Source of the DNA: a virus
Length of the DNA: 64,000 nucleotides
Virus record (IMG/VR): IMGVR_UViG_3300049729_000039
Strand: one strand, 5' to 3'
Of the stretch, positions 1 through 64,000 are shown piece after piece. A model generated the notes under the pieces. It saw nothing but the letters and a program-made list of their open reading frames with translations, was not told where the DNA came from and searched no databases. The translations under genes were made by a program, and so were the position numbers. Numbering within the stretch: the first letter of the stretch is position 1; each line of letters begins with the position of its first letter.

Positions 1-2
1 CA

Positions 3-2021
3 GGAATTACAGTTACAGGCACTTATCCAAACTTTACAATCACTAATTCAGCACCCTCAAGTGGTGGTACAGTAACATCTGTTAGTGGCACTTCACCAAT
101 AGTATCGAGTGGTGGGAACACACCTGAAATTTCAATTAATCAGTCACTTTTAAGTTTAACCAAAAGTCAGATTAGTGATTTTGGAACCTACTCAACAGAT
201 ATTCATTCAAACATTACAGCCTTAAATGCAGTAAGTGGAACTAATACAGGCGACAATGCTACTAATACCCTCTATTCAAGTTTAGTTTCAAATGCCACTC
301 ATACAGGTGATGCAACAGGTTCAACAGCTTTAACACTTGCAACAGTCAACTCTAATATAGGCACATACAATAATATCACTATCAATGCTAAGGGTTTAGC
401 AACGGCAGGTAGTAATGTTAGTTATGAACCCGCATTCTCAAAGAATACAGCCTTCAATAAGAACTTTGGAACAGCAACTACTCAAGTTTGGGGTTATGAT
501 TCACATCCAACTACATTTGCTGACTATGGATTGACTACTGCAATAGGTGGTTATCTACCTTTAAGTGCAGGTTCAGGTCAGGCTTTGACTGGAACACTTT
601 ATGGTACTGGGGCAATATTTAGCGGTAATATTAACACTAACTCATCATACAATATTAATGGCTCACTGTTTGCAAATACTTATAAAGATGCTAATAGTGA
701 TGGATATAATATTTGGATTGGTGGTGGTGGACAATCAAGTATCGGAGCAGTAGGAACAACTTATAAAGGAAGTTACAACACCGCCAATGGATTTCAATCT
801 CTCTTCTCCAACACCACAGGCTCCTATAACACTGCCAATGGAGTTTATTCTCTCTACTCCAACACCACAGGCTCCAACAACACCGCCAATGGAGTTTATT
901 CTCTCTACTCCAACACCACAGGCTACTCCAACACTACCAATGGATATGCTTCTCTCCTCTCCAACACCACAGGCTACTCCAACGCTACCAATGGAGTTTA
1001 TTCTCTCTACTCCAACACCACAGGCTCCAACAACACCGCCAATGGATTTCAATCTCTCTTCTCCAACACCACAGGCTCCAACAACACCGCCAATGGATTT
1101 CAATCTCTCTTCTCCAACACCACAGGCTCCAACAACACCGCCAATGGAGTTTATTCTCTCTACTCCAACACCACAGGCTACTCCAACACTACCAATGGAG
1201 TTTATTCTCTCTACTCCAACACCACAGGCTCACTTAATACAGCTCTGGGTCAAGAATCGGGTAACCTATTATCAAATGGAGCAGGTAATATAAATTCTAA
1301 TAATTCAATCTTTCTAGGTTATAATACTAAAGCAGCAGCAGCTAATGGAGTCAATGAAATAGTAATAGGGGATCAAGCAATAGGTAATGGAAGTAATACA
1401 GTCACATTAGGTAATAATTCTGTTACTAATACCTATTTGAAAGGTATTGTTAATGCTACTCAGATCAACCCTACTAACCTTACCGCTAACTACCTACCTA
1501 AGATGGGAACAGGGGGACTGGTTAATAGTTTGATTAGTGAAAGCGGTACAGTCGTAACAGTGGGGGGTAGTGTTACTGCAACAGGTGCTACTTTCACAAC
1601 AGGGGCAGGTAGTGGTAAGGTTTGGACAAGTGACGGTTCGGGAGTTGGGAGTTGGCAAACAAATAGTGTTCCAACCCTATCAAGCGGAACGTACACGCCA
1701 ACTATCACAAATTTATATGGAACTTCATCTATTGTTGCAAGAGAAAGCACATACCAGCAAATTGGGAATATTATACATGTAAAAGTAACAGGTCAGTTTG
1801 TTCAAACGCAAATAAACCCATCATTGAGTATTTCACTCCCCTTTACGAGGGGAAGTGCACAGGTTAACTATCCCGTAGGTGTTGGGATTGTAGATGTTTC
1901 TGGAATAATTACAACAGCACGCGTAATGGGAGAGACAACAACATCCATATGGCTTTTCTATGTAGGTGCAAACATATCATCTAATTGTGACTTTGCAGTA
2001 GAATTTGATTATTCCTTATAA
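3..2021 (+). CDS. Tail fibre / receptor-binding protein, 5'-truncated by the window edge
   Basis: The frame is open from nt 3 to the stop at 2021; track ORF 531..2021 only begins at an internal TTG. Sequence is G/S/T/N-rich and fibre-like, with central YadA-head/Hep_Hag-like NTANG..SL.SNTTG repeats. Confidence 0.7.
   Translation, partial: GITVTGTYPNFTITNSAPSSGGTVTSVSGTSPIVSSGGNTPEISINQSLLSLTKSQISDFGTYSTDIHSNITALNAVSGTNTGDNATNTLYSSLVSNATHTGDATGSTALTLATVNSNIGTYNNITINAKGLATAGSNVSYEPAFSKNTAFNKNFGTATTQVWGYDSHPTTFADYGLTTAIGGYLPLSAGSGQALTGTLYGTGAIFSGNINTNSSYNINGSLFANTYKDANSDGYNIWIGGGGQSSIGAVGTTYKGSYNTANGFQSLFSNTTGSYNTANGVYSLYSNTTGSNNTANGVYSLYSNTTGYSNTTNGYASLLSNTTGYSNATNGVYSLYSNTTGSNNTANGFQSLFSNTTGSNNTANGFQSLFSNTTGSNNTANGVYSLYSNTTGYSNTTNGVYSLYSNTTGSLNTALGQESGNLLSNGAGNINSNNSIFLGYNTKAAAANGVNEIVIGDQAIGNGSNTVTLGNNSVTNTYLKGIVNATQINPTNLTANYLPKMGTGGLVNSLISESGTVVTVGGSVTATGATFTTGAGSGKVWTSDGSGVGSWQTNSVPTLSSGTYTPTITNLYGTSSIVARESTYQQIGNIIHVKVTGQFVQTQINPSLSISLPFTRGSAQVNYPVGVGIVDVSGIITTARVMGETTTSIWLFYVGANISSNCDFAVEFDYSL
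777..1240 (+). repeat. About 9 tandem 51-nt (17-aa) coding repeats inside the tail-fibre gene
   Basis: Near-identical units encode NT(A/T)NG(F/V/Y)(Q/Y/A)SL(F/Y/L)SNTTG(S/Y)x. They explain shadow ORFs 735..1103(-) and 787..1293(+). Confidence 0.85.
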
Positions 2022-2023
2022 TT

Positions 2024-2371
2024 ATGATACAAATAATTTCAGCAATTTTAATAATGTTACTATTTGCAGTTTGGAATGGTTGTTCAATCAACTTTTACAA
2101 CTCCAAAGACCTAAAGTGGAATAAGTATTTTCACTATGTAGGATTTGTTTTACGTGGACTATTGATTGCTATGTTTTGGGGTGATTGGGTTACTATGCTA
2201 ATATTAGCCAATCTGTCTTATACTGCATACGAAATGATAATCAATTTAATGATGAAACAAAACATATTTTATATAGGAGAAACAAGTAAAATTGATATTT
2301 TGTTCGGAAAATTAGGTTTTGTGCTTAAAATTGTGTTATTTTTGTTATCCATTTACATAATATCAAAATAA
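2024..2371 (+). CDS. Small multi-pass membrane protein (holin candidate)
   Basis: Starts 3 nt after the fibre stop. Has 3-4 hydrophobic segments (IISAILIMLLFAVW, LLIAMFWGDWVTMLILANL, FVLKIVLFLLSIYII). Confidence 0.5.
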   Translation: MIQIISAILIMLLFAVWNGCSINFYNSKDLKWNKYFHYVGFVLRGLLIAMFWGDWVTMLILANLSYTAYEMIINLMMKQNIFYIGETSKIDILFGKLGFVLKIVLFLLSIYIISK

Positions 2372-2377
2372 ACCAAT

Positions 2378-2695
2378 ATGAAGAACCTTTTAAACAATCC
2401 AAAATTTGTTATTCTGACAGTTCTGTTTGTTGCACTGTTTTTAGCATTTACATTTATTCCTAATGCTTCAGCACAAAGAAAGCCCGATTCATTGGTAATT
2501 CAGATTACCATTGATTCAACCCAATTAAAACAGGTGTTTCAACTCATTTCTGAAAATGTCAATCAGAACACCCTAACCGGAAAATTGGTGTTTCAGAACA
2601 TTGTACAGCCGCTTCAAAAGGGCATTAAATGGGTTGTCAATCCCGAATTAAAAGCAGTCGAAACAAAGAAAATCAATTCACCTAAAAACAAATAA
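2378..2695 (+). CDS. Signal-anchored small protein
   Basis: N-terminal hydrophobic stretch FVILTVLFVALFLAFTFIPNASA; tightly packed in the + strand block. Confidence 0.45.
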   Translation: MKNLLNNPKFVILTVLFVALFLAFTFIPNASAQRKPDSLVIQITIDSTQLKQVFQLISENVNQNTLTGKLVFQNIVQPLQKGIKWVVNPELKAVETKKINSPKNK

Positions 2696-2700
2696 ACATT

Positions 2701-3075
2701 ATGAACTTAACACTTATCAAAGGTCTATTTCTGGCATTAATTGCCTATGTAATAGCATTCACACAAACAAACGGATTACCAACTGATTTAATTCACTGGG
2801 AAGTACTTGTACTTGCATTGGTCGGGACTTCAATTGGTTACTTCGTACAAAGTTATTTCTTACCCACAACGTCAGTTTTGGGGTCGATTAACTGGAAAGA
2901 CATCTTAAAGGGTGCAATAATTCTTGTTGCAAACTTCTTTTCAACAATCGGAGCCGACAAATTAACGGGCACTATCGTTGATTTTAAAATGATCGGTGTA
3001 GGTCTGGGATCTCTTTTGCTTGGTTACTTCGTAAAACAGGCAGGTTCGCTAATACCCGCTAAACCACTGGCATAA
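2701..3075 (+). CDS. Four-segment membrane protein (holin candidate)
   Basis: Four hydrophobic segments across 124 aa, followed by a hairpin terminator. Confidence 0.5.
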   Translation: MNLTLIKGLFLALIAYVIAFTQTNGLPTDLIHWEVLVLALVGTSIGYFVQSYFLPTTSVLGSINWKDILKGAIILVANFFSTIGADKLTGTIVDFKMIGVGLGSLLLGYFVKQAGSLIPAKPLA

Positions 3076-3084
3076 ATAAATCAT

Positions 3085-3111
3085 TAAGCGGGTGCAATTC
3101 CCGCTTATTTT
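3085..3111 (+). terminator. Rho-independent-type hairpin
   Basis: taagcggg-tgcaatt-cccgctta followed by tttt. Shares the arm TAAGCGGGTGCA with the hairpin at 45256. Confidence 0.55.
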
Positions 3112-3126
3112 AAACCTTTTTTCAAT

Positions 3127-3450
3127 ATGACACAAGCCGCAAACGACAAAGTAAGCAGTCTTTTTCGCATTATTCAAAATTTGGCATTAGGGGTAATAAT
3201 ACTATTCTTAACGAGATTCATTCAGTCAGTAGATAGTCTAACTGAAACGGTAGGGTTATTGAAAACAGAAGTAAAAGTGGGTCAGTCTCAATCAATGGAC
3301 AAATTGATTTATATTGAAAAGACAGTTAATGATTTAGGCGAAAGAGTTAATAATCTCGAAACGTTTTACTGGCAGGGGAAAACAGAGGCCGAAATATCAA
3401 AAGCTAAAGCAATAGGCCGAAATCAGGGATTTAAAAGCATTAAAAAATGA
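3127..3450 (+). CDS. N-terminally anchored coiled-coil protein (lysis accessory?)
   Basis: One TM-like segment (LALGVIILFLTRFI), then a charged helical region. Confidence 0.45.
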   Translation: MTQAANDKVSSLFRIIQNLALGVIILFLTRFIQSVDSLTETVGLLKTEVKVGQSQSMDKLIYIEKTVNDLGERVNNLETFYWQGKTEAEISKAKAIGRNQGFKSIKK

Positions 3451-3576
3451 TTACAGTAAGAACGTTCCTAAAATATCTGAGACTGTCTTGTGCGATCAAA
3501 ATGAAATACGGGTTGTGTTCAAATGGTGGTAAATTTTGCAGGCGGGATTCCTGTAAGGGATTAAATAAGAAACAAA

Positions 3577-3867
3577 ATGTCTAAAATTAGAATAAGAACG
3601 GTGCAATATTTTGAATTTTATTGCCCTGCATGCAAAAGAATACATACAGTTTCCGACATTGGAGGCTGGAGCGTAGGATATGATTTATTAAAACCCACAA
3701 TTACGCCATCGGTACTAAATCAGACACCTATTCTTAATGAAATTACAGGTGTTTATGAAATGAAACAAAGATGTCACCTAAATATTACCAATGGAATGAT
3801 TTATTATCATTCCGATAGTGCACATGAAATGGCGGGTCAAACAGTTGAGTTACCTGAAATATCGTAA
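3577..3867 (+). CDS. Small Cys/His protein, zinc-ribbon-like
   Basis: CPACKRIH near the N-terminus and RCHLNITNGMIYYHSDSAH near the C-terminus. Confidence 0.45.
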   Translation: MSKIRIRTVQYFEFYCPACKRIHTVSDIGGWSVGYDLLKPTITPSVLNQTPILNEITGVYEMKQRCHLNITNGMIYYHSDSAHEMAGQTVELPEIS

Positions 3868-3870
3868 ATT

Positions 3871-4500
3871 ATGACAAATAAAACCTGGACAATTATCGGA
3901 ATTATCGCTATTTTCCTATTTGGAGCATTTTCTTTTTGGGGTGTTCAAAAGATATTCACACCTGCGGCACCGGTAATCAAATCAGATACTATAACTATTG
4001 TTAAGCACGACACCACAAAATACGCTGTTAAAACGTTTATTTATGGCGGGGCAGTACTTCATATAGATACAGTAGTAATCAATCACCACGACACATCTTA
4101 TGTGGCAAAAACGCCAATTAAAAGCAAAGACACTATATGGGTTTACAATCAGTTCTATTCTACTACTAATGATTCAATAATCTTGACAGACACACCTGAT
4201 CTGTGGTTTAAATTAAAATACGGCATCAGTGAGAATATGCTAATTTCTGTTAAGGGGCAGTATGTAAATAAAAGAGCAACACAGATAATTAATAATAACC
4301 CAGTCACACAACAACAGACGACTAATCAACTCTATTTAGGAGCCAATTTAAGCGGATTTAAGGATGGTTTTGGTATAGGGACTAATATCCTATTAAAAAC
4401 TAAAAACGAAGCGATATGGACACTAGGAGTGAGTTATTACCCCTATATCTACAAGGGAGCAATTTATACAATCGGAAGAAACTGGAAAATTAAATTATGA
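3871..4500 (+). CDS. N-terminally anchored beta-rich protein
   Basis: TM segment WTIIGIIAIFLFGAFSFWGV, then a T/Y/N-rich domain. Its stop overlaps the endolysin start (ATGA). Confidence 0.5.
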   Translation: MTNKTWTIIGIIAIFLFGAFSFWGVQKIFTPAAPVIKSDTITIVKHDTTKYAVKTFIYGGAVLHIDTVVINHHDTSYVAKTPIKSKDTIWVYNQFYSTTNDSIILTDTPDLWFKLKYGISENMLISVKGQYVNKRATQIINNNPVTQQQTTNQLYLGANLSGFKDGFGIGTNILLKTKNEAIWTLGVSYYPYIYKGAIYTIGRNWKIKL

Positions 4501-4997
4501 TCAACAAGGATTTTGCAAAAATGGTATTTAGTGCCGCAGAGAACATGGACATTTCTCCGCTATTCGTCACCGCCCAAGCAGCACTCGAAAGTGGATGGGG
4601 CAAACATGTGATAGGGAAATATAATTTCTTTGGCATCACCGCAGACGAACACTACACAGGAAAGACGTTAATGGTAAGGACAAGGGAGGTGTTTAATATC
4701 GCTAACAAGATATTACCATCGAACTGGGTACTTCATTCTGTAACGAAAAGAAAAGACGGATTGTACGACTATGACCTTAGTAGACCATTCAGAGACTACG
4801 ATACTTTAGAACAAGCGCTCAACGATCATTTTGATATACTGCGAAGTGATAATTTTAAAGCAGCATGGCCATTTAGAAACGACCCGGTTAAATTTGTTAC
4901 AGCAATACAATCCGGCAAAGAGAAATATGCCACAGATCCTAATTACGTTTCAACTATGAAGTCAATGTTTGTGTCTGTTCAAAGATTGCTTGCTTAA
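4497..4997 (+). CDS. Endolysin, GH73 / FlgJ-type N-acetylglucosaminidase
   Basis: FVTAQAALESGWGK matches the catalytic-Glu motif AQAALESGWG of GH73 glucosaminidases. It is the last gene of the + strand tail/lysis block. Confidence 0.8.
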   Translation: MINKDFAKMVFSAAENMDISPLFVTAQAALESGWGKHVIGKYNFFGITADEHYTGKTLMVRTREVFNIANKILPSNWVLHSVTKRKDGLYDYDLSRPFRDYDTLEQALNDHFDILRSDNFKAAWPFRNDPVKFVTAIQSGKEKYATDPNYVSTMKSMFVSVQRLLA

Positions 4998-4998
4998 A

Positions 4999-5565
4999 CT
5001 ACTGAGTCGGCTGGCGATAAGAAAGTATTGGCCTGGGGGCGGAGACACCAAGCAGTTCTCTTACTGTCTGGATAAGATTAGCTTGCTGGCCTGCCGGTAA
5101 CTTAAATTCATCAGTATCTAATAAGGTTTCAAAACTTGGTATTGCTTCGATTATTAACGGTATAGCACGGGTAAGTCCATATATAAATACCTCTTTATTT
5201 TTCACCTCGAAAGAAATAGAATCGTCTATTTCGTTAACTTCTCCGGTTAATTCGTGTTCACCCATTCTTATGGGAACAAATACCAAATCTGTTTCGGTCT
5301 GTGAATAAATACGCACTGCGTCGCCAATCAAAGGGAATTGCATCGTAGCCACTGGAAGAGTGGCTATTGCTAAATTACTGTCATGGATAACAGGTGTAAC
5401 AGAATATCTTTTTAAATAGTCGTTGATAAAGGCTGGTTCCTGTTTAAAGATATTGAAGTAAATATCACCCAAAGCCATAGAAATCATACGGGATATAAGC
5501 CCCCGTGAGTTGATGCTATCGGGAGAAATTTGAATTATTAGATCAACGAGGTCAGATTTTATCAT
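4999..5565 (-). CDS. Hypothetical protein (third gene of the 6886->4999 operon)
   Basis: ATG ORF whose start overlaps the upstream stop. No motif recognised. Confidence 0.55.
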   Translation of the reverse strand: MIKSDLVDLIIQISPDSINSRGLISRMISMALGDIYFNIFKQEPAFINDYLKRYSVTPVIHDSNLAIATLPVATMQFPLIGDAVRIYSQTETDLVFVPIRMGEHELTGEVNEIDDSISFEVKNKEVFIYGLTRAIPLIIEAIPSFETLLDTDEFKLPAGQQANLIQTVRELLGVSAPRPILSYRQPTQ

Positions 5566-6422
5566 TGCTGTGGTTTTTGTTGAAATCCACCAGTGCGGTT
5601 AATCATTACTATTTGGTAAACCTTCTGAACAAATTCTTCGTAGGCCCAGATAGGTAGATCCAGCTCTACCGACTGCGAAACATAACCATCGAAGTTATGC
5701 TTCGTATGTGTTACTGAGGCCATTATTATTGCATCTCCCAGTGATTGATATTTAGGATTTGCTGCCGGGGGTGTCGTGTCTGTATTTAATACTTCCGTGA
5801 TTACTTTATATGCTATGCCTAAATTCATTACTCTTGTCCCTACAGAGTAAGCGGTTGATGTAGCCCATTGGGTTACCGCCCTGACCAGATCAAGATTGGC
5901 TCCGTTCGTTACCAGCCAACTCCCTGGCTCCATGTACCAAAATACTCCGTTAACATCAAAAACATAATCAAAGTAAACATTAAGCGGCAAGCGATAATAA
6001 ACCAGTGTTGCGGTGGTTGGGTTATTACTGATAACTACCTGTCCTTGTTCTACTTTTGCAAATGCCCGTGAGTTCTCATAAAAAGGATTATGAACTAGGT
6101 AATTATATCTCTTGGGGTCAAGTAGTTCGACATCAAAGAAGCCAACAGTCAATGCTTTCTCGAACATAAAGTCAGAGGGAACATTAAAAGGTGGGGTAAT
6201 AACGGCAGACTTAACAAGCTGAACCAATGAATTGAACTCGCTAGGCACTATGTCCATCTTTTGATTGATGGGTGTAGCCCGTAGCTGTGCGATTATGGCG
6301 GTATAGTACCCGGACTGAGCTATCGTAGCCGCCCTGCTAAATTCCTCCGGAGTAAACGTATATCCAGACTGATCCTTATTTGTAAGGAAATTTACTTGTT
6401 GGAAAACATCGTACAGGTTCAT
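5562..6422 (-). CDS. Hypothetical protein
   Basis: 286-aa ATG ORF, translationally coupled on both sides. Confidence 0.6.
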   Translation of the reverse strand: MNLYDVFQQVNFLTNKDQSGYTFTPEEFSRAATIAQSGYYTAIIAQLRATPINQKMDIVPSEFNSLVQLVKSAVITPPFNVPSDFMFEKALTVGFFDVELLDPKRYNYLVHNPFYENSRAFAKVEQGQVVISNNPTTATLVYYRLPLNVYFDYVFDVNGVFWYMEPGSWLVTNGANLDLVRAVTQWATSTAYSVGTRVMNLGIAYKVITEVLNTDTTPPAANPKYQSLGDAIIMASVTHTKHNFDGYVSQSVELDLPIWAYEEFVQKVYQIVMINRTGGFQQKPQQ

Positions 6423-6886
6423 ACTATTGGGATTAAATCAGGGTTAAACGAATTCAGGATATTAACGATATTTTGATAGTGTACAGATGTGTCCAAACTG
6501 AAAGATTTGGCGAAGTTGAACATCACTATCTCGTTCTGGATTGCAATAACATTTGGCAGCATCTTATTTGCCATAGCAGCATTTGGTTGGTTTCCGACTA
6601 ATCCTGCAAACGTGTAATACGTGTTAAGAAAATTAGCTATGTTTGTGTAGTCTGATTGTGTCCAGTTATGCAGTGCAAATGTAGCGGTGTAGGTAGCGTC
6701 TACAGACGGTGTGACTGACCGAATAACATTTGTTGTTACCGTAGTGCCGTCACTCCATGATACAAAGTCATACCCCACAGTCGGGATTGCTGTGATGTTA
6801 AATGGTGTTCCAATATCGCGTAAACCTGTGACCGGGGTTGCTGTTCCCCCGGTTCCGTATGCAATTGTTATTGTGACCTGTGCCAT
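6419..6886 (-). CDS. Protein with a Listeria/Bacteroides-type (Flg_new-like) repeat domain
   Basis: The ATG at 6886 sits 16 nt downstream of a TATCTTTG -7 box; the track start at 6952 is not an ATG. GYDFVSWSDGTTV resembles the G-Y-x-F-x-G-W repeat signature. Confidence 0.55.
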   Translation of the reverse strand: MAQVTITIAYGTGGTATPVTGLRDIGTPFNITAIPTVGYDFVSWSDGTTVTTNVIRSVTPSVDATYTATFALHNWTQSDYTNIANFLNTYYTFAGLVGNQPNAAMANKMLPNVIAIQNEIVMFNFAKSFSLDTSVHYQNIVNILNSFNPDLIPIV

Positions 6887-6902
6887 GCCAAAAATGTTTC
6901 TA

Positions 6903-6934
6903 CAAAGATAATCAATAAGCTGTTTTAATGCAAA
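6903..6934 (-). promoter_or_regulatory. Bacteroidota-type promoter (TTTG-N20-TATCTTTG)
   Basis: The reverse complement of 6903-6910 is TATCTTTG and of 6931-6934 is TTTG, with a 20-nt spacer. It lies directly after a terminator. Confidence 0.65.
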
Positions 6935-6935
6935 T

Positions 6936-6968
6936 AAAAAAAAGCCTACCAAATTAATGATAGGCTTT
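6936..6968 (-). terminator. Rho-independent terminator of the early (-) block
   Basis: aaagccta / taggcttt 8-bp stem with a 12-nt loop, followed on the minus strand by an 8-U run. Confidence 0.7.
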
Positions 6969-6986
6969 AGATTAAGCTACGCTATT

Positions 6987-7373
6987 TCACATAGCCATTT
7001 TTATTCGCAGGTGGGTATTCAATAGGCTGATCTCTTTTCGAAAATCTGGCTCTGTATCCATCCTATCTTTGATAAGCTTCTTAGCGTGTTGTACCATTGT
7101 GTGTTGTTGTCCAAAATAAGCCATCACTTCTTTATTAGATAGGTGTGTGAGCTTATCGAGAAAATAGATAGCGACGTGTTTCGGTGAAACTAAGTCTCTG
7201 AATCGTCTTTTTTTCCTTATATCGGAATATTTAACGTCATAAAAAGAACATACTTCGGTTATGATCTTCATAGGGTCGGCTACTATAGGGTCTGATTTGA
7301 ACTGTGCGAGTAGTTCTTCGACAGTGACGGTAATTCCGTATTTGGTTTTCAGGTATTCGATTAGCTTGTTCAT
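6987..7373 (-). CDS. DnaA domain-IV-like HTH protein (no AAA+ domain)
   Basis: RFRDLVSPKHVAIYFLDKLTHLSNKEVMAYFGQQHTMVQHAKKLI parallels the DnaA C-terminal DNA-binding domain (..aR.iaMYL....s...IG..fg.dHTTVlHA). Confidence 0.65.
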   Translation of the reverse strand: MNKLIEYLKTKYGITVTVEELLAQFKSDPIVADPMKIITEVCSFYDVKYSDIRKKRRFRDLVSPKHVAIYFLDKLTHLSNKEVMAYFGQQHTMVQHAKKLIKDRMDTEPDFRKEISLLNTHLRIKMAM

Positions 7374-7609
7374 ATAATTGAAGTTTTTGGGTATCTTTTA
7401 TAGAACTCTGCCTTTGCCTTCTCTACATCGGTTCCTTTTGGCCGGTAGATTTTAGCAGTAGGACTGACCTGAATTTCAACCATCTTTTCGGTTTTTGGGG
7501 AGTTCTTGATTAGTTCAGCAAGTTTCTTCTCTCGAATTACTTCCTGTTGATCTATAAGCACCACTTTGCTCATATCTCGATTCATTCCCATATTTTCTTT
7601 GCAGCTCAT
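7370..7609 (-). CDS. Hypothetical protein
   Basis: ORF coupled to its neighbours (overlapping stop/start). Confidence 0.5.
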   Translation of the reverse strand: MSCKENMGMNRDMSKVVLIDQQEVIREKKLAELIKNSPKTEKMVEIQVSPTAKIYRPKGTDVEKAKAEFYKRYPKTSII

Positions 7610-8046
7610 TTCTGTGTGATTGTTAAAAAAGACGAAGTGGTGAATGTCGGAGGCGAAATTCGCTCACCCGATTCTTCATCAAATACCTGCATATCTGATT
7701 TCATTGCTTGAAGAAATGTTTCGATTTCTTTTTTACGTGCAACCAATTTATTGTACTCGGTATGGCCGCATTGTGAGTAGTCAAAAATTCGTTTTGAACT
7801 AACTGCGATTTTATTACCCATGAAGTCAAAGGATTTTCCGTTCTTTTCGGCTTCGGTCATCACGTACTCTTTGACCTCTTTGTCCTCTCTAATCTTTTTG
7901 ATTATGTCAGCAAGGTTTTTCAGATATACCTCGGTCTGTAATGGGTTGACGTTACCTGATAGTATTTCGTCCTTACATTCCTGAATGAACTTTGCCTTTG
8001 ATTCCTTGGTGGCAAGTCCTGTACTTAACTTTTCGAGTGAGTTCAT
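7606..8046 (-). CDS. Hypothetical helical protein next to the annealase
   Basis: 146-aa charged/helical ATG ORF abutting the ERF gene. Confidence 0.55.
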   Translation of the reverse strand: MNSLEKLSTGLATKESKAKFIQECKDEILSGNVNPLQTEVYLKNLADIIKKIREDKEVKEYVMTEAEKNGKSFDFMGNKIAVSSKRIFDYSQCGHTEYNKLVARKKEIETFLQAMKSDMQVFDEESGERISPPTFTTSSFLTITQK

Positions 8047-8766
8047 TTAGTGAGGGATATTAGATACGTCTGTCAAAAGTAATTCTTTCGTTACTGCATC
8101 AATTTGATACATTTTTTCGAGTTCTTCGATATTATAGACCTTACCTTTAATACCGACTGTCATTGCAAGTATAGCACTTTTGTACTTGTCAGAATTATGT
8201 ACAAGTTTCTCAGGTTCCTTCTTTACAGGTGCGGGTGTTTTTGGCGGTGTAGGTTGTTGTGGTTTGCTCTGTGGAACAGGCTTGTCGTCTGAATGTTCTT
8301 TATCGCTGTCGTCGATCTTTCCGGTAGGAACTAAAAATGTGTACAAAAGAACATATTTTAAGGCATAGGTGCAACTCTTACCTGCACCCTTGTCCTGTGG
8401 GTCTACTCCTTGTCCTAATCCCTGTAATTCGATAAACTCACCGCTTGTATGACACAAAAGATATATAGTTTTAACCTCTGTAAATACAGATTGTTTCCGC
8501 TTCATGTCTTTGGGTGTAGATTTACTCCACGGGTCAACTTCTTCCCATTCCTGTATTTTAGTTGTTTGGTCTATTCCTATTGGATAAATAGCAAGTCCGT
8601 GTTTAGCCATTGCTTCACCAATAACTTTTTTTACTTCTTGGTCGGCTATTCCCTGATACGAATTGTCTCCTGTACCGATTTTCATTGTTTTTTCTACTCC
8701 TTTTACCTCCTGCATTACTGCTATAGTAGCTGCAACAAGGTTTGTAATACTTTCAGATTTGTTCAT
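8047..8766 (-). CDS. erf: ERF-family single-strand annealing protein
   Basis: The N-terminus ITNLVAATIAVMQEVKGVEK...YQGIADQEVKKVIGEAMAKHGLAIYP follows the ERF pattern (..v.k...n......Y.y..l..v...i.p.l.khGl.i.q). The C-terminal tail is P/K-rich. Confidence 0.6.
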   Translation of the reverse strand: MNKSESITNLVAATIAVMQEVKGVEKTMKIGTGDNSYQGIADQEVKKVIGEAMAKHGLAIYPIGIDQTTKIQEWEEVDPWSKSTPKDMKRKQSVFTEVKTIYLLCHTSGEFIELQGLGQGVDPQDKGAGKSCTYALKYVLLYTFLVPTGKIDDSDKEHSDDKPVPQSKPQQPTPPKTPAPVKKEPEKLVHNSDKYKSAILAMTVGIKGKVYNIEELEKMYQIDAVTKELLLTDVSNIPH

Positions 8767-8769
8767 AAT

Positions 8770-9000
8770 TTAATAAGTGATTTGTAAATTTATGTGTCCT
8801 TTTGATTTAAAATATTTCATTCTCATTTGTAGATAAGAGAATTCTCCCTTATCTAACTCGGTGGTTTTACGTGGAACTTTTACGGGCTTTCCGTCCACTA
8901 CGATAGTCTTGTAAATCACCTCGACAAGCCTACCTGTCTTGTGCGGTGTCTTTACTATACCGTAGTTTTTAAGTAGTCCGAAGTCGGTCTCCTTACTCAT
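8770..9000 (-). CDS. Hypothetical protein
   Basis: ATG at 9000 in an ATGA overlap with the upstream stop; the track start at 9018 is TTG. Confidence 0.5.
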   Translation of the reverse strand: MSKETDFGLLKNYGIVKTPHKTGRLVEVIYKTIVVDGKPVKVPRKTTELDKGEFSYLQMRMKYFKSKGHINLQITY

Positions 9001-9221
9001 ACTTTTTGTGTTAAACAAATATCAAAAACACCCCTTTCCATGTGTAAAAATCCATTATCACTTATTCTGTGTGAAAAGTTTAATTTTTGAGCCTTCATAA
9101 CCATATCTGCATGAAAATAACACTGAATAGATATAGAATGTGATGAAATATCTATATCGTAAATATTATCTTCGCCAAATATTTCAATAAAACGCTTTGC
9201 TCTTCTTAGGTTATTCTTCAT
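8997..9221 (-). CDS. Hypothetical protein
   Basis: ATG ORF, co-oriented and overlapping its neighbours. Confidence 0.5.
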   Translation of the reverse strand: MKNNLRRAKRFIEIFGEDNIYDIDISSHSISIQCYFHADMVMKAQKLNFSHRISDNGFLHMERGVFDICLTQKV

Positions 9222-9474
9222 TTAAAATAGATTTATAAGTTTGAATTTTATTAAACAACTCAATTCTCTTTTCAGAGTTTTTCCGCTCTTTCTCAATAGA
9301 GAAGTCGGGGCGCATGTATGGAAGTTTATTGTATTCAGCTTCCAATTCTTTTATTTTCCTGATATACAGTTTTCTCGTCTCGGAGTTTAATCCGGCTGAT
9401 TCCTCAGGAAATGGTTCGGTTAAATATTCTGACTTACCCCTGACAAATCGGTCAATCTGTTTTAAGTAAGTCAT
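9211..9474 (-). CDS. Hypothetical protein
   Basis: ATG at 9474 (MTYLKQ...). It is preceded by a 29-aa hydrophobic mini-ORF (9473..9561) not shown in the track. Confidence 0.45.
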   Translation of the reverse strand: MTYLKQIDRFVRGKSEYLTEPFPEESAGLNSETRKLYIRKIKELEAEYNKLPYMRPDFSIEKERKNSEKRIELFNKIQTYKSILNEE

Positions 9475-9720
9475 CTCATTGAAAATAAAAGGTAAATGAC
9501 AAATCCCAAAAATATTAAACAACAAAAAATAATGATTAGCAAGATTCGTTTCTCTTTCATAATTTAAGTTTTGAATAAATACATTGAAGTTTCTCGTCGG
9601 TTATTGGCATTTTAATATGATGCTCGGTGCAGTAGCTTATTCCGTTGTGCCAATCACCTGAAAATAAACAGTCTTTGTGTGAGACAAGCGGAATTTCTTT
9701 GATAGGCTTTTCGGGTTTCT

Positions 9721-9996
9721 TTACTGCCATTTGCTGTCTTTAAAGGTAAACCATATCCGTTTTCTGATTTCAAGAGAGTAAGATAAGATTCCGCTTTGGC
9801 TTGTGTCTTTGGTAAGAAAGATTTTGCGTCTGATTCTTGTCTTGTAGCCTTTTTGGTTCAACATAGTTACTGCTGACTTAGTGTCAAGGTTGAAAGTCCA
9901 GATAAATGCTTTCTTACCTTTTTTGAGGTTAAACTGCCATTTGATTAGAATAGCGTTAATTTGCTCATAAGTTGAGCGGATTAATAGTTCGTTCAT
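9721..9996 (-). CDS. Hypothetical protein
   Basis: ATG ORF with the AT-rich TTAAATT-ATG-like start context shared by neighbouring genes. Confidence 0.5.
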   Translation of the reverse strand: MNELLIRSTYEQINAILIKWQFNLKKGKKAFIWTFNLDTKSAVTMLNQKGYKTRIRRKIFLTKDTSQSGILSYSLEIRKRIWFTFKDSKWQ

Positions 9997-10060
9997 AATT
10001 GAAATTTTAATTCATCTTATCCTATAAAACAATAATTTATAGAATAAGATGAAAAGTGCA

Positions 10061-10294
10061 TTAATCCCGTGATTTTATAGAAATCTTCTCAAAGGGGTTA
10101 TATACTTGCTGACAAGTAATTAAACAATCATCTTTCATTTCCAAAGTAGTGTGATTTTTTGTCACAAGGGTAGAATTTCCCTTTACCAAGAAAGTTTCGT
10201 TTATGTTATCAAGGTTAATGACGTTTTCTGCACCTTTTACATAATGCCCTTCAGTGCTTGAAGGGGCTACATTGATTTTTTCTGCTGTTTTCAT
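10061..10294 (-). CDS. Hypothetical protein
   Basis: ATG at 10294 has the aaattATG context. An alternative ATG at 10315 would overlap the upstream gene by 11 nt. Confidence 0.45.
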   Translation of the reverse strand: MKTAEKINVAPSSTEGHYVKGAENVINLDNINETFLVKGNSTLVTKNHTTLEMKDDCLITCQQVYNPFEKISIKSRD

Positions 10295-10304
10295 AATTTT
10301 AATT

Positions 10305-12845
10305 TTAATATTCATATTTCATTAATTCAAAATATTTATTGCCGGATATTGACACCAAATCTTTGATATCATTTTCATTCATTTTTTTAAGTGTTATTTT
10401 ACCCTCATCAGTTAATACGGTAGAAAATCTTTCCCCTTGTCTTTGAATGTATTTTATATTATTAACGATTTTTTGGGGAATTCTATACAACGACGCAATA
10501 GCGTCTTTTGCATTATTGAACTTAGATTCACAGGAAAGAAAAAACATACGGTCAGTACTAGGGCAGAAACATCTGACAAAGGAAAGATTTATTCCATTTA
10601 TATTCCCCCTGAATAGAGTATATACCCCAATGTTCATGCCTTTTGTGGTTCCAGCTAAAAACTGTTTATCTTTTATGTCGGTATATGAATCAACTTCCTT
10701 TAAGTTTTCTGATATAAACCTAAACAGATATTCCCCTCCATATTTTTCTTCGAAATATGCCAATATAGCAGATTTCACTTCCTCATTACCTTCTTTTGCC
10801 CAATCAGTAAACTCATATGTCTTATTTTCTAATTTCAAAAATAACACTTGAGGTATAGGCACACCTTTTATAGCGTAATATTTGTAATTTCCAAACTCAT
10901 AAGCAGGCCCGTGAACATTGTGAAGATCCCCACTGCTATCTCTGTGAAAATATTTTGCATTTTTTGTAACAAAAACAATATTCTTGAATGCTACGCAATA
11001 GCCAAAATTAATATCAACTATCTTTCTATACTGATTGAAGATCCCAGATGCATTTAAATTAAGACATTCTTTATCAAAGAAATCATAAAATGATAACCAT
11101 GCTGTATCAAATCTATCCATGAAGATGGTAGGAGAGAAATATTCAACTTTTATAGCCCTGACCTGATCCCCGACCTGATCCCTGACCTGATCCCAGACCT
11201 GATCGCTGACCTGAGCCCCGACCTGATCGCTGACCTGATCCCAGACCTGAGCCCTGACCTGAGCCCTGACCTGATCGCTGACCTGAGCCCAGACCTGAGC
11301 CCAGACCTGAGCCCTGACCTGATCGCTGACCTGAGCCCTGACCTGAGCCCTGACCTGATCGCTGACCTGAGCCCAGACCTGAGCCCCGACCTGAGCCCTG
11401 ACCTGATCGCTGACCTGAGACCTGACCTGATCGCTGACCTGAGCCCAGACCTGATCGCTGACCTGAGACCTGACCTGATCGCTGACCTGAGCCCAGACCT
11501 GAGCCCCGGCCTGATCGCTGACCTGATCCCCGACCTGAGCCCTGACCTGAGCCCTGACCTGAGCCCAGACCTGATCGCTGACCTGATCCCAGACCTGATC
11601 CCTGACCTGAGCCCTGACCTGAGCCCTGACCTGATCCCCGACCTGAGCCCAGACCTGAGCCCTGACCTGATCGCTGACCTGAGCCCAGACCTGAGCCCCG
11701 ACCTGAGCCCTGACCTGATCCCAGACCTGATCGCTGACCTGATCCCTGACCTGAGACCCGACCTGAGCCCCGACCTGAGCCCTGACCTGATCCCAGACCT
11801 GATCGCTGACCTGATCCCTGACCTGAGACCCGACCTGATCCCCGACCTGATCGCTGACCTGAGCCCTGACCTGAGCCCTGACCTGATCGCTGACCTGAGC
11901 CCTGACCTGAGCCCCGACCTGAGCCCTGACCTGATCCCAGACCTGATCGCTGACCTGAGCCCCGACCTGATCGCTGACCTGAGCCCCGACCTGAGACCTG
12001 ACCTGATCGCTGACCTGAGCCCCGACCTGAGACCTGACCTGATCGCTGACCTGAGCCCCGACCTGATCGCTGACCTGATCCCAGACCTGATCCCAGACCT
12101 GATCCCTGACCTGAGCCCTGACCTGAGCCCCGACCTGATCGCTGACCTGAGCCCCGACCTGAGCCCTGACCTGATCGCTGACCTGAGCCCTGACCTGATC
12201 GCTGACCTGAGCCCTGACCTGAGCCCCGACCTGAGCCCTGACCTGATCCCAGACCTGATCGCTGACCTGATCGCTGACCTGAGCCCCGACCTGAGCCCCG
12301 ACCTGAGCCCAGACCTGATCGCTGACCTGAGCCCCGACCTGAGACCTGACCTGATCGCTGACCTGAGCCCCGACCTGATCGCTGACCTGATCCCAGACCT
12401 GATCGCTGACCTGAGCCCCGACCTGAGACCTGACCTGATCGCTGACCTGAGCCCTGACCTGAGCCCCGACCTGAGCCCAGACCTGATCGCTGACCTGAGC
12501 CCTGACCTGATCGCTGACCTGAGCCCTGACCTGATCGCTGACCTGAGCCCTGACCTGAGCCCCGACCTGAGCCCTGACCTGATCCCAGACCTGAGCCCCG
12601 ACCTGATCGCTGACCTGAGCCCCGACCTTCATTAAGGCGATTGCAATATAGAGGTCAACAGGAGATTCCAACAGAACCACGATAGGGTGATCGTTACCGA
12701 TTTTAAATGTTTGATAAAACCAATGCATATACTCAATTAGCTCATTAGTTTTAATTTCGTTAGTATTGTTTAATACAGCATCAATATATTTTTGACGATA
12801 CTCAGCTAGTTTATTGATTTGAATTTGTGATAGTGAATTTATCAT
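10305..12845 (-). CDS. 846-aa protein: 74-aa N-terminus, 122 x (x-x-Q-V) tetrapeptide repeats, about 283-aa globular C-terminal domain
   Basis: Single uninterrupted ATG ORF. The repeat has exact 12-nt periodicity and stays in frame for 1.47 kb. The C-terminal domain contains [26 protein letters not shown] ... [21 protein letters not shown]. Confidence 0.8.
11154..12623 (-). repeat. 12-bp tandem array, about 122.5 units (plus strand GACCTGA[G/T]C[C/G]C[C/T/A] types)
   Basis: Unit types (coding strand): GGG/AGG/TGG/AGC + GCT/GAT/TCT + CAG GTC. The CAG-GTC part is invariant except for one GCC near 11508. The array is GC-rich within an AT-rich genome. Confidence 0.95.
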
Positions 12846-12923
12846 AATAATTAATTAAAAAGTGTGTAAATTTACTGATAAAAATAACATAAAAGCAAGC
12901 AATTGTGTAATTTATAAAGATTC

Positions 12924-13133
12924 TTAATAGTCAGAAAGGAACTCAGACGCTTTGTAGTTTTCAGGTCTGGCTTTTATCCCTTCCTGCCTATATTTACAGC
13001 ATTCAATTTTATATCTGACGTTTGCCAGCTCACTTTGTAAGCAGCAATATTCCCTTACCGTACACTTTGCAATAGCATCTTCAAGTTTAGATTCCTTGAT
13101 GATTAGCTGTTTTAGTTTCTCTTCATCTGACAT
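12924..13133 (-). CDS. Hypothetical protein
   Basis: ATG at 13133 (MSDEEKL...); the track start at 13160 is not an ATG. Confidence 0.45.
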   Translation of the reverse strand: MSDEEKLKQLIIKESKLEDAIAKCTVREYCCLQSELANVRYKIECCKYRQEGIKARPENYKASEFLSDY

Positions 13134-13237
13134 GGTTGTGGCCCTGTGATTCGTTAGCACTTGAGAGCGTTTTGTTTTTTAGGGGGGCACTGTAAAGAAG
13201 TCCCGAATAGCTTTTCTTACTTTGCTATAGATTTTTT

Positions 13238-13432
13238 TCATAGCGTAAAATTATTAAACAGTTCAATTTCTTTTTGTTTTAAAATCTCGTTTAGCATGAT
13301 CATACAGCCATCTTCATCGGTCACGTAGTATATTGTCTTAAATAGAGACAAAAGTTCGTTACAGGGCTTTATTTGCTGTAGTATCACACAGCTCTCAATA
13401 ACCTTTTTGATTTTCTCGAATGAAGCTCTCAT
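13238..13432 (-). CDS. Hypothetical protein
   Basis: ATG ORF overlapping the upstream stop. Confidence 0.45.
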   Translation of the reverse strand: MRASFEKIKKVIESCVILQQIKPCNELLSLFKTIYYVTDEDGCMIMLNEILKQKEIELFNNFTL

Positions 13433-13662
13433 AGGTACAGATTATCACGGTGAATTAAAACGCCATTTATTTCAACAAATGTAATGTTTCCCAGCTTGTC
13501 AGTACAAATATTATTGACTTCGCCTTTGATTTTAGAGCTATTTGAGTAGTAAGACGCTTTCATGCCCACTTTGAGATTTTTTACAAACTTCTCTCTTCTG
13601 TTTGCGCTGTAAAGATATGAAATGATACATATTATTACAAGTGGAATAATTATATACTTCAT
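13429..13662 (-). CDS. Small N-terminally anchored protein
   Basis: MKYIIIPLVIICIISYLY hydrophobic N-terminus. Confidence 0.5.
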   Translation of the reverse strand: MKYIIIPLVIICIISYLYSANRREKFVKNLKVGMKASYYSNSSKIKGEVNNICTDKLGNITFVEINGVLIHRDNLYL

Positions 13663-13981
13663 TTTACATTTTTAAGTGATTTTAAAAATTCATTTGTCAT
13701 ACTGATTGCTACTTTATGAGCAAAAATAGCATCGCAGTCTTTTTGCGTGTACGTGTTCTTTTGCAAAATAGCGTAAAGTTTCGCTTCGTGTACTTCTTTG
13801 CGCTTTTCGTATTCTAAAATTAGGTTTTCGATTGTCATAATTTAAAATTTAGTTTGCTTCTGATTCCTGCTTAAGATTAAGATTAATAAAACTACAATTA
13901 AAGTGAATACAATAACGGTCATTGACTTTGTAATGAATGCCCAGCTAATTACCAAGCAAATAGACAAATAAAATAGGTTTT

Positions 13982-14329
13982 TCATACCTCTTTTTGTGTT
14001 AAATTATACTCTCTAATCTTTTCATTTACAATATGAATATTATCATGATGTGTCTTGCAATGATCATCAAAACACATCATCACTTCTAATCTAGCGGTAT
14101 CTTCTCTAATAGTTTTGAAAAGATCATCATGCTGAATACAAAATCTTGCTTGGTACTCAGTAGGAATATAAGATCCTCCGGCTGTCTCATAATCAAAATT
14201 ACTCTTACTTCGTCTTTTGCCGGCTTTCTCTTGCTTTGCAGTGTAATATTCTGCCTGTCCTACTGGGGTACTCATTCTTTCTTTAAATGCTGCCCTTTGG
14301 CTTGCGTTTGGTTTCCATTTGTAGCTCAT
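13982..14329 (-). CDS. Hypothetical protein
   Basis: 115-aa ATG ORF. No motif recognised. Confidence 0.5.
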   Translation of the reverse strand: MSYKWKPNASQRAAFKERMSTPVGQAEYYTAKQEKAGKRRSKSNFDYETAGGSYIPTEYQARFCIQHDDLFKTIREDTARLEVMMCFDDHCKTHHDNIHIVNEKIREYNLTQKEV

Positions 14330-14495
14330 GGCTTTGATTTTTGAATGTATACAATTTCAAACTCAATCATATCAATAGATGTATTAATATGCCATATTAC
14401 TGCATCTATATTGCTGTTTGTTATGTTTAACAACATAGCTTTTGAATTTAATAGGCTGTTTCTAACCTTCTCTAATTCCTTTATTTTTGTGGTTT

Positions 14496-14747
14496 TCATT
14501 TCATTATTTTTTTAACTATTTCCAAATTATATCCCAGTCCTGAAAGTTCATTAAATAAGTCGTTATACTCTTCAGGAGAAGCTAACTTTGTAGATTGAAC
14601 AATTCCTTTACTTGCTGTCCCGTGCTGTCCTACGTGCATGTATGACATAATTAGATAACTTTCGGGCATTTCAGGAAACAAGGCAATTACTTCGCCGTCT
14701 GGAAACTTCCTGAATATTACTTTCGTTTTTTCGGTATCTTTTTTCAT
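14496..14747 (-). CDS. Hypothetical protein
   Basis: ATG ORF, 1 nt from the upstream stop. Confidence 0.5.
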   Translation of the reverse strand: MKKDTEKTKVIFRKFPDGEVIALFPEMPESYLIMSYMHVGQHGTASKGIVQSTKLASPEEYNDLFNELSGLGYNLEIVKKIMK

Positions 14748-14748
14748 T

Positions 14749-14949
14749 TTATTGTTCGTATAATAATTTAAAAGTTGAGTTTTTGTAAAAGTTTGTAAAT
14801 GAATATACTTTAAAGTGTTCGTAGTTTAATGATTTCATTCTATTGATAACACCTTTCAAGGTTTTCAGGTCCTTTGTTATGTGTTTCCCTTCGCTTCCTG
14901 CTGATTCATTACCCAATGTCTCAACACCCTTGTAGCTGTAAAAATTCAT
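14749..14949 (-). CDS. Hypothetical protein
   Basis: The ATG at 14949 is preceded by the same 22-nt leader (attcacttttaaattaaacgac) as the next gene. The track start at 14985 is an alternative. Confidence 0.45.
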   Translation of the reverse strand: MNFYSYKGVETLGNESAGSEGKHITKDLKTLKGVINRMKSLNYEHFKVYSFTNFYKNSTFKLLYEQ

Positions 14950-14981
14950 GTCGTTTAATTTAAAAGTGAATTGGTAGGTTT

Positions 14982-15242
14982 TCATTTTATTTGATGTAAA
15001 TGTTTTATGATTTGCTTTGCGTTTGCAATTTCATTTTGAAAATACTCAATATCTTTTGAAATAAACTTTTGATCTTTTTTATTGAGTGTATCAAAATGTT
15101 TTTTACGATCATCAATATGATGTAAATTCATTGTAATTTCAATCATATAATCATAGATTAACTCTTCTTTTGTTTGATAGACCTTTTCAAATGTTTGATC
15201 TACTTCTTTGATACGTGCTAAAAATGCTGTATCCCTGTCCAT
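14982..15242 (-). CDS. Hypothetical helical protein
   Basis: ATG ORF with the conserved leader attcacttttaaattaaacgac upstream. Confidence 0.5.
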   Translation of the reverse strand: MDRDTAFLARIKEVDQTFEKVYQTKEELIYDYMIEITMNLHHIDDRKKHFDTLNKKDQKFISKDIEYFQNEIANAKQIIKHLHQIK

Positions 15243-15304
15243 TTTGTCGTTTAATTTAAAAGTGAATAATGTATTGTTAATTTAAAATCGTTCGTTATAT
15301 GTGT

Positions 15305-15676
15305 TTATATTCCGTTTGGTAACTCAACATCTAAGGCATAACCCAAAGTATCATAAAAATACTCTTTTGTTTGGTTTATGTCCTTGCCTGTTATTTTCAT
15401 ATCATAGCCGGAAAACGTAGGAAGTAAAATAACTTTGTGTTCAGTCCATCCAATGTAATAACCATTTTCATTCATGTGATGGAAAGAGAAATTTAAAACT
15501 ACTTTCTTTTCTCCTGATTCCTTAATATTAATTTCACATCCTGAGTCAAATCCACTACCGGAGGGTAATAAATCCCGTAGTTTATCTAAATTATCAATAC
15601 ACTGATCAATAAATTTATCATTGACTGTTTTATACCATTGACAATTTTTTGCAATTTCTGAAATAACTGTTTTCAT
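15305..15676 (-). CDS. Hypothetical protein
   Basis: 123-aa ATG ORF with the TTAAATTATG start context. Confidence 0.55.
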   Translation of the reverse strand: MKTVISEIAKNCQWYKTVNDKFIDQCIDNLDKLRDLLPSGSGFDSGCEINIKESGEKKVVLNFSFHHMNENGYYIGWTEHKVILLPTFSGYDMKITGKDINQTKEYFYDTLGYALDVELPNGI

Positions 15677-15773
15677 AATTTAAGTTTTTAAGATTAATTT
15701 AAAAGTATTTTTTGTTTAATCGGCATTCCTGCCGACCTATCACAATTTATAAGGAATTTAGACCTTAATACTT

Positions 15774-16172
15774 TTATTCGTCAAACATTCTGCAAACTTC
15801 TTCTGCTGCAAACCATGCCAAAACGTTTGTAATTGTCCCTTGCTCACATTTTACACCTCCTAAATATCTATAAAGGTCTTTTTTATCGTCCGAATCTGCC
15901 GGATTATTACGGAACACTCCAAAAGAACAAACCATATTAACAACATCTTCTCCCATTGAATCGGCTGAATCTTCAAGCATTTTAATAATATGCTTTCTGT
16001 AAGTCATTGCAAATTTATGCGTATCATAATAATAAATAAAACCAGAATAACCTCCATCAATTCCGTGATTGTTTACATCTTCGATAGAATCTTTTCCGAT
16101 TCTGCTTACTACTGCATTAATTAAGACTTTGTAGTCTGAATTTTCTCTAATAACTTGTGCAATTGTTTTCAT
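15774..16172 (-). CDS. Hypothetical protein (N-terminus paralogous to 16287..16589)
   Basis: MKTIAQVIRENSDYKVLINAV compared with MKTIQETIKESGSYKSIMNIV in the neighbouring gene. Confidence 0.55.
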   Translation of the reverse strand: MKTIAQVIRENSDYKVLINAVVSRIGKDSIEDVNNHGIDGGYSGFIYYYDTHKFAMTYRKHIIKMLEDSADSMGEDVVNMVCSFGVFRNNPADSDDKKDLYRYLGGVKCEQGTITNVLAWFAAEEVCRMFDE

Positions 16173-16286
16173 AATTTAAGATTTTGAATTATTAATACTC
16201 GTTAGGTAATTCAACGGTTTTGGTTTGTTTGGTTAAGACCCCTTGCGGGGTTTCGTCTTAATTTTCAAAGACTCTTCAGTTAACCT

Positions 16287-16589
16287 TTACAATACTAAAT
16301 TTGAATTTTCAACAAATTGATTTTCGTGGTAAAGTTCTGATTTATGAACGTGTCCCAGGTTTGCACATTTTGCGTAATTATGTCTCCCGTGCCCTGATTC
16401 AATTTGAACAAAAACAAACCCTTTTATTATTTTTATTTGTCCCACTCCGCCCGATCCCATTGCTTTTTCCTCTATATTGTCAAAACCTATTTCTTTTTCA
16501 CGATCAATAACACGTTTATTGGCATTCACGATGTTCATAATTGATTTATATGAACCGCTTTCTTTGATTGTTTCTTGAATAGTTTTCAT
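16287..16589 (-). CDS. Hypothetical protein (N-terminus paralogous to 15774..16172)
   Basis: Shared N-terminal 20 aa; ATG ORF. Confidence 0.5.
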   Translation of the reverse strand: MKTIQETIKESGSYKSIMNIVNANKRVIDREKEIGFDNIEEKAMGSGGVGQIKIIKGFVFVQIESGHGRHNYAKCANLGHVHKSELYHENQFVENSNLVL

Positions 16590-17363
16590 GGCTTTAAATT
16601 TTATGATTAATTACCTAACCCCATATAGAAAAAAAAGATAAAACCTGCTTTGTTGTTTGCTTTTACTGTTGTATTTATAGGCTGTTGATTTTGCCCCTAT
16701 TTCAGATAGTCCATGTTTTTTGCAATATTTATAAACTTGCATCCAATTCATTTTTCCGAACATTTTAATTAAGTTTTTCATGGTTTAAAATATTAATAGG
16801 TTAATAATTTAAAAGTATGTATAACTGATTAGCTGATAACGAATGAATAAATAAAGTATATGCAATTGATAAAATAAGAATAGCTAATATACTTGTTATT
16901 GTGTTCGGGTAACGGTTTATAAGTGCTTTCATTTTACTTCAAGTTTTAAAATTATATTTGAAAGGGTTTCGGGAAAAATAACAATTCCTTTGAAGATTAC
17001 ATAAACATCTTTTGTCTTTTCTAATTTACGTAATTCAGGGAGATCAAAAAACGTAATTAGCCGTTCCGTTGTTTTACCTTTATTTATTGTTAATGTTTTC
17101 ATGTGATATAATTTTAAAATGTTTGAATTAAGAATACTGTAAATTTAATATTGAATTTAACGTTGTCAACAGTTTTTGTTATTTATAATGAAAATAATTT
17201 GATTATGTATATCAATTAGTTAGGTCATTGTTTAGACTAAATAAAGATAAGGAAGTCAAATATATAGAGTAAAATGTAAAAAAGTCGCCCCTTTTTTGAC
17301 CAGTGCACAAAAAAACGTAAAATAAACATTATCTACATTATTTATATTTAATATAAATAACAC

Positions 17364-17394
17364 TTGTATAATAGATTAAAAAGAACTATCTTTG
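17364..17394 (+). promoter_or_regulatory. Orphan Bacteroidota-type promoter (TTG-N20-TATCTTTG) with no downstream ORF
   Basis: cacTTGtataatagattaaaaagaacTATCTTTG. The next roughly 370 nt on the + strand are A-rich and ORF-free. Confidence 0.5.
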
Positions 17395-17723
17395 TATTTG
17401 TTCATTGAATATCTGAAAAAAAAACGACAATAATATAGATAGGGAATTACCCGACCAAAAAACGTACATTGAAACGTTGAGAAGTTAAAAGGCCAAAATA
17501 CCAGGAAACCGGCTAAATTAAAACCAGATCAAAACAGTGATCTAAATACTGAGGTGATGCAATCAGATAAAACAATCTAACAAATGTTAATCCGATTAAG
17601 GTATAAAGAGACTACAAACAGAGTAAACAAGCTAAAAGCACACTAATATCGTTTTAACAGTAAAATTAAACAGTATAACAGTGAAGCAATTTAGTTTTAT
17701 AAGATTGTAGAGAGGTTAAGACA

Positions 17724-17767
17724 TAAAAAAAGCCCTCATAGTTGAGAGCTTACAATATTGAGAGGGT
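17724..17767 (-). terminator. Possible terminator after gene 17774..17977
   Basis: ccctc/gaggg stem with a large loop, followed on the minus strand by CTTTTTTT. The stem is weak. Confidence 0.35.
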
Positions 17768-17773
17768 GGAAAA

Positions 17774-17977
17774 CTAATTACCAATGAATGAGTCAAATGT
17801 TTTCGGGTATGCTCTTTTTAGATACTCCCTATCAAGCCAGAAAAATATCTGTGCTTTCTTTGTCTTACTTGGAAATTGGGGATTAACCTCAACCCGACAT
17901 TTTTTGTCTGAACGATAAAGGATATTTTTAATTTTATATCCATTATGCAATGCTGAATTTAATGTTCTTGGTGTCAT
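17774..17977 (-). CDS. Hypothetical basic protein
   Basis: 67-aa ATG ORF followed by a U-tract hairpin. Confidence 0.5.
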   Translation of the reverse strand: MTPRTLNSALHNGYKIKNILYRSDKKCRVEVNPQFPSKTKKAQIFFWLDREYLKRAYPKTFDSFIGN

Positions 17978-18147
17978 ATAATTTAATTTAAAAAGGTTAA
18001 TAGGTAAGGATTAAAGGTTAATTAAAGAATGAGTGAAATTTTTTAACCAAAATTAAAAATTGTTTCTTGCTTATGTTTTTAATTTTGTATTTTATTGGGA
18101 GTTTAACAACTTTCACATAGTTAATCCCATCGCTACTTGCCATATAT

Positions 18148-18321
18148 TTAGTTTTTAACATATTCACGGGTATTTATATTCTTAAATAAATCCTCATCAT
18201 TGGCATTTGTGCCCATATACATATAATTACCAGCGTAATTAATAGCCGAAGGGTTTAAACTTAATACATTTGATTTAATAGCTGCATTAAATGCGTGTTC
18301 TGGGTTTCGGTAAGTGTTCAT
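18148..18321 (-). CDS. Hypothetical protein
   Basis: ATG at 18321, preceded by the ttttttaaattaaacacg leader; the track start at 18363 is upstream of it. Confidence 0.45.
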   Translation of the reverse strand: MNTYRNPEHAFNAAIKSNVLSLNPSAINYAGNYMYMGTNANDEDLFKNINTREYVKN

Positions 18322-18461
18322 CGTGTTTAATTTAAAAAATGAATAAATAATAATAACACACAAATGTATGTTATTAAATAAACAAAAGTCAATAGATAAG
18401 TAACATTTAGAAACTGTCTAAATAAGCAAGTGACTGATAATTAAAGATAAGATGATGTAAT

Positions 18462-18791
18462 TTATTTTGATTCTAAATTAGATAATTGTTCGTCTATGTA
18501 GTTTATGACTTCAATAGAGTAAGAAGTGAAACAAAATGTATCAGTAGAGACACGAATTAATAAGTTTAATTTAATCAAAGAATTAATAACTGTACTAATT
18601 GAACCTTTCGAAATTGTCCAACCGATCACATATCTACTGATATATGCCTTATTATCCCTTTTATATTGCATATAAGAGTAGTAAAGGATATATAGGTAGT
18701 ATTGTTTGATTTTAAGTTTGATTGCAGTAGAGCGAATATAAAAGGCTAATTTAGCAAAATATTCTACACTATATAATGTTTGTTCGTTCAT
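18462..18791 (-). CDS. Possible winged-helix DNA-binding protein
   Basis: ISRYVIGWTISKGSISTVINSLIKLNLLIRVS looks like an HTH recognition-helix plus wing. It is the first gene after a 0.5-kb ORF-poor region. Confidence 0.4.
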   Translation of the reverse strand: MNEQTLYSVEYFAKLAFYIRSTAIKLKIKQYYLYILYYSYMQYKRDNKAYISRYVIGWTISKGSISTVINSLIKLNLLIRVSTDTFCFTSYSIEVINYIDEQLSNLESK

Positions 18792-19308
18792 AATCTTATT
18801 TAAAGTAATATCAAATTGATATCATTTGACATGTAGTATTAATTACATTTAAGGAGCCAAACAGACAAAAGTGTAAAGAAATTATACACTTTATCATATT
18901 CCTGGCTTGCCTCTGATTGTATCATTGTGTTTTAACTTGTTTATATTCAATTGTCAGGCACATATCACAGTGAGAAGTTGTCGCAATAATAAATATTATG
19001 TTAACTAGGTCCATTGTGAGTAGTTTTTACCCCTGTCATACTGTCATATCTTTGCGTGTTATCCATTTGCTTGTTGTGTTGTGTTTGTGTATCAACATGT
19101 TAAGACGTCCGTTTATGATAGATTGTGCATACATTAGAAGCGTTATAAATAACATAACATTGCTTTGTGGCTTTGTATTTATCGTAGACCTTTGTTTGTC
19201 ATTGTGTTGCGTTGTTATGTGGAACGATTCCAAATAATGAGGGGTGGGGTGTTGCAAAGTCCGATTTTCGTTTGACCGACCCCCGGCTGAATAATCTATT
19301 AAGTCCCT

Positions 19309-19596
19309 CTACGGACGAACACTTGTAATAGAATTTCCATCACACGGTTGATTACAGGTGCATACGTCATCCATATGGTGTTGCATGGATGAAATGTATG
19401 GATTACCTCTTGGCGATAGATGAAAAGGCTCTAAATAGCCTTCTTTTGCAAAGTAACCTACTTCCTTGTACCTAAACTCGAAACCTGAGTCTCTCATACA
19501 AATTGTTAGTGTTTCTCCGCTATCGTTTTTCAGTACTGCCTCATTGAATAATTCTTCAATTTGAATTACTCCGTTTTCGATTGTCGTTATTTTCAT
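19309..19596 (-). CDS. Hypothetical protein
   Basis: 95-aa ATG ORF. Confidence 0.5.
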   Translation of the reverse strand: MKITTIENGVIQIEELFNEAVLKNDSGETLTICMRDSGFEFRYKEVGYFAKEGYLEPFHLSPRGNPYISSMQHHMDDVCTCNQPCDGNSITSVRP

Positions 19597-19599
19597 TGT

Positions 19600-19977
19600 T
19601 TAAAATTTATTTAGTTTAACTTTCTCACAGCATTCAGCGATCCAACCGACAAGATAGGCGTCTGCTTCCATTCCTATTGATGTTTCACCGAGTTCGTCCC
19701 ATATAATTCGTGCTGCATGTGTAGCTTCATGTGCAATATTGCCCATATTCATTTTGTCTTTTCCGGAAAAAGTAATAATAACACCGTATAACAGTGTTCT
19801 CTTTTCCATTACAGAGCAAGTTGTTGCGTGAAATTTGGATATATCTTCATACACTATTTCGCTCTTTAGTTTATTGTCAAAAAACCTGTCTTTAACGCAC
19901 TGTATGTTTCTTGTCACGACTATCCATAGCTTGCGTGGATATATTACAGGGTCAAATTGATGTATGATAGGTTTCAT
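19600..19977 (-). CDS. Small HExxH metallopeptidase-like protein
   Basis: NIAHEATHAARIIWDELGE contains an H-E-x-x-H zinc-binding motif. Confidence 0.5.
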   Translation of the reverse strand: MKPIIHQFDPVIYPRKLWIVVTRNIQCVKDRFFDNKLKSEIVYEDISKFHATTCSVMEKRTLLYGVIITFSGKDKMNMGNIAHEATHAARIIWDELGETSIGMEADAYLVGWIAECCEKVKLNKF

Positions 19978-19980
19978 ATC

Positions 19981-20142
19981 TTATCGTGTGTTAGATTGGC
20001 TTATTTGCAGTATTTCCTCTACGCCTTTCATATATCTCTTGTGAGCCGATGAAGAACGGAACGACACTACACTTCTAAACCCAAATGCTTTTGCAATGAC
20101 TTCGTGTGACAGTTTCGCTTTTTTGATGTTTTCGTACTTCAT
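19981..20142 (-). CDS. Small HTH-like operon-leader protein, paralog A (53 aa; below the track size cutoff)
   Basis: My translation is MKYENIKKAKLSHEVIAKAFGFRSVVSFRSSSAHKRYMKGVEEIL.... It is clearly paralogous to 22723..22893, with a TATCTTTG box 38 nt upstream. Confidence 0.55.
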   Translation of the reverse strand: MKYENIKKAKLSHEVIAKAFGFRSVVSFRSSSAHKRYMKGVEEILQISQSNTR

Positions 20143-20180
20143 TTTGGTGTTTATGATAGTATATCGGTGTATTATGGATG

Positions 20181-20188
20181 CAAAGATA
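20181..20188 (-). promoter_or_regulatory. -7 box TATCTTTG (minus strand)
   Basis: caaagata on the + strand, 38 nt upstream of the ATG at 20142. No clear -33 TTG. Confidence 0.45.
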
Positions 20189-20196
20189 CGGTATTT

Positions 20197-20418
20197 TTAA
20201 GCAGGTTCGAGGTTCTCGTCGAAGTATTTCTTAGCTACATACCATACATCAGCATGGTTATTAGGGTTTCTAGCCACATATCCCTGAGCAAACTCTTCAT
20301 TTGAAAGAAGCTTGTCTTGTTCGGATACGGATAGATTCGACATATCAACGCCTACGTATTCCGAGAATGGACACATCTCTGATAATCCTTTACGCTTGTA
20401 TTGTTTAAATTCAATCAT
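20197..20418 (-). CDS. Hypothetical protein
   Basis: 73-aa ATG ORF. Confidence 0.5.
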   Translation of the reverse strand: MIEFKQYKRKGLSEMCPFSEYVGVDMSNLSVSEQDKLLSNEEFAQGYVARNPNNHADVWYVAKKYFDENLEPA

Positions 20419-20488
20419 TGTCTTGGGTTATTTATTGTTATCAATGTAAGTATTGTCTTTGTTGTTATCGTTCATTGTAGGGCTTTAT

Positions 20489-20920
20489 TTAGATAATTTT
20501 CATGTATTCAAGCATCCTTGCAACTCGTACCCAATCTACAAATGGACGGTCTGAAATGTCAGGTCTGTCTAATAGCGGTATTCCGAGTGCTGCATCATCA
20601 ATGTAAAGGTGAGCGTATGGCTTTGGAGAATGAGTCCATGATTTCTGCTCAGGGTTTTCATTGATTCCCCATAACTCAATTCCATTTTCTTTGAACCAAT
20701 TTACTGCATTAGTAAGATATGTTCCACCTGAACTATGAATAGCATCATCGTCTGATACAGGAAACTCCACATCAGAACGCATGGTAAATAATATAATTCT
20801 ATGCCCGTTTGCAACGATTCTTTTAAGCGTGTGCTGTGCGTTAATATCTTTTCCTATATTTGGGAACTCGTGTGTTACTACTGTTCCATCAAAATCAATG
20901 GCTATTATTTTTTTGTTCAT
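20489..20920 (-). CDS. HAD-superfamily hydrolase/phosphatase
   Basis: The N-terminal IIAIDFDGTVV carries the HAD motif I (DxDGT); a later ...YIDDA... fits motif IV. Confidence 0.65.
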   Translation of the reverse strand: MNKKIIAIDFDGTVVTHEFPNIGKDINAQHTLKRIVANGHRIILFTMRSDVEFPVSDDDAIHSSGGTYLTNAVNWFKENGIELWGINENPEQKSWTHSPKPYAHLYIDDAALGIPLLDRPDISDRPFVDWVRVARMLEYMKII

Positions 20921-21117
20921 TTCATCGGGTTTAAATAGCTACAATAACTCACTTGTCCTTTTTCAATTATGCAGTCATTGGAACAGGTTTTGTAATCTGC
21001 CTGACAATTTTTGCAGAGTCCCTGGTTTAACTTGCGGTTTCCGGAATTTGATTTGTTTACAGCTTGCCATTGTTTGATATGCTCTGTGCTGTGAGGGGTC
21101 ATTCCGATTATTTTCAT
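20917..21117 (-). CDS. Small Cys-rich protein
   Basis: 66 aa with CKNC...C..DC; overlapping coupling to neighbours. Confidence 0.45.
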   Translation of the reverse strand: MKIIGMTPHSTEHIKQWQAVNKSNSGNRKLNQGLCKNCQADYKTCSNDCIIEKGQVSYCSYLNPMK

Positions 21118-21302
21118 AGCGGTTTATCTACTACTTTAAAATACAAATCATACAGGAACTTCAAAGACTGTTGCTTTTCGTATCTCCTGAGAATATCTTC
21201 TGAGTTGTGATGCTTGTCGATTGACAGAGTAAGTATATCCATTTCCTTATCAATTTTTTCTATCTGATCATTTATAAGTTCGCCTATTTCTTGATTGGTC
21301 AT
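21114..21302 (-). CDS. Hypothetical protein
   Basis: 62-aa ATG ORF. Confidence 0.45.
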   Translation of the reverse strand: MTNQEIGELINDQIEKIDKEMDILTLSIDKHHNSEDILRRYEKQQSLKFLYDLYFKVVDKPL

Positions 21303-21422
21303 TCTGTTTCGTATTTAATACATTCAACAATCTCGTTGTCCACTACTTTAAAATCCCCTACGTTAGCTGCACAAAACGCAGGATCACTCTTGCAGGACTC
21401 GCAAAGTTCGATTAGGTTGTCT

Positions 21423-21779
21423 TTATTCATGGTTACTTGGTGTTATTCCTAAAATTTCAGCAATCCTACTCAATTCTTCTAATGTGTTTTGTGGTTGATA
21501 TTGTGAACTGAAATGATTTCTTATTTTTTGGTGAAGATCACTACGGTTATACATATCTAAAATTTCTTGCTTTGTCAGGTATAATTGAACATTGTTTTGG
21601 GAATAATCCTTACATGAATATAAAAGAGTCTCCTTATCAAAACTTACATCACTATCCTCTGTTGTATAGAAATATTTTCTACCAATTTTTGAAATGGTAA
21701 ATTCAGATAGTTTCCCTTTTTGACCCCAACTCCTTTTAATGCCAAATAATTTCATTCCAATTGTCAGCTCTGTGCTCAT
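21423..21779 (-). CDS. Hypothetical protein
   Basis: 118-aa ATG ORF. Confidence 0.5.
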   Translation of the reverse strand: MSTELTIGMKLFGIKRSWGQKGKLSEFTISKIGRKYFYTTEDSDVSFDKETLLYSCKDYSQNNVQLYLTKQEILDMYNRSDLHQKIRNHFSSQYQPQNTLEELSRIAEILGITPSNHE

Positions 21780-21924
21780 TTCTTATCCCTCCAATAACAG
21801 TAAGTTTCCCAATAGTACATTGCCAAAAGTCCGTAGATAAAACTAAGCGGTGTGGTAGAACTAAGATATTTCATCTCGTACTTAAACCATAAGGCGTTAT
21901 ATTTTATGCGGGCTTCGGTGACTG

Positions 21925-22326
21925 TCATTTAATCTGTGATTTAATCCAATTTTCAAGTTCCTGATATGGTTCAATGGTTCCACCAATCATACGAATTGTG
22001 CTGAATTGAATAGCAAAGGAAACCATATCTTTTTTATTAAAGCATTTACTTTCGTTTTCAAGCGCGTTTTTTAGTGACTGTTCTTCCATGTCAAATCCTC
22101 CCTTTGCTTCCATCATTGGAGTCCAGTTCGGATTATCTTTTCTGACAGATTCAATTGCCAAATCAAACATATTCTGTTTAGGTTCCAAATTATTCATTCG
22201 TTTAGGTGGCAGCCCTGAAACTTCGCTAATAATATTCGTTCCATTGCAGGTCTCACATTTTAACACTTGACCAAACGAGTTCATCAGTGTTCCTGTTCCG
22301 TTACATATTGGACATTTTTGCCACAT
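21925..22326 (-). CDS. Protein with a DnaJ-type CxxCxGxG zinc-finger N-terminus
   Basis: CPICNGTG and CETCNGTN motifs lie within the first 30 aa. Confidence 0.55.
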   Translation of the reverse strand: MWQKCPICNGTGTLMNSFGQVLKCETCNGTNIISEVSGLPPKRMNNLEPKQNMFDLAIESVRKDNPNWTPMMEAKGGFDMEEQSLKNALENESKCFNKKDMVSFAIQFSTIRMIGGTIEPYQELENWIKSQIK

Positions 22327-22456
22327 TATATTAGTTTTAAAATGAGTTTAATAAAAAATATCTTAACAGTCAGATAGGTTATTTTAAATGGTTCATCAAA
22401 CACATAAGCCCATGCAAGACTTACTTCTGACTCAATTAATATATCTGATAGCTTTT

Positions 22457-22726
22457 TCATCTTTCCCAGTCTCTTAAATCATTAATCTGATCATCAATTT
22501 CTTTCTCTGACTGCTTAGTATGTTTGCCACATAATTCAGATAACTTTCCTTTTATTGCTTCTTTGGCAGCATCCGGAGAATAAACAATAGTTCCGTTTTC
22601 AATTCCAATTATCCCAGCATCTCCACATTCATCAGAAAGATCTTTTCCCATTTGTTCTTCAATCCAGATCTCTCCTTTTATGGATGGTTGGAATTTCATG
22701 GACTCTTCAAGTGTCTCCTTTTTCAT
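22457..22726 (-). CDS. Hypothetical acidic protein
   Basis: ATG ORF in an ATGA overlap with the upstream small gene. Confidence 0.5.
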   Translation of the reverse strand: MKKETLEESMKFQPSIKGEIWIEEQMGKDLSDECGDAGIIGIENGTIVYSPDAAKEAIKGKLSELCGKHTKQSEKEIDDQINDLRDWER

Positions 22727-22893
22727 ATCTTGCTTTTGATGTTTTCAATTACAATCCCAATCAACTTATCTATTCCTTCCATGTAAGTCTTGTGAGACGT
22801 AGTGTTTCTGAAAGAATGAACATTTTTAAAACCAAATAACTCTGAAATACGCTGGTGTGTCAGTTTTGTTTTTTTTATGTTCGGATATTTCAC
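22723..22893 (-). CDS. Small HTH-like operon-leader protein, paralog B (GTG start)
   Basis: My translation is (V)KYPNIKKTKLTHQRISELFGFKNVHSFRNTTSHKTYMEGIDKLI..., about 50% identical to paralog A. A promoter lies 43 nt upstream. Confidence 0.5.
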   Translation of the reverse strand: MKYPNIKKTKLTHQRISELFGFKNVHSFRNTTSHKTYMEGIDKLIGIVIENIKSKI

Positions 22894-22936
22894 TTTTATT
22901 TGTATTGATTATAGTACGGTTTGGTATTTTCGAGTA

Positions 22937-22967
22937 CAAAGATAATTCATATTATAACAAAAAGCAA
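22937..22967 (-). promoter_or_regulatory. Bacteroidota-type promoter (TTG-N20-TATCTTTG)
   Basis: The reverse complement of 22937-22944 is TATCTTTG and of 22965-22967 is TTG, with a 20-nt spacer. Confidence 0.6.
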
Positions 22968-22970
22968 GTA

Positions 22971-23330
22971 TTATTTTTTAAGTGTCTTTGAAAATTTCTC
23001 TGCGTGAACCTCAATTGCTTTTGACATACACAGCGAGAAGAACTGCCCTAAATACCTGCGAACGGTAGATGGCAATACTGATTTCTTCTGCATCATCTTT
23101 TCGCATTCGATCAGAAGTGAATCTACATTCAGCATTCCGTGTTCCAATAAATAGACATACGGTGTCCTGTTTAGCTTAATTTCCGTGGTGATAAAATTAT
23201 CAGCGTTATACCTTGCCGTCCTGTCTATTATTTTCTCCCTGAATAGACTTATCTCTTTAAGTTGGTTGATAATTGCTTGTCTGAAAGCTGAATCCTGTAG
23301 AAAATTATCCTGGTTTAAAATATTCTTCAT
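22971..23330 (-). CDS. Hypothetical protein
   Basis: 119-aa ATG ORF. Confidence 0.5.
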   Translation of the reverse strand: MKNILNQDNFLQDSAFRQAIINQLKEISLFREKIIDRTARYNADNFITTEIKLNRTPYVYLLEHGMLNVDSLLIECEKMMQKKSVLPSTVRRYLGQFFSLCMSKAIEVHAEKFSKTLKK

Positions 23331-23502
23331 GCTAAATCCTTTTGTTCTTGTTTAAATATTAATTCGTATTCATCACTCGGTAAGGTTATTTTACCAATTT
23401 CACACCAAATAAAATTGAGTGTTATTATTCCATTAAAGTGTGTTTTCCGTTTACTTACCGGAAACTCTTTACCGTCTGATTTTCGTTTTAAGTATAGCAT
23501 AA

Positions 23503-23820
23503 TTATTTTTGATAATAAATTTTAAACCCCAATTTCTTTGCAACCCAATACTCTAAACATGCACCGTCCGATTCTTTCCAGCCTTTTAACATGTAGATCG
23601 AATTACAGTGTAGTAAATGCCACAAACAGATAATCATACACTTTAACCAACTGTCTTTAAATGTTAGTCCTAATTGAGTTGGATTACAAACGCTAAATGA
23701 TTTCCATTCGGGTCTACAAAGTAAATAAATATCATACTGGGCTTGTTTGAATTTTCGTTTTGTTTCCTCTAAATCGGTACCGGAAACTTTTCCACTGATA
23801 AAAATACGGTCTTTTTTCAT
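23503..23820 (-). CDS. DUF4406 / nucleoside 2-deoxyribosyltransferase-like protein
   Basis: RIFISGKVSG at the N-terminus and IYMLKGWKESDGACLEYWVAKKLGFKIY at the C-terminus match, from my memory of this family, its pattern (..gWe.S.Ga..E...A..lG..v). Confidence 0.5.
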   Translation of the reverse strand: MKKDRIFISGKVSGTDLEETKRKFKQAQYDIYLLCRPEWKSFSVCNPTQLGLTFKDSWLKCMIICLWHLLHCNSIYMLKGWKESDGACLEYWVAKKLGFKIYYQK

Positions 23821-23971
23821 AAATCAACAGGGTTACATTCGTTTTTATTTGCAGGTGTAATTTTGTCGTCAATTAATTTCTGACGTTTCTGTGCTAGGTC
23901 GGTAAGGTGTTCTTGGATAAACCTACGAAATGTAGCGTCATGTAAATAGTTCTTAGTATTTAAAATTGATT

Positions 23972-24631
23972 TCATTTCAGCAGTCTTTTAAGGTTTGATT
24001 TATTATGAATGGTTGTAAACTTTTCCAATTCAGAAATAAGCTGTATAACCTTTTCTTTTGATGGTTCGGGTAGATTATGATTACCACTATCGCAACCAAT
24101 GTTTACCTGTGACGGTCTGCATCTCTTGATGTATGACACAAAGTGCATAAGGTTAAAATCAAGTATTGGCTCAATTGTGACATACGTTTCAAATCCCATA
24201 TCAGAAAGCATGTTCATGTATTTTGCTCTTTCGTATGGATTTGGGCTTTCTTTCATTATCTCAGGATAAAAAATATCGCTTTCGAGAGTGGTACAGATTA
24301 CTGATTTAGGTAATCTAAAATCCAATATTCGTTTTGGGTTCTTTGTCTGAATAAGATATTTATTATCAAACTTATTCAAATAATTCAAAACACATGCAAT
24401 CCAATCGTCTGGTATATTTTCAGCAAACATATCAATACTTGAGCCGACAAATATGAAATTGTCTTTACCTAAATCAGTTTTAATTTCTTTGTTATCAAAA
24501 CGTGGAGGGTTTAACTTTCCCCATCTCTTCATATAGCAATAACTGCAATCGTGAAAACAAGCACCTTTTATTATATTAAAAGTGTGAGTTACAAACTCAT
24601 ACATGTTACCTGTTGATTTATTCAGTCCCAT
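23972..24631 (-). CDS. Radical-SAM-like Fe-S protein (CX3CX2C)
   Basis: IKGACFHDCSYCYMKRW contains C-x3-C-x2-C near the N-terminus, as in radical SAM and phage Gp37/Gp68-type proteins. Confidence 0.55.
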   Translation of the reverse strand: MGLNKSTGNMYEFVTHTFNIIKGACFHDCSYCYMKRWGKLNPPRFDNKEIKTDLGKDNFIFVGSSIDMFAENIPDDWIACVLNYLNKFDNKYLIQTKNPKRILDFRLPKSVICTTLESDIFYPEIMKESPNPYERAKYMNMLSDMGFETYVTIEPILDFNLMHFVSYIKRCRPSQVNIGCDSGNHNLPEPSKEKVIQLISELEKFTTIHNKSNLKRLLK

Positions 24632-24647
24632 CTTTAACCTCCTTTAC

Positions 24648-25067
24648 TCATTGGTTTTCTTTTAAAATTTGATTAACCTTGTTTGCGTAATATCTGAAGT
24701 CGCTGTCAAACTTAAACTTCAGTTCGTATTCTTTCTTGTAAAAACTGATCGTAGAGTGATCTCGTTTTAATAATCTGCTAATTTCTTTGTCGGGTATCTT
24801 TTCCTTAAAACACCAGTTAGCGAAAATAAGCCTAGCGTATGCGTTATATCGTTCTTTACCTCTTTTTGATAAATCTGTAAGGTTTACATTCAAAACGCTG
24901 TGTAGTGACCTTAAAACAGGGTCTACGTCAACGACTGGACTAAATCTACCTGTGATTTTAATCCTCACGTCCGAATAACCGATTCTTTGGAAAAGTTCCG
25001 TTAAAAACCGTTCTACCGATTCTGGCGGGACTTCTCCTTTTGAGGTTGCTGTTATGGTTAGGTTCAT
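24648..25067 (-). CDS. Second DnaA domain-IV-like HTH protein
   Basis: YARLIFANWCFKEKIPDKEISRLLKRDHSTISFYKKEY parallels DnaA domain IV (..aR.iamyl......s...Ig..l.rdHsTv.ha). Confidence 0.55.
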   Translation of the reverse strand: MNLTITATSKGEVPPESVERFLTELFQRIGYSDVRIKITGRFSPVVDVDPVLRSLHSVLNVNLTDLSKRGKERYNAYARLIFANWCFKEKIPDKEISRLLKRDHSTISFYKKEYELKFKFDSDFRYYANKVNQILKENQ

Positions 25068-25711
25068 TTGAATTTAAACCCAGTTAGTTTTATGATAGTA
25101 GCAACAGGAACCTCGTTGCCGTTCTTGCCATTGCCGGAATCATCAATGGTGTTGTTGAATAAAAAGGCTCGATACGTGTGCTGGGCTTTAATGTATAATA
25201 CTTTCCACATCTGAGTTGGAACATACACTCTACCTATCATTTTTAGTTCTCCGATAGACCCACACCGAACATAAACAGAATCAACCGTACTCGCTATGTT
25301 GCGTGTTATTTTCTCTAAATTTTCCCAACTTCCTGCATTAAATGCGTGATACTGAGCAGCCATGTTCGAAAAGTAAAAACACTCTCTTTGGACTTGATCT
25401 GTCTGACACAGGTTATCATCGCACGGATCATTATGGCCTTTGTCAAACCCTGACTTTAGATAATCTTTGGCTAAATTTGTTTCATCTGGTAATAGCGGAT
25501 CTGGGGCAAACGTATTATTTCTTTTCAGTGGTTGCATACATTTTACTTTAGCTTTGGTGTCCCACCACATAACAATTACGGGTCTGTGCATAGAAATACT
25601 GTACACCGTAGTGTAGTTTGTGTGTTTGATTCTTATAGTGTCAGTCTTTGGAATCTGACCCAAGCAGATGTTGGAAATAATTAATAAAATTAATAATAAT
25701 AAGGTTTTCAT
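25064..25711 (-). CDS. Secreted DNA/RNA non-specific endonuclease (Serratia NucA / Endonuclease_NS type)
   Basis: Signal peptide MKTLLLLILLIISNICLGQ. FDKGHNDP fits the DRGH active-site motif, and SNMAAQYHAFNAGSWENLE fits N..PQ....N.g.W..lE. Confidence 0.7.
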   Translation of the reverse strand: MKTLLLLILLIISNICLGQIPKTDTIRIKHTNYTTVYSISMHRPVIVMWWDTKAKVKCMQPLKRNNTFAPDPLLPDETNLAKDYLKSGFDKGHNDPCDDNLCQTDQVQRECFYFSNMAAQYHAFNAGSWENLEKITRNIASTVDSVYVRCGSIGELKMIGRVYVPTQMWKVLYIKAQHTYRAFLFNNTIDDSGNGKNGNEVPVATIIKLTGFKFK

Positions 25712-25724
25712 TTTTTTTTGTTTT

Positions 25725-25925
25725 TTAGTTATACAATATTTGTGTCAGTAATAATTCTTCTTCCCCAGAATAATCACAGCATCCGGTGAATATATCAATC
25801 TCCATAGCAATATTGAACCCATCGTCAGACCTTACGTTGTTTCCAATAAGATTAGCAGGCTCGTCTCCGAAAAATGAACACATCTCGATATGCTCTGCGA
25901 GTTTATAATACGGGAGTTGATTCAT
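25725..25925 (-). CDS. Hypothetical protein
   Basis: ATG at 25925 (MNQLPYYK...); the track start at 25997 is TTG. Confidence 0.45.
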   Translation of the reverse strand: MNQLPYYKLAEHIEMCSFFGDEPANLIGNNVRSDDGFNIAMEIDIFTGCCDYSGEEELLLTQILYN

Positions 25926-26070
25926 TTTCGATAAATATTTTGTGATCTGATGCTTTGCAATAATTCTGCGATAACTCCATACAGTCAGGGTCGTCAATCA
26001 ATACACAGCCGATACACTGTGTGTTATCAGCATCAACTAATTTTAGGTTTTCTTTTTCGTATTCTTTCAT
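25903..26070 (-). CDS. Small Cys-containing protein (55 aa; below the track cutoff)
   Basis: My translation is MKEYEKENLKLVDADNTQCIGCVLIDDPDCMELSQNYC.... It fills the gap between neighbouring genes. Confidence 0.4.
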   Translation of the reverse strand: MKEYEKENLKLVDADNTQCIGCVLIDDPDCMELSQNYCKASDHKIFIENESTPVL

Positions 26071-26088
26071 AGTGCAAATTTATTACAT

Positions 26089-26301
26089 TTATTCGGTTAA
26101 ATCAATAGGTTCAAGTAATTTAGAATCGTTCCAAATAAGGTTCTCAAAATCAAACAAGCATTTTTTACACAGTTCGATCTTTTGGTCAATTCTTATCTGG
26201 TGAATACTGTCGTTCATCCTGCGCTGTTGTTTTAATTGGAATATATCGGATTGAAGTTCTCTTATGCAGCGTTTAAGATTGCGTTCTGTGTCGGGGGTCA
26301 T
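26089..26301 (-). CDS. Hypothetical helical protein
   Basis: 70-aa ATG ORF. Confidence 0.5.
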   Translation of the reverse strand: MTPDTERNLKRCIRELQSDIFQLKQQRRMNDSIHQIRIDQKIELCKKCLFDFENLIWNDSKLLEPIDLTE

Positions 26302-26339
26302 AATGTTTATTTTCTTAATGTGCTGAAAAATACCGAGAA

Positions 26340-27083
26340 TTACAAATTATTTTCGTATTCATTTATTGCTTTAAAGATTTGATGTGCCACTTGTGGGACT
26401 ATGGCGTTACCTGCTCCGTGAATGGCCTGCTCAGCCAATCTTCTGGGAAACCCATAATGTTCACTACACACGAAGGGCATGGCGTTCCTTTGAATAAAGT
26501 CGACAAACCTATTTGTTTTCCTATTTCCAATCTCCGTTGGTTGCAATTGTTCCAATATATTCCCCTGTCCCGAAAGTCCGATGCTGACGGAGTAGGCAAT
26601 AAACCAAACCCTGTATCTTTCGTGTTCTGCGCCAACCGACGAAGCTGGAATAATAACCGGTTGTATTTTGTACCCCTCGTTTTCCAACGATGAACATATA
26701 AACTCGAACACTGCTGAAAATTTTGATGAAGCAATAGCAAAAACGTTTTCGGCAACGATCCACCTGGGCTTAATCTCTCTGATCGCTCTAAGCATCTCTG
26801 GAAATAAATATCTTTCGTCGCTTTCTCCAAGCTGTTGTCCTGAGTTGCTAAAGCTCTGACAAGGAAATCCACCTGTGAGAACATCAATTCTGTTTGCATA
26901 TTTTGTAAAATCAGTTGTTTTTATATCTTCAAATAATTCTGCATTAGGCCAATAATATTTCAGCACTTTTTGTCCGAATGGATTTATCTCACAATGAAAT
27001 AAATTATCCCACCCCGACCATTCAGCAGCCAGATCGAAGCCACCAATACCAGAAAATAAACTTCCATGTGTTAGCTGTGTCAT
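26340..27083 (-). CDS. DNA (cytosine-5)-methyltransferase, compact form
   Basis: Motif I is SLFSGIGGFDLA, motif IV is GGFPCQSFSNSG, motif VI is IVAENV, and motif X is GNAIVPQVA. ATG at 27083; the track start at 27104 is TTG. Confidence 0.9.
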   Translation of the reverse strand: MTQLTHGSLFSGIGGFDLAAEWSGWDNLFHCEINPFGQKVLKYYWPNAELFEDIKTTDFTKYANRIDVLTGGFPCQSFSNSGQQLGESDERYLFPEMLRAIREIKPRWIVAENVFAIASSKFSAVFEFICSSLENEGYKIQPVIIPASSVGAEHERYRVWFIAYSVSIGLSGQGNILEQLQPTEIGNRKTNRFVDFIQRNAMPFVCSEHYGFPRRLAEQAIHGAGNAIVPQVAHQIFKAINEYENNL

Positions 27084-27181
27084 AATATCCGTTTTTTGCC
27101 ACAAATTAGCTTGTGTAATGAACGATTAATCCAAATTGATATATAGATACCACTTTGACTTTATCGTGTCTTAAATCGAAG

Positions 27182-27445
27182 CTATTTGCCATTTTGTATT
27201 TTCTCAATTAAATCTGTTTGCTGTTGGGTTAATTCAAAATCTTGCTGTGTCATTCCCACTATGGAGTACGAAACAATATCCTGTACTGTGAATATTCCAC
27301 ACTTAGGGCATGGGAGAAGTGGCGGTTCTCTCCTGAGAATATGCATCAGGGATAAAAAGTAAGTCTCGTTGAATGGTTTATTTGCTTCGCTGATGATTAT
27401 CTCATTACAACGACGACATTTGGTTTCGTAGGTTATATTTTCCAT
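27182..27445 (-). CDS. Small zinc-ribbon protein
   Basis: CRRCNE...CPKCG. ATG at 27445; the track TTG start at 27550 would overlap the upstream gene. Confidence 0.45.
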   Translation of the reverse strand: MENITYETKCRRCNEIIISEANKPFNETYFLSLMHILRREPPLLPCPKCGIFTVQDIVSYSIVGMTQQDFELTQQQTDLIEKIQNGK

Positions 27446-27530
27446 TAGAAATAGTTTATGTAAATTGATACTCCGAGAATAAACAGCACTGTTAGAGTGC
27501 GCCAGTCGATTAAAAAGTGTAAAAGTCTTT

Positions 27531-27725
27531 TCATTTTGTCCATTTTTCAATTACTTCGTTAAAGTCGTTAATTTGTTCAATTTCTTTGTCAATGATATGA
27601 TTGATATTTCTGTGCCATGAAATATCTGAATCGGGATGACCGTTTCTTGTTTCGATCTTATCCATTAGGTTTTTCTCGCAAATGGATAGTTGTTCTTGCA
27701 TTATTTCAATTAGTGATTTTTCCAT
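27531..27725 (-). CDS. Hypothetical protein
   Basis: 64-aa ATG ORF directly downstream of the primase-helicase gene. Confidence 0.5.
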   Translation of the reverse strand: MEKSLIEIMQEQLSICEKNLMDKIETRNGHPDSDISWHRNINHIIDKEIEQINDFNEVIEKWTK

Positions 27726-27727
27726 AA

Positions 27728-29551
27728 TTAAAAAGGTGTTTCGTCGTTTTTATCGGTAAAATTATCGTTAATTGTAATTGATTCAAATTGAACGTTTGGA
27801 TTTATTGTTTTCGGTGGTTCGGATATTGATATTTGACTTGTGTCTAATCGTAAATGTGAACCTGAAATCCATTCGTTATCCTGAAATTCTCTGTCACGAT
27901 TTAGTTCTGCATATCTACCAGTTTGGTAGTAATATTCAAATCTTACCATACCTCCACGGGTCTCTCCAAGATGCTTAAACTTTACTTTCTGTACGTGTAA
28001 TTCTACACAATCAGATTTTCTGTAAACACATAGTCCGTAAAATGCTTTGTTATACCAATTTGCTGAACCATTAATATCATAAAGAGTTGGAACCTCAAAA
28101 TCTCCGGCAGCATCTTTTTTCATTTTGGTAGGGTGCGCTACAACCATTATCAGCAAATCATTTTGTTTTGCGAATATTTCAATCGTATCAAGTGTTTTGG
28201 ATATATATTCAGTCTCGCTGTCTCCCTTTTCTCTTTTGTGTTCGAGTTTATTCCACGGATCAATGACAAGTATTTTTATTCCTTTGCGTTTTACTAAACT
28301 TTTTGCATGATTTAATATGCTGTGAATGCTAAGATTATCGTCCTCTGGATAAATAAAAAAGAAGTTTTCTTTAACATAATTTAATGCTTGTAGTAGTTCC
28401 GACTTATCAATATCTCGTTTACAAAAGTGTCGTCCAAGTACCCTGCTGACTATTTTAGAGACGTGTACTTTTGTCGGCCAGTTCTCTGGTGAAAAGTATG
28501 CTACTTTCCATCCATGTAAAATATTCAGTTGTTCACAAACTTCGTCTACCATTTCAGATTTACCATGTGATGGAATACCTGTCCAAATAGCAACCGCACT
28601 ACTTACCCATGAAATAACACCGTTCAGTTCTTTGTGTTTCAAATAAAGACCCGGTGGCATTCCGTGTTCCCAAAGATCAACGATACCCTCTAAATCATCA
28701 TCGACTGAGTAGATACCTGATAATGGAACGTCTTTGGCATTTTTGATACAATCTCGCAAGTCCAATACCCCATACTTAACAAGAAACTCATTTGCGTCCT
28801 TACAGTCCTTAAAATCAACTGTCTTGCATTTTTCTGAACCAAAACGTCTTATTAGTTCTTCTTTAAGTTTTCTTCCTGGTTCATCGTTGTCTGTTGCAAT
28901 ATAATGAACCTGTATGTGTTCAATATCGTCAATGACGTTGTCAATGTATGTCAGATTTTGATTTTGTTTACCTGCACCGTTAGGAACGCTTGTGGCAAAT
29001 TTAAACCCTGCTTCGTAAAAAGAAAGTTGGTCAAACTCTCCCTCACACCAAATACACTCTTTAAAATCTTTAAGATTATCTAAGTTGTAAGGGATTAATT
29101 CTGCATCTTTTACGAGTTTAAAATGTTTCTCTCCGTCTCTAAACTTTGTGTTTATTAATTCTTCGTTGCGAAAATAGTTGAAGCAAATACAATTAGCCTT
29201 TTTATTTATTTGTGGCATGTGCTCCAATTGTTCCGTAATCTGCATTTCAATTATGGTTCGTTTTGTTATTCCACGTTTCTCAAAATACAATACTGCCTTA
29301 TCCGAAAGGTCAGTATTATTAAAAACTGGCTTTATGTATTCCGGTTTCTTTTCGAGTGGTTCCGATTTTACAAACTTATACCCACAATTCCAACACTCCC
29401 CGCACCCTTTTGTAATATTGAATGAAAAGTCTTTTTTTGTTTTATTCTTTCGTGAATCGGTACATACGGGACATAATACGGATTGATTGCCGGCTTTTTT
29501 TGTAAAGACGACATCATAAATTGTTTCGTTATCAATGCAGTATAGTTCCAT
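27728..29551 (-). CDS. Bifunctional primase-helicase (T7 gp4-like: zinc finger + Toprim + DnaB/RecA-type NTPase)
   Basis: CPVCTDSRKN...CWNCGYK is the zinc finger, EGEFDQLS/VPNGAG/DNDEPG are Toprim motifs, Walker A is GIPSHGKSE, and Walker B is ILVIDPW. Confidence 0.85.
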   Translation of the reverse strand: MELYCIDNETIYDVVFTKKAGNQSVLCPVCTDSRKNKTKKDFSFNITKGCGECWNCGYKFVKSEPLEKKPEYIKPVFNNTDLSDKAVLYFEKRGITKRTIIEMQITEQLEHMPQINKKANCICFNYFRNEELINTKFRDGEKHFKLVKDAELIPYNLDNLKDFKECIWCEGEFDQLSFYEAGFKFATSVPNGAGKQNQNLTYIDNVIDDIEHIQVHYIATDNDEPGRKLKEELIRRFGSEKCKTVDFKDCKDANEFLVKYGVLDLRDCIKNAKDVPLSGIYSVDDDLEGIVDLWEHGMPPGLYLKHKELNGVISWVSSAVAIWTGIPSHGKSEMVDEVCEQLNILHGWKVAYFSPENWPTKVHVSKIVSRVLGRHFCKRDIDKSELLQALNYVKENFFFIYPEDDNLSIHSILNHAKSLVKRKGIKILVIDPWNKLEHKREKGDSETEYISKTLDTIEIFAKQNDLLIMVVAHPTKMKKDAAGDFEVPTLYDINGSANWYNKAFYGLCVYRKSDCVELHVQKVKFKHLGETRGGMVRFEYYYQTGRYAELNRDREFQDNEWISGSHLRLDTSQISISEPPKTINPNVQFESITINDNFTDKNDETPF

Positions 29552-30375
29552 TAGTTTCCGTATATCCAGTCGTTTTGTGTATCACTCCATTTGTGTAGTG
29601 TGCTTGGCCTTGGTCTTGTTCCTGGCGGAATTACCTTAGTTAAACACATTCTTACACCGTTTACATAACTTTCTCCGTTTCCTAAAACGTCTTTTTGTTG
29701 TTGAGTAGTTTTTATTTCATCATTCCATCGTTTATTATTCAAATATGTTTCCGGGTGTGGTTGAAATTGTTTATCCGTTATCAGTTTTAAAAAGTCTGGT
29801 AGTGTTTCGAATATTTTATCTTTTTCGAGTTGCTTTAATTTTGACCACTTTTTAAAACACTTATCTTTATCACCAACTTTTTTATTATAAATATTCCAGA
29901 AATTTTCAAACTCAATCCTTCCGCTTTCTATTTCTATTTCACTTTCTATAGTTTCACTTTCAATTTCTAATGTGAGAAGGGTTTGCAAAGACTTTGAAAG
30001 GGTTTCAAAGGATTCCGAAGCGTTACCATTTATTTTGTCTTTCAGATCATTAGGTAAATCTTTGTAATCCTTCATAACATTCTTCATCATATTTGGATTT
30101 AATGCTTGATGCTTCAAATGATTTACAATTATTATGTGTCCAAATAAATAAAACACCTTTTTAAGGCTTTCAAAGACTTTCAAATGCTTAGTAACTGTTT
30201 CGATTGTTATCCCTGTTTCAAATGCAATTCTGTTTAGGCTTATTTTATAAATACCTAAAATATTACTCAATGGATTAGTGAGTAAATAAAGAAACAGTAA
30301 CTTTTGGTCTGTTTTTAGTGTTTCAATCCATTCGTCTGTCCAATAACAGCAGTTAACCGATCTTCTTACGTCCAT
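29551..30375 (-). CDS. Replication organiser / DnaD-like protein (putative)
   Basis: YWTDEWIETLKTDQKLLFLYLLTNPLSNILGIYKISLNRIAFETG resembles phage replisome-organiser N-terminal wHTH domains. Its stop overlaps the primase-helicase start (TAATG). ATG at 30375; the track GTG at 30420 is an alternative. Confidence 0.45.
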   Translation of the reverse strand: MDVRRSVNCCYWTDEWIETLKTDQKLLFLYLLTNPLSNILGIYKISLNRIAFETGITIETVTKHLKVFESLKKVFYLFGHIIIVNHLKHQALNPNMMKNVMKDYKDLPNDLKDKINGNASESFETLSKSLQTLLTLEIESETIESEIEIESGRIEFENFWNIYNKKVGDKDKCFKKWSKLKQLEKDKIFETLPDFLKLITDKQFQPHPETYLNNKRWNDEIKTTQQQKDVLGNGESYVNGVRMCLTKVIPPGTRPRPSTLHKWSDTQNDWIYGN

Positions 30376-30577
30376 TGTATTAAATATAAAAACCCCATAA
30401 ACGTAAAATTCCCAGAGCACAGGCTTCTCACGGCCTTTAACTGGGAATATACGAATATAGGGTTTAGGGGTTTGTAATAACGTTTCATTTTGTGAGAATT
30501 TAAGTGCTTTTAACAGTACAAAGATACGACATTAATTATTAAGAAATAATATAAATTGCAATTATTTTAAATTATTT

Positions 30578-30931
30578 TCATTTGTTTAAATCCCTCAGCG
30601 TTGGTAGTGGCTCGCATCCACAAAACTCGCAGTTCTTGTAGTAGAAATGCTTTTTAAATTTACCTTTCTTAATCCACGCAATAGCAAAGTAATGCTCGCA
30701 AGGTTTGTTCGGGTCGATCTCTGCCAGGCGCTTGTTTAGGTAATCAAGACAACATTGATATTCCTGACCCATTTCGGTTAGTTCTGAAATAATTAATCTG
30801 TAATTATCATCGCCATCGCCCATTTTTCCATCATCAATGTATCTTTCGTATTTGGCTATTTGCGATTTCACATCATAAAAATCCTTCTCAGTCGTATTTA
30901 CTAACTTGTCCAATATTTCTTTCTCTCTCAT
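30578..30931 (-). CDS. Hypothetical Cys-containing protein
   Basis: 117-aa ATG ORF. Confidence 0.5.
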   Translation of the reverse strand: MREKEILDKLVNTTEKDFYDVKSQIAKYERYIDDGKMGDGDDNYRLIISELTEMGQEYQCCLDYLNKRLAEIDPNKPCEHYFAIAWIKKGKFKKHFYYKNCEFCGCEPLPTLRDLNK

Positions 30932-31006
30932 TTGTACAAATTTATTAATGTTAAATGCTCTCCACGTTGAAGCATCTGATATGTGAATTGAATTATCTTG
31001 TAACCG

Positions 31007-31306
31007 TTATTCATATTTTACAGACCTGTCGTGCTTATCAACCCAAACAGTGTCGGCGTTTCTTCTCCTCTTTACGCTGTTTTCGTGGATATTTATAGTA
31101 TCTTCAAGGTCAGATATTTGAGCCTTTAGTCGTTTGCATTCGCTGCATTCTTCTTTGTGTCCAATATGCTGATATGATTCCATTTCGTGTTCCATTTCGA
31201 TATTGAGTGAGAAATCTTCGGCTATTCGCTTGATTTGTTCTCCTGTTGCCGTAATTCCATTATCGAAAAGTATTTCCGTTAACGCTTCAATTCTTTCTGG
31301 TCTCAT
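31007..31306 (-). CDS. Hypothetical protein
   Basis: 99-aa ATG ORF overlapping the next gene. Confidence 0.5.
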   Translation of the reverse strand: MRPERIEALTEILFDNGITATGEQIKRIAEDFSLNIEMEHEMESYQHIGHKEECSECKRLKAQISDLEDTINIHENSVKRRRNADTVWVDKHDRSVKYE

Positions 31307-31677
31307 TTTGGTTCGTTTAAATATCCTTTAATAATAAGCATAAAATCTTCAATTGATCGGCAAACAACATACATATTCCCATACTTTTCAGCCTGTTTCT
31401 GCCACTCTTTTTGTGCAGGTGATTGCTTTCCTTTACCTGCTTTCATCTCAATACAGAGTGAATGAAAACCGTGTTTCGGAATAAGTAATATTAAATCTGC
31501 CACTCCAGGCGTAATACCCTCTCTTTTCATCTTAACAGCTTCGATCACATTTCTATTTCCGCCATTGGGAACTGCAAACAAAAGAGTAGATATATTTGCG
31601 TATTGGGAGTTCCACCACTGCATACACGCTTGTTGTATCTGACTTTCGGTTGGTGGCTTTATTCCGCTAATCTTCAT
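31303..31677 (-). CDS. VRR-NUC domain nuclease
   Basis: GVADLILLIPKHGFHSLCIEMKAGKGKQSPAQKEWQ fits the PD-(D/E)xK VRR-NUC core (D...E.K...g.ls..Q..w). ATG at 31677. Confidence 0.7.
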   Translation of the reverse strand: MKISGIKPPTESQIQQACMQWWNSQYANISTLLFAVPNGGNRNVIEAVKMKREGITPGVADLILLIPKHGFHSLCIEMKAGKGKQSPAQKEWQKQAEKYGNMYVVCRSIEDFMLIIKGYLNEPK

Positions 31678-31966
31678 CGAATACCTTTCCTTCAAATTCG
31701 GTTAAATAAGCACGTCTGACAGCGTTTTGTCGTTCAATGAATATTGGATAACGTTCTTGGTGATTGTGCTGTTCTACGGTCATTAGAATTATGTTCTCAG
31801 GTCGTAGTTTGTATTTCTTCCACGTACCCTTTCCGAGTAGGTGACCAAACTGCCAATGCCACATAAAATGACCTTTTGGATACAATTGTGAGCCGTCAAT
31901 TTCAGAAATATTTGGTCTGGTTTCCCAAACATAGTCGAATAGTTCTTTTTGATTTTTAAATTCCAT
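31667..31966 (-). CDS. Hypothetical protein
   Basis: 99-aa ATG ORF, coupled to neighbours. Confidence 0.5.
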   Translation of the reverse strand: MEFKNQKELFDYVWETRPNISEIDGSQLYPKGHFMWHWQFGHLLGKGTWKKYKLRPENIILMTVEQHNHQERYPIFIERQNAVRRAYLTEFEGKVFDED

Positions 31967-32267
31967 CTTCTAGTTTTGTTTTAATTGTTTCACGCATATC
32001 TGTTGAACCGTAGATGTAATGTCGTATACAACAATCGTTTTGTATCTCAGAAGTTCTTTCTGATATTTCCTCGTCTGTAGGCCACTCAAAATCTTTCAGC
32101 CTGTTTAGTTGGTCAATACACTTCTGATACAATTGTAACTTCTTATCAGCTTTTACGATCTCTGATTCAGCACCGTTTATCGTTAACCAATGGCGTTTGT
32201 AGCCGTCAAGTAACATTTGTGATTCTGTTACCATTTGTAACAATTCGTTTATGACTTCTGTATCCAT
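31956..32267 (-). CDS. Hypothetical protein
   Basis: The internal ATG at 32267 (MDTEVINELL) lies just past the upstream stop at 32272. The longer track ORF would overlap it by 89 nt. Confidence 0.45.
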   Translation of the reverse strand: MDTEVINELLQMVTESQMLLDGYKRHWLTINGAESEIVKADKKLQLYQKCIDQLNRLKDFEWPTDEEISERTSEIQNDCCIRHYIYGSTDMRETIKTKLEDGI

Positions 32268-32271
32268 TTGT

Positions 32272-32553
32272 CTAATAATTATCTTCGTGACCAAATACGT
32301 TTTCAGGGTCAATTCCGTAATACTCACACACTGGTAGAATATCAAGACCAATGTATCCATCCATCAACTTGCAATCCAATGGTTCGTCGGTATCCATTCC
32401 TTTTATTAATTTCATAAACTCTTCGAGTTGATAGAAGAATAGAAAATAAATTATCTCTTCGCTATCAATGTTCCCCAAGTCATCACGCTTTACATACCAG
32501 TGATTCTCAATGTTGTTATCTTTGGTAAATTTGAATAATTCTAATTCTGTCAT
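32272..32553 (-). CDS. Hypothetical acidic protein
   Basis: 93-aa ATG ORF. Confidence 0.5.
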   Translation of the reverse strand: MTELELFKFTKDNNIENHWYVKRDDLGNIDSEEIIYFLFFYQLEEFMKLIKGMDTDEPLDCKLMDGYIGLDILPVCEYYGIDPENVFGHEDNY

Positions 32554-32576
32554 GATTTTGTTATTTTTGTTTTTAG

Positions 32577-32601
32577 CGGAAAGAGAGGGATTCGAACCCC
32601 C
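32577..32601 (-). other. tRNA 3'-end fragment (T-arm + acceptor 3' strand): candidate attP core
   Basis: The minus strand reads GGGGG-TTCGAAT-CCCTC-TCTTTCC-G. That is a canonical T-stem-loop plus a 7-nt acceptor strand, but no D-arm or anticodon arm can be folded upstream. Confidence 0.5.
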
Positions 32602-32789
32602 GTTTTTGCCTACCGATTTCAGACCACACGCCCGGGATTTTTCCCTTTTCTGTCCGTCTTCAATGTATATCAGCCTTCGCCTTTCCAGTTTGCCGGTCTA
32701 TTCCCGGCTGTCGTGACAAATGTAAATTTTGGTCTGTGTACAAATGTAAATTTATGGTGAACGAATTTTATCCATATTATCACTTGTCG

Positions 32790-33569
32790 TTAAACCTCTG
32801 TTGTATATGCTAGCGTAAACTCTTTTTCAATAGTCCGTGAGCAGGGAATAATGACAGCACTCTCCACGGTAGTAGTAAATTCCAGGCTTTCGTGTACTCC
32901 GTCTTTCTCCGCTTTCTCTGCCAATGATGTTTTTAGCCAGTCGTTAATAACAATCATTGCCGAATCTACATCAACAGCCTGTAAGACAAACGTGCTTAGA
33001 TAGTCGTATTCCTCTTTGTGAACCCGGACGTCTATCTGATAGAACTTGGTGTCAGCCTTGCCGTCTACACCTACTGGTTTTAGGATGTCTTTGATAATAA
33101 TACAGTTGTTAAAATCCTTAACAGCAAGAATCATAAACGAACTGTCAAAATTCAACTCGATAAAGTCCTTTGCGATGTCAAGTGCCATCTGCACCGAGTT
33201 GGCATAAAGCAGGAATCGGTGTTTCTTTTGACCGATGGTTGCCGTAACAGCCCACGGTACTATACCACAGTTCACATGAGTAGATTGACGTTTTTGGTTG
33301 CTTACTGCTACTTCTTTGATGTCTCCGGCAATGAGGTGAAAGTTAATACTGGAAAGTAGATTCCCGTCAATAAGTAAACCTTTTTGTGCAATTACTTCAT
33401 TGCGCTCGATAGGCACCACCTCTCCGTTATCGTCCACAAAGTTCTCAGTCCATGTTCTTTTCAATGTTTCGGCAAGGTACATTCCGTTCATTTCTGCTGT
33501 GTCCGTAGTCACGAATCTTCTTTCGTTTTTACGTGTTTCAAGTAATAATTCTTTGTTTTTCTTTTTCAT
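32790..33569 (-). CDS. Hypothetical protein (two internally similar alpha/beta modules)
   Basis: 259-aa ATG ORF whose start codon abuts the recombinase stop codon. Confidence 0.55.
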   Translation of the reverse strand: MKKKNKELLLETRKNERRFVTTDTAEMNGMYLAETLKRTWTENFVDDNGEVVPIERNEVIAQKGLLIDGNLLSSINFHLIAGDIKEVAVSNQKRQSTHVNCGIVPWAVTATIGQKKHRFLLYANSVQMALDIAKDFIELNFDSSFMILAVKDFNNCIIIKDILKPVGVDGKADTKFYQIDVRVHKEEYDYLSTFVLQAVDVDSAMIVINDWLKTSLAEKAEKDGVHESLEFTTTVESAVIIPCSRTIEKEFTLAYTTEV

Positions 33570-34135
33570 TACTTTGATTTTTTAATTGGTTTTAAACTCA
33601 ATGTCTTATATGCCTTGGAAATCTCCTCGTCTGTGATTCCTAGGTATATACGGGTGATCGCTGTGCTTGAATGTCCGAGTATTTCACTTAACAGTATCAG
33701 CGCAGCATCGTTCTCTCCGTTGTTCTCCCATAAAGAGCGAGCAAAAGTCTTTCGCATCGTGTGATTGGAAACATTTACGTTTCTGACATTTATCCTGCCA
33801 ACAAGTTTTTTTAGCACCATAGAACATTGATGTGATTTGATAGGAACCACAAAATCGTTGTTTGACTTGACGAGATCATCTTTGCATTGGTTTATCAGGT
33901 CAATCACGTCCTGCGAAATCGTTATATCACGTTTCTTCTTGGTCTTTTCTTCCTGTACTTTGATCGTGGGTTTTATGTCACAGTAACGCAGTTTTAGAAT
34001 GTCACCGATACGCAACCCAGTAAAGAACCCTAACGTGCAAAATGCAAGGTATTGTGTGCTTTGTAATGTATTATCCTTTTTCAGTAACGATATAATACGT
34101 AAAGCATCACTCCATTTTAAGTAGTCGCTTTTCAT
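33569..34135 (-). CDS. int: Small tyrosine recombinase/integrase (catalytic domain only, 188 aa)
   Basis: GLRIGDILKLRYCDI supplies the box I Arg, HTMRKTFA is H-x-x-R, and LGHSSTAITRIYLG supplies the His and the catalytic Tyr. Confidence 0.8.
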   Translation of the reverse strand: MKSDYLKWSDALRIISLLKKDNTLQSTQYLAFCTLGFFTGLRIGDILKLRYCDIKPTIKVQEEKTKKKRDITISQDVIDLINQCKDDLVKSNNDFVVPIKSHQCSMVLKKLVGRINVRNVNVSNHTMRKTFARSLWENNGENDAALILLSEILGHSSTAITRIYLGITDEEISKAYKTLSLKPIKKSK

Positions 34136-34136
34136 T

Positions 34137-34502
34137 TTACCAAAGGTCTTTTATCCAATCAACGTTTGGATGTTTTGTTTTTAATTCTTTGATTTCATCA
34201 TTTGATAGAATAGTAAGCCACTCCGATCTAGTTGGCTTTCTTTCTTCATCACAAACCGTACACCTCATTCTTGTTGCAGATTTGGGTATAGTGTGGGTTT
34301 GCTCAAATGTATGTTCGCTACCATTTAAACAGTCTGCTTTTTTTGCTTCGTAGTAAAAATGTATCGAAGTTGTGTACACGAAATATTTTCCGCAATTTGA
34401 ACATGGCTGATTATGTGTTTCATCCTCCTCGTATCCTATACCATCATCATGGTTAATTTCTACTTCTTCGTCACAATATGGACATGTAACATCTTTTCTC
34501 AT
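34137..34502 (-). CDS. Zinc-ribbon protein
   Basis: CPYCDEE...CSNCGKYF...CTVCDEE. ATG at 34502; the track start at 34550 is TTG. Confidence 0.5.
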   Translation of the reverse strand: MRKDVTCPYCDEEVEINHDDGIGYEEDETHNQPCSNCGKYFVYTTSIHFYYEAKKADCLNGSEHTFEQTHTIPKSATRMRCTVCDEERKPTRSEWLTILSNDEIKELKTKHPNVDWIKDLW

Positions 34503-34574
34503 TGTTTTATTTTTTTCTGCAATATTACGACTTAAAAAGTCAATATGCAAGTAAAAAGTGCAATCGAACTCTAA

Positions 34575-34595
34575 TTTAGACTGATTCTAAATTAC
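34575..34595 (+). promoter_or_regulatory. Conserved palindromic 20-mer, copy A
   Basis: tttagactgattctaaattac, 43 nt upstream of the -7 box. Confidence 0.6.
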
Positions 34596-34638
34596 TGATA
34601 TATTATCACATGAATGTAAAATGTGAATAAAATTGTGC

Positions 34639-34646
34639 TATCTTTG
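34639..34646 (+). promoter_or_regulatory. -7 box TATCTTTG
   Basis: 21 nt upstream of the ATG at 34668. The -33 element is weak. Confidence 0.55.
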
Positions 34647-34667
34647 TGGAAACATTAAAAAAAGATA

Positions 34668-34934
34668 ATGGAACCAACTGCGAACACACTTGAGGGCGTA
34701 TATATTGCACCAGAAAGAGCATCAGGAAACACAACAAGAATTATTAATAACGCTATTGAATTGCTTTTCAAAGGTGTTAGAATTGAAATAAAAGATCATC
34801 ACGAAAATGGAAATAGTGATATGGCAAATAGGATTCTTGCTGATCGTATCTTAAAAAGATTGCAGTGCGAAAAACTATGCAGCCAAGAATGGATTGATTT
34901 CAACAAGGGCAAAATGACCATGAAGTTAAAATAA
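34668..34934 (+). CDS. Hypothetical protein
   Basis: ATG ORF; first gene after the promoter. Confidence 0.55.
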   Translation: MEPTANTLEGVYIAPERASGNTTRIINNAIELLFKGVRIEIKDHHENGNSDMANRILADRILKRLQCEKLCSQEWIDFNKGKMTMKLK

Positions 34935-34940
34935 AACGGT

Positions 34941-35207
34941 ATGAACATACAAATCGGTAAGTACATCGCAAAACAATCTACAGCAAACCCAAACAGATTT
35001 GATTTAGTTAAGATTGTTACTAAAAAGAGTGCAAAATTAGGAGAGTATCAAGGTGAATCAGAGGAAGGTTACGGAATGATGCTTGAAACAATAGTACAGA
35101 AAATTATTATGTCCAATCTTGCGGAACAAACAGAAACAATTGGCTTAAATGAATTTATTGTCAAGTACAAAAAGGAACGTGACACCGTAATGAATATTTT
35201 AGGATAA
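34941..35207 (+). CDS. Hypothetical protein, paralog of 45713..46012
   Basis: MNIQIGKYIAKQ...RFDLVK...EEGYGMMLETIVQKIIMSNLAEQTETIGLNEFIVKYKKE aligns along its full length with the second copy. Confidence 0.6.
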   Translation: MNIQIGKYIAKQSTANPNRFDLVKIVTKKSAKLGEYQGESEEGYGMMLETIVQKIIMSNLAEQTETIGLNEFIVKYKKERDTVMNILG

Positions 35208-35208
35208 C

Positions 35209-35676
35209 ATGCGTGAGACTAAAAGCTATGCCGAACTATACCCCGATGGTACCCTAAAAGTATTCAGACGTGCTGAGTATTTTCAGTCGTTAAAGGTTCT
35301 ATTTGGTGACAGCAAAGCTAAGTCGATCCGTGTTGAGTTGATCGTAAAGAAACTATACAAGAAGCGGTCTAATCCTCAAAACGCATATTACTATGGGGTA
35401 GTAGTTAATGATTTTGTAACAGGGCTTAAAGAGACAACAGGACAAGAAATAACACCTACTGAAGCTCACGAACTTTTGAAAAGCAATTGTAATGCAATTG
35501 AAATACCCAATGAAACAACAGGTGAAATACTAAAGGTAGGCAGGTCAACAACAACTCTCTCCACAGTTGAGATGGAAGAATATCTGGACAGGTGTAGACG
35601 GTTTATATTTGACTGGTTTAATATTACGGTACTTTTACCCGGGGAACAGAGTGAGATAATTTTTGAAACAAAATAA
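35209..35676 (+). CDS. ninB: NinB/Orf-like recombination mediator
   Basis: KRSNPQNAYYYGVVVNDF and VGRSTTTLSTVEMEEYLDRCRRF parallel lambda NinB RSLDQNRKLWACLGDVS and GQSTSRMRVGEFAELLELIQAF. Confidence 0.6.
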   Translation: MRETKSYAELYPDGTLKVFRRAEYFQSLKVLFGDSKAKSIRVELIVKKLYKKRSNPQNAYYYGVVVNDFVTGLKETTGQEITPTEAHELLKSNCNAIEIPNETTGEILKVGRSTTTLSTVEMEEYLDRCRRFIFDWFNITVLLPGEQSEIIFETK

Positions 35677-35687
35677 AAAACAAATTA

Positions 35688-36044
35688 ATGGCAAATTACG
35701 AAATAACAGGTAGATTATTTGAGAAGTTTTCTACCCAACAGGTAACAGACAAGTATTCTAAAAGAGAACTTGTTATTGAGGTTACAGAGAACAATTACAC
35801 ACAGCACATCAAACTCCAACTATCGAAAGACAGGTGTGCATTGCTCGACAAATTCAATGTAGGTGATGAGATTAAGGCGGTATTTAACTTAAATGGTCGT
35901 CGGTGGGAGAAAGATGGCAAGGTCAGCTATTTCAACACACTCGATGCGTGGAAACTCGACTTAATTGCAAGTGGTGGCGTTCAACAAGCAGACGAAACAA
36001 ACCAACCGGAGTTTGATGATGGGGAAAATGATCTGCCTTTTTAA
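35688..36044 (+). CDS. DUF3127-like OB-fold (ssDNA-binding-like) protein
   Basis: YEITGRLFEKFSTQQVTDKYSKRELVIEV...IKLQLSKDRCALLDKFNVGDEIKAVFNLNGRRWEKDGKVSYFNTLDAWKL fits my memory of this Bacteroidota family. The tail is acidic (DDGENDLPF), like SSB tails. Confidence 0.5.
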   Translation: MANYEITGRLFEKFSTQQVTDKYSKRELVIEVTENNYTQHIKLQLSKDRCALLDKFNVGDEIKAVFNLNGRRWEKDGKVSYFNTLDAWKLDLIASGGVQQADETNQPEFDDGENDLPF

Positions 36045-36059
36045 AATAAAAATGTTTCT

Positions 36060-38330
36060 TTAATACTGGAATGATTTGAAGTACTCAGCAATATTATATT
36101 TTGACTCTACTATCGTTGTATGATTAGTATTGCTAAGTTCTTTATCTCCAAGTAAACAACCGAGGTAAGCTGACATTGCATCGAAGTTGGTCAAATCTGT
36201 AACCCCTAGAATACTAATACATTCCACAAGTAAGTCCTCTAACTCCATACGTTCAGCGTGCATATTTAAGTCATCACGTATTAGGTTGAAGCCAGCCTGT
36301 TTTGTCGTTAAATTAGCAAAGTAACCGGCTACCGTTTTCTCTACACCATTTTGGTCTAACGGATAAAGCAAATACCCATCAAAACCGTTATCAGTGAAAT
36401 ATTCATTGACGTTATTTAAATTGTTCTCGTTGTAGGCAAGCGATCCGTAGAGAATACAGAGTTTAAGCATGTCCTCGCAGAAATCTGCTACCAATGGAGG
36501 CTTGTGACTGTAATAAACCACTTGTTTTGCTGTTTTCCATTTTGACACAGGTATATTGTCCGTATCTATTCTCATATCACGTCTCATGCGTAGCCCTATA
36601 CCACCTTTAGAGTATCTGTTTCCTGTTGGGTTGTCTAACTTAAAAGTATCAGCAGAGGCGATGAAACGCTCTGTTTCTGGGTATTGTACTCCGTCTATTA
36701 TCCTCCACCTATTCTGTTCGTTTGGCTCAGGAATATAAGAGGCGATAAAGTGTCCTTCTTCTTTGAATATCATCGCTACCTTACCACCAAAGTTACTCTC
36801 CCATGCTAAATCAAACCTACGTGTCATAGATTTGCCAAAACGTAATTCAGTGATCCGGCTCTCAATTCTCTCGTTAGGGAATATATTCGATGAAGCGGGG
36901 GGAGTAAAGGCATCCCGGAAGCATCTTGGGTTCTGACGTTTTAGCTGTGATCGCTTATCTTCATCGGCTCCGACAAGTAGGCTTTGAAGGTATTCGTCTG
37001 CGCCTATTTTGGGGTTCATACCCTTTGATTTTAGATATTCCTGTTGAACTGGTGTAGGTTTATCAGCTATTGGATATCCATACTGATCCATAAAATCAGG
37101 AAAACAGTCTTGCGCTCTGAAATTCACGGTTAGTAACCCAGATATAGTCTGACCACTACCTGTCCGTTGGTGGAATTTGGATTGCTTGCATAATTTTAAA
37201 AACTTAATACCTGATTCTCTGTCCATTTGCTCTACAGTACTGGCGTAGAGCATGATACCATCTATATGTTCTCTTTCAGATAGTGCTAATTTTACCGTCT
37301 GTGTTCTCTGTACTATGTCTTGTGATTCTAGTTTTCCAACTTCGTCGCCGATGTAATAAGTTAAACCAGATCCATCATAATGTACGTCCTTTGCGGACGT
37401 GGCGAAGTCTATCCAACTTGATAGTGTCGTTTCTGGATCATCGCTAAAGAACTCTAATTTCTCTTTCGGGTCGATAGCCCTGAATAGCGGTTTAAAGAAT
37501 ACAGGATATTTCTTAAACTGAAACATGATGTGTTCGATAAATACCTTCTCGCTGCTGTTTTCAGATTCAGCCTGTAGCCCAAAGTGATTTTCAATTGATC
37601 TGGTGGCGAGTTCCAGGCAAAATGCCGCTGCCTTGCTGGTGTCTCCCACACGACGGGGTTTAACCGATGTTATGCCATAAAAAACCCTACGCCCGAGGTC
37701 AATCATTTCGTAGGTTCCGTCTGGCTCAGGTATGGCTATTCCGTCTTTATCTAATTTGGCGAAAGTCCTTGTTTCGAGTATAGCCCAGTTGTATGCAATC
37801 CCGAACCTCCTATCCCTATCACGGTATTCTAGCATACGTGCCTTTGGAATAAAAGAGAAGTTGATGTAAAACCAATAACTCGGTGAGAAGTAAATAGGTT
37901 TACCATTTATTAAATACCATGCTCCGAAGCATCTATGATACCAACACTTCTCAATCCATTTTATTTCCTCCACATAATCGTCAGCGTGGTTTTCAAGTTC
38001 CTCCCAGAAGCTATTTATTATGTTGAGTTCTATTTTAATAGATGTCTGTTCACGTTTTTTGATCGCCTTCTCTTTTGCCCGTAAATGTTTCTCTAATGAG
38101 ATAAGTCGGGGTGGGATTGTTTCACGTACAAATATTTGTTCTTCTGGTGGCATACCATAGTAGTACATTTTACTGTGGTCAGGAAAACAAGTAGGGTGTT
38201 CTTTGCCAAAACTATTATAGGTACGCTGTATCAGGTCTAATATATCTATCTTGACTCCCATCCCATTGGGTGTCAAGTCTTTATCATCATTGATAATTAC
38301 AAACTTTTCACAAGGTTCGTAGGAATACAT
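36060..38330 (-). CDS. terL: Putative terminase large subunit
   Basis: 756 aa. P-loop-like VKPRRVGDTSKAA, Walker-B-like LTYYIGDEVGK. Last gene of an operon divergent from the portal gene, with an HNH endonuclease upstream. Confidence 0.5.
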   Translation of the reverse strand: MYSYEPCEKFVIINDDKDLTPNGMGVKIDILDLIQRTYNSFGKEHPTCFPDHSKMYYYGMPPEEQIFVRETIPPRLISLEKHLRAKEKAIKKREQTSIKIELNIINSFWEELENHADDYVEEIKWIEKCWYHRCFGAWYLINGKPIYFSPSYWFYINFSFIPKARMLEYRDRDRRFGIAYNWAILETRTFAKLDKDGIAIPEPDGTYEMIDLGRRVFYGITSVKPRRVGDTSKAAAFCLELATRSIENHFGLQAESENSSEKVFIEHIMFQFKKYPVFFKPLFRAIDPKEKLEFFSDDPETTLSSWIDFATSAKDVHYDGSGLTYYIGDEVGKLESQDIVQRTQTVKLALSEREHIDGIMLYASTVEQMDRESGIKFLKLCKQSKFHQRTGSGQTISGLLTVNFRAQDCFPDFMDQYGYPIADKPTPVQQEYLKSKGMNPKIGADEYLQSLLVGADEDKRSQLKRQNPRCFRDAFTPPASSNIFPNERIESRITELRFGKSMTRRFDLAWESNFGGKVAMIFKEEGHFIASYIPEPNEQNRWRIIDGVQYPETERFIASADTFKLDNPTGNRYSKGGIGLRMRRDMRIDTDNIPVSKWKTAKQVVYYSHKPPLVADFCEDMLKLCILYGSLAYNENNLNNVNEYFTDNGFDGYLLYPLDQNGVEKTVAGYFANLTTKQAGFNLIRDDLNMHAERMELEDLLVECISILGVTDLTNFDAMSAYLGCLLGDKELSNTNHTTIVESKYNIAEYFKSFQY

Positions 38331-38352
38331 AAGCTACGTTAATTGGTCACTG

Positions 38353-38383
38353 CAAAGATAGTTCATTTCTGCGTGAAAGCCAA
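38353..38383 (-). promoter_or_regulatory. Bacteroidota-type promoter (TTG-N20-TATCTTTG) in front of the terminase gene
   Basis: The reverse complement of 38353-38360 is TATCTTTG and of 38381-38383 is TTG. The ATG is 22 nt downstream. Confidence 0.6.
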
Positions 38384-38569
38384 TAGCACGACCACGCTGT
38401 CTATGTCTACCTCTTTATCCTGTGATTTTAACTTAGCCATCCCTTCTACTAATAGATATTCTTTTATCTGATCTAAGTCACATCCATCAAAATAACGTCT
38501 AGCACGCACGTTTAAATGACATGTATCGCCTTGTTTGTCCCATACGTTGTATTCGTCAACAATAATCAT
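38363..38569 (-). CDS. Hypothetical protein
   Basis: 68-aa ATG ORF. Confidence 0.45.
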   Translation of the reverse strand: MIIVDEYNVWDKQGDTCHLNVRARRYFDGCDLDQIKEYLLVEGMAKLKSQDKEVDIDSVVVLLAFTQK

Positions 38570-38738
38570 AGCATCATTTCTAATAGTTCGTCAACAATAG
38601 TTTCGGGTATGTAAACCGTTGAATCGGGTGGTTGATTATTAATTCGTCTCAGACTGTCCGTGAACTCAAACCAATTCTTCCATCCGTTAATCACAGCCCA
38701 GCAATTTTTTACCTCTAAAGAACTCTTAAATTTTAACA
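38566..38738 (-). CDS. Hypothetical protein (57 aa; below the track cutoff)
   Basis: My translation is MLKFKSSLEVKNCWAVINGWKNWFEF.... Both ends overlap neighbours (ATGA junction). Confidence 0.4.
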
Positions 38739-39488
38739 TAGTGAGTTTAGGTTTAGTTCAAATTTATTATCATTGAAATTAAAATGAGCAAAATCTTGGA
38801 AAAAATAAGCAGCCCAAAAATCATACACGTGAGCAGCTTCTTCTGCTGTTTTAAAATATCCTAAAAATGTATCTTTATTATTTGATCTTATCCTTGCCGA
38901 GTATAACCCAAATTCCATTTTATATGATACGCCCTTAAATGTGCTTGATGATGGAGTAGATTTTTTCAGAGCATTCCTTGTGTTTTGTGGGCATGTACAT
39001 ATTCTTAAATTACATTTTCTGTTATCCAATCCATTATGATTTATGTGATCAATATGAATACTTTTATCCGTAATTCCCAGTATTAGTCTATGCAGTAAAG
39101 AAGACTCTCCATTTTTTAGTTTTCTTGAATCCCTAGATGCGTACCATATTTCACTTTTATTGCCACACTTTATAGCATGCCACTTAAATGATGAAACTAT
39201 GTCATAATCATCCCTATCTATTAGTGTCCATTTATTTTTGGATAATTGAATCCATACTGAATTATCATCAATATCATCAGGCCTAATTGGAAAATTAAGT
39301 TTTCTCCCTAATTTATTATCAATAACATATTTATCATACTCCCTTGCAGCTTCTATTTTTTCATAAAAATAACCTAAAATAATGTTTTTGAAATTAATCA
39401 TTATGTGTGATATATACATAGTTCCACACTTATTTAACATGACTCCTATATATTTATCATTATCAATGACAACCTTTTTCCTTATCAT
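38733..39488 (-). CDS. HNH homing endonuclease with AP2-type DNA-binding domains
   Basis: HIDHINHNGLDNRKCNLRICTCPQN is the HNH core. FKGVSYKMEFGLYSARIRSNNKDTFLGYFKTAEEAAHVYD is AP2-like, as is the N-terminal YIGV...ILGYFYEKIEAAREYD. Confidence 0.8.
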   Translation of the reverse strand: MIRKKVVIDNDKYIGVMLNKCGTMYISHIMINFKNIILGYFYEKIEAAREYDKYVIDNKLGRKLNFPIRPDDIDDNSVWIQLSKNKWTLIDRDDYDIVSSFKWHAIKCGNKSEIWYASRDSRKLKNGESSLLHRLILGITDKSIHIDHINHNGLDNRKCNLRICTCPQNTRNALKKSTPSSSTFKGVSYKMEFGLYSARIRSNNKDTFLGYFKTAEEAAHVYDFWAAYFFQDFAHFNFNDNKFELNLNSLC

Positions 39489-39492
39489 AATT

Positions 39493-39807
39493 CTACCCCT
39501 CTCGTTTCGATTTAATATACCCTGCCATTAAAATTGCGTAATTAGCCAAATCCAACAGCGTATCTTCAACTTTTTCATTGTCGACAAGTAATACTCCACT
39601 TGACACAAATGATGCAACACGTGACATCTTATCGCTCATTCGGGTTAAGAATCCTACTTCTGGATTAATACCGTATTGTTCGATAATTTTAAAGTTAGCA
39701 AATGTGTCTGTTTGTGAAGCGGTATAGTCGTGGTTTTTTGACTTGAATAATGCTTGCATCTTTTCAAAACAAGCTGTTTGATAGGTGATAAATTCGTTAT
39801 TGTTCAT
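39493..39807 (-). CDS. DUF1599-like helical protein
   Basis: KNHDYT...FANF...GFLTRMSDKMSRV...EDTLLDLANYAILMAGYI fits my memory of that family. Unverified. Confidence 0.4.
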   Translation of the reverse strand: MNNNEFITYQTACFEKMQALFKSKNHDYTASQTDTFANFKIIEQYGINPEVGFLTRMSDKMSRVASFVSSGVLLVDNEKVEDTLLDLANYAILMAGYIKSKREG

Positions 39808-39808
39808 A

Positions 39809-40357
39809 TTATTTTGAGTAATAAGGGTCAGGTATTTTTAAATTTTTATCGGCTATGGAACGGGCTATGTGCTCTGGACGCAACCTTAATTTGTCAACCA
39901 TAGACGAATAAAGAGCCTTTCGGAGTGCATTTTCATTATCACCGAACAAATTAACTTCGATTTGTTTTAGGTCATCACTGATATTGTTGATATTTTCACG
40001 GATAACCTTAACCAGTTTTTCGTCTGTTTCACTCATTGACCTTGACACCTGTGCTGATAACATCTGCTGAAAAGCGACATAGCGTATCATGTCTGGGCTA
40101 CCGAGTGAGATAATGTAGTCGATGATGATTTTATTAGCTTCTTCATCCTTACCGAGTAGCATGTCCTCTACTTCTGGTTCAAAGGTATCGTCGAACTCAA
40201 AACCAGCCATGATTGCGCTTTCACGTTTTCTCTCGAAATAGTCTTGATATTTTTTACGGTTTTCAGAGTTGAAGTTGTACATGTAAACGCAATACTTATC
40301 GAGTTTATCTTTGTCGATATAACTTGGTTCGGGTTCTTCTTTTACTTTTTTAGCCAT
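39809..40357 (-). CDS. Hypothetical acidic protein
   Basis: 182-aa ATG ORF. A small-terminase role is possible from position only. Confidence 0.5.
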   Translation of the reverse strand: MAKKVKEEPEPSYIDKDKLDKYCVYMYNFNSENRKKYQDYFERKRESAIMAGFEFDDTFEPEVEDMLLGKDEEANKIIIDYIISLGSPDMIRYVAFQQMLSAQVSRSMSETDEKLVKVIRENINNISDDLKQIEVNLFGDNENALRKALYSSMVDKLRLRPEHIARSIADKNLKIPDPYYSK

Positions 40358-40728
40358 TATAGATTTATTTCAAGTTCAATATCCCAAATTTTAAACATGT
40401 TTTGAAGTTCGTGCAAGTATGTTTTAAAGCATAGTATATTGTCCATAAAATAGACGCAAACCTGTTTATTGTTTAATATTTCGATCATTATATGATCCTT
40501 ATAATTGAAATATTTTCTAAATCCATTTACATGGTGGAATGTTATACCGCACGCCAAAAGTATTTCTTCTGTAATCGGAATAGGTTCTATGTTTTTGTAG
40601 CCAGTTTTTAGTTTTGAATGTTTAAGTTTTATTGATACTGTATTTTGGAATAGAATTTTAATTGTTCCAATTCTACCAAATTCATCCTTAACATAATTCC
40701 CAATCCTTAATTCGTTTGCTTTAACCAT
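40357..40728 (-). CDS. Hypothetical protein
   Basis: Internal ATG at 40728 (MVKANELRIGNY...). The longer track ORF would overlap the upstream gene by 71 nt. Confidence 0.45.
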   Translation of the reverse strand: MVKANELRIGNYVKDEFGRIGTIKILFQNTVSIKLKHSKLKTGYKNIEPIPITEEILLACGITFHHVNGFRKYFNYKDHIMIEILNNKQVCVYFMDNILCFKTYLHELQNMFKIWDIELEINL

Positions 40729-41503
40729 AAATAACTCCATTTCTTTTAATATACAAAATGTCTCTGCCCAATATCGGGACGAGTGTTCCAAAATATTTAT
40801 TCAGTCCGTTATCCATAGCGTGTGCTGCGTACTTTTTAAAATGTATAATGTCCGAAACCTGAACGTCCATATCCATAGGTTCATACATGTAATCACCGTT
40901 TTGGTTATAGCGTTCCATGTACTTGGTGTTCTTTTTACCCACGTATTTAACGAGAGCGTGGTCAGTCTCCTTATCTACCATGTAAGCTCCGATACCTTCT
41001 TTTTTGAATATTGGCTCGGCTAAGATATATCCGTTGATAGGGATAAGATAGTCAGGAATATTCATTGAGACGGCATTGCGTATGTCATTTACGTTACCTG
41101 AGAAATTCTTTATCTTACAGTAAATGTCAGAATAACGAATATAATAATAGGTGCATCCCTCGCAGACGATGAAGTTACCACTTACCACCGATGGCTGTAA
41201 GTCGAAGTAATTGCATACCACGGTGTCTCCAACCTCTAACTCTACTGTGGTCTCCCATTCGCTGAATTGTATGCGTGAGTCCCTGTCATGTGGTTTAGTG
41301 CCGAAGATTATCTTGTCTGGTACTGCAACGACCTGATTGATAACCCCGATATATCGGAATGCGTCTTTAGTGAAATCAATATCAAGTTTTAGTTCGATGT
41401 CTTTTGTGAGTTGATATTTTGACCTGTCCTCCAATGATTTAATAATAACCATGTTATTTTGAGGTCGCAGAGATAAAAGTTCTTCTTTGGTAAGTTTTAT
41501 CAT
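40721..41503 (-). CDS. Hypothetical protein
   Basis: 260-aa ATG ORF, coupled to the upstream gene. Confidence 0.55.
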   Translation of the reverse strand: MIKLTKEELLSLRPQNNMVIIKSLEDRSKYQLTKDIELKLDIDFTKDAFRYIGVINQVVAVPDKIIFGTKPHDRDSRIQFSEWETTVELEVGDTVVCNYFDLQPSVVSGNFIVCEGCTYYYIRYSDIYCKIKNFSGNVNDIRNAVSMNIPDYLIPINGYILAEPIFKKEGIGAYMVDKETDHALVKYVGKKNTKYMERYNQNGDYMYEPMDMDVQVSDIIHFKKYAAHAMDNGLNKYFGTLVPILGRDILYIKRNGVIYG

Positions 41504-41751
41504 ATAATTACTGTCTTTCTGAAATATTTGTGGTTTATGTTTGTGATTTCATGTGATTCCGTAGTCTCTGTGATCTGTTCTCTGACTACGCTACCTTCTT
41601 TTATGTTCTCTACCTTAGTTGTTTTCTCACAGACCGCACGAATACAGTCGGGAGACAGCTCGGTAAGACTTACACAGTTTACCCCGACCTCAAACCAGTC
41701 GAAGTGGTCTTGGTCGATGAAATTATAGTCGACACGCCATAGTTTTTCCAT
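41500..41751 (-). CDS. Hypothetical protein (first gene of the terminase operon; possibly leaderless)
   Basis: The ATG lies only 4 nt downstream of a TATCTTTG box. Confidence 0.5.
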   Translation of the reverse strand: MEKLWRVDYNFIDQDHFDWFEVGVNCVSLTELSPDCIRAVCEKTTKVENIKEGSVVREQITETTESHEITNINHKYFRKTVII

Positions 41752-41755
41752 AGCA

Positions 41756-41763
41756 CAAAGATA
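41756..41763 (-). promoter_or_regulatory. -7 box TATCTTTG (minus strand)
   Basis: caaagata on the + strand, in the divergent region shared with the portal promoter. Confidence 0.5.
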
Positions 41764-41799
41764 AATAACAAATAAGCAAAAAGCTATTCTGAATGCTAA

Positions 41800-41820
41800 T
41801 TTGGAATCGTTCTAAATAAT
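41800..41820 (+). promoter_or_regulatory. Conserved palindromic 20-mer, copy B
   Basis: tttggaatcgttctaaataat, immediately upstream of the -33 TTG of the portal promoter. Confidence 0.6.
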
Positions 41821-41821
41821 C

Positions 41822-41852
41822 TTGCAAATTTTTAAACTAATGACTATCTTTG
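41822..41852 (+). promoter_or_regulatory. Bacteroidota-type promoter (TTG-N20-TATCTTTG) of the portal operon
   Basis: cTTGcaaatttttaaactaatgacTATCTTTG, 19 nt before the ATG at 41872. Confidence 0.7.
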
Positions 41853-41871
41853 TAGAATCAAATATAAAGAC

Positions 41872-44337
41872 ATGCCATTCGATAAGTCCGTTGTTGAAAC
41901 CTATGTAACCCAAGAGTCAGATATTGTAAGAACCAATGGGCGCAAAGACAAGTCATATTACCTTAGCAATGCCGTTGGAATGTTCAGCATCCACGTTAGG
42001 AACTGTGGTGGGATATCTTATTCGGAGCAAGGTAGATACCAAATACTTCGGGATTACTCCAACGGAAAGCAATCGGAATCGACGTATAAAAATTACTTCG
42101 CATCCGATACCAAACACGATAGTCCTGTTGCAGAACGTGTATCTGATGTAGACGGTAAAGGCGGTTTTGTCGATCAGAAAGAAAATAAGCGTGAAGGATA
42201 TTTCAATGTGCTGTGGAAAGTAATTAGCCCGGCACCAAAAGTCATAGCAACCCTTCTCGGTAAATTTGAATCAGCAGAATATGATATAAAAGCTAACCCT
42301 ATTGACGCTAACTCAGGCGCAGAGGTTGAGAATAAGATGCTCGAACTGTGGGCTATGAAAGAAAACATGGAGTTTCTGCGTACTTTCAATAGTAATATGG
42401 GCGTCGAGACACAGGAACCCGACTTCATGCCTGAGACCATTGATGAACTAAAACTTTTCAGAGACAGAGGTGGGTTCAAAGCCGAACACGCCATGTTTAT
42501 GGAACAATTAATAAGATGGACGCTGTTTGTCTCTCGATGGAAAGAGATAAAGAAAGACATGACAAAGGATATTATAGATCTTTCCTTTGCTTGTTGCCAC
42601 GACTACTACGACAGAGAAGATAACACAGTAAAGACCGAATATGTAGACCCAGAGATGTTCGGCATCCAGTATTCCGACTACAACGACTTCCGTGACTCAG
42701 AACATGCTTTTGTAGGCAAGGAGATGACTATTTCTCAGATCAGATATTTACTTCAAGAAGAAGGCATCCCTAAAGACGTCTACGAGCCACAGCTACAGAA
42801 ATGTGCAAGGGCTTATTGTGGTAAATACGGTAACCCCTTCGAGAGAGACATTAATGACTTCGGCACACCTAATGAGATGGGTGGTTGGAAATATGACTAC
42901 TTCAAAGTATTAGTCACCGATAGCTGGTGGGTAGACACCGATGAGACCAAAGACTTGATTTCTACTACTCGTTACGGAAAGAAAAAGATTTATCATAACT
43001 TCGAGGGCGAACCCAAAGAGGGACAAGAGTTATTATCTACTTGTGTAAGAAAAGGATTTATCTGTTCGTGGCTGGTAGGATCTGAATTGGTCTTTAATTA
43101 CGGAGTAGCACAAAACATCACAAGGAATAAAAAAGACGTAATCAGTCCGTTCCATGCTTATAAGTTCCCGTGGACTTCTATCACCGATCAACTCATACCT
43201 ATATATGATAACTTCGCTATAATCTGGTACAAGTATCAAAACGCTATCGCTACTGCCGTAAACAGAGGTGTGGCTATCGACTGGGACACACTTGTTTCTT
43301 TGGAGACCGGAGGTAAGAGTACTATCAAAGAAGCCCTGAAACTCTATTTCCAGACAGGTAACATAATCTACAAACGAACCAACAGTAGAGGTAGACAAGA
43401 AAGCAACCAACTACCGGTACAAGAATTAAAGGGAGGTATGGGAGAAGCTGTGAATGACGCATTCTTGCAGTTCAAACTGAACTTCCAGATGATAGAGACG
43501 CTGACAGGTATCAACCCGCTCTCTCTGGGAACGGTAGACCCTAACGCTCCCGTAAAGACCAACGAGATAGCTGTAGCTGCCACCTCTGACACCCTACGAC
43601 CTATACTGAGTGGAATACTAAGCTTGAAAGAAAGCATGGCTAAGAACACCTGTTTCACTATCCAGACCTTACTTAAATATGACGAAGATGCTCAAAAGAC
43701 ATATTCAGAGATAATCGGTAGCAGGGGAATAGAGATCATGCAGATAGCTAACGGCAACGCTGTGAAGTACGGAATAGCACTCGAAGCCAAACCTTCGGAA
43801 CAGGAAAAAGCCGATTTAAAGAACAAGACAGAAGTAGCCTTACAGGCAGGTCGTAACGGACAGCCAGGAATCACACTTGCTGATGCGTTTGCCGTCAGTC
43901 GAATTCTCGAATATGGAGGCTCTTTGCAGTTAGCAGAGATGATGCTCGAGACTTCAATTCGCAAGAACAAAGAAGCTATTGCAAAACAGGCACAGGCAAA
44001 CTCACAGGCACAGATACAGGGTCAGATGCAGATGGAACAGGCAAAAACTCAGATCCAGTCACAGGCGGATATAGCACTTGTGCAGGAAAAGGGGAAACAG
44101 GAACGTGAGACGCTTACCACTAAAGCGTTTTATGATGCTTTACTGTTACAAGACAAAGCTAATGCCGACGCCACCATTAAAGCTATCGAAGGATATATAA
44201 AAGGTGGTCAAATGTATGTTCCACCTCCACAGGGCGACCAACAGCAAGGTCAACAACAAGCACCCGACCAATCACAGCAACCGCAAGGGCAGCCAGCACC
44301 TCCACAGCAGCAACCCGAACCCCAAATGCAACAATAA
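41872..44337 (+). CDS. Putative portal protein with a Q/P-rich C-terminal extension
   Basis: 821 aa. First gene of the late operon, divergent from the terminase operon and upstream of the scaffold-like and capsid-like genes. The call is positional, not motif-based. Confidence 0.5.
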   Translation: MPFDKSVVETYVTQESDIVRTNGRKDKSYYLSNAVGMFSIHVRNCGGISYSEQGRYQILRDYSNGKQSESTYKNYFASDTKHDSPVAERVSDVDGKGGFVDQKENKREGYFNVLWKVISPAPKVIATLLGKFESAEYDIKANPIDANSGAEVENKMLELWAMKENMEFLRTFNSNMGVETQEPDFMPETIDELKLFRDRGGFKAEHAMFMEQLIRWTLFVSRWKEIKKDMTKDIIDLSFACCHDYYDREDNTVKTEYVDPEMFGIQYSDYNDFRDSEHAFVGKEMTISQIRYLLQEEGIPKDVYEPQLQKCARAYCGKYGNPFERDINDFGTPNEMGGWKYDYFKVLVTDSWWVDTDETKDLISTTRYGKKKIYHNFEGEPKEGQELLSTCVRKGFICSWLVGSELVFNYGVAQNITRNKKDVISPFHAYKFPWTSITDQLIPIYDNFAIIWYKYQNAIATAVNRGVAIDWDTLVSLETGGKSTIKEALKLYFQTGNIIYKRTNSRGRQESNQLPVQELKGGMGEAVNDAFLQFKLNFQMIETLTGINPLSLGTVDPNAPVKTNEIAVAATSDTLRPILSGILSLKESMAKNTCFTIQTLLKYDEDAQKTYSEIIGSRGIEIMQIANGNAVKYGIALEAKPSEQEKADLKNKTEVALQAGRNGQPGITLADAFAVSRILEYGGSLQLAEMMLETSIRKNKEAIAKQAQANSQAQIQGQMQMEQAKTQIQSQADIALVQEKGKQERETLTTKAFYDALLLQDKANADATIKAIEGYIKGGQMYVPPPQGDQQQGQQQAPDQSQQPQGQPAPPQQQPEPQMQQ

Positions 44338-44338
44338 T

Positions 44339-44803
44339 ATGGATATAATTAAAGCCATGAGGGACGCACAGCAAGCAATTATGCTAAGCAGGGCAGTGTT
44401 TGGTGTAGATACCACAGGGTTTGCACAGCGAAGCAGGAGCCTACTTCTTAGCAATGTTCATCAAGGACAAAATGGGTTCATAGGTAATAAAAGATATACA
44501 GACTTAGGTCAGTCAAGTACAGCCATTACTAGGTCATTAGGTGTTGGTACAAGGGGAATACCAGATGGAACTCCCATTCCGTGGTATGTTAAACCGTCAG
44601 ATCAAGGATTTGTTATGCAGCCGCTTGGCGACCCTAACGCCAAAGTAAATCTCGGTTTAGATAAGGCATTTGCGGACTACGTTTCGACAATTGGTGTTAC
44701 AGAAGCCAATAAACTTAAAAATCCATTAGCTTATCAACAGGCACAAAGAGAGTTTGCAAAAAGAGTTAACATAAGACCGATAGATAATTACGCCAAGCAA
44801 TAG
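44339..44803 (+). CDS. Hypothetical virion-module protein
   Basis: ATG at 44339, 1 nt after the portal stop (MDIIKAMRDAQQ...). The track N-terminal extension overlaps the portal gene. Confidence 0.55.
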   Translation: MDIIKAMRDAQQAIMLSRAVFGVDTTGFAQRSRSLLLSNVHQGQNGFIGNKRYTDLGQSSTAITRSLGVGTRGIPDGTPIPWYVKPSDQGFVMQPLGDPNAKVNLGLDKAFADYVSTIGVTEANKLKNPLAYQQAQREFAKRVNIRPIDNYAKQ

Positions 44804-44824
44804 TTTAGAATCATTCTAAATTAC
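44804..44824 (+). promoter_or_regulatory. Conserved palindromic 20-mer, copy C
   Basis: tttagaatcattctaaattac; perfect inverted repeat TTTAGAA-tca-TTCTAAA, starting right after the stop codon. Confidence 0.65.
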
Positions 44825-44856
44825 TATTACCTATTGATTTACGTTTTTTATAGTTA

Positions 44857-44864
44857 TATATTTG
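44857..44864 (+). promoter_or_regulatory. -7 box TATATTTG
   Basis: 17 nt before the ATG at 44882. A TTG lies 18 nt upstream. Confidence 0.5.
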
Positions 44865-44881
44865 TGGCAAATTAAAACGAT

Positions 44882-45175
44882 ATGAAAAAAGTAAAAGGAT
44901 TTTTAATAGTAAATATTATTATTACGGTGTTTCTATTGATAATGTTAAGTAACTATATGGTGAAATTTAAATCATTAGAAAGACAAGTTAATTCGTTATC
45001 TAATGAAAATATTGGAATCATTCACGGGCTTATGTCTATTTCTATTATTCAGAAAAAACAAGACACAATAAACTCACAACAATTAAACATTAATCAATTA
45101 CTATCTGTAAAAAGCACAAAAAAGAAAGAAGAGCATTATACGCTCAAATGGATTGGTGGAAGACTGGAAAAATAA
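44882..45175 (+). CDS. N-terminally anchored small protein
   Basis: The hydrophobic segment GFLIVNIIITVFLLIMLSNYMV is followed by a helical region. Confidence 0.5.
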   Translation: MKKVKGFLIVNIIITVFLLIMLSNYMVKFKSLERQVNSLSNENIGIIHGLMSISIIQKKQDTINSQQLNINQLLSVKSTKKKEEHYTLKWIGGRLEK

Positions 45176-45255
45176 TTAATCAATTTGAAAATAAAATAAG
45201 CTAATGAACGCTTTATTTTGTATCTTTGAGTCCTCAGAAGCTTTGAATTTAATCT

Positions 45256-45289
45256 AAGCGGGTGCAGTACGACCTACACCCGCTTTTAA
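45256..45289 (+). terminator. Hairpin (terminator or attenuator)
   Basis: aagcgggtg / cacccgctt 9-bp stem followed by ttaaag. A TATCTTTG-like box (45221-45228) lies upstream of it, so its role is ambiguous. Confidence 0.45.
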
Positions 45290-45301
45290 AGTTACACTAA
45301 T

Positions 45302-45496
45302 ATGATCAACGTAATTCCATTAGACGATATTGAAGAACATTCAGCTTCGGGGTGTAGGTGTAAACCAACTGTTTATTTTGTAAGCGACAGATGTATTATA
45401 ATTCACAACTCTTTTGATGGAAGAGAAATAATTGAAAAGCTAATTTCTGACATGAAAATTAAACCCTCAACAAATTGGGAGGTTAATTATTACTAA
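45302..45496 (+). CDS. Hypothetical protein
   Basis: 64-aa ATG ORF. Confidence 0.45.
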   Translation: MINVIPLDDIEEHSASGCRCKPTVYFVSDRCIIIHNSFDGREIIEKLISDMKIKPSTNWEVNYY

Positions 45497-45521
45497 TTTA
45501 TTTTGACAAAACAAAAAACCT

Positions 45522-45710
45522 ATGGCAACTAAAATAAGATTAATACCCACACTGGAAGGTAAGACGGCAAAGGACTTCGTCGAAAAGGCTGATAGGAATT
45601 TAGCAAAGGTGCGGGCATGGAACAAAATACCAGAAAAGTGCTTTGTTTGCCAAAACGCATTAACAGATATTTGTCACGAATGTATTAATTATCCATTAAA
45701 GAAAGCTTAA
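45522..45710 (+). CDS. Hypothetical protein
   Basis: 62-aa ATG ORF with CFVC...CHEC. Confidence 0.45.
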   Translation: MATKIRLIPTLEGKTAKDFVEKADRNLAKVRAWNKIPEKCFVCQNALTDICHECINYPLKKA

Positions 45711-45712
45711 TA

Positions 45713-46012
45713 ATGAACATTCAAATCGGTGATTACATCGCAAAACCATGCGAAGGGAACCTGCAAAGGTTTGATCTTTTTAAAAAGACAGTAACAACTA
45801 AGAAAACAGGCGAAAAAGTAGATTCCGAAACCAATGAGGGATATGGAATGTCGCTCGAAAACATTGTTCAAAGAATAATGATGAGCAATTTATCCGAAAA
45901 TAAATCAACAGTAGGATTGAATGAGTTTATCATTGAATACAAAAAGGAATATGGAAAGATAATGAGTATTTTTGATCTCAATAAAACACAGAAACCTTCT
46001 CCTTCTGAATAA
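45713..46012 (+). CDS. Hypothetical protein, paralog of 34941..35207
   Basis: MNIQIGDYIAKP...RFDLFK...NEGYGMSLENIVQRIMMSNLSENKSTVGLNEFIIEYKKE. Confidence 0.6.
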   Translation: MNIQIGDYIAKPCEGNLQRFDLFKKTVTTKKTGEKVDSETNEGYGMSLENIVQRIMMSNLSENKSTVGLNEFIIEYKKEYGKIMSIFDLNKTQKPSPSE

Positions 46013-46028
46013 GTTGAAATAAATATTA

Positions 46029-46060
46029 TTTGCATTCATTCTAAATAATAACTATCTTTG
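46029..46060 (+). promoter_or_regulatory. Bacteroidota-type promoter (TTTG-N20-TATCTTTG)
   Basis: The spacer contains the half-motif cattctaaataat. The ATG at 46064 is 3 nt downstream, so the mRNA may be leaderless. Confidence 0.55.
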
Positions 46061-46063
46061 AAT

Positions 46064-46600
46064 ATGGAACTTATTGAACTTGGAGAAAACCTTGTTGTAG
46101 ATAAATCTAAATACAGCAAAGCAGTAAAAGAACTCAATAAGTTTCTTAAAGATTATGGATTGAGCAAAACTAATTTGCATTCATCTATATTTAGGTATGC
46201 GAAAATAAAATACGGTATTTTATTGAATGGAAAATCTGAGCTAGAATATCAGATATGGTTTGTTAATAAATTTCAGATAACCAAAAGAACAGAGGTAAAA
46301 ATACAAAAGCACAAATTTGTAAGCAACTTTACTCCACCGAGTAGAAAATTGGAATATTGGGAATTTTTACAAACTTCATATTGGTTTGGTATTAAAGATT
46401 TAGTTCTCAGGAGAGACAAACACAAGTGTATTGCTTGCGGATCAAAGAAATCATTACAAGTGCATCACAAGGTCTATACTCACCGATTTTCAGAACATAA
46501 ACACTTAGATGACTTAGAAACATTATGCGGAGATTGCCATAAATTCGTTCATAGTATAGATGAAAAACAAATGATAGAACAACATTTGAACTCAATCTAA
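46064..46600 (+). CDS. HNH endonuclease (free-standing)
   Basis: CIACGSKKSLQVHHKVY...HLDDLETLCGDCHKFVH. ATG at 46064; the track start at 46058 is TTG. Confidence 0.75.
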   Translation: MELIELGENLVVDKSKYSKAVKELNKFLKDYGLSKTNLHSSIFRYAKIKYGILLNGKSELEYQIWFVNKFQITKRTEVKIQKHKFVSNFTPPSRKLEYWEFLQTSYWFGIKDLVLRRDKHKCIACGSKKSLQVHHKVYTHRFSEHKHLDDLETLCGDCHKFVHSIDEKQMIEQHLNSI

Positions 46601-46632
46601 AATTCCTTATTTTTATTTAGTATAAATAAACC

Positions 46633-46663
46633 TTGCATTAAATTCTAAATAGATTTATCTTTG
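46633..46663 (+). promoter_or_regulatory. Bacteroidota-type promoter (TTG-N20-TATCTTTG) with a 120-nt leader
   Basis: cTTGcattaaattctaaatagattTATCTTTG. The leader holds a degenerate palindrome copy (tttagaataagactaaatta, about 46707-46726). Confidence 0.6.
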
Positions 46664-46783
46664 TAAATTAAATACGGAGTGGCGTAGTTTTGCGCTCAAT
46701 TCCTTATTTAGAATAAGACTAAATTAAAATAACAATCTGTTTGACTGTCCCACTCGGAAGCTAAACACAAAAAACCTAAAAAT

Positions 46784-47938
46784 ATGGCACATATCGACGA
46801 CCTTTTAAACGACGTAAAACCCGGTGACATCGCAGAAGATGTAAGACCTGATAATATAGTAAACACACCTGCCGATCCACCACAGGTAGAGCCGCCCGCA
46901 GATGATACACCTGCCGATCCACCTGTAAGTGACGAAGTGGTAAGTTGGTTTAAGTCACAAGGTATTGAAGGAACCACACGTGAAGATTTTATCCCTCATA
47001 TTGAAAAGGCAAAGAACTTTGACCAAGAGGTCAACAAATACAAACCTTTAGAGACAGAGGTACAGACGCTAAAACAGCGTGAAGCCGACATGGCTGAAAA
47101 GATGAACGCATTGAAAGACCTTGCAGACCCTCTCAAAATATTTGGTTCGGAAGACGAATACAAAGCTGCACTATTAAAGAAACAACACCCCGAACTCGAC
47201 CCTAACTCTTTGATGCAGGTAATGACCAAAGAATTAAGTGCCGACCCCAGACAGGTGTTAAAGTTACAGTTCAAGTTAAATAACCCAGAGTTCAGCGATA
47301 GCCAGATTGAGGGACATCTAGCAAAGAAATATGGGTTTGAAGACTTTGAATCAGATTTTAACGACATTGAACCCCAAGATCAAGTCAATATAAAGATAGC
47401 AGAGAAAGAAGCACGTAAGGAATTCAACACCCTAAAGGAAGGGGTAAAAGTTCCAGAGGTGATTGACATCGACGCTTATCTAGGCAACAAAAAAATCCAG
47501 ACGAAGGAAAGTCTGGAGACGCTACAGAACGCATGGGAACCGCTTGTGAAGACCATACCCGGGCAGTTAGACAAAGTAGTCATTTCCGAAGGCGAGAATA
47601 CTATCTTTGAATTTGCTATCGACGAGGACTTCAAGAAAGGCGTGACGGAGAACATTGGCAACACCAAGCAATGGCTAATCAGTCAGGGCTTAGAACCCAA
47701 TGCAGAGAACACCAAGCAGACAGTACAGAATCTGAAGGATTACTATTTACACCAAAATTTGGTTAAAATAATGAATGCTTACTCTTCACAGAAGGTTGTG
47801 GAGGCTGAGATCGCATTTAAAAAAGGAATAGATAATCCAACGCCAGCTAATACAAGGTCTACTCAACGTGTTTCCCCAGAAGCGCAGTCCGAAGAGAAGT
47901 TCTATGATAATGTTTTGGCAGACATCAAGGGTAAATAA
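46784..47938 (+). CDS. Scaffolding-like protein (acidic, helical)
   Basis: 384 aa, rich in E/D/K with coiled-coil character, immediately upstream of the capsid-like gene. Positional inference. Confidence 0.45.
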   Translation: MAHIDDLLNDVKPGDIAEDVRPDNIVNTPADPPQVEPPADDTPADPPVSDEVVSWFKSQGIEGTTREDFIPHIEKAKNFDQEVNKYKPLETEVQTLKQREADMAEKMNALKDLADPLKIFGSEDEYKAALLKKQHPELDPNSLMQVMTKELSADPRQVLKLQFKLNNPEFSDSQIEGHLAKKYGFEDFESDFNDIEPQDQVNIKIAEKEARKEFNTLKEGVKVPEVIDIDAYLGNKKIQTKESLETLQNAWEPLVKTIPGQLDKVVISEGENTIFEFAIDEDFKKGVTENIGNTKQWLISQGLEPNAENTKQTVQNLKDYYLHQNLVKIMNAYSSQKVVEAEIAFKKGIDNPTPANTRSTQRVSPEAQSEEKFYDNVLADIKGK

Positions 47939-47969
47939 CATATTTATTTACTAAAAAACATATAAGTTA

Positions 47970-49424
47970 ATGGCAACAAATAACTTAGTCACTGGAGGAG
48001 CGAATACTTCCCAGATAATGAGTTTAAGGGACTTCCAAAAGAGACCCGATATTACCGACGAGCTTCACAAGCTCTACGGAAAGGGATATGAGCTGATTAA
48101 TTTATTTCATAACTCCCCCGGACGTGTTGAAGTCATGTCAAATGAATCCTGTTCCGGTGAAGAAGAAAACTTCACATGGAGAACACTAAAACTGGGTGCT
48201 ACCATTACTAAGGTAACCACCGTAGTTTATACTATCACTCTTGATGCAGCCGAACTCGACGATCAGAACAACTTCTTCCCACGTGTGGGATTCTCTGTAA
48301 TGATAGGTAACACTATCACAGGATTTACGGAATGCCGTATCGACTCTATCGACGTCACTACTCCTGCTACACCCGTCTTGACTATCAAGTCATACAGCTC
48401 AACAGCTCCTACATTGGATGCTCAGGTATCAGCCGGAAACCTTGTCACAGGTATCGAGTTACCTATCACAGCATCTGCTTTTGCCGTTGGAACACATGGT
48501 ACTACTCCTACCAACCTCGGTTCGGTACAACGTACGTTCTATGCTCAGATTATGAAAGAAGCTTTAGGATTTGACGGTATGGCTATGGCACAGATGAAAT
48601 GGCAGACATACAACGAAGGCACTAAGTTCTTCAACAAGGAAATCACCCGTGGTGAGTTTATGCTAGAGATACAACAGGAACAAGCCTGTGTCTTTGGTCA
48701 GCTTAACACCGAAAACCTCACACAGACCTCAGTCATGAGTGGTGCTGCCGGACTTATCGGTAAGACACAGGGTATCTGGGACTGGATCGACCAGTTGGGT
48801 GGTGACATCCGTATAGGTGCTAGTGGTGTAGGTATCGACGACCTTACCTCTGTAGAAGGTTATATGGTACAAAAAGGTTTACAAGACACAGTAGTTGCTT
48901 GTTATGGTGGTTACTCTGCTTTATCTAAGCTGATGGCTAATTCCAACGCTAAGATACAGGGAACTTCTGGTGGTTTGGCAGGTACTCCCTATGTACAATC
49001 TGTTGCTGATAAACTCTATGGTGGCGACACTAAGATGATTAACTTCAACTTGCAGTACATCAAGATGAGTCACATCACTTTTGTACTCATTCCTTCTCCG
49101 CTATTCTCTAACCCTACTATGATGGGTACTGCTAACACTAAGTTGGATGACGCTATCATGTTCATCCCTTTAAATCAAGAAGCAGTGACTATCGACAGGA
49201 AAAAGGTAACTGTACCGAACTTGCGTAAACGTTACGTAGGATTAGGTGCTTACTCTCGTGAACGTATCTGCGGTATGTTGGCCGGTATGGACGGATATAT
49301 GAATCAGACAATGCGCTATCCAATTATAACAGACGTTGACGGTTCAAACGTACACTGGACTTCACATACAGCTTATGAGTTATACGGTGCATTTAGGGGA
49401 GTATTAGCAACCAGAAGTTCGTAG
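47970..49424 (+). CDS. Putative major capsid protein
   Basis: 484 aa. It follows the scaffold-like gene and is followed by the strongest terminator in the window, typical of a highly expressed MCP gene. No motif-level proof. Confidence 0.5.
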   Translation: MATNNLVTGGANTSQIMSLRDFQKRPDITDELHKLYGKGYELINLFHNSPGRVEVMSNESCSGEEENFTWRTLKLGATITKVTTVVYTITLDAAELDDQNNFFPRVGFSVMIGNTITGFTECRIDSIDVTTPATPVLTIKSYSSTAPTLDAQVSAGNLVTGIELPITASAFAVGTHGTTPTNLGSVQRTFYAQIMKEALGFDGMAMAQMKWQTYNEGTKFFNKEITRGEFMLEIQQEQACVFGQLNTENLTQTSVMSGAAGLIGKTQGIWDWIDQLGGDIRIGASGVGIDDLTSVEGYMVQKGLQDTVVACYGGYSALSKLMANSNAKIQGTSGGLAGTPYVQSVADKLYGGDTKMINFNLQYIKMSHITFVLIPSPLFSNPTMMGTANTKLDDAIMFIPLNQEAVTIDRKKVTVPNLRKRYVGLGAYSRERICGMLAGMDGYMNQTMRYPIITDVDGSNVHWTSHTAYELYGAFRGVLATRSS

Positions 49425-49451
49425 TCTAAAAATAAATTTGCATATCTAAAG

Positions 49452-49484
49452 AGTAGGGGTGTAAAATCCCCTACTTATTTTATT
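49452..49484 (+). terminator. Rho-independent terminator after the capsid-like gene
   Basis: agtagggg-tgtaaaat-cccctact followed by tattttatt. Confidence 0.75.
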
Positions 49485-49531
49485 AACCTGTCGTTTATCG
49501 CATTCCGATAAATTACACAAAACCTAAAGTT

Positions 49532-50611
49532 ATGATTGACATTGATGGCGAAAGAGTAAAACTCGATGCCAAGTACAAAGGAACAGACGAATTGTTGGTA
49601 GCTTTTGCAAAGGCACTGACGCAGATCAACAACCACTTCGACAGGTATCCATCTTTCAGACTTAAATGGGCTGAGAAATATACCAATAAGAACAAAGCCA
49701 CAGGCAAACTGGAACCAAAGGCAGCAGCTATCGTACGTTTTGAATCAGAGATTAATATAGGTATGGGAAACCATGTCGTTAACTACTATGAGAACAAACG
49801 AGTAAAAGACAACGAGACTATCTACGTCCCACACAGCGAGCTGTTCGATGGTAACATGATCTTTACTCGCAAAGACACCGAAAGACTTGCTTACTACCTG
49901 GTCTGTGAGCCACGTCTTAAGAGCGGGATGATGCTTATCGAAAACATCGAGGAAGATGCTTCGAAACTGGCAGTAACCAGAGGCCAGAATGCAGACCTGT
50001 TGTTCTATATTTACTCTGATGCTTCACCACTCGACGAAGCAAGAATGAGGGTTATTGCGTACAACTGGGGTATTGACATAACCAAATTTGCAACGCTTGA
50101 GTTGCTTAAAAACCAGTTGTATAATACCATTACCGCTGAAGAAGGTAGGAAACTGGGAGTTGCTATTGCAGAGTTCAAAAAACAAACAATGGGGCTTACG
50201 GACGAAATGAAGGCTGTTTCCCTTGTTTCGCAGGGTGTTTACAAAAAACTAATCGAGTTCAATCACGCTGAATCAGCATGGTTCTGGAAGGGCGACAAAG
50301 ATGAACCTATCTTAAGAATCCCAGTGAACGAGCGAAGTGATGAAATGCAGATTCGTAAACGTCTTGCTTCGTTTTTAATCGCTTCTAAAAAGCTATATCT
50401 ATTGCAGGAAGCATTAGGTATCACAGAGGACGAGGATATGAATGAAACATCTATTGACGTCAAACTGGATAAGTTTACGGACTTTGAGAAGTTGTCATGG
50501 GTTGAATTGAAACGTGCTTTGAAAAAAGGAAATGTAGCGTTTGATAAAACAGACAAGATGCCGAGACTTATTGAACTCTGTAAAGAAGCGTTTGGAAACG
50601 TGGAACCTTAA
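49532..50611 (+). CDS. Hypothetical head-module protein
   Basis: 359-aa ATG ORF. Confidence 0.55.
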   Translation: MIDIDGERVKLDAKYKGTDELLVAFAKALTQINNHFDRYPSFRLKWAEKYTNKNKATGKLEPKAAAIVRFESEINIGMGNHVVNYYENKRVKDNETIYVPHSELFDGNMIFTRKDTERLAYYLVCEPRLKSGMMLIENIEEDASKLAVTRGQNADLLFYIYSDASPLDEARMRVIAYNWGIDITKFATLELLKNQLYNTITAEEGRKLGVAIAEFKKQTMGLTDEMKAVSLVSQGVYKKLIEFNHAESAWFWKGDKDEPILRIPVNERSDEMQIRKRLASFLIASKKLYLLQEALGITEDEDMNETSIDVKLDKFTDFEKLSWVELKRALKKGNVAFDKTDKMPRLIELCKEAFGNVEP

Positions 50612-50631
50612 TTAGAATCGTTCTAAATTAC
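50612..50631 (+). promoter_or_regulatory. Conserved palindromic 20-mer, copy D
   Basis: ttagaatcgttctaaattac, starting at the nucleotide after the stop codon. Confidence 0.65.
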
Positions 50632-50650
50632 TGAGATACACCAATTAAAC

Positions 50651-50681
50651 TTGCATATTAGGTTTGGTTGGTGTATTTTTG
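50651..50681 (+). promoter_or_regulatory. Bacteroidota-type promoter (TTG-N20-TATTTTTG)
   Basis: cTTGcatattaggtttggttggtgTATTTTTG, 18 nt before the ATG at 50700. Confidence 0.6.
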
Positions 50682-50699
50682 TGTTAAAATATAAACGAT

Positions 50700-50930
50700 A
50701 TGAAAGCACAAGAAGCATACGAAAGAACAATTAATAGTGAGCTAAATACGGTTTACCTTGAAATACAGGATGCAATAAACGATGGATGTCTGAAACTTTT
50801 AACTAATAGACTATCAAAACAAACTGTGAATAGGCTATTATTAGAGGGGTATGATGTAACAAAAGATAAAACTCCATCTGGTAAAAAACTATCATTGGTA
50901 GATTGGGATATGAATAAAAGAATTGATTAG
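50700..50930 (+). CDS. Hypothetical protein
   Basis: 76-aa ATG ORF. Confidence 0.5.
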   Translation: MKAQEAYERTINSELNTVYLEIQDAINDGCLKLLTNRLSKQTVNRLLLEGYDVTKDKTPSGKKLSLVDWDMNKRID

Positions 50931-50946
50931 ATTGATTCTAAATTAC
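50927..50946 (+). promoter_or_regulatory. Conserved palindromic 20-mer, copy E
   Basis: ttagattgattctaaattac, overlapping the stop codon. Confidence 0.6.
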
Positions 50947-50955
50947 ACCCAATAC

Positions 50956-50986
50956 TTGCATTGACTAAAAAATTGTCATACATTTG
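50956..50986 (+). promoter_or_regulatory. Bacteroidota-type promoter (TTG-N20-TACATTTG) driving the RNA locus
   Basis: cTTGcattgactaaaaaattgtcaTACATTTG. No ORF follows. Confidence 0.6.
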
Positions 50987-51085
50987 TATCGTATTCCACA
51001 CGTGGAAAAACGCTAGTCTCCCATCAGACCGTAAATATTGGATAAACCGATCTGATTTGATGCCCATCTATTCGGGTCGGTAAAT

Positions 51086-51159
51086 GGGTCACTAGCTCAG
51101 TTGGTAGAGCATCTGTTTTGCAAGCAGAGGGTCTTGAGTTCGAATCTCAAGTGTATCCA
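51086..51159 (+). tRNA. tRNA-Ala(UGC)-like, with a 1-nt bulge in the acceptor stem
   Basis: D-arm is GCTC-AGTTGGTA-GAGC. Anticodon arm is TCTGT-TTTGCAA-GCAGA (anticodon TGC at 51119-51121). T-arm is TTGAG-TTCGAAT-CTCAA. The acceptor pairs GGGTCAC with GTG(T)ATCC and keeps G3-U70 and A73. No CCA is encoded. Confidence 0.6.
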
Positions 51160-51490
51160 CAAATAAGTTCTTTAAAATACTAAATCATTCAGCCAGCGGG
51201 GAGACCTATCCTAGTGTTATATCGATCAATGGCTAGGGGATTCGTAGTATTTATTATTACGACGCAGGCTGAATGATTAAAATATTGGTAATATTCGTGC
51301 GGTGGCAGACACTTATCGAATTGGTTACACACCTAACATAAGGTCTCGTAGGTGGTGAATAAGGTCAAACGGTGGACGGTTGGTGAGACAAAGCGTCCGA
51401 AGTCATAATAACTGATCAGATTGTGATGGGATTCCGAATAAATGTAACTTGAATATTACCAACGTTCTTTAAAATAATAGTAGTGAGATT

Positions 51491-51534
51491 ATCGACTATG
51501 ATGTAAGACGACGGTTCGAATCCGTCATACTCCA
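51491..51534 (+). ncRNA. Candidate acceptor piece of a permuted tmRNA-like RNA (T-arm + 3' acceptor strand)
   Basis: GAC-GACGG-TTCGAAT-CCGTC-ATACTCC-A. No matching 5' acceptor strand lies upstream, but a perfect one lies downstream at 51596-51602. Confidence 0.4.
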
Positions 51535-51595
51535 CTCAACTCATTGGCTGTGAGAGTGATAAGATTGATTAATGATCGCTTATCACAAATTATTC

Positions 51596-51757
51596 GGGGT
51601 ATTAAGGCTTTTCGATTGCATTAAAGAGGGTAACATAAAGAAGCTACTATCGCCTAAACGGCAAATCAATACAATTAAACCAAGAATTAGAAATGGCTGC
51701 ATAGTCGTTTCATTCGGTTAAGAGAGGTAAGTTAGACTTGCTTCTCTTTTCTTTTTT
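51596..51757 (+). ncRNA. Candidate coding piece of a permuted tmRNA-like RNA
   Basis: GGGGTAT pairs with ATACTCC over 7 bp, including G3-U70. It is followed by TAAGGCTTTTCGAT (compare tmRNA GGnUUYGAC), then a short frame GGC...ATG GCT GCA TAG (51660-51704) ending in Ala-Ala, then a terminator. Confidence 0.4.
51720..51757 (+). terminator. Rho-independent terminator closing the RNA locus
   Basis: agagaggtaag-ttaga-cttgcttctct (11 bp including two G-U pairs), followed by tttcttttttg. Confidence 0.7.
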
Positions 51758-51768
51758 GTCTATCTTTG
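51738..51768 (+). promoter_or_regulatory. Bacteroidota-type promoter (TTG-N20-TATCTTTG) of the tail operon
   Basis: The TTG sits inside the terminator's 3' arm and TATCTTTG is at 51761-51768. A 121-nt leader precedes the ATG at 51890. Confidence 0.6.
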
Positions 51769-51889
51769 TAGGAGATTGGGTGGTGTGAGAAAAAACTGTA
51801 ATCAGGTGAGACGGAACCTGACATTAAACAAAAAACGCTTCAGCGCAGAAGTGCGGAAGCAACCACCACCCGATCTTAACTTATAAGAT

Positions 51890-52645
51890 ATGATTGATAG
51901 GCACGTTTTCGAGAAGCAGTACATGGATCTGGACACTGATGGGCGCAACTTACCCCTCAATGCCACGAGGGAGGTGTATAACATGCGCAGTTCAAACACT
52001 TCATCCAACGGAAAAGGGTGTATGGAAGCGGTTAAAAGCAACGTAGACATCACCACACTCGATTTAAACGTTGGTCATCCTGGGTCTGTTCCTACCGTCA
52101 CCTATTACAATTCTACTCAATCACAGACGTTCGTTCGTAACAACTGCGGGTCTGGATACTCTGGAAGCACAGTTACCTATACAGTCCCCTACGCTACATA
52201 TTCGTCTACGATAAGTCAAATAGCAGCAGACCAGATGGCACTTGATGATATATCAGCAAACGGACAAAACAACGCCAACTCAACAGGAACCTGTACCATT
52301 ATTCCTAGTGGGACACTGAGTGCATATTTCATCAAAGGTGATGGAGCACCCGGTGGTTATCTTAAAATATCCAAGAACGGAACGCTGATAATCGACATCG
52401 AAAGATACACTGGTTCTGATTCGTTCTCGATAACCGACGGTGATGCAATACATATCGAAGCGTGTTCAGCAACAAGTTCGGGAGTAGGTAACTCTATCAG
52501 TGTAGGAATCTACTCTTCTGTAAGCGGAGAACTGTGGTCTACGACACTTTCAGGATATAATCAAGTAATCACACACGACTACACATATCACACGGCAGAC
52601 GGTACCATTTCAGTCCAGTGCGGTGTTCCAATATTATACTCATGA
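51890..52645 (+). CDS. Tail/virion protein with a Cys-flanked SQ..A....A module
   Basis: 251-aa ATG ORF. RNNCGSGYSGSTVTYTVPYATYSSTISQIAADQMALDDISANGQNNANSTGTC resembles a module I recall from Bacteroidota surface/phage proteins. Unverified. Confidence 0.55.
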   Translation: MIDRHVFEKQYMDLDTDGRNLPLNATREVYNMRSSNTSSNGKGCMEAVKSNVDITTLDLNVGHPGSVPTVTYYNSTQSQTFVRNNCGSGYSGSTVTYTVPYATYSSTISQIAADQMALDDISANGQNNANSTGTCTIIPSGTLSAYFIKGDGAPGGYLKISKNGTLIIDIERYTGSDSFSITDGDAIHIEACSATSSGVGNSISVGIYSSVSGELWSTTLSGYNQVITHDYTYHTADGTISVQCGVPILYS

Positions 52646-55600
52646 GAACAATAGGTAAAGCACAGGACATAGAAAACAAGGCACTGATAACGTTCTTGGA
52701 CGGTGGTATTATACAACGTATCTGGTCAAACGGCAGGATAGAGAGGATAGCCTATTATGAGTACTTCAACTTCGGGGTGATAAATCATGCCAACGTAATT
52801 GGTGATATACTTTACTGGACTGACGGAGAAGAGCTTGATATGTCTCTTGGTTCTTTTAACCCACCACGAAAACTAAACATAGTCAGAGCAAGTGCGCTTA
52901 CCAATCAATACTTAGCAAATAAACTACCCACATATGACCCTGCCTATAATTATACTATAGTTCCCCCTACCCCTGCACCGAAAGTAGAATATGAGGGCAA
53001 CCTTTATGTAGCAGTTCAGGATTCAACAGGACAAACACCTTCTAACACTTCTCTTTACTGGCGACTGGCACGTCCTAAATTTGTCACTGGGGAGATAGTA
53101 GGGTTTGATGGTAATTGTTTTCAGTGCCTACAGGACACCACCACGCAAGATCCTACGCACTCCGCTAACTGGAAGCTGATAGAATACAAACACTACGATG
53201 CTTTTACCTTACAGAACATAATGAGGGGTAAGATACCTCCACTACAGCCTACATGGTCGGTTATTACAGACGGAACAATTAAGAAAAACGAGCTTCGAGA
53301 CAAGATATTCCAGTTCCGTTCAAGATTTATCTATGATGACAATGAAAAGTCCACATGGAGTTGTATGTCTACACCCACACTGCTAAACTTAGAATATGAT
53401 GGCTACTATTCTGATCCTTGCATTAATAATACAATCCTACTCTCGTTACAAACAGGGACGAAAGAAGTAGTCAGGATTCAGATAGCCTGTCGGATAAATA
53501 ACGGAGACTGGGTACTGGTGGATGACATACATAAATATACACCAACGTTTGGAGTATTAATTGCATCTAATATAAATTATACCTACACTTTCAAAAACGA
53601 CATTCAGACCCTCCCGCTCGACCAGACAGAGACCAATAACCTTTTTTCTTATACTCCACAGATATCCAACTGTCAGGAGTTAATTCAGGGAAATAGGTTG
53701 GTGGATGCTGACATCACAGAGGGATATGACTATCCAGACGTAAACTGTACGCTTACACCACGCTATGCCACAGTACCACAGCCAGTAGAAACGGCTCTAT
53801 CAGTAAGTTATATTTCCACTGCCTATGTGTTTGTTATGCCTACTTTTGATTCTTTAATAAAAGTATCTATACTGAAATTTATCATACCATTAAGCACCAC
53901 AAATAAAATAACTATTCAGTATTTCCCGAAGAACGAAACCACGATTGGACAGGTTTTAGACGGAATAGTATTGGAGTTTGCTAAAAATGGAGTGACTGCC
54001 ATAAAGGTAGGATTAACATTAAGCGTGACGATACCAAGCAATGGCGCTGCTTTGTTCTCGCTAATAAACGTACCAGATAGGATAGGTGGATTGAAGTATT
54101 CCTCCACACTTAATCCGGGGATCGTGTTTTTTGATGAACTTAAAAGATCATGTTCTGTTTATAAACTCCCAAAAATTGACATTCAATCCGTAAACGACCA
54201 AGTAGGAGGAACCACTGTTTCTTTTCTACCTGTTCCTGTGATTGACTTTTCTCTGGCGGGTACGCCTCCAATTCAGGCTTATTCGTATAAGTTCTGTCAT
54301 GTAGATAATCGTTATGCTTTTTTGGATATTGCTATTCCTACTACCTATATAGTAGCTGACTCCATAAAAAGGATAGTAAGGATAAATCTCGACAGTGCAG
54401 TGTTGGATTACAGAAATGCCAACCCTGATTCCGTGGTACAGCCGTGGACATGGACGAAAGGTGACAGGATAAGACTTCTTGGTTACTCTAACTACGACTC
54501 TATCGAGTACTTCACTTCTGAATATGACTTAGAATTATCGGCTTCCGTGGTAGGCAGTGCCACTACGTATTCTTTTCCTTACCAGAACATCGACTATTCC
54601 AGAAACCTTTTGGTAGAGGTATACAGAGACGTACCGGCTAACGTAGACCCAACCGTTTATTTCGAGTGCGGTGAAGAGTACATAATAACTAACCCCAGGA
54701 CGCCAATAAGAGCGTATGGCACGACTTCTGGTACGATTGATATGTACGATGCCTTCCAGAAAAACAGCACGCAGGCGAACGCATATCTGTACGCATGGAT
54801 GTATTCTTCATCACTGGGAGAGATACAGATATTCGATGTGTCTGTTCCTAATATGCCACAGCTTTTAAGTTCTACTAACACCCCTATCTCTAATCCGAGG
54901 TATATGGTGGTATCAGGAAATTATGCTTACACTTCATACACCCAGACCTTGCAGATTTGGGACGTATCCAATATTGCCAATCCTGTAGTAGTATCTTCTA
55001 TCACCTTAGATTATGATGACTCCAAGACGGTAAGATTGAATGCCGGATATGCCTACATAGTGAGTGGAAACCACGCTAAGCTGACTGTTATAAACGTCTC
55101 TACACCTTCTTCACCTGTGAAATACACTGCTATCTCCCTGACAGGTGGAGCAGGTAACGAAGATATCTGTTTTCACGGTACCAAGGCTTACTCTTCAGGA
55201 GTACTGACAGGCACTATTGACGTGATAGACATATCTAACCCGCAGATACCAGTACTGGGAACTCCTATCACAGGGCTAAGTAGTCCGAGAAAACTATGTA
55301 TCTCTGGTGACTACCTGTTCGTAACCAATAGCGGTGCTAATGAGTTAAGGATATTCAACATCTCTGGAACCCCCTCATACGTCTCTACGGTAGGTGGACT
55401 AAACGACTGTTACGCAGTGAGTGTCCAAGGGAAATATGCTTACGTGGTCAACTACGGATCTAATACTTTAAGTGTTATTGACATCTCAAGTATTACGTCT
55501 CCAGTGGTGGTTGGAACGGCATCCGTAGGTACCAACCCCTATGACTTGGCCGTTGCAGGACAGTATGTATATGTGGCCAACTTCACCTCGATGACTATTT

Positions 55601-56862
55601 CAGTAGTAGATGTATCGAATCCTACCGCACCTAATACTATAGCCACTACAGCAGCCGTAGCTAGTTATTCCAGTTTAAGTGTGAGTGGAATATCTACATT
55701 TGGATCTATAGAGAGCAGAAACTACTCTGACCTGTTTAAGTCCGACCAAGGGGACTTGCAAAGAACAGCAGTTTATTCTTTAGAACTGAAACGTAAACGA
55801 ATAAAAGGATTAAAACGTTGGTCGGGTGTTTATCTACAAAACACTTTCAAAAACGATCTTAATCAAAATGATTACGCTGACTACGACGAATCTAACGAGA
55901 CATTTGGTGGTATAACTCGTATATTTGAATACGGAGACATACTTAAAGTGTTACAGTCAGAGAAAGTCACAAGTTATTATTTGAGCAAGGCCGTACTTAA
56001 TCAAGCAGCACAATCCGGCACAGAGATAGTGTCTACCTCTACTCTCGTATTGGGTTCTATGCACCAATCCACAGAGAGATATGGATGCCAGAACGCAGAA
56101 TCACTTGTACAAAATGGTACTACATCTTATTATGCAGACGTCAACAATGGGTGTTTCATCCGAGAAGGAACAAGTGAACCAGTGCCTATCTCTGATAACG
56201 GAATAAAGAACTACACAAAAGCACTTTTCGATCAGATTAAGAACTACTATCCAAGAATTGTAGGCGGTTACGATCAGTCTAAAGGTGAGTTGTGGTACAC
56301 TATCTATGCCTATATGCCAACAGGTGAGATAAAAATAACTCTGATGTTCAACGAAGAAGAAAAGACATGGAAGTCTTATTTTGACTTCGTTGATGTTGGT
56401 GGTAATATTCCAGAGATGTACGGAAGCATAGGTCAGGTGATGTTTGCCTTTGTACAGGGTATTACATGGCAACATGAATCGGGTACGGATTATTCTAATT
56501 TCTTTGGAATTGACGTACAGCCAAAGGTAAATATCGTAGCAAAGGGAAACGGGAAATCTGTTTTCAATTCGGTGAAACTTATCAGCAACAAAAACTGGAA
56601 GTGTGATTCAGTATTAGTATTTGATAATAATACATATCAAGCTGGAATGGTTAGTAAATTACCCGCATTTGTCAAAAAAGAGGGGTGGCTATACGCTCCA
56701 TTTTTGAGAGATATGACTACATCATCACCAACGCCCACCAATAATGATCTTTTTAATGGCAGGTCTTTGAGGGGGATGACCGCAGAGTTTGAATTACAAA
56801 CTATTGAATCTGGATTAACACAGCTTTATGAGGTAGAAGTGACAACTACGCCTTCTTTATAA
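52642..56862 (+). CDS. Large tail protein (1406 aa) with an internal LVIVD-type beta-propeller
   Basis: ATG at 52642 in an ATGA overlap with the upstream stop. About 7 repeats of the type YAYV.n.g.n.L.V(I/F)D(V/I)SnP..P.. are encoded at about 54880-55640. Confidence 0.7.
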   Translation: MRTIGKAQDIENKALITFLDGGIIQRIWSNGRIERIAYYEYFNFGVINHANVIGDILYWTDGEELDMSLGSFNPPRKLNIVRASALTNQYLANKLPTYDPAYNYTIVPPTPAPKVEYEGNLYVAVQDSTGQTPSNTSLYWRLARPKFVTGEIVGFDGNCFQCLQDTTTQDPTHSANWKLIEYKHYDAFTLQNIMRGKIPPLQPTWSVITDGTIKKNELRDKIFQFRSRFIYDDNEKSTWSCMSTPTLLNLEYDGYYSDPCINNTILLSLQTGTKEVVRIQIACRINNGDWVLVDDIHKYTPTFGVLIASNINYTYTFKNDIQTLPLDQTETNNLFSYTPQISNCQELIQGNRLVDADITEGYDYPDVNCTLTPRYATVPQPVETALSVSYISTAYVFVMPTFDSLIKVSILKFIIPLSTTNKITIQYFPKNETTIGQVLDGIVLEFAKNGVTAIKVGLTLSVTIPSNGAALFSLINVPDRIGGLKYSSTLNPGIVFFDELKRSCSVYKLPKIDIQSVNDQVGGTTVSFLPVPVIDFSLAGTPPIQAYSYKFCHVDNRYAFLDIAIPTTYIVADSIKRIVRINLDSAVLDYRNANPDSVVQPWTWTKGDRIRLLGYSNYDSIEYFTSEYDLELSASVVGSATTYSFPYQNIDYSRNLLVEVYRDVPANVDPTVYFECGEEYIITNPRTPIRAYGTTSGTIDMYDAFQKNSTQANAYLYAWMYSSSLGEIQIFDVSVPNMPQLLSSTNTPISNPRYMVVSGNYAYTSYTQTLQIWDVSNIANPVVVSSITLDYDDSKTVRLNAGYAYIVSGNHAKLTVINVSTPSSPVKYTAISLTGGAGNEDICFHGTKAYSSGVLTGTIDVIDISNPQIPVLGTPITGLSSPRKLCISGDYLFVTNSGANELRIFNISGTPSYVSTVGGLNDCYAVSVQGKYAYVVNYGSNTLSVIDISSITSPVVVGTASVGTNPYDLAVAGQYVYVANFTSMTISVVDVSNPTAPNTIATTAAVASYSSLSVSGISTFGSIESRNYSDLFKSDQGDLQRTAVYSLELKRKRIKGLKRWSGVYLQNTFKNDLNQNDYADYDESNETFGGITRIFEYGDILKVLQSEKVTSYYLSKAVLNQAAQSGTEIVSTSTLVLGSMHQSTERYGCQNAESLVQNGTTSYYADVNNGCFIREGTSEPVPISDNGIKNYTKALFDQIKNYYPRIVGGYDQSKGELWYTIYAYMPTGEIKITLMFNEEEKTWKSYFDFVDVGGNIPEMYGSIGQVMFAFVQGITWQHESGTDYSNFFGIDVQPKVNIVAKGNGKSVFNSVKLISNKNWKCDSVLVFDNNTYQAGMVSKLPAFVKKEGWLYAPFLRDMTTSSPTPTNNDLFNGRSLRGMTAEFELQTIESGLTQLYEVEVTTTPSL

Positions 56863-56878
56863 TCGGTATAAATAAAAA

Positions 56879-56909
56879 TTGCAAAACATTTACCAATTGA
56901 CTATCTTTG
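56879..56909 (+). promoter_or_regulatory. Bacteroidota-type promoter (TTG-N20-TATCTTTG)
   Basis: aTTGcaaaacatttaccaattgacTATCTTTG, 15 nt before the ATG at 56925. Confidence 0.65.
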
Positions 56910-56924
56910 TAGAAAGATTTAGCA

Positions 56925-57662
56925 ATGGACGGTAGCGCACTAACTTCTCTCAAACGTATTTGTTTAAAGTCTATTCACAGAAACAGGCTCCCAATGAGTG
57001 AATACAAACTTGTGTTCAGCCTTTCATGCGACTGCCTCCGTGATCTACACCTATTTACTGTCAAGTCAGAGCGCACGGTACGTCTTAAAATGGACTTGGT
57101 TAACTGCGTCTCACTCCCTTCCGATTTCCTTTCGCTTATTAAAATCGGTTGTGCTATCAATGGCAGGTTTTGGTCATTTACCAATGACGAGGGGATTATC
57201 ATTCCACAGACAATAGTCAATGGCGTACCTACTCTCAATGGTGATCTAGGCGAAGGTCAGACACGTGTGGAGGGTAAGTTCAACTCCGATGGCAGTCAGG
57301 CAGGATGGTCATTCAGTGCCTATACTTCCAGTGGCGGGGTAAACAACTATTACCTTAAATTCGACTACGAAAACAGAAGGATTATCCTTGATAATATTGA
57401 CAGAGGCGATGTGATACTCGTTTATAAATCCAATGGAATAAGCACGTCAGGCGAGACGTTAGTTCCTGTTATCTACGAGGAAGCATTACTTTCATTTATC
57501 GACTGGAAACGTAGTTTGGGGGAGAGAAATATGTCATGGGCGCAAAAAAATGAACAAAGCTATTACGAGGAATGCCACAAATTACAATTTTTGGAGAGTC
57601 CATCACTCACAGACTTGTTCGATGTTATAAGGTCAACGTATTCACAAGGAATTAAAAGGTAA
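56925..57662 (+). CDS. Hypothetical virion protein
   Basis: 245-aa ATG ORF. Confidence 0.55.
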   Translation: MDGSALTSLKRICLKSIHRNRLPMSEYKLVFSLSCDCLRDLHLFTVKSERTVRLKMDLVNCVSLPSDFLSLIKIGCAINGRFWSFTNDEGIIIPQTIVNGVPTLNGDLGEGQTRVEGKFNSDGSQAGWSFSAYTSSGGVNNYYLKFDYENRRIILDNIDRGDVILVYKSNGISTSGETLVPVIYEEALLSFIDWKRSLGERNMSWAQKNEQSYYEECHKLQFLESPSLTDLFDVIRSTYSQGIKR

Positions 57663-57665
57663 GAT

Positions 57666-58445
57666 ATGGAACCAATGGAATGGCTCGCAATAGGGCAAGC
57701 AGCACTCGGTGGAATAAAATCAATATTTGGAGCAAGTAAAGCATCGCAAGCCAAAAAGCAATTAAACGCTCTACAGCGACCTATGATGCAGATACCGGCT
57801 GAGGCTTCTGCTGCTCTGGCCAACGCACAGAAAATGGCTTTAATGACCACTCTCCCCGGACAAGATATTATGCAAAACAATATTGGCTCTAATACGCAGG
57901 CTAACGTCAACGCACTAGGGGAAGTAGCAACAGGAGGATCTTTACTTGAAGGAACCAATCGTGCCTATCAACAGGGCGCAAAGCAGATTTCTGATCTCGA
58001 TGTAGCCGCAGCACAGTTCAACGCAGCCAATCAGGGAGCATATCGCCAAGAGTTAGGCCAAATGACTAACTTGAAGAACCAACAGTTTCAAGTCAACCAA
58101 CTCGACCCATACAATCAGAAATACCAAGAACTAACCAACCAAAGAAGCGCAGGTCAGTCTAATATGTGGGGTGGTATTGGAATGGCGGCACAAGCAGCAG
58201 GCAGTTATTTGGGAATGAAACAGGAAAGTGATCAATTTAACCAAATGATGGGAACAGGAAATTATGCCCCCAATCCCAACAGAGGAGTAACAGGAATGCA
58301 GGTTTCACCTATGTCTCCAGTTCAAACCAATTCTTTACCGATGAATTTCAGCCAAAATCCATTAATGGATAGTCGAAATATCAATTCAATGCAACAAAAG
58401 ATGTACAGTCCTTGGAATAATTACAATCCCTTCAAAACTCAATAA
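57666..58445 (+). CDS. Q/N/A/G-rich virion protein
   Basis: 259-aa low-complexity, Q/N-rich ATG ORF. Confidence 0.55.
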   Translation: MEPMEWLAIGQAALGGIKSIFGASKASQAKKQLNALQRPMMQIPAEASAALANAQKMALMTTLPGQDIMQNNIGSNTQANVNALGEVATGGSLLEGTNRAYQQGAKQISDLDVAAAQFNAANQGAYRQELGQMTNLKNQQFQVNQLDPYNQKYQELTNQRSAGQSNMWGGIGMAAQAAGSYLGMKQESDQFNQMMGTGNYAPNPNRGVTGMQVSPMSPVQTNSLPMNFSQNPLMDSRNINSMQQKMYSPWNNYNPFKTQ

Positions 58446-58447
58446 TT

Positions 58448-58540
58448 ATGAAAGCACCTAAAAAGATCAAGAAAGTAAAGAAAGCACCAAAGAAAGCCAT
58501 GCCTCCAAAGCCAATGCAAAAAGTAGGCAAGCCGATGTAA
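58448..58540 (+). CDS. 30-aa lysine-rich mini-protein (below the track cutoff)
   Basis: My translation is MKAPKKIKKVKKAPKKAMPPKPMQKVGKPM. It starts 2 nt after the upstream stop and is followed by a hairpin. Confidence 0.4.
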   Translation: MKAPKKIKKVKKAPKKAMPPKPMQKVGKPM

Positions 58541-58558
58541 CAAACGAGCAACCGGAAT

Positions 58559-58590
58559 AAAAACCATCTCAAAATCTGGGATGGTTTTTT
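58559..58590 (+). terminator. Hairpin terminator (moderate)
   Basis: aaaaaccatc / gatggttttt stem with an 11-nt loop. The U-run is partly within the stem. Confidence 0.5.
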
Positions 58591-58591
58591 G

Positions 58592-58623
58592 TTTGCATAA
58601 AATTAGTTTAATGACTATCTTTG
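58592..58623 (+). promoter_or_regulatory. Bacteroidota-type promoter (TTTG-N20-TATCTTTG)
   Basis: TTTGcataaaattagtttaatgacTATCTTTG, 25 nt before the ATG at 58649. Confidence 0.65.
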
Positions 58624-58648
58624 TATCTGGATTTAATCTAAATAAATA

Positions 58649-60010
58649 ATGGCTGATATTGGCGCACTTTTACTTCCTGACATAAATCTCATGGGGGCTT
58701 ATGAACAGAGCTTTCAGAGACAACAAGCACTGAAACAGTATGTCGTACAAAAGTCAGAGAAGAACGAAGATAAGTTCTGGAAAGACAACACTGTATCCTT
58801 GGATGATTCATTGGGGGCAATAAAGGGAGTACAGAATGTAATGACTGCCAAGCTGAATGACCACATGGCAAAGGTACAGAAAGCCTTTGGCGACAACAAA
58901 CGTGGGCCTGTTTTTCATATAGACCCTAAAACCAACGCTGAATTACAGATGGATGCGTTTAAGTTACAGGCAGAGCAGGCACAATATATGAATGAGATAT
59001 CCAAACTTAACTCTGCAAGGTCTACCATCAATAACCCTGCATTCGCATCTACCCACGATATAGATCACACAAATAATTGGATAAAACAATTACAGGAAGG
59101 CAAGCATCCAGAAGGGGAACCGATTCAGACACTCCCTATGGATGGGGGAAAGGCGCTATTGGATTTATCCAAAGAGCTACCAGGCAGAAACAAATATGAT
59201 ACACCACACAAGGGACTACAATACGACAAGTATGGGTATCACTCTGGCCTTGTTAAGAATTTCGATCCTAATAACATAGATAAGAGTAACCAGGAGGCGT
59301 ATAACAGCTTCACGGAGATGGCACATAAAAACAATGCAATTTATGGTATAGCACAGGCTGATTTTGCTCACGCAGCAAACAAAGATCCCAATATCGTAAA
59401 GCAATTTGCCAGTGATCCTGACCCTGCTTGGTCTTATTTTGTAGCTAAGAACAGTGCGGTAATATCTGGAATAACAAAGGCCACACAAGAGCACATAACA
59501 GATAAACCATACAAATCAGGTGGTTCTGAATATACTAAAGACAAGCATACCTTATTTGATGAAGGAAACAATAATTTCACCGTTCCTACCAGTGGTGGCA
59601 AGGTTACTATCCCTATGTCCGTAGACGCAAGTGACGGTGGAACCGCAAGCGGGACGTTGACATCTATTTCTCCATCAAGGGGTGAGGCAACGGCAGTTTA
59701 TCAGGGGAAAGATTTAGATGGAAAGGGTAATCCTAAAACAAACGATGCCGGACAGGTAATATATGTAAACAAAACTAAAATACTCAAAGGTGCTGAATAT
59801 ACCAAAGCAGTAAATACCCTTAAATCACAAGGGAAATGGCATTTCGACACAAATCCGGCAGAAACACACCAAAACCAAGTACAAAGCTCACCACAAGGTA
59901 AGCCTACCTCGCAAGTTCCACAGGGTAAATACCCTCCTGGAGTTGATGCAAATGGAAATGGGAAAGACGACAAAAATAGAACATGGAAACACGGTAAAAT
60001 ACAAGTATAA
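58649..60010 (+). CDS. Hypothetical virion protein
   Basis: 453-aa ATG ORF. Confidence 0.6.
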   Translation: MADIGALLLPDINLMGAYEQSFQRQQALKQYVVQKSEKNEDKFWKDNTVSLDDSLGAIKGVQNVMTAKLNDHMAKVQKAFGDNKRGPVFHIDPKTNAELQMDAFKLQAEQAQYMNEISKLNSARSTINNPAFASTHDIDHTNNWIKQLQEGKHPEGEPIQTLPMDGGKALLDLSKELPGRNKYDTPHKGLQYDKYGYHSGLVKNFDPNNIDKSNQEAYNSFTEMAHKNNAIYGIAQADFAHAANKDPNIVKQFASDPDPAWSYFVAKNSAVISGITKATQEHITDKPYKSGGSEYTKDKHTLFDEGNNNFTVPTSGGKVTIPMSVDASDGGTASGTLTSISPSRGEATAVYQGKDLDGKGNPKTNDAGQVIYVNKTKILKGAEYTKAVNTLKSQGKWHFDTNPAETHQNQVQSSPQGKPTSQVPQGKYPPGVDANGNGKDDKNRTWKHGKIQV

Positions 60011-63000
60011 TGGAAGAATTACCTATAAAAACACCACAAGACCTATACCCTCAATTTGCGAAAGCGGGTAGGCTACGTAATGTATTATCTTCTTTAGATG
60101 TAGACGTACCGGATAATGACAAAGACTTCTATACGAAGCTATCTGATGATAAATACAGGGATAGATTACACAAACTGTTACCTACATTAAATGTAGATGT
60201 TCCAGAAAACTTTGACGAGTTCTCAGCAGAATATGGTTTAAAAAAAAAGTCTACTTCACAGACTGGTTCTTCGGCTTCAAAATTACCATTACAAAAGTTT
60301 AAGGGATTTACTAAAGAACAGTCTGAGAAACTAAAGACAGACGTAGAACAAAGAAACCAACCACAACAGGTAGATGAAAAGGGTAAAACCGTAGAAGAAT
60401 TACCACAGGAACTTCCGTCTGGATTTATGGACGAACACAATTCTTTATCAAACGTAACACAACGACTGGCCCCAGGTTCTAACTCGCAAGACTTTTTACT
60501 TCCAGAAGGAACACAAGATCACGTAACCACGGAGGACGAACAAAAAGAACTTGACCAAAATCTATTCAAGACACAATCAAAATATTTCTCCACTAATATT
60601 TCCGACGAGGAATTAAAAATTCTACCCACAGATTCAGAGTGGAAAAAGAAATTAAAGATAGCAGCACAACAAGCTAAGACTAACTCACAATATAACCCAG
60701 TAGAAAGAGCTGTTTACGGTTTAGGCAAGGATGTAGTTTCTAATTTTGATATATTAACAAACGATTTAAAAGGCGCAGCTAAGTTTCTCGAAGATGCAGC
60801 CCAAGCACATTACAAGGCTACATACGAATTAAAACACGGAGTAGGAACCGCACCCGATGTGTCAGACATAGCACACCCATTATCTAAGGGTATTCCTGAA
60901 TTACTATCAAAAACAAAATTAGGAGACAAATTAGTTAATCAGTGGGATGAACTAAAATCTACGTTTCCAGATGTTCCCGATAATACTTTTGGAGCAATAG
61001 AAAAGGGACTTGCACCCGTACCTGCTATGGTTGCTGAATTTTCTACTTTAGGTGGAGAAGCTAAGTTATTTGGCATGAGTACCAAGTTAGCCACTGCAAT
61101 AGTTACCGGTAGCGCACTAAAAACATACAACGAACAAGGCGATAAGCCTATGGGAGAAAAACTTGCAGCAGCAGGTGAATCAGCAGCAGAGGGCGCATTG
61201 ACGGGAACCGCTATGGAATTATCATGGTTGCTGGGAGCAAAGACAAAGAGTATAGTGAAGTCGGCACTTATATCGGGGGCAACAGGAGCAGCCCTAAACG
61301 CAGCAGAGACATACAAGGCAACAGGCGATGTAAGTATCCCCGGCATGATAGCCAATGCAGCATTCATGATGGGTGGTGCAAGAAAAGACTACAAGGCAGA
61401 AGGCAGAGAATTAACCGATATTTTAGGAGATAGAACGCAAAAAGCTATCACTAATTTCTTCACCGCACCACAATCAGCAGTAAAATTTGCAGCAGACTAC
61501 GAGGTAGCACCATCTTATCTGAGAGAGAAAGCAGAAGGACTAATCAACGATGCTATAAAAGACGAAGATATAGTCTTACATACCGACGAGAACGGTAAAC
61601 AGACATTCAGATTAAACCTACAGCCAGAAAACATCACTCCCGAAGATATCCACAGTTTAGGGATGGGAACTACGCTTAATAATATATCAGACCATTTAGC
61701 TATAACGAGACACCTACAAGACCCCAAAGTTCAACAAGAATGGATAGATAGGATTAACAGCAATCCAGACCTACCCCCAGAGACGAAGCAGATGATGTTA
61801 CAGCGCATCAAGGACACCGTTGAGGCCAATGACCCCACTCACAAAGCAATCGAACCTATATCTAACGATATTGAAAAATTAAAGAAACAGAAATATGACA
61901 TTGATAACAGCAAGATCCTTTCAGAAGAAGAAAGAATTGCCCGCAACAAAATCCTCGACACACAGATAAAAGCAAAACAGGGAGAGATTGAAGCGTTATT
62001 ACAACCAAAAGAAGCTGCCAAGGACGCTAATGTTCCGACCAAAACCGAAAAGGTAGGTGGCAAAAAAACCAATGCCAAAACCAACAGTGAAGTCAGCACC
62101 AAAAATGCCGATGAAGAAAGGCTGTTAGCCGAAAAAAAAGTAGCGACAGGCGAACAACCTGTTGCTACTTCTAAACCAAACGTTTTGGTTGATGAAAATG
62201 GCGAATTTACACAACATGCTAAAAAAATAGCTGACGATTGGATATTAAATGCAACTCCCGAAGAAATAGCAAAAAGAGCCGATGAAATTAAAAGTAGATT
62301 CAAAGACGCTTTTGAGAAATACAATGGAGATGGTTCGTATAAAAAATATCTTAGCCTAAAAAGAGAATCAGAAAATTCTAATGCCGAAAACGGAAACAGA
62401 ATTGATGCCGAAATAGAGAAAATGGAAAACAATATTCCGAAAGGAGAAGGTGAGATCAGTCCAGAAGAATATTATGACAGCAGAGAGTGGCAGAAAATTA
62501 AAAGAACAGCCGAATTAACAAGCGAAGAATCACTTAAAAAAACTGATCCTGAAGACTTATACAATATGATTGGATATAGTCTAACTGATCCAAGAACATT
62601 CGATGCCAATAGTTATTCCCCAGAGGGAATTATCAAGCTGAGAGAAGCGTATAAGGAACTAAAAAGCAGAGGAGTGTCTGATAAGGATATTATTCAAAAC
62701 TCATTATCAGAGAGAGAGAAAAGGGGTGATAATGCAGAACATTTGATGCAATTAGCACAGGATAACATAAATAAATTAAAACAATTCGGGGGAAAAGAAG
62801 AATCAACCACCAAACAATTACCCGAACTGGTAGGTGACAAAACAACACCGACTGAAACAAAAGCTGACCTCACGCCTAAAGTAGAACCTGAAATATCTGA
62901 ACCAAAGCCTGAACCTAAAACTAAAGACCAACTCACAAAAGACAAGGCAGGAAAAGCACGTATCAAAAAAACTGTTGCTGAATCAAAAGCATTAAAAGCC

Positions 63001-64000
63001 GACAAAGAACGTGTACAGCAAGAAATAGCTGACATCCACAAAACTATTCTCGAAACAGTTGACCCCGAAGCACAAAAATATATCAAAGAACAAGGTGCTG
63101 ATGAATTTAATAAAAACGTAGGCAGTTACGATGTTACCCGTGATATGATCGAAACACTCAAAGACAATGGTGTTAATATCGACAACAAAGGAATGGTAAC
63201 TATCAAAACACCAAAGGGAGAGTTTAAATTTGAAGCAGGAAATGTATTTAATATTGAGAAAGCCATTAAAGAGCAATATCCATCTACTGCAAGTAAAGGC
63301 GGTATTGCTAATCCTCGACAAGTTGCCCCACGTAGTAAGTCTGGAATATATGACGCAGAGGAACTTATCAAAATATACGAACAAAACTTAGCTGAAGCAA
63401 AACGCACAGGGAATAAAGAACTTGCTGATGTTTTCCAAAAAGAAATCGAATATTTAAAGAAAAACAAACCGTATGAAAGCACAACCGAAACTCCAAGAGA
63501 TACACCAACTATTATCGACCAAGCACAGACTGTTGAATCTAAGGGAAAACTTGCTGAAAATCCAGAGCAAGCCACAGAATCAATCGCAGAAGTAGATAAG
63601 TTGTTAGGTGAAATTGACAACAAAGTTAACGAACAATTAAAACCACAAGAAGATGCCGTTAAAACAGGGAAAGTCGAAGAAGGTAATCAGCAGCAACATA
63701 AAGGAAGTGATGCACAGTTACCACAAGAAGGGGACAATAGGAACGTCAACACCAACGTCAAACAAGAAGGCGCAGAAGCAAGCAATAGCGATAGCGTACT
63801 CAAAAGCGAAAAAGAAGTAAGATTATCTAAGTCACTTAGAGAGATTGCATCTAAAGCAAGGGAGGGTAAAATAAAAAAGCCCGGAACGTTTCAAATGGCT
63901 ACGCCTGGATCATTAGCTTGGGATGGTGCTATTGAGGTATTCTCTAAGGCTCTCGAAGCGAGTGCAGATATTATTGATGCTATTGATAAAGGACTTGAAC
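60010..64000 (+). CDS. Giant virion-associated protein, 3'-truncated by the window edge (at least 1330 aa)
   Basis: Absent from the ORF track because it has no stop in the window. My translation from the ATG at 60010 (TAATG overlap) stays open to nt 64000. All listed minus-strand ORFs from 60129 to 63623 are its antisense shadows. The sequence is K/E/A-rich and helical. Confidence 0.75.
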   Translation, partial: MEELPIKTPQDLYPQFAKAGRLRNVLSSLDVDVPDNDKDFYTKLSDDKYRDRLHKLLPTLNVDVPENFDEFSAEYGLKKKSTSQTGSSASKLPLQKFKGFTKEQSEKLKTDVEQRNQPQQVDEKGKTVEELPQELPSGFMDEHNSLSNVTQRLAPGSNSQDFLLPEGTQDHVTTEDEQKELDQNLFKTQSKYFSTNISDEELKILPTDSEWKKKLKIAAQQAKTNSQYNPVERAVYGLGKDVVSNFDILTNDLKGAAKFLEDAAQAHYKATYELKHGVGTAPDVSDIAHPLSKGIPELLSKTKLGDKLVNQWDELKSTFPDVPDNTFGAIEKGLAPVPAMVAEFSTLGGEAKLFGMSTKLATAIVTGSALKTYNEQGDKPMGEKLAAAGESAAEGALTGTAMELSWLLGAKTKSIVKSALISGATGAALNAAETYKATGDVSIPGMIANAAFMMGGARKDYKAEGRELTDILGDRTQKAITNFFTAPQSAVKFAADYEVAPSYLREKAEGLINDAIKDEDIVLHTDENGKQTFRLNLQPENITPEDIHSLGMGTTLNNISDHLAITRHLQDPKVQQEWIDRINSNPDLPPETKQMMLQRIKDTVEANDPTHKAIEPISNDIEKLKKQKYDIDNSKILSEEERIARNKILDTQIKAKQGEIEALLQPKEAAKDANVPTKTEKVGGKKTNAKTNSEVSTKNADEERLLAEKKVATGEQPVATSKPNVLVDENGEFTQHAKKIADDWILNATPEEIAKRADEIKSRFKDAFEKYNGDGSYKKYLSLKRESENSNAENGNRIDAEIEKMENNIPKGEGEISPEEYYDSREWQKIKRTAELTSEESLKKTDPEDLYNMIGYSLTDPRTFDANSYSPEGIIKLREAYKELKSRGVSDKDIIQNSLSEREKRGDNAEHLMQLAQDNINKLKQFGGKEESTTKQLPELVGDKTTPTETKADLTPKVEPEISEPKPEPKTKDQLTKDKAGKARIKKTVAESKALKADKERVQQEIADIHKTILETVDPEAQKYIKEQGADEFNKNVGSYDVTRDMIETLKDNGVNIDNKGMVTIKTPKGEFKFEAGNVFNIEKAIKEQYPSTASKGGIANPRQVAPRSKSGIYDAEELIKIYEQNLAEAKRTGNKELADVFQKEIEYLKKNKPYESTTETPRDTPTIIDQAQTVESKGKLAENPEQATESIAEVDKLLGEIDNKVNEQLKPQEDAVKTGKVEEGNQQQHKGSDAQLPQEGDNRNVNTNVKQEGAEASNSDSVLKSEKEVRLSKSLREIASKAREGKIKKPGTFQMATPGSLAWDGAIEVFSKALEASADIIDAIDKGLE

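Follow-up and report, generated by a model that had tools for sequence, protein, structure and literature searches.

The window analysed here is a 64,000-nt stretch of phage DNA that includes genes for a terminase, a portal protein, a primase-helicase and Erf. Its early/replication block contains an 846-aa ORF at 10305..12845 on the minus strand, which begins with ATG and keeps its frame intact across 2.5 kb. The primase-helicase gene lies upstream and an Erf-like annealing-protein gene about 1.5 kb downstream, both on the same strand, which bears out the placement in such a block by the initial annotation of this DNA. To judge by its sequence, the early gene at 10305..12845 is genuine and looks translated, and it belongs to a large family carried by phages. 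The features of the locus are:

10305..12845, minus strand: whole gene, 846 aa, made up of an N-terminal domain, a 122-unit tetrapeptide array and a C-terminal domain
12624..12845, minus strand: N-terminal domain, aa 1-74, predicted helix-helix-strand-helix (alignments A1/A2; AlphaFold2 pLDDT 88-96)
11160..12623, minus strand: array of 122 x 12 nt, aa 75-562, unit NNG-NNT-CAG-GTC (translation, Tandem Repeats Finder, other assemblies)
10308..11159, minus strand: C-terminal domain, aa 563-846, alpha/beta (alignments, AlphaFold2; 284/284 residues identical in the assemblies L059-L062)
10752..11114, minus strand: Pfam DUF6745 match, aa 578-698, profile positions 13-123 of 206 (Pfam scan)
10536..10574, minus strand: invariant motif R758-C-x-C-P-S-x-D-R-x-F-x-L770 (alignments A1/A2)
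10305-10307, minus strand: stop codon of the large gene
10061..10294, minus strand: conserved partner gene, 77 aa; its ATG at 10294 lies 10 nt beyond the stop codon of the large gene, and the mechanical ORF reaches 10315

The array gene and its partner

The 122 units of the array comprise 34 SDQV, 27 RAQV, 22 GAQV, 11 WDQV and 10 WAQV; the remainder are RSQV (6), RDQV (5), GDQV (4), GSQV (2) and a single SDQA. Nine dipeptides fill positions 1 and 2, and Ser at position 1 is always paired with Asp at position 2. The 122 uninterrupted x-x-Q-V units in an 846-aa ORF, the nine dipeptides, the pairing of Ser with Asp and the 74-aa N-terminus had all been described before and were confirmed in every detail checked; the C-terminus, then given as about 283 aa, is 284 aa long. 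Tandem Repeats Finder reported the array at 11154-12628 with a period of 24, 61.5 copies and a score of 1963, far above chance. Its G+C content is 0.52-0.59, compared to 0.31-0.33 in the flanks. Ten DNA unit types encode 10 peptide types. Identical units are avoided as neighbours (9 observed, 20.9 expected, P=0.0006), and D(i)-R(i+3) pairs are weakly enriched (P=0.015). A sigma-70-like site at 12870-12841 was not accepted as a promoter since it overlaps the start codon.

The flanking domains are conserved. Alignments A1 and A2 have 25 invariant columns, among them R758, C759, C761, P762, S763, D765 and R766, and the window protein has both the N-domain and the C-domain with the invariant R-C-x-C-P-S-x-D-R. 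In the N-domain, L5, Y44 and P54 are conserved, with the motif ..WFY..P.VV..ESP. The ‘CPST’ core of the C-domain motif can also be recognised in a distant homologue, P0305, and in gp174 of the Microcystis phage Ma-LMM01.

The presence of a gene of about 77 aa beside the tetrapeptide-repeat gene is a new finding here. It was directly downstream in 56/58 loci, and its 922 homologues are all about 77 aa; distant, longer versions adjoin the distant family members L004, P0305 and Ma-LMM01 gp174. The partner consensus reads NVAPSST.GH..., TKNHTtL and CQ.VYNPF...KSrD; two His and the C-terminal Asp never vary. With hhalign, the partner profile matched the neighbour of P0305 at E 3.5e-4, aligned through the terminal Asp. 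The large gene is very probably co-transcribed with this partner. The initial annotation overlooked the partner gene, along with the copy-number hypervariability and the published analogue, Tweety gp54, that are described below. Hhalign ruled out that the partner is a duplicated piece of the large protein. In PDB searches no relative of the partner was found, and Pur-alpha repeat III (E 0.97) was insignificant.

Reality and turnover of the array

Nine other assemblies of the same phage, from several samples, enter the array. Four (L059-L062) enter from the 3′ side and contain 85, 57, 53 and 4 units, and five more enter from the 5′ side with 40, 9, 2, 2 and 2 units; the N-domain is identical in 4/5 of these independent 5′-side contigs. 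Combined, they recover window units 1-29 and 32-122 with the order kept. An assembly artefact had been named as the possibility to check, and this agreement from both sides establishes that the array is not one. All 9/9 assemblies end within the array and the window alone spans it; therefore, the exact total of 122 depends on the window’s own assembly. Exact and degenerate DNA pattern scans for the N-domain/array junction in the metagenome and IMG/VR collections gave no match and no second assembly of the whole array, and the exact 846-aa protein was not found in a 15-billion-protein collection. These two points, that only the window spans the array while nine others break within it and that the exact protein is absent from that collection, are what could favour an artefact or a decaying pseudogene. 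We regard this explanation as scarcely credible given the same unit order in independent assemblies from several samples, a reading frame unbroken for 2.5 kb, and a 37-unit array in the complete chromosome of an isolate, Chryseobacterium sp. HR92. Such arrays fragment phage genomes in metagenomes: besides the 9/9 short-read assemblies here, 13/41 IMG/VR contigs and several GTDB contigs were broken by them.

The initial annotation had proposed comparing repeat number across relatives, and repeat number does vary. In four homologues, P0019-P0022, the N- and C-domains are 100% identical, yet the arrays have 2, 5, 5 and 12 units. Within the window’s own phage, one sample is without a 6-unit (72-nt) block and another differs beyond unit 29. 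In the window array itself, 8-unit strings reappear about 28 units apart. Array length and unit order change far faster than the flanks, by in-frame gain or loss of blocks of 12-nt units. Collapse in assembly could explain some copy-number differences; the arrays of P0019-P0022 (24-144 nt) can be spanned by a single read.

The DNA of 33 arrays was compared. Unit nucleotides 1, 2, 4 and 5 vary, while nucleotide 3 and nucleotides 6-12 are nearly invariant. The arrays contain 182 unit types at the DNA level and 172 at the peptide level, phages differ in the codons that they use for Q-V, and all 33/33 arrays are G+C-rich relative to their genome. Within an array the DNA is homogenised, without synonymous variation, and amino-acid variety is retained at positions 1 and 2. 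This pattern points to fast in-frame turnover together with selection that preserves the amino-acid mix. Mutagenesis of the diversity-generating retroelement (DGR) type was considered and rejected, since no reverse transcriptase was found in the subset of ORFs scanned, and since adenines are not the specific target: in the window array the CAG codon keeps its A throughout, while G/T and C/G sites change.

The repeat could instead act as DNA, as iterons or an in-gene origin, a recombination hotspot or a protein-binding array, with the peptide as a by-product. The origin of phage lambda lies inside a gene, O, and in the window the replication region holds 1.46 kb of 12-nt units whose core, CAGGTC, is invariant; this array is G+C-rich relative to the genome, as are all 33 arrays examined. 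However, the unit differs among phages (CAGGTC, CAAGTT, AATGTC, TCTGTC, CAGTTG and others), and what is conserved is the peptide grammar and the 12-nt frame. The arrays are always in frame and stop-free, all variation within an array alters an amino acid, and many family members have no array. A role as DNA is therefore very unlikely.

The DUF6745 family and its predicted fold

When the C-terminal fragment (aa 564-846) was scanned alone, Pfam PF20530 (DUF6745) matched with 34.8 bits (E 1.3e-8), above the curated gathering cut-off of 27 bits, so the earlier assignment to DUF6745 was correct. The match covers only profile positions 13-123 of 206, and the C-terminal half of this subfamily is larger and divergent; in canonical members, P0358 among them, the match extends over positions 13-206. 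When the full 846 aa were scanned, this match was lost, and the Pfam matches to YpjP, EnY2, HEAT_PSME4_mid, MADF and Trigger_C were rejected as repeat-driven, as were the NCBIfam matches to GvpQ and trigger factor. Arrays of this kind thus make automatic annotation report false Pfam domains and miss the true one.

A total of 363 homologues of the C-domain were found, which answers the earlier question of whether any exist. Representative clusters, defined at 50% identity, number 8,006, 4,340 and 622 at E<=1e-3, 1e-10 and 1e-30, respectively. The initial annotation had put W/R/G-D/A tetrads next to this domain, and arrays of the same grammar are indeed present in 74/120 of the best homologues and in 94/138 proteins sampled (about two thirds). 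Up to a third of the sampled members have no array, some of these being fragments. Since array-free members exist, the core function needs no array. With 122 units, the window array is longer than any other seen: the complete array next in length has 59, and a canonical DUF6745 member with 99.7 bits over the full profile has 56.

The initial annotation placed the relatives in bacterial proteins. Instead, they lie overwhelmingly on phage or prophage DNA, and the family is very large and borne mostly by phages and prophages. Family members were found on 78-kb freshwater phage contigs and at 41 IMG/VR loci. In a Niabella prophage the gene is near YopX, RusA, DnaN and primase genes, another locus carries SNF2 and DnaB genes, and Ma-LMM01 gp174 is flanked by DNA polymerase and UDG/clamp-loader genes. 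Among 50,697 GenBank phages, no match was obtained by megablast of the locus or tblastn of the C-domain; Microcystis phages in this set were reached only by a relaxed search with a homologue (E about 1e-2). PHROGs, NCBIfam and PADLOC gave nothing real for either the large protein or its partner, and the literature searched made no mention of the family or of a function for DUF6745. The papers searched are thus silent on a family that comprises at least 8,000 sequence clusters.

AlphaFold2 modelled the N- and C-parts of a repeat-free homologue as one confident structure (pLDDT 91.5, pTM 0.75), and the array follows the last helix of the N-part and precedes the first of the C-part. If the two parts do pack together, the array would be an insertion that leaves and re-enters one globular body, not a 70-nm tether. 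For the array itself, AlphaFold2 predicted six helical segments at low confidence, with a pLDDT of only 41-79. No PDB relative of the large protein was found by profile search or by Foldseek with the pLDDT-91.5 model (best E 0.63), and the sole significant match in a BFVD fold search was Ma-LMM01 gp174 (E 1e-13). On this model, the core fold is one without a solved relative.

The period of the array is exactly 4.0 over 488 aa, with no match to the Pfam Pentapeptide models and no heptad or hendecad hydrophobic period. At that period, each unit would shift the hydrophobic stripe by +40 degrees, a drift steeper than a canonical coiled coil allows. Given this period and the pLDDT of 41-79 for the array helices, a rod or solenoid of great length and regularity, as had been suggested, is not established. 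A registered antiparallel hairpin was also rejected, as mirrored charge complementarity was not significant (P=0.22). The suggested rod, or a beta-solenoid, would be a structural part of the virion or of an apparatus on the cell surface, and strict periodicity with an invariant aliphatic residue speaks for it. By our own comparison, A/D-Q-V-x formally resembles the pentapeptide repeat A-D/N-L-x-x minus one residue, with a like order of small, polar and aliphatic residues. Pentapeptide-repeat and TAL-effector-type proteins also share short or near-identical tandem units with variation confined to a few positions. They differ in period (5 or 34 versus 4), in the absence of a Pfam match here and in a beta-helix where a helix is predicted for the array. 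Unit order is not conserved among close relatives, which argues against a positional code. Against a rod, the gene lies in the early block, on the strand opposite to the terminase-distal structural genes, the prediction is helical rather than beta, the pentapeptide match is missing, 45% of units would turn an Asp inward, and homologues without the repeat exist. We consider a rod highly improbable.

Analogues and possible function

The best analogue among known systems is gp54 of mycobacteriophage Tweety, a non-homologous counter-defence protein that is tunable by repeat number. It has unique N and C regions (140 and 50 aa) around 40-48 AAxx tetrapeptides, and its 12-bp unit has invariant third codon positions and a G+C-rich core; the copy number is 48, 26 or 15 in three related phages (PMC2884959), and Che8 gp57 and PMC gp51 are relatives of Tweety gp54. 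According to PMC9262239, which refers to Dedrick et al. 2017 (Nat Microbiol 2:16251), mutants that escape defence by Phrann gp29/gp30 have an altered repeat number. The likeness is broad: an early-region protein with unique flanks, a 12-bp/tetrapeptide array in a non-structural phage gene, a fixed third codon position with variation at the first and second, a G+C-rich core that stands out in the genome, W and G among the variable residues, and copy numbers that differ between very close relatives. In contrast, the variable pair ends the Tweety unit, A-A-x-x, but begins the window unit, x-x-Q-V, and Tweety gp54 has neither DUF6745 nor a 77-aa partner of this type. No homology was detected when A1 was compared to Tweety gp54 by hhalign (E 0.78 over 8 columns). 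A counter-defence function is shown for Tweety gp54 alone, which the window protein resembles in architecture and evolution only.

Two other phage proteins bear comparison. Ma-LMM01 gp174 (phrog_31813) shares the ‘CPST’ motif, placement in a replication module, the BFVD fold match and an adjacent small GHxH...QxYxP...D partner, gp175. It differs in having no tetrapeptide array and in its partner, which is upstream and longer (123 aa). The VR2 repeat in bbp36 of Bordetella phage BPP-1/BMP-1, as described in PMC2884959, has a 24-bp unit (19-bp repeat and 5-bp spacer) in 9-20 copies. By that description it, too, is a tandem repeat that stays in frame and varies in copy number, and the phage gene that holds it is not essential; its unit length differs and its sequence is unrelated.

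Reasoning by analogy with Tweety gp54, mutation may ‘tune’ the array as part of a protein that interacts with the host or counters defence, a reading to which we would give about one chance in three. In the mechanism we propose, unequal recombination or replication slippage would drive turnover, and selection would preserve a nearly neutral mixture of W/R/G x D/A on the surface of a low-complexity, helix-prone spacer that juts out from the globular body. The products of the large gene and its small partner would work together as a complex. A change in repeat number would then adapt the large protein to a defence target of a host or prophage, with 122 units as the extreme of the tuning range. 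Taken as a whole, a phage family protein with a turnover-prone array, a partner complex and Tweety-like tuning is plausible, at somewhat under an even chance. No link to defence or counter-defence was found with PADLOC, PHROGs, NCBIfam, and PDB sequence and fold searches, which were uninformative. A replication-linked role would account just as well for the constant association with replication and recombination genes.

Such a role is the chief rival to counter-defence, and we hold it to be possible though doubtful. The DUF6745 body and its partner would act on DNA or the replisome, the W/R-rich array would be a multivalent scaffold binding nucleic acid or protein, possibly concentrating replication factors, and its length would tune valency instead of evasion of defence. 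Sequences in which aromatic residues and Arg are interspersed with G/S/D have the composition of multivalent ‘sticker-spacer’ sequences, and position 1 of the array is dominated by W/R (Y/R in the xSQL subfamily), interspersed with G/S/D. The gene pair also recurs in replication/recombination modules of unrelated phages, next to the Niabella primase, the Ma-LMM01 polymerase and UDG/clamp-loader, SNF2 with DnaB, and Erf about 1.5 kb downstream. The neighbours gp173 and gp178 in Ma-LMM01 belong to the middle (replication) expression class (PMC5780444). However, no DNA-binding or enzymatic domain was recognisable in Pfam, NCBIfam, PDB profile or Foldseek searches, the array has a net charge of -17 and thus is not basic, many members dispense with it, and hypervariable copy number is unusual for essential replication factors. 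The pair might also exclude competing phages, by superinfection exclusion or an abortive-infection-like defence, instead of countering host defence. The two genes make up a small, conserved module that occurs on prophages in Bacteroidota genomes, and conflict systems commonly have hypervariable regions. An exclusion cassette is unlikely, as PADLOC models gave no match, a toxin-like domain is absent, and the genes lie within a lytic early/replication operon on the strand of their neighbours, also in the lytic phage Ma-LMM01, and not in the position of a lysogeny-expressed moron.

Returning to counter-defence tuning, we offer a wider speculation with some reserve. A two-protein module with a recombination-tunable tetrapeptide ‘dial’, convergent with Tweety gp54, might serve thousands of phage lineages, mostly of Bacteroidota and reaching cyanophages, to re-fit a phage protein to defences. 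The partner could be the effector or adaptor and might join the invariant C-x-C of the large subunit across a metal site, and the arrays would be a systematic, unrecognised cause of broken phage assemblies. If the Tweety analogy is true, tunable tetrapeptide arrays would be a widespread phage-host conflict device and not a mycobacteriophage curiosity. The family provides a conserved gene pair to study together and a predicted core fold without a solved relative. Prophages in isolates of Chryseobacterium sp. HR92, C. echinoideorum and Niabella sp. CC-SYL272 are cultivable carriers, as is Ma-LMM01 with gp174/gp175.

The tetrapeptide array and its annotation

The large gene and the composition of its array are listed below.

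Large gene and array
10305..12845, minus strand: large gene, 846 aa, ATG start
Residues 75-562 of the 846-aa protein: array of 122 uninterrupted 4-residue units

Units of the array
SDQV: 34 copies
RAQV: 27 copies
GAQV: 22 copies
WDQV: 11 copies
WAQV: 10 copies
RSQV: 6 copies
RDQV: 5 copies
GDQV: 4 copies
GSQV: 2 copies
SDQA: 1 copy

The initial annotation had described 122 x-x-Q-V units with nine dipeptides, one Q-A exception and serine always followed by aspartate, and all of this was confirmed by a recount of the 846-aa ORF. The array is flanked by 74 aa on the N-terminal and 284 aa on the C-terminal side. At the DNA level each peptide type has a single 12-nt unit, ten in all, and Q-V is spelt CAG-GTC in every unit. 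Tandem Repeats Finder reported a period of 24 with 61.5 copies at 11154-12628 (score 1963). The G+C content of the array is 0.52-0.59, compared to 0.31-0.33 alongside.

The C-terminal domain had initially been named as DUF6745, and the C-terminal fragment does match this Pfam model (34.8 bits; cut-off 27 bits). The match was lost when the full 846-aa protein was scanned. Instead, YpjP (41.4 bits), EnY2 (36), HEAT_PSME4_mid (29.2), MADF (27.8) and Trigger_C (23.2) exceeded their Pfam cut-offs, and NCBIfam reported GvpQ and trigger factor. All of these matches are driven by the repeat, and the YpjP, EnY2, HEAT region, MADF and trigger factor identities were rejected as false positives. Automatic annotation of genes with such arrays thus reports wrong domains.

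Across 11160-12623, there are no stop codons in the coding-strand +1 and +2 frames and in one reverse frame. Slippage of the array into another frame would still give a long repeat protein (GLRS... or GSGQ...), and no start codon opens these alternative frames.

Other assemblies contradict an assembly artefact. An 84-aa ORF recorded downstream of the large gene is present on four further contigs, whose C-domain is identical to that of the window (284/284) and which keep 85, 57, 53 and 4 array units before the contig ends. Their unit order is that of the window except on L059, which is missing one of two tandem copies of a 6-unit (72-nt) block, and L062, which departs from it upstream of about unit 70. 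Five contigs entering from the N-domain side stop after 40, 9, 2, 2 and 2 units; the longest of these, L066, agrees with window units 1-29 and diverges after them. Since units 1-29 and 32-122 were each found independently, the array is genuine, and it is polymorphic between samples at the level of blocks. The window is the only assembly spanning the whole array, as the other nine contigs of this phage all stop within it, so 122 is the answer of one assembly. The exact 846-aa product was not found in the protein collection, and pattern scans for the 5' array junction yielded no further contig.

Contigs ending inside an array number 13 of 41 in IMG/VR and 5 of 13 in GTDB. Such arrays systematically break short-read assemblies, splitting phage genomes at the large gene, and as a result databases probably understate array lengths.

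Family, array turnover and predicted structure

A word-indexed search found 363 homologues of the C-domain, mostly of 350-500 aa. Scanning all 1.84 billion cluster representatives with an HMM gave 8,006 family representatives at E<=1e-3, 4,340 at 1e-10 and 622 at 1e-30. All members combine the C-domain with an N-domain of about 75-90 aa. The initial annotation had mentioned similar W/R/G-D/A tetrads in homologues; period-4 arrays do lie between the two domains in 74 of the 120 best homologues and in 94 of 138 representatives. The array is absent from many full-length members (e.g., P0002, P0007 and P0009). The longest complete arrays outside the window have 59, 57, 56 and 51.5 units, which makes the window array the longest seen, at about twice the next longest; arrays may be longer than assemblies show. 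The family is huge and phage-borne, and the window gene is a genuine and very large member.

The array grammar is constant across the family. Each unit ends in V, I or L, preceded by Q, N, S or E (or K/T/A) at position 3; position 2 takes a small residue (A/D/S/N/G), and position 1 is highly variable. Positions 3-4 are fixed inside one protein and differ across proteins. One branch uses W/R/G at position 1, with E/S/M/L; an xSQL/xSEL branch uses D/R/Y/G/S and has a different N-domain. One gene, L038:4978-6837 (IMG/VR 3300020036_006249), contains an x-S-E-L run followed directly by a [VI]-A-N-[LF] run, so two unit families can coexist within one array; its close relative L039 has the x-S-E-L run only. 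In the 401-aa homologue P0292, the family N-part, 19 array units and the beginning of DUF6745 precede a strong match to the NTPase domain of bacterial DNA polymerase III alpha (122.8 bits). This may be a genuine fusion, or the gene call may be chimeric or truncated. No mention of DUF6745 was found in the literature searched.

Codon positions were analyzed in 33 arrays from different phages. The number of alleles per position was 2.7, 1.7, 1.15, 1.45, 1.6 and 1.06 at unit nucleotides 1-6 and 1.0-1.12 at nucleotides 7-12. The 172 peptide unit types are encoded by 182 DNA unit types, with a single spelling for each peptide unit in 27 of the 33 arrays. Across phages, Q-V is spelt CAGGTC, CAGGTT, CAAGTT, CAAGTC or CAAGTG. 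One spelling within arrays and different spellings across phages imply that homogenization is much faster than the build-up of point mutations. Neutral variants are swept out of arrays, while variety at the two variable residues is kept, which we read as selection for mixed residue composition. The trio W/R/G is exactly the NGG-encoded set and D/A are GAT/GCT, so one-base steps suffice to make the unit alphabet. The arrays were richer in G+C than their flanks in all 33 cases (mean 0.51 vs 0.33).

In the window array, identical adjacent units are rarer than expected (9 observed vs 20.9 expected, P=0.0006). Strings of 8 units repeat at a spacing of about 28 units, showing that the array grew by large block duplication. 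Copy number is hypervariable: four homologues with 100% identical N- and C-domains (P0019, P0020, P0021 and P0022) have 2, 5, 5 and 12 units, and 8-20 units occur in relatives that are 95-97% identical in the N-domain and 88-95% identical in the C-domain. The array is fast-evolving, in-frame and under protein-level constraint. Its turnover would proceed via recombination or slippage.

AlphaFold2, with 66 aligned sequences, gave a single alpha/beta model containing both parts of the repeat-free homologue P0002, which is 56% identical (pLDDT 91.5, pTM 0.75). To judge by the single-chain scores, the N- and C-parts may pack together. Foldseek found no solved relative of this model (best E 0.63), and its only BFVD relatives were gp174 of the Microcystis phage Ma-LMM01 (E 1e-13) and a single fragment from an uncultured phage. 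Searching the PDB by sequence profile gave no hits for the large-protein family. The predicted core fold is thus without a solved relative.

Repeat-free members join the last N-part helix to the first C-part helix through a loop of about 24 residues, and the array insertion lies at this point. In the model of the full 846-aa protein, the array forms six helical segments, with pLDDT 72-86 beside the globular parts and 41-68 mid-array, so the helical state is a weak prediction and the long rod proposed initially is unproven. With a strict period of 4.0, the valine stripe would precess about 40 degrees per unit, and a canonical coiled coil would not fit. Charge alternation is favored in adjacent units (lag-1 autocorrelation -0.23), and the array as a whole carries a net charge of -17. 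Mirrored charge complementarity gave no support for a registered hairpin (P=0.22). The array might act as a helix-prone projecting spacer.

The partner gene

Clustering the same-strand ORFs of all fetched loci revealed a previously unnoticed small gene.

Partner ORF
10061..10315, minus strand: partner ORF from same-strand ORF clustering

It probably starts at the ATG at 10294, 10 nt past the large-gene stop. In 56 of 58 loci, the large gene is followed directly by a gene for a protein of 74-99 aa, which makes the partner obligate-looking; the partner is more conserved than the large protein. Its consensus is NVAPSST.GHfv...LD...ETF.VeG.S.L.TKNHTtL....DCLITCQ.VYNPF.kmfEKSrD, with A10, S13, G16, H17, H48, L51, Q62 and V64 invariant and Asp as the last residue in all aligned sequences. 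All 922 homologues are about 77 aa, unnamed and without Pfam domains, and the partner had no match in Pfam, PHROGs, PADLOC or PDB.

Distant family members adjoin a longer version (109-128 aa) with the motif GDV...GE(V/I)(S/T)GHxH...QxxYxP...D at its C-terminus. It lies downstream of the large gene at locus L004 and of homologue P0305; in Ma-LMM01 it is gp175, upstream of gp174. With hhalign, the partner profile aligned to the P0305 neighbor over 64 columns, reaching the terminal Asp (E 3.5e-4). Direct profile comparison with gp175 gave no significant match, so that link is transitive, through phrog_27831, which contains both gp175 and the P0305 neighbor. The pairing is thus old, which points to a two-protein unit. 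The two proteins may form a complex.

Genomic setting and possible roles

The window is from a phage, with genes for large terminase, portal, virion proteins, primase-helicase, an Erf-like annealing protein, a C5 methylase, a non-specific endonuclease and an HNH-AP2 protein, and DnaA_C-like and glucosaminidase genes downstream. The large gene sits within a long minus-strand run of small early genes. The primase-helicase is encoded further upstream, and on the downstream side about 1.5 kb separates the large gene from the Erf-like gene. Homologues occupy the same kind of place: beside YopX, RusA, DnaN, PriCT primase and HNH in a Niabella prophage, on 78-kb freshwater phage contigs composed of dozens of tiny ORFs, and on a contig with SNF2 and DnaB helicases. 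In Ma-LMM01, gp174 (DUF6745, 54 bits) lies between DNA polymerase and UDG/clamp-loader genes. The family, initially described as bacterial, should therefore be placed in phages and prophages. Only 13 family loci were found among 185,579 species in a one-genome-per-species set, most of them in Bacteroidota or metagenome bins. Sequence searches detected no family relative in cultured phages other than Microcystis phages.

The closest analogue found in the literature is mycobacteriophage Tweety gp54. There, too, unique N- and C-terminal regions flank tetrapeptide repeats (A-A-x-x), the unit is 12 bp, third codon positions are invariant with variation at the first and second only, and a G+C-rich core is seen in the genome scan. 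Its variable residues, in the sequence we examined, are G/W/Q and S/Y. Tweety has 48 repeat copies, Che8 26 and PMC 15; the authors of the study remark on selection for variation, and gene 54 is absent from a close relative of Tweety (PMC2884959). We found no homology of gp54 to the window-protein family, so the resemblance is one of architecture and evolutionary behavior and is probably convergent. Tweety gp55 was rejected as a counterpart of the partner, not being of that type. The DUF6745 array family is a second, unrelated and far larger family behaving like gp54.

Mutants that escape the Phrann prophage gp29/gp30 defense fall in gene 54, with the repeat number raised or lowered, which gave rise to the idea of a mutationally "tunable" counter-defense (PMC9262239, citing Dedrick et al. 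2017). By this analogy, the large protein could have a tunable host-interaction or counter-defense role, which we suggest tentatively as a minority possibility. The main rival is a replication-linked scaffold, which the constant neighborhood of the gene favors. Specific results contradicted each of four further readings: a role at the DNA level, a rod of the virion, a DGR target, or an artefact.

Several other features of the window were recorded. The region 16580-17780 is A+T-rich (G+C 0.27-0.29), contains no ORF of at least 60 aa and has a locally reversed GC skew. Three copies of a 22-nt motif, GTTTTCATGGYTTAAAATWTTA, were recorded (16582, 16774 and 17095), and on the minus strand they overlap ATG start contexts. 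The region may have a regulatory or origin function in the early operon. The C5 cytosine methylase ORF (26340-27104, minus strand), about 630 nt upstream of the DNA/RNA non-specific endonuclease gene (25064-25711, minus strand), covers only positions 4-168 of the 324 in the Pfam model, its first half, and may be split or truncated. The protein at 38733-39488 (minus strand), about 400 nt upstream of the large terminase gene, has weak HNH_3 and AP2 matches, both under Pfam cut-offs, and is possibly homing-endonuclease-like. A 1,414-aa structural-module protein with LVIVD repeats and a beta-propeller (lactonase-like) region (52618-56862, plus strand) is probably a tail fiber or receptor-binding protein. 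A lone tRNA-Ala (TGC) gene lies within the structural gene block at 51086-51158 (plus strand).

Follow-up and report, generated by a model that had tools for sequence, protein, structure and literature searches.

tmRNA is the RNA that frees stalled ribosomes. Phage tRNA clusters may contain extra stable RNAs, as in the tRNA region of T4, and clusters of this type are made as a polycistronic precursor that includes structured RNAs other than tRNAs and is cut by host RNase P and 3′ processing enzymes. Large phage-borne RNAs of the GOLLD and ROOL classes also adjoin tRNA genes; these are ORF-free, structured, single RNAs of ~500-800 nt with one conserved architecture each. In Alphaproteobacteria, some Betaproteobacteria and cyanobacteria, tmRNA consists of two pieces (RF04321; RF01849-RF01851), and two-piece tmRNAs are already known from phages, among them OM43 phage Melnitz, pelagimyophages and cyanophages (PMC9004378). 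Their tmRNAs match alpha-, gamma-proteobacterial or cyanobacterial host lineages that use the two-piece form. ARAGORN classes 53 of 133 unique phage tmRNAs as two-piece. Among Bacteroidota genomes, 24,380 standard and 48 permuted tmRNA instances have been counted (PMC11915505 Supplementary Table 2). Mycobacteriophage DS6A encodes a tmRNA derivative that relies on host SmpB and AlaRS and lacks a tag frame (PMC4131195).

Here, we describe a 0.77-kb non-coding unit in a metagenomic phage contig of 64,000 nucleotides (IMG/VR record IMGVR_UViG_3300049729_000039; the window in the following). The region at 50956-51768 is very probably a polycistronic stable-RNA operon of a Bacteroidota (Flavobacteriia-like) phage. 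The largest part of it that could be identified, a two-piece tmRNA, was missed in an earlier note on this DNA and is a divergent new member of the phage-borne two-piece tmRNAs.

Borders and content of the RNA unit

The operon would extend from its own promoter to an intrinsic terminator, in the order leader hairpin, tRNA-Ala(UGC), HP1, HP2 and circularly permuted tmRNA gene (Table 1). The earlier note had described a promoter-to-terminator unit without ORFs that encodes one large ornate RNA, and all the elements it listed were found in the sequence, above chance expectation. The interval from 50930 to 51890 has no + strand ORF of at least 60 aa, the longest reaching 40, 49 and 36 aa, and the sole long ORF there, 51802..52056, is antisense. 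A protein-coding reading was rejected: neither the 49-aa + strand ORF at 51572-51721 nor the antisense ORFs are kept in relatives, where the frames are broken by indels of 1, 2, 5 and 19 nt.

Table 1 Features of the RNA unit and its borders (positions in the window)
Feature	Position	Strand	Basis or family
Palindromic promoter-upstream element TTAGATTGATTCTAAATT (copy E)	50927..50944	.	family TTAGAATNNTTCTAAATT
RNA-operon promoter, Bacteroidota-type, TTGCA-N18-TACATTTG	50956..50986	+	motif enrichment, conservation
Leader with conserved hairpin C (51046-51081, tip GAU-GCCC-AUC)	50987..51085	+	computed fold
tRNA-Ala, anticodon UGC, CCA not encoded	51086..51158	+	ARAGORN; RF00005
Junction repeat AAGTTCTTTAAAATA, copy 1, between tRNA and HP1	51165..51179	+	
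HP1, 96-nt structured module, 16-bp closing stem	51183..51278	+	inverted repeat
HP2, 178-nt multi-helix module, perfect 12-bp closing stem	51285..51462	+	inverted repeat
Junction repeat ACGTTCTTTAAAATA, copy 2, between HP2 and tmRNA	51462..51476	+	
tmRNA acceptor piece	51477..51534	+	RF04321, ARAGORN -ps95, covariation
Helix h1 strand AUAGUAG	51477-51483	+	acceptor piece
P2 3′-side strands	51489-51506	+	acceptor piece
T-arm GACGG-UUCGAAU-CCGUC (5-bp stem, 7-nt T-loop)	51510-51526	+	acceptor piece
3′ acceptor strand AUACUCC	51527-51533	+	acceptor piece
Discriminator A (A73)	51534	+	acceptor piece
Intervening segment, 61 nt, conserved hairpin stem GUGAUAAG/CUUAUCAC, loop AUUGAUUAAUGAUCG	51535..51595	+	
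tmRNA coding piece, with D-loop analog and 3′ hairpin	51596..51757	+	
5′ acceptor strand GGGGUAU	51596-51602	+	coding piece
P2 5′-side	51616-51633	+	coding piece
h1′ CUACUAU	51644-51650	+	coding piece
Tag frame GKSIQLNQELEMAA, resume codon GGC at 51660	51660-51701	+	coding piece
Tag stop UAG	51702-51704	+	coding piece
Intrinsic terminator, doubling as 3′ hairpin of the tmRNA coding piece	51720..51757	+	
Promoter serving the next (DUF5977/tail) gene; overlaps the terminator and lies outside the RNA unit	51738..51768	+	TTGCTTCTCTTTTCTTTTTTGTCTATCTTTG

The promoter has the TTG-N20-TACATTTG layout reported previously; the motif TTG-N17-22-TAnnTTTG occurs 31 times in the window compared with 8.8 +/- 2.9 in shuffles, and the sequence of this copy is kept in two relatives, L019 and L023. 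The palindrome upstream of it belongs to a family with 23 strand matches in the window versus 3.3 expected, and copies lie ~10 nt upstream of TTGCA -33 boxes. At the other end, the strong terminator consists of a hairpin (51720-51748) followed by a T-run, and 10 pairs of its 13-bp stem are altered on both sides across relatives; at the adjoining promoter of the next gene, CTATCTTTG is kept in relatives. A 1279-bp interval is identical in three other contigs that come from three different samples, so it is not an assembly artefact.

Seven loci share the shape of the leader's hairpin C, on stems that differ between them (z between -3.2 and -5.3, with the divergent sequences folded one by one). 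In relatives, hairpin C is followed by UUUUAAAC, which looks like a terminator or attenuator, whereas in the window it is directly followed by the tRNA. The tRNA-like cloverleaf of the earlier note is a bona fide tRNA-Ala, called by ARAGORN with its cloverleaf and anticodon and matching RF00005 with 54.8 bits, compared with a gathering score of 29. Its 3′ acceptor strand has one extra U.

The headline reading of the earlier note was a single large RNA, perhaps the first of a class comparable to GOLLD or ROOL; on this view the tRNA-like parts would be domains embedded in the whole transcript. The single promoter-to-terminator unit without ORFs, the long perfect helices and the z-score of -3.9 for the fold of the middle part (51160-51483) would fit, and the phage-borne, ORF-free and structured island adjoins a tRNA gene as GOLLD and ROOL do. 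However, these are single RNAs, whereas here the modules are separable and are gained, lost and reordered among close relatives, no helix connects different modules, and both the tRNA and the tmRNA are whole, self-sufficient units. Moreover, a cmscan of 50850-51950 at E <= 10 (Rfam 15) returned tRNA, tmRNA models and two chance-level matches only, and no GOLLD, ROOL, HEARO, group I/II intron or self-cleaving ribozyme model matched. We therefore regard the one-RNA reading as very improbable; it was the fallback of the same note, a composite RNA operon, that proved right. This operon resembles the T4-type tRNA clusters in placing several stable RNAs, some of them not tRNAs, in one precursor, and differs from them in its 13-15-nt junction repeats, in the shuffling of modules between relatives and in that one module is a tmRNA.

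The permuted tmRNA gene and its relatives

The T-arm/acceptor that had been noticed at 51510-51534 is present, but it is not an orphan as then supposed, since its 5′ acceptor strand lies 61 nt downstream; it forms the acceptor piece in a divergent tmRNA gene of the split (two-piece) type that spans 51477-51757. The two acceptor strands form a 7-bp stem with G3:U70, followed by A51534. The order of the halves is permuted, with the 3′ half first, then the intervening segment and then the 5′ half, and this order is identical in all relatives. From GGC to UAG, the tag frame (GKSIQLNQELEMAA*) has 14 codons and ends in AA. The acceptor stem with G3:U70 and A73, the T-arm, the gene order, P2 and the tag frame are thus all those of a permuted tmRNA. 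With the bacterial two-piece tmRNAs the phage RNA shares these features as well as the D-loop analog and the inter-piece position of P2, and it matches the RF04321 model from end to end.

The window copy covers the full RF04321 model (1-213) with 36.1 bits (E = 2e-5), below the gathering score of 47, and reaches 27.8 bits with cyano_tmRNA. Default ARAGORN reported no tmRNA in the window; its call at the 95% threshold (-ps95) was a permuted tmRNA gene spanning 51445-51795, with GKSIQLNQELEMAA* as its tag and a 3′ tRNA domain at 51499-51535. Two relatives score above the RF04321 gathering score (L003 with 50.4 bits, L019 with 48.4 bits), and permuted tmRNAs are called in two others, L007 and L010, by default ARAGORN; the shortfall of the window copy is a matter of detection, not of biology. 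The best lineage-specific model is the alphaproteobacterial one for L003 and L019, the betaproteobacterial one for L010 and the cyanobacterial one for the window, L007 and L008, all far below threshold, which argues that the phage tmRNA belongs to none of the three lineages.

Altogether, six related metagenomic phages carry the tmRNA. In L001, L003, L007 and L019 it follows the same capsid-neighbour gene and precedes DUF5977/tail genes, at the head-to-tail junction. A scan with the pattern AACATAAAGAAGCTANNATNNC led to one true locus, L008; seven further matches (L012-L018) were protein-coding chance matches, as was the chance match L009 obtained with a second pattern. IMG/VR scans for the T-arm/acceptor as an exact pattern and for the capsid-side protein next to it had no match, and BLAST of the unit and the surrounding 12 kb against GenBank phages yielded tRNA-level matches only.

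Covariation among these loci supports the assignment. In the T-arm and acceptor stem, 100% of cells are paired, nine of 12 pairs are altered on both sides and none of 500 shuffles reaches this, where the complete pairing of the acceptor is partly by construction, since the 5′ strands of the relatives were located by complementarity, each as a unique match beside the conserved D-loop analog. All five T-arm stem pairs and four acceptor pairs are altered on both sides, while the U:G at 3:70 is invariant in 7/7 lineages and A73 is likewise invariant. Helix h1, P2, the T-arm, the intervening stem and the terminator are 96.1% paired, compared with 43-51% in slid controls, and 34 of their 48 pairs are altered on both sides (0/500 shuffles match). 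Within this set, P2 (alignment columns 14-32 with 221-239) contributes 15 pairs, 11 of them altered on both sides and 95% paired, the eight pairs of h1 are all paired, and the stem of the intervening segment has six of seven pairs altered on both sides below a loop that is nearly invariant in 6/7 loci. All seven tags have 14 codons and then a stop, with Gly first and ...AA last, and the stretch that precedes the resume codon does not vary.

These data also bear on two other readings of the element. tRNA and tmRNA genes are common integration sites (PMC4383910) and the phage encodes a tyrosine-recombinase-domain protein (33569-34135), so that the T-arm/acceptor might be an attP core, a host tRNA or tmRNA 3′ end carried for site-specific integration. 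We rejected an attP remnant and give it almost no credence: the segment belongs to a complete permuted tmRNA with a covarying 5′ strand and a tag frame, its sequence is very different between close relatives, with compensatory changes, and the recombinase gene is 17 kb off and encodes only 188 aa. Alternatively, the RNA might not tag proteins but act as a decoy, sequestering SmpB or AlaRS of the host and thereby inhibiting its trans-translation, for which the RNA of mycobacteriophage DS6A, consisting only of the tRNA-like domain, is a precedent (PMC4131195, PMC11915505). The T-loops and D-loop analogs of the family are unusually variable, with T-loops that depart from UUCGA in some relatives (UGCAAUU in L001, CUCGCUA in L003), and the fold contains no pseudoknots, though the fold model itself is pseudoknot-free. 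Yet in contrast to DS6A, all seven lineages have retained, despite many substitutions, a frame of 14 codons that opens with Gly, ends in ...AA and closes with an in-frame stop, and G3:U70, A73 and the stretch before the resume codon are invariant; we consider a decoy unlikely.

The phage tmRNA differs in some respects from the bacterial two-piece tmRNAs. In its helix h1, the acceptor piece pairs by its 5′ end with a strand shortly before the resume codon, CCA is not encoded, and the tag has 14 residues beginning with Gly. Together with an invariant internal loop (GAGA / CAUAAAGAA), h1 sits at the position of PK1, and the comparative fold model, being pseudoknot-free, contains no pseudoknot such as PK1; how h1 and PK1 compare with the architectures of the alpha, beta and cyano types is judged here from Rfam alignments and general knowledge only. 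Pairing of UUCUUUA in the junction repeat with UAAAGAA as a PK1-like pseudoknot was not accepted, as nothing covaries and L019 lacks the 5′ strand.

HP1, HP2 and the junction repeats

Between the tRNA and the tmRNA lie the two perfect 12-bp helices of the earlier note, which are real and whose stems are both retained in related phages. Each helix, however, closes a cassette of its own, and the two do not make up a single architecture. The first is part of a 16-nt pairing at 94% (51183-51198/51263-51278, including the perfect 12-mer), the second pairs 12/12 (51285-51296/51451-51462). Two such repeats are beyond chance: none of 2000 dinucleotide shuffles of the region contained two perfect inverted repeats of at least 12 nt, and 1.9% contained one. 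The tandem ATAAGGTC-N5-GGTGG / ATAAGGTC-N4-GGTGG described in the earlier note is likewise present (51338-51355 and 51359-51375), although the duplication is not kept in relatives. The comparison of HP1 relies on two sequences, with a homolog in L023 (2121-2218) of ~71% identity and seven pairs altered on both sides; for HP2, from three sequences, L019 is 77% identical, L001 has both ends conserved and the centre replaced, five pairs are altered on both sides and the indels are not multiples of 3. There was no convincing homology between HP2 and the long leaders of L003 and L007. Neither module matched Rfam at E <= 10 in the cmscan of 50850-51950 or IMG/VR in pattern scans (one scan for HP1, two blocks for HP2), and HP2 and a tmRNA 5′ block had no match in pattern scans of GTDB genomes.

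HP1 and HP2 are each flanked by the junction repeat AAGTTCTTTAAAATA and are present in part of the relatives. The repeat, a 13-15-mer, also separates modules in L001, L008, L010, L019 and L023 and stands immediately 5′ of the tmRNA in 6/7 relatives. The closest relative, L001, has kept HP2 and the tmRNA and lacks tRNA-Ala and HP1; the island of L008 consists of tRNA-Met and then the tmRNA, with nothing else; in L010, the junction repeats enclose another hairpin; and L019 and L023 carry HP2 and HP1, respectively, elsewhere in the array. Most likely, the AU-rich junction repeats are endonuclease processing sites as well as recombination points for cassette exchange, and HP1 and HP2 may be released as separate small RNAs.

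Presence and absence in close relatives, perfect terminal inverted repeats formed by the 12-bp helices and flanking direct repeats, (GTTCTT)TAAAATA, would also suit passive MITE-like insertions with target-site duplications. This idea was rejected because HP1 and HP2 are each single-copy in the window, and in each relative, inside the RNA island only, with no dispersed copies in the scans above; in addition, the internal helices show compensatory substitutions, and the flanking repeat also borders tRNAs and a tmRNA without any insertion (L008). We assign it a low probability, slightly below that of the decoy. Another arrangement would leave HP1 and HP2 attached as a 5′ extension of the acceptor piece, giving a tmRNA gene of ~51160-51757 with the permutation break between the post-tag hairpin and a PK2-PK4-like arc. 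Both modules are immediately 5′ of h1 and P2, where PK2-PK4 fall in the circular permutation, and the content at this place varies (HP1 and HP2, HP2 alone, another hairpin in L010, small hairpins in L003 and L007, none in L008), which fits a dispensable scaffold, as established for PK2-PK4. On the other hand, L019 and L023 have other modules and a tRNA-like element between HP2 or HP1 and the tmRNA position, L008 and L019 lack any such 5′ extension, and the junction repeat between HP2 and the tmRNA is one that also follows tRNAs, so that we hold an attached extension to be rather unlikely, if still the less improbable of the two.

Beyond the operon with separate modules, a wider interpretation is possible and is offered tentatively: an exchangeable array of stable-RNA cassettes joined by the junction/processing repeat AAGUUCUUUAAAAUA, in which HP1 (~96 nt) and HP2 (~178 nt) might be two previously undescribed classes of phage RNA with functions of their own (e.g. 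as decoys or regulators acting on the host RNA or translation machinery), and the two-piece form of the tmRNA might have originated separately, in phages, within a phylum whose cells use the one-piece form.

Predicted maturation, host and implications

By analogy with known two-piece tmRNAs, host RNase P would cut 5′ of G51596 and 5′ of the tRNA, and 3′ trimming and the CCA-adding enzyme, expected because CCA is not encoded, would complete both acceptor ends. The 61-nt intervening segment would be thrown away, and pairing in the acceptor stem, P2 and h1 would hold the two tmRNA pieces together. Host AlaRS could then charge the tmRNA via G3:U70, host SmpB could bring it to stalled ribosomes, and translation would restart at GGC and add the 14-residue tag. 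The likely purpose would be to keep up ribosome recycling while infection yields truncated mRNAs; a non-specific endonuclease for DNA and RNA is also among the products of the phage. No smpB, CCA-adding enzyme or aminoacyl-tRNA synthetase is among the 25 of 28 matched Pfam families listed for the 91 ORFs, which suggests that the function of the tmRNA depends wholly on the host, a reliance on host SmpB and AlaRS shared with the RNA of DS6A.

We judge the host to be a member of the Bacteroidota from the TAnnTTTG promoters, from the lack of Shine-Dalgarno use (the core precedes 7% of ORFs, which is background level) and from portal homologs in Flavobacterium phages: the 74 phage records with a homologous portal all infect Flavobacterium, Cellulophaga or Maribacter, bar one record that names no host. 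The closest cultured relatives, Elemovirus, have no RNA island at the matching position. With the tmRNAs of Melnitz, pelagimyophages and cyanophages, the RNA shares the permuted ssrA gene, the absence of a phage smpB, a phage promoter and the frequent position beside phage tRNAs. It differs in that there is no GenBank phage relative and no glutamine riboswitch, and in that the host phylum uses the one-piece form. The two-piece tmRNA also occurs in phages of Bacteroidota, a phylum in which tmRNA is almost always one-piece, and its occurrence there is relevant to the number of times the permuted form has evolved and to the question of its spread by phages.

A functional-looking tmRNA here escapes both default ARAGORN and the Rfam gathering threshold, in a phage family without a cultured relative, and the seven sequences could seed a model that recovers the tmRNAs of this phage lineage. 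The native SsrA tag of Bacteroides is GETNYALAA (bioRxiv 10.1101/2025.03.18.644028), from which the phage tags, with 14 residues, a Gly start and an ...AAA or ...MAA end, differ; because of this difference, it becomes testable whether rescued proteins undergo the usual degradation during infection. With its cassette-like layout, repeated junctions and two conserved structured RNAs, the island offers a compact and clearly delimited system in which phage non-coding RNA can be studied.

A two-piece tmRNA in the RNA island

The T-arm and acceptor that the earlier note took for an orphan in the RNA island (the ORF-free stable-RNA operon between the head and tail genes) are present (GACGG-UUCGAAU-CCGUC, AUACUCC, A) but not orphaned, as the partner strand GGGGUAU lies 61 nt downstream and forms with the acceptor strand a 7-bp stem containing G3:U70. 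Downstream of GGGGUAU follow a D-loop analog and strands pairing back to 51489-51506; after the strands of P2, which together with h1 joins the acceptor and coding pieces, the tag frame GGC...GCU GCA UAG encodes GKSIQLNQELEMAA*. In a permissive Rfam scan, this region matched the permuted tmRNA model RF04321 over its full length at a sub-threshold 36.1 bits (gathering score 47, E = 2e-5). ARAGORN called no tmRNA in the window at its default threshold and reported the same permuted tmRNA and tag at 95% of that threshold.

BLAST of the unit and the surrounding 12 kb detected no relative among GenBank phages, and a search of 5.8 billion clusters yielded just 12 homologs of the protein encoded immediately upstream of the island, on contigs that keep the order capsid-side gene, RNA island and DUF5977/tail genes. 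A permuted tmRNA occupies the head-tail junction in the metagenomic loci L001, L003, L007 and L019 and is also carried by L008 and L010, both located by DNA pattern; L003 (50.4 bits) and L019 (48.4 bits) passed the RF04321 threshold, and default ARAGORN called those of L007 and L010. No island was found in three further loci (L020, L022, L027) or in the nearest cultured group, Elemovirus.

RNAalifold on seven distinct sequences recovered h1 (the 5′ end of the acceptor piece paired with the stretch directly before the resume codon), the P2 stack, the T-arm, a hairpin in the intervening segment and the terminator. In these five helices 96.1% of cells were paired, compared with 43-51% with slid partners, and 34 of 48 pairs had changed on both sides; none of 500 shuffles reached any of these measures. 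All cells of the T-arm and acceptor stem were paired and 9 of their 12 pairs covaried, with the caveat for the acceptor stem that its 5′ strands were located by complementarity, and U:G at 3:70 was invariant across the seven. Both the T-arm and the acceptor stem carry compensated changes between the window and L001, its closest relative. Tags in all seven lineages comprise 14 codons, with Gly first and AA last; those of the relatives are GKSIQLHQELEMAA, GKIINMNTEVKAAA, GNNYRLQPELKAAA, GNVYQLNPEVKAAA and GKTISLYPEVKAAA.

The gene order, helices, identity elements and tag frame of the tmRNA are shown by the analysis. Processing and trans-translation are known from other two-piece tmRNAs (PMC11915505, citing Keiler et al. 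2000), and by analogy RNase P and 3′ processing enzymes would cut the operon transcript, CCA would be added to the RNA ends, the intervening segment would be lost while both pieces remain paired, and AlaRS and SmpB would load the tmRNA onto stalled ribosomes, where the tag would be appended. Its purpose may be to free ribosomes during host mRNA degradation. Although expected to be discarded, the intervening segment surpasses the tRNA-like stems in sequence conservation: six of seven lineages keep AUUGGCUGUG and the hairpin loop AUUGAUUAAUGAUCG almost unchanged while the hairpin stem covaries, which suggests that the sequence itself has a role, whether in processing or elsewhere.

Since ARAGORN classes 53 of 133 unique phage tmRNAs as two-piece, mostly from marine phages (PMC9004378), the kind is already known. 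The window lineage, however, belongs with neither the alpha, the beta nor the cyano permuted model, and no pseudoknot was found in it with a comparative fold that models none; it also differs from known phage examples in occurring in phages of a one-piece-tmRNA phylum and within a shuffled cassette array. We regard it as a divergent new member of the phage two-piece tmRNAs.

Structured modules at the head-tail junction

Both long helices proposed earlier were recovered, one of 16 nt at 94% including a perfect 12-mer and the other 12/12, and two such repeats together occurred in none of 2000 dinucleotide shuffles. The proposal of a single ornate RNA was not supported, as the helices close different modules, HP1 and HP2, and the permissive Rfam scan showed no resemblance to GOLLD, ROOL, HEARO, introns or ribozymes. 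Each module is bordered by the AU-rich junction repeat (AA/AC)GTTCTTTAAAATA or its TTAAAATA core, found in relatives after tRNAs, after the leader hairpin and before the tmRNA; it might serve as an endonuclease site. L001 has HP2 without tRNA-Ala and HP1, the locus L023 has an HP1 homolog with 7 compensated pairs between two junction repeats, and in L019 HP2 lies further upstream, with other modules between it and the tmRNA. At the HP position, L010 has an unrelated hairpin and L008 nothing. The window contains one copy of each module, and pattern scans found no HP1 in IMG/VR and no HP2 in IMG/VR or GTDB genomes. A coding function was ruled out because the lengths of the indels that separate homologs are not divisible by three. 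Given their optional presence, shifting position, single copy and non-coding indels, we read HP1 and HP2 as optional RNA cassettes and not as domains of one ornate RNA. The indication that their structures are under selection (two HP1 and three HP2 sequences) is suggestive but thin.

A small module, AATTAATTCAGGCGTATGCCGGTGAGAAGTG.AGTCGTATAA.ATGGGACGACATTTGAGACG, is common to two islands: in L010 it lies on the minus strand upstream of the tmRNA, and in the locus L006 it accompanies a leader hairpin without a tmRNA. A 76-aa ORF with its own promoter is restricted to the window's strain (also L024-L026); it is missing from L001, and unrelated small genes occupy the same spot in L023 and L019, which makes the head-to-tail junction a hotspot for inserted genes and RNAs.

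Transcription signals and tRNA-like elements

The expression unit stood as first described. In the stretch bounded by the stop at 50930 and the ATG at 51890, the longest plus-strand ORF has 49 aa, the sole long ORF is antisense, and the promoter (TTG-N20-TACATTTG), terminator (13-bp hairpin and T-run) and cloverleaf, a tRNA-Ala(UGC), were all confirmed. Three other contigs, all from separate samples, carry the entire interval without a single base change. The window holds 31 copies of TTG-N17-22-TAnnTTTG, where shuffles give 8.8 +/- 2.9; most copies take the form TTGCA-N18-CTATCTTTG and lie ahead of ORFs. The palindromic 20-mer was likewise verified, with 23 strand matches to TTAGAATCGTTCTAAATT-like sites versus 3.3 expected. 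These amount to ~11 palindrome sites; copies sit ~10 nt ahead of the TTGCA -33 box in phage promoters, and the palindrome looks like a phage transcription factor binding site.

The leader hairpin (window, L001, L003, L006, L007, L010, L019) conserves its shape and tip, GAU-GCCC-AUC, while its stems differ. Relatives have AAA...UUUUAAAC around it, upstream of the RNA genes, in the manner of an intrinsic terminator or attenuator; in the window, tRNA-Ala replaces the U-run. This tRNA has an extra bulged U in its 3′ acceptor strand (GUG-U-AUCC) and retains G3:U70; CCA is unencoded in both it and the tmRNA. L019 and L023 share an element resembling a long-variable-arm tRNA (GGCAGAG.GG..UAAUGCGACUGUGU.AAC... 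T-arm ... CCA), called by neither ARAGORN nor Rfam; that of L019 adjoins the first base of the tmRNA acceptor piece.

Coordinates of features in the window and in related loci
Feature	Window	Related loci
Promoter	50956-50986	
Leader hairpin	51046-51081	
tRNA-Ala(UGC)	51086-51158	
HP1	51183-51278	
HP2	51285-51462	
RF04321 match	51484-51704	
Intervening segment	51535-51595	
Terminator	51720-51757	
Antisense ORF	51802..52056	
76-aa ORF	50700-50930	
Promoter of 76-aa ORF	50651-50681	
Palindrome TTAGAATCGTTCTAAATT	50612-50629, 50927-50944, 41801-41818, 44805-44822, 34576-34593, 26120-26137, others	
AATTAATTCAGGCGTATGCCGGTGAGAAGTG module		L006 7320-7390
Long-variable-arm tRNA-like element		L019 4140-4222; L023 2238-2316
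Non-specific DNA/RNA endonuclease (Pfam)	25064-25711	
Short tyrosine-recombinase-domain protein, 188 aa (Pfam)	33569-34135	
C5 cytosine methylase (Pfam)	26340-27104	
ERF recombinase (Pfam)	8047-8766	
HNH-type endonuclease genes	46058-46600, 38733-39488	L006 5474-5995; L019 971-1486
ORF-poor stretch	16589-18148	

Host and gene setting

A Bacteroidota host, probably from the Flavobacteriia, is indicated by the TAnnTTTG promoters, by the lack of a Shine-Dalgarno signal (7% of ORFs versus 7.5% background) and by the portal, whose homologs occurred solely in phages of Flavobacterium, Cellulophaga and Maribacter. Bacteroidota genomes nearly always have a one-piece tmRNA (24,380 standard versus 48 permuted instances; PMC11915505 Supplementary Table 2), and the Bacteroides tag is GETNYALAA (bioRxiv 10.1101/2025.03.18.644028). 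No smpB, CCA-adding enzyme or aminoacyl-tRNA synthetase was among the 25 listed of 28 Pfam families matched by the 91 window ORFs. The ORF-poor stretch (~1.5 kb) has no ORF of at least 70 aa on either strand, no tRNA and no Rfam match at gathering thresholds. One further ORF matches Phage_ProQ_C_like (Pfam), a possible RNA chaperone. The structural module of the phage group also contains dispersed HNH-type endonuclease genes, whose sites differ between relatives.

Follow-up and report, generated by a model that had tools for sequence, protein, structure and literature searches.

At the locus studied here, a window of 64,000 nucleotides of viral DNA (IMG/VR record IMGVR_UViG_3300049729_000039) carries an acceptor piece that is followed, after 61 nt of spacer, by a coding piece comprising a 14-codon tag frame and then an intrinsic terminator (Table 1). 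Both the sequence and its comparison with relatives place a T arm and a 3′ acceptor strand upstream and the 5′ acceptor strand 61 nt downstream, and the two separated strands combine into a tRNA-Ala-like domain with G3:U70 and the discriminator A73. When positions 51200-52100 were reread, all the sequence elements listed by the initial annotation of this DNA were found where it had put them, including the T arm and acceptor strand GACGG-TTCGAAT-CCGTC-ATACTCC-A at 51510-51534, the partner GGGGTAT at 61 nt past A73, and TAAGGCTTTTCGAT immediately 3′ of GGGGTAT.

The gene sits in an island of further conserved, unclassified structured RNAs. The 330 nt upstream contain two separate conserved RNAs; a group I intron or a split tRNA was considered for this stretch and rejected, as no Intron_gpI match was obtained at E <= 10. 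The motif GTTCTTTAAAATA, found just before the acceptor piece, has just two copies in the 64 kb, both inside the RNA island, and is a candidate processing site or RNA-gene-specific start signal. It directly precedes helix a in six of the seven homologous sequences, and L010 has a tRNA-like 3′ end there instead. The position of helix a, flush with either of these elements, fits a processed 5′ end.

Table 1. Features of the two-piece gene and its surroundings, with positions in the window
Feature	Position	Strand	Evidence or remark
Putative promoter box TACATTTG (Bacteroidota-type -7, TAnnTTTG)	50979..50986	+	Upstream of the RNA-gene island; block kept in L010 and L012
tRNA-Ala(UGC), first RNA gene of the island	51086..51158	+	ARAGORN; Rfam tRNA 54.8 bits; CCA not encoded
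GTTCTTTAAAATA punctuation motif	51464..51476	+	Abuts the 5′ end of the acceptor piece
Acceptor piece	51477..51534	+	Sequence, RF04321 alignment, cofolding, covariation; CCA not encoded
Acceptor piece: helix a 5′ strand	51477-51484	+	Pairs with 51643-51650
Acceptor piece: GAGA	51485-51488	+	
Acceptor piece: helix b strand	51489-51493	+	Pairs with 51629-51633
Acceptor piece: P2 strand	51499-51506	+	Pairs with 51616-51623
Acceptor piece: GAC	51507-51509	+	
Acceptor piece: T arm, loop TTCGAAT	51510-51526	+	
Acceptor 3′ strand	51527-51533	+	
Discriminator A73	51534	+	
Intervening segment	51535..51595	+	Hairpin 1 and hairpin 2
Hairpin 1, loop TGGCT	51540-51554	+	
Hairpin 2	51556-51586	+	8-bp stem, GTGATAAG 51556-51563 / CTTATCAC 51579-51586
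Coding piece, 5′ part	51596..51659	+	RF04321 alignment, cofolding, covariation
Acceptor 5′ strand GGGGTAT	51596-51602	+	
D-loop analogue TAAGGCTTTTCGA	51603-51615	+	
Coding piece: P2 strand	51616-51623	+	
Coding piece: helix b strand	51629-51633	+	Followed by conserved CATAAAGAA
Coding piece: helix a strand	51643-51650	+	Followed by linker CGCCTAAAC
Tag frame: resume codon GGC, GKSIQLNQELEMAA, stop TAG	51660..51704	+	
Intrinsic terminator, 3′ end of the coding piece	51720..51757	+	13-pair hairpin 51720-51748 and T run

Other products of the window include a terminase large subunit, a portal, a primase/helicase and virion proteins. The portal shares about 23% identity with those of Flavobacterium, Cellulophaga, Tenacibaculum and Maribacter podophages, and no integrase was found among the 15 window proteins that were profiled. 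A Bacteroidota host is well supported because TAnnTTTG boxes are enriched in the window (124, versus 79 +/- 8 in shuffled sequences, with 0/100 shuffles reaching 124) and often lie just upstream of gene starts. One such box, TACATTTG, is the putative promoter of a polycistronic transcript that would comprise tRNA-Ala, two structured RNAs of unknown kind and a tmRNA precursor.

Relatives of the locus were obtained through the protein database and contig look-ups. Among GenBank phages no close relative was detected, the locus and 24 kb of sequence giving tRNA matches only with blastn and megablast; a scan of IMG/VR for the exact T arm and acceptor strand returned zero matches, as did a search of IMG/VR for related loci with two upstream proteins. 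The 359-aa protein encoded just upstream (49532-50611) has 12 homologues with 51-93% identity, whose contigs keep the same gene order. In most relatives, a variable non-coding stretch of about 0.8-1.9 kb lies ahead of the DUF5977/LVIVD genes. L006 has a shorter gap of 288 nt without a tmRNA, L008, L009 and L011 are without any RNA island, and the L012 contig stops within the island. Scans with a pattern that represents the conserved block ahead of the tag yielded six matches in IMG/VR, one of them true (L014), two in JGI metagenomes (L019 and L020, the latter equal to L007) and none in 185,579 species genomes, each represented by one genome. The comparison set consists of seven distinct sequences, all metagenomic: the window and its six homologues L001, L003, L007, L010, L014 and L019. 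A hairpin and T run equivalent to the terminator of the window are present in all homologues.

The tmRNA detectors respond to this gene family unevenly. ARAGORN reported no tmRNA in the window, its sole call being the tRNA-Ala(UGC) at 51086-51158, and Rfam at gathering thresholds likewise returned the tRNA-Ala only. With permissive Infernal thresholds and 1.4 kb searched, positions 1-213 of RF04321 (tmRNA_permuted, a merger of RF01849, RF01850 and RF01851) align end to end with 51484-51704 at 36.1 bits and E = 2.6e-5, a score below the gathering cut-off of 47 bits; the cyano_tmRNA model gives 27.8 bits. In the RF04321 alignment, the tag end of the model falls on GCUGCAUAG. The syntenic homologues L003 and L010 score 50.4 and 48.4 bits, both above the cut-off, and L007 scores 42 bits. 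ARAGORN calls L007 a permuted tmRNA (tmRNA*) at the same position with the tag GNNYRLQPELKAAA. Both programs had been put forward as checks by the initial annotation, and the answer is a divided one: ARAGORN is silent on the window yet recognizes a relative as permuted, and Infernal yields a full-length match that stays below the cut-off in the window yet exceeds it in two relatives. The arrangement of the sequence exceeds chance, because the alignment to RF04321 is full-length with an E-value of this order.

Covariation in the tRNA-like domain is extensive. The 5′ and 3′ acceptor strands read GGGGTAT/ATACTCC in the window, GGGGCAT/ATGCTCC in L001, GGGGCTG/CAGCTCC in L014, GGGGAAT/ATTCTCC in L019, GGGGGTG/CACTTCC in L003, GGGGGCG/CGCTTCC in L010 and GTGGGTG/CACCTAC in L007. 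All seven acceptor pairs are standard in 7/7 sequences, with double-sided changes at pairs 2-71, 5-68, 6-67 and 7-66. The complementarity first noticed between GGGGTAT and ATACTCC is therefore kept in all seven by compensatory changes. The alanine identity pair G3-U70 and the discriminator A73, which had been read from the window alone, are invariant across the set (7/7) and are also found in Maribacter phage Panino, discussed below. A 95-column core alignment was built from structural modules of equal length, in which MAFFT returned no gaps. Standard pairs fill 97.0% of its cells (n = 7), against 74.2 +/- 2.1 in shuffled alignments (0/500 reach the observed value). Sliding the partners by one to three columns reduces pairing to 38-57%, a contrast that is inflated because the alignment was curated by hand from the very sequences in which the structure had been recognized. 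Module choice does not affect the count of compensatory pairs, and double-sided changes occur in 19 of the 33 pairs. Pairing is 100% in the acceptor stem, the T stem and helix a alike, and all five T-stem pairs covary. The window has both a T arm, GACGG-TTCGAAT-CCGTC, and the D-loop analogue TAAGGCTTTTCGA, of the GG...UUCGA type. The T loop departs from the canonical form in some relatives (TGCAATT, CTCGCTA, GTCGCTC and a 6-nt loop), and T-loop canonicity and the GG of the D-loop analogue change together across relatives.

A long interrupted helix is predicted to tie the two pieces together; its three segments are P2, helix b and helix a. When the putative mature pieces were cofolded as two strands, the acceptor stem was recovered in 7/7 sequences, and P2 together with helices a and b in 4/7 (the window, L001, L003 and L007). 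Paired cells amount to 89% for P2, 97% for helix b and 100% for helix a, and double-sided changes are seen in 10/21 pairs, with compensatory changes in each of the three segments. A different tie between the pieces had been suggested by the initial annotation, namely CGACTATG (51493-51500) with CATAGTCG (51700-51707). These segments are indeed complementary in the window, but the pairing has been lost in L001, the closest relative, where TTCTGGTTTTAG replaces the 5′ partner and CATAGTCG is still there; for this lack of conservation the candidate inter-piece helix was rejected.

No pseudoknots are apparent, cofolding of the pieces giving nested helices only. The gap between helix a and the resume codon measures only 9 nt, and the terminator hairpin follows the stop codon after only 15 nt. 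In standard tmRNAs, pseudoknot 1 occupies the same place, between the helix and the resume codon. Described tmRNAs usually carry several pseudoknots, which are typical of the family yet dispensable or replaceable.

The spacer between the two pieces is not a neutral linker, because the loop of its hairpin is conserved while the stem covaries. Hairpin 2 occurs with five differing stems, all of them paired, and its loop (A)GATTGATTAATGATCG is kept in 6/7 sequences; the spacer of L007 is unrelated and 130 nt long. Of the initial description of this segment, the 8-bp hairpin is present as proposed, but the idea of a plain excised linker does not agree with the conserved loop and covarying stem.

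The tag frames are all 14 codons long (n = 7) and encode GKSIQLNQELEMAA in the window and GKSIQLHQELEMAA, GKIINMNTEVKAAA, GKTISLYPEVKAAA, GNVYQLNPEVKAAA and GNNYRLQPELKAAA in the homologues. The last of these tags is common to L007 and L010, whose acceptor and T arms differ. L014 and L001 have P2, helix and spacer sequences in common; their tags differ. Conservation within the tag covers Gly1, a hydrophobic position 6, Glu9, Leu/Val10 and the Ala-Ala end, and the frames come after ...TAA(A/C)C and are closed by TAA or TAG. ARAGORN gives the same tag frame in L007. The frame at 51660-51704 ending in Ala-Ala, noted initially in the window, is upheld by the relatives, in which the Gly start, the 14 codons, Ala-Ala and the stop are kept (7/7). 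An alternative frame that had been offered beside it, ANQYN, was rejected: its length varies and its ending is not conserved, relatives being without an Ala-Ala end.

tmRNA is the RNA that rescues stalled ribosomes. On the basis of these sequence comparisons, positions 51477-51757 of the plus strand very probably constitute a functional circularly permuted tmRNA (ssrA) gene of a lytic-type phage infecting Bacteroidota. The initial proposal of a two-piece tmRNA in a Bacteroidota phage is supported by the full-length RF04321 match, the relatives that score above the cut-off, the covariation and the conserved tag. The window copy belongs to a small phage lineage of two-piece tmRNA genes that is in public data yet undescribed as such, and no papers describing this lineage were found.

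In an improbable alternative, the RNA derives from a tmRNA and has ceased to perform productive trans-translation. It would serve as a decoy, titrating the SmpB, AlaRS or ribosomes of the host, or it would add a phage-specific tag with a non-proteolytic fate. All pseudoknots appear to have been lost, the T loops of some relatives are degenerate, the tag is longer than and different from the host GENNYALAA, and no phage SmpB was found, which would all suit such a role. A precedent comes from mycobacteriophage DS6A, whose tmRNA without a CDS is reported as a decoy in work cited in PMC11915505. A pure decoy, however, needs no frame, yet exactly 14 codons with the Gly start, Ala-Ala, the stop and the resume context are kept in 7/7 sequences, and G3:U70 and A73 are invariant.

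Two further alternatives were considered. Phages that integrate into tRNA or tmRNA genes carry 3′ fragments of them, and the acceptor piece could be read as such a leftover, that is, an attP core or a recombination scar, with GGGGTAT as its chance complement. The silence of ARAGORN in the window would agree with this reading, which is nonetheless hardly credible: covariation links the two acceptor strands across seven lineages (2-71, 5-68, 6-67, 7-66), conservation extends to P2, helices a and b, the tag frame and the terminator, and the 15 profiled proteins include no integrase. Nor are the homologues assembly duplicates, as the identity of their flanking proteins ranges from 51% to 93%. The idea of an attP site or tRNA fragment was rejected on the strength of the covariation. 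It is also extremely unlikely that the conserved frame is a small protein gene, or part of the 49-aa ORF at 51572-51721, with incidental tRNA-like pairing. That ORF does appear in the mechanical ORF list, but it lies in another frame than the conserved 14 codons, which are without a start codon or ribosome-binding context. The GGC start directly follows the conserved structured region, and upstream of it RNA helices rather than codons are conserved.

For the preferred reading, a permuted tmRNA gene, a pathway of expression, processing, charging and trans-translation can be proposed from the sequence. The gene would be co-transcribed with the neighbouring RNA genes from the TAnnTTTG promoter near 50979. 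RNase P would cleave 5′ of G1 (G51596), and the tRNA 3′-end pathway would trim past A73 (A51534), after which the CCA-adding enzyme would append CCA, which is unencoded both here and in the neighbouring tRNA-Ala. Two RNAs would result and remain base-paired to each other, the acceptor RNA measuring about 61 nt and the coding RNA about 160 nt, and the intervening segment 51535-51595 would have to be removed for charging. The two-piece complex would then be charged by the host AlaRS and brought by host SmpB and EF-Tu to ribosomes stalled on broken mRNAs. A tblastn search of the 64-kb window with the SmpB of E. coli detected no SmpB gene, and function would therefore rely on the host protein. Translation would resume at GGC, appending Ala-GKSIQLNQELEMAA, with release at TAG. 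Tagged peptides would end in ...AGKSIQLNQELEMAA, and the Ala-Ala terminus would mark the product for proteolysis. The phage may benefit from a ribosome pool that is kept free during infection, when heavy mRNA damage is expected.

Permuted tmRNA genes have been described in some organelles and in a small number of bacterial lineages, as well as in phages whose bacterial hosts possess them. Two-piece tmRNAs have been described in Alphaproteobacteria, one betaproteobacterial lineage, Cyanobacteria and mitochondria, and RF04321 is built from the first three (PMC11915505); the original reports are given as Keiler et al. 2000 and Sharkady and Williams 2004 (as cited in PMC9004378 and PMC11915505). 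The window resembles the alpha, beta and cyano forms in the order of acceptor piece, spacer and coding piece, in assembling a tRNA-Ala-like domain with G3:U70 and A73 out of separated strands, in the downstream tag frame and in the base-pairing of the pieces, and it matches RF04321 over its full length. It differs from them by the absence of apparent pseudoknots, by its conserved spacer hairpin and by a host phylum that uses one-piece tmRNA. Moreover, the RF04321 consensus resumes at GCA (Ala), whereas the window, which scores below the family cut-off, resumes at GGC (Gly).

Phage-borne copies are numerous. With ARAGORN, 53 unique phage two-piece tmRNAs have been reported, mostly in marine phages, and the marine phage copies group with the two-piece tmRNAs of host lineages or of a former host (PMC9004378). 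As in the window, where no integrase was found among the 15 profiled proteins, the permuted ssrA of OM43 phage Melnitz, pelagiphages and cyanophages is carried on a lytic phage (PMC9004378). In contrast to these marine phages, the phage of the window has a host phylum with the standard form of tmRNA; the window is also without the glutamine riboswitch and shows no blastn similarity to their two-piece tmRNAs.

A closer counterpart is found in Maribacter phage Panino (PP540027), a flavobacterial podophage whose portal is distantly related to that of the window. Its tmRNA is permuted, as indicated by an ARAGORN tmRNA* call with the tag GKVMNVSFAPTVRQFA and an RF04321 score of 62.2 bits at 27590-27798. 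The Panino RNA likewise resumes at a Gly codon, has G3:U70 and A73, joins its pieces by a long interrupted helix and is free of pseudoknots, and it sits in a tRNA array. The distance from G1 to the resume codon is also alike (61st nt in Panino, 65th in the window). It differs in its tag, which is 16 aa long and ends in Phe-Ala, in its 39-nt spacer with an unrelated hairpin and in its genomic position, and blastn detects no primary-sequence similarity between the two. The PP540027 record annotates the gene merely as "transfer-messenger RNA SsrA". The tmRNA passages of the Panino paper treat it as a possible integration site or integration-related copy and leave permutation unmentioned. The initial annotation, which knew of no permuted tmRNA in a Bacteroidota phage, was therefore too strong on novelty: Panino has one, and many phages carry two-piece tmRNAs (PMC9004378). 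Two other entries of Table S1 in PMC9004378 concern Cellulophaga phages. The "Permuted" call in phi4:1 is probably a false positive of ARAGORN, as this tmRNA* overlaps tRNA-Tyr, Ser and Asn and lacks RF04321 support, and the "linear" tmRNA of phi38:1 was not found within its tRNA cluster.

The tmRNAs of the host phylum are of the one-piece type. A back-translated GENNYALAA pattern matched at least 120 genome contigs, nearly all from Bacteroidota, and ARAGORN identified one-piece tmRNAs of about 366-398 nt with the tag GENNYALAA in Aquimarina, Flavobacterium, Segatella, Cellulophaga, Maribacter and Sphingobacterium. These RNAs have the GGC-Gly resume codon in common with the phage RNAs. The resume context ...TAAAC|GGC is common to the window and the one-piece tmRNAs of Aquimarina and Flavobacterium, the NNY motif of the one-piece tag recurs in the L007 and L010 tags, and the 5′ sequence GGGG..GA.TGG.TTTGACAG is a further likeness. 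The one-piece form differs in being a single RNA with pseudoknots and a 9-aa tag. In an nhmmer search with a profile of 114 host tmRNA 5′ parts, Panino was matched at E = 0.001, L003 at 0.33 and L010 at 0.86, with no match in the window; the similarity between phage and host tmRNAs is marginal and limited to the 5′ tRNA-like strand.

An independent permutation is hinted at because the Gly resume codon matches that of the one-piece Bacteroidota tmRNAs. Tentatively, and with slightly less than even confidence, we propose that the phage RNAs and that of Panino represent a further independent circular permutation of a Bacteroidota-type one-piece tmRNA with Gly resume, kept only in phages. This event would have yielded a very small, pseudoknot-free, tag-encoding form composed of a tRNA-like domain, one long inter-piece helix and a 14-codon tag, the spacer hairpin with its GATTGATTAATGATCG loop perhaps being a functional by-product RNA or a processing signal. 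A phage-borne permuted form in a phylum with one-piece tmRNA would add one more independent solution. Reduced to the tRNA-like domain, one helix and the tag, it would also count as a natural minimal tmRNA and as such would bear on the purpose of the pseudoknots.

Because both ARAGORN and the Rfam cut-off miss the window copy, tmRNAs are probably under-counted in phage and metagenome annotation. For 29,415 Bacteroidota assemblies, 48 "permuted" instances are on record in the tmRNA database (PMC11915505, Supplementary Table 2), and some of these may be binned phage contigs like that of the window. With its island of structured RNAs, the locus offers a good starting point for studying the RNA biology of Bacteroidota phages.

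The permuted tmRNA was compared at its T loop and D-loop analogue in the window, in its six homologues from metagenomic phage contigs (L001, L003, L007, L010, L014 and L019) and in Maribacter phage Panino (PP540027; L142 27620-27700). Throughout this set, GG in the D-loop analogue goes with the canonical T loop TTCRAnT. In L003 and L010, the T loop reads [CG]TCGCT[AC] and the D-loop analogue carries AATTGATT in place of GG, while L001 combines the T loop TGCAATT with the D-loop analogue ACAAGCG. Judged from these sequences, the differences look like co-variation of a tertiary contact.

The tRNA arrays of Panino (L142 25461-28224) and Cellulophaga phage phi4:1 (L147 37196-39711) largely share their gene order, namely Pro, Glu, Gln, His, Leu, Leu, Arg, Ala, Lys, Ile, Gly, Asp, Thr and Val, with an additional Met between Gly and Asp in phi4:1. 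A permuted tmRNA is present in the Panino array only, where it is inserted after the Asp gene and before the Thr gene. ARAGORN does report a tmRNA* in phi4:1 (L147 39919-40580; NC_021788 89919-90580), yet this call overlaps tRNA-Tyr, tRNA-Ser and tRNA-Asn genes, and the Rfam model tmRNA_permuted (RF04321) finds no match in that region; it is therefore probably a false positive, from which the "permuted" label given to phi4:1 in a published table probably stems.

The RNA genes of the island are set off from one another by the motif GTTCTTTAAAATA, whose only two copies in the whole 64-kb window both lie within the island, and which may mark sites of processing or act as a dedicated start signal. 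Both structured RNAs of the island show compensatory changes. The first is predicted to fold as a three-way junction with the closing stem TCATTCAG/CTGAATGA, and 7 of its 32 predicted pairs change in a compensatory manner between the window and L012, a related contig ending inside the island; an Rfam search gave 0 matches at E <= 10. The second, with the closing stem TTGGTAATATTC/GAATATTACCAA and strongly conserved internal blocks, has such changes in 5 of 40 predicted pairs and no match in Rfam.

Coordinates of the features in the window and in related contigs
Feature	Window	Related contigs	Remarks
HNH endonuclease gene	46058-46600		between portal gene and capsid-region genes
Hairpin	51046-51083	L001 ~7202-7240; L006; L007 ~5070-5105; L010 ~3612-3650	5' of first island tRNA
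Motif GTTCTTTAAAATA	51167-51179; 51464-51476	L001, L003, L007, L012, L014, L019	
Structured RNA, ~105 nt	51185-51288	L012 2119-2222	conserved; between tRNA-Ala and tmRNA
Second structured RNA, ~170-200 nt	51292-51462	L001 7262-7458; L010 3788-3960	conserved
tRNA-like sequence		L010 4140-4227; L012 2240-2316 (cut by contig end)	long variable arm (GGGTTGGCAGAGTGG...GTCCGAATCTAGCACCCATTCCA)
Element TTCAGGCGTATGCCGGTGAGAAGTG.AGTCGTATAA.ATGGGACGACATTTGAGACGAAA		L006 7300-7400; L019 ~800-735 (minus strand)	non-coding; common to both

Other non-coding elements accompany the islands. The hairpin has a conserved loop, GATGCCCATC, and a covarying stem, and is followed in the relatives by TTTTAAAC. The tRNA-like sequence, for which ARAGORN made no call in L010 or L012, borders in L010 on the acceptor piece of the tmRNA, at the 5' end of that piece. 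The islands with the TTCAGGCGTATGCCGGTGAGAAGTG.AGTCGTATAA.ATGGGACGACATTTGAGACGAAA element, in L019 and in L006 (a related contig with a short gap and no tmRNA), lack the two structured RNAs of the window.

Outside the island, L006 and L010 carry HNH genes in the same module as the window; their position within it differs from that in the window, which points to mobile insertions.
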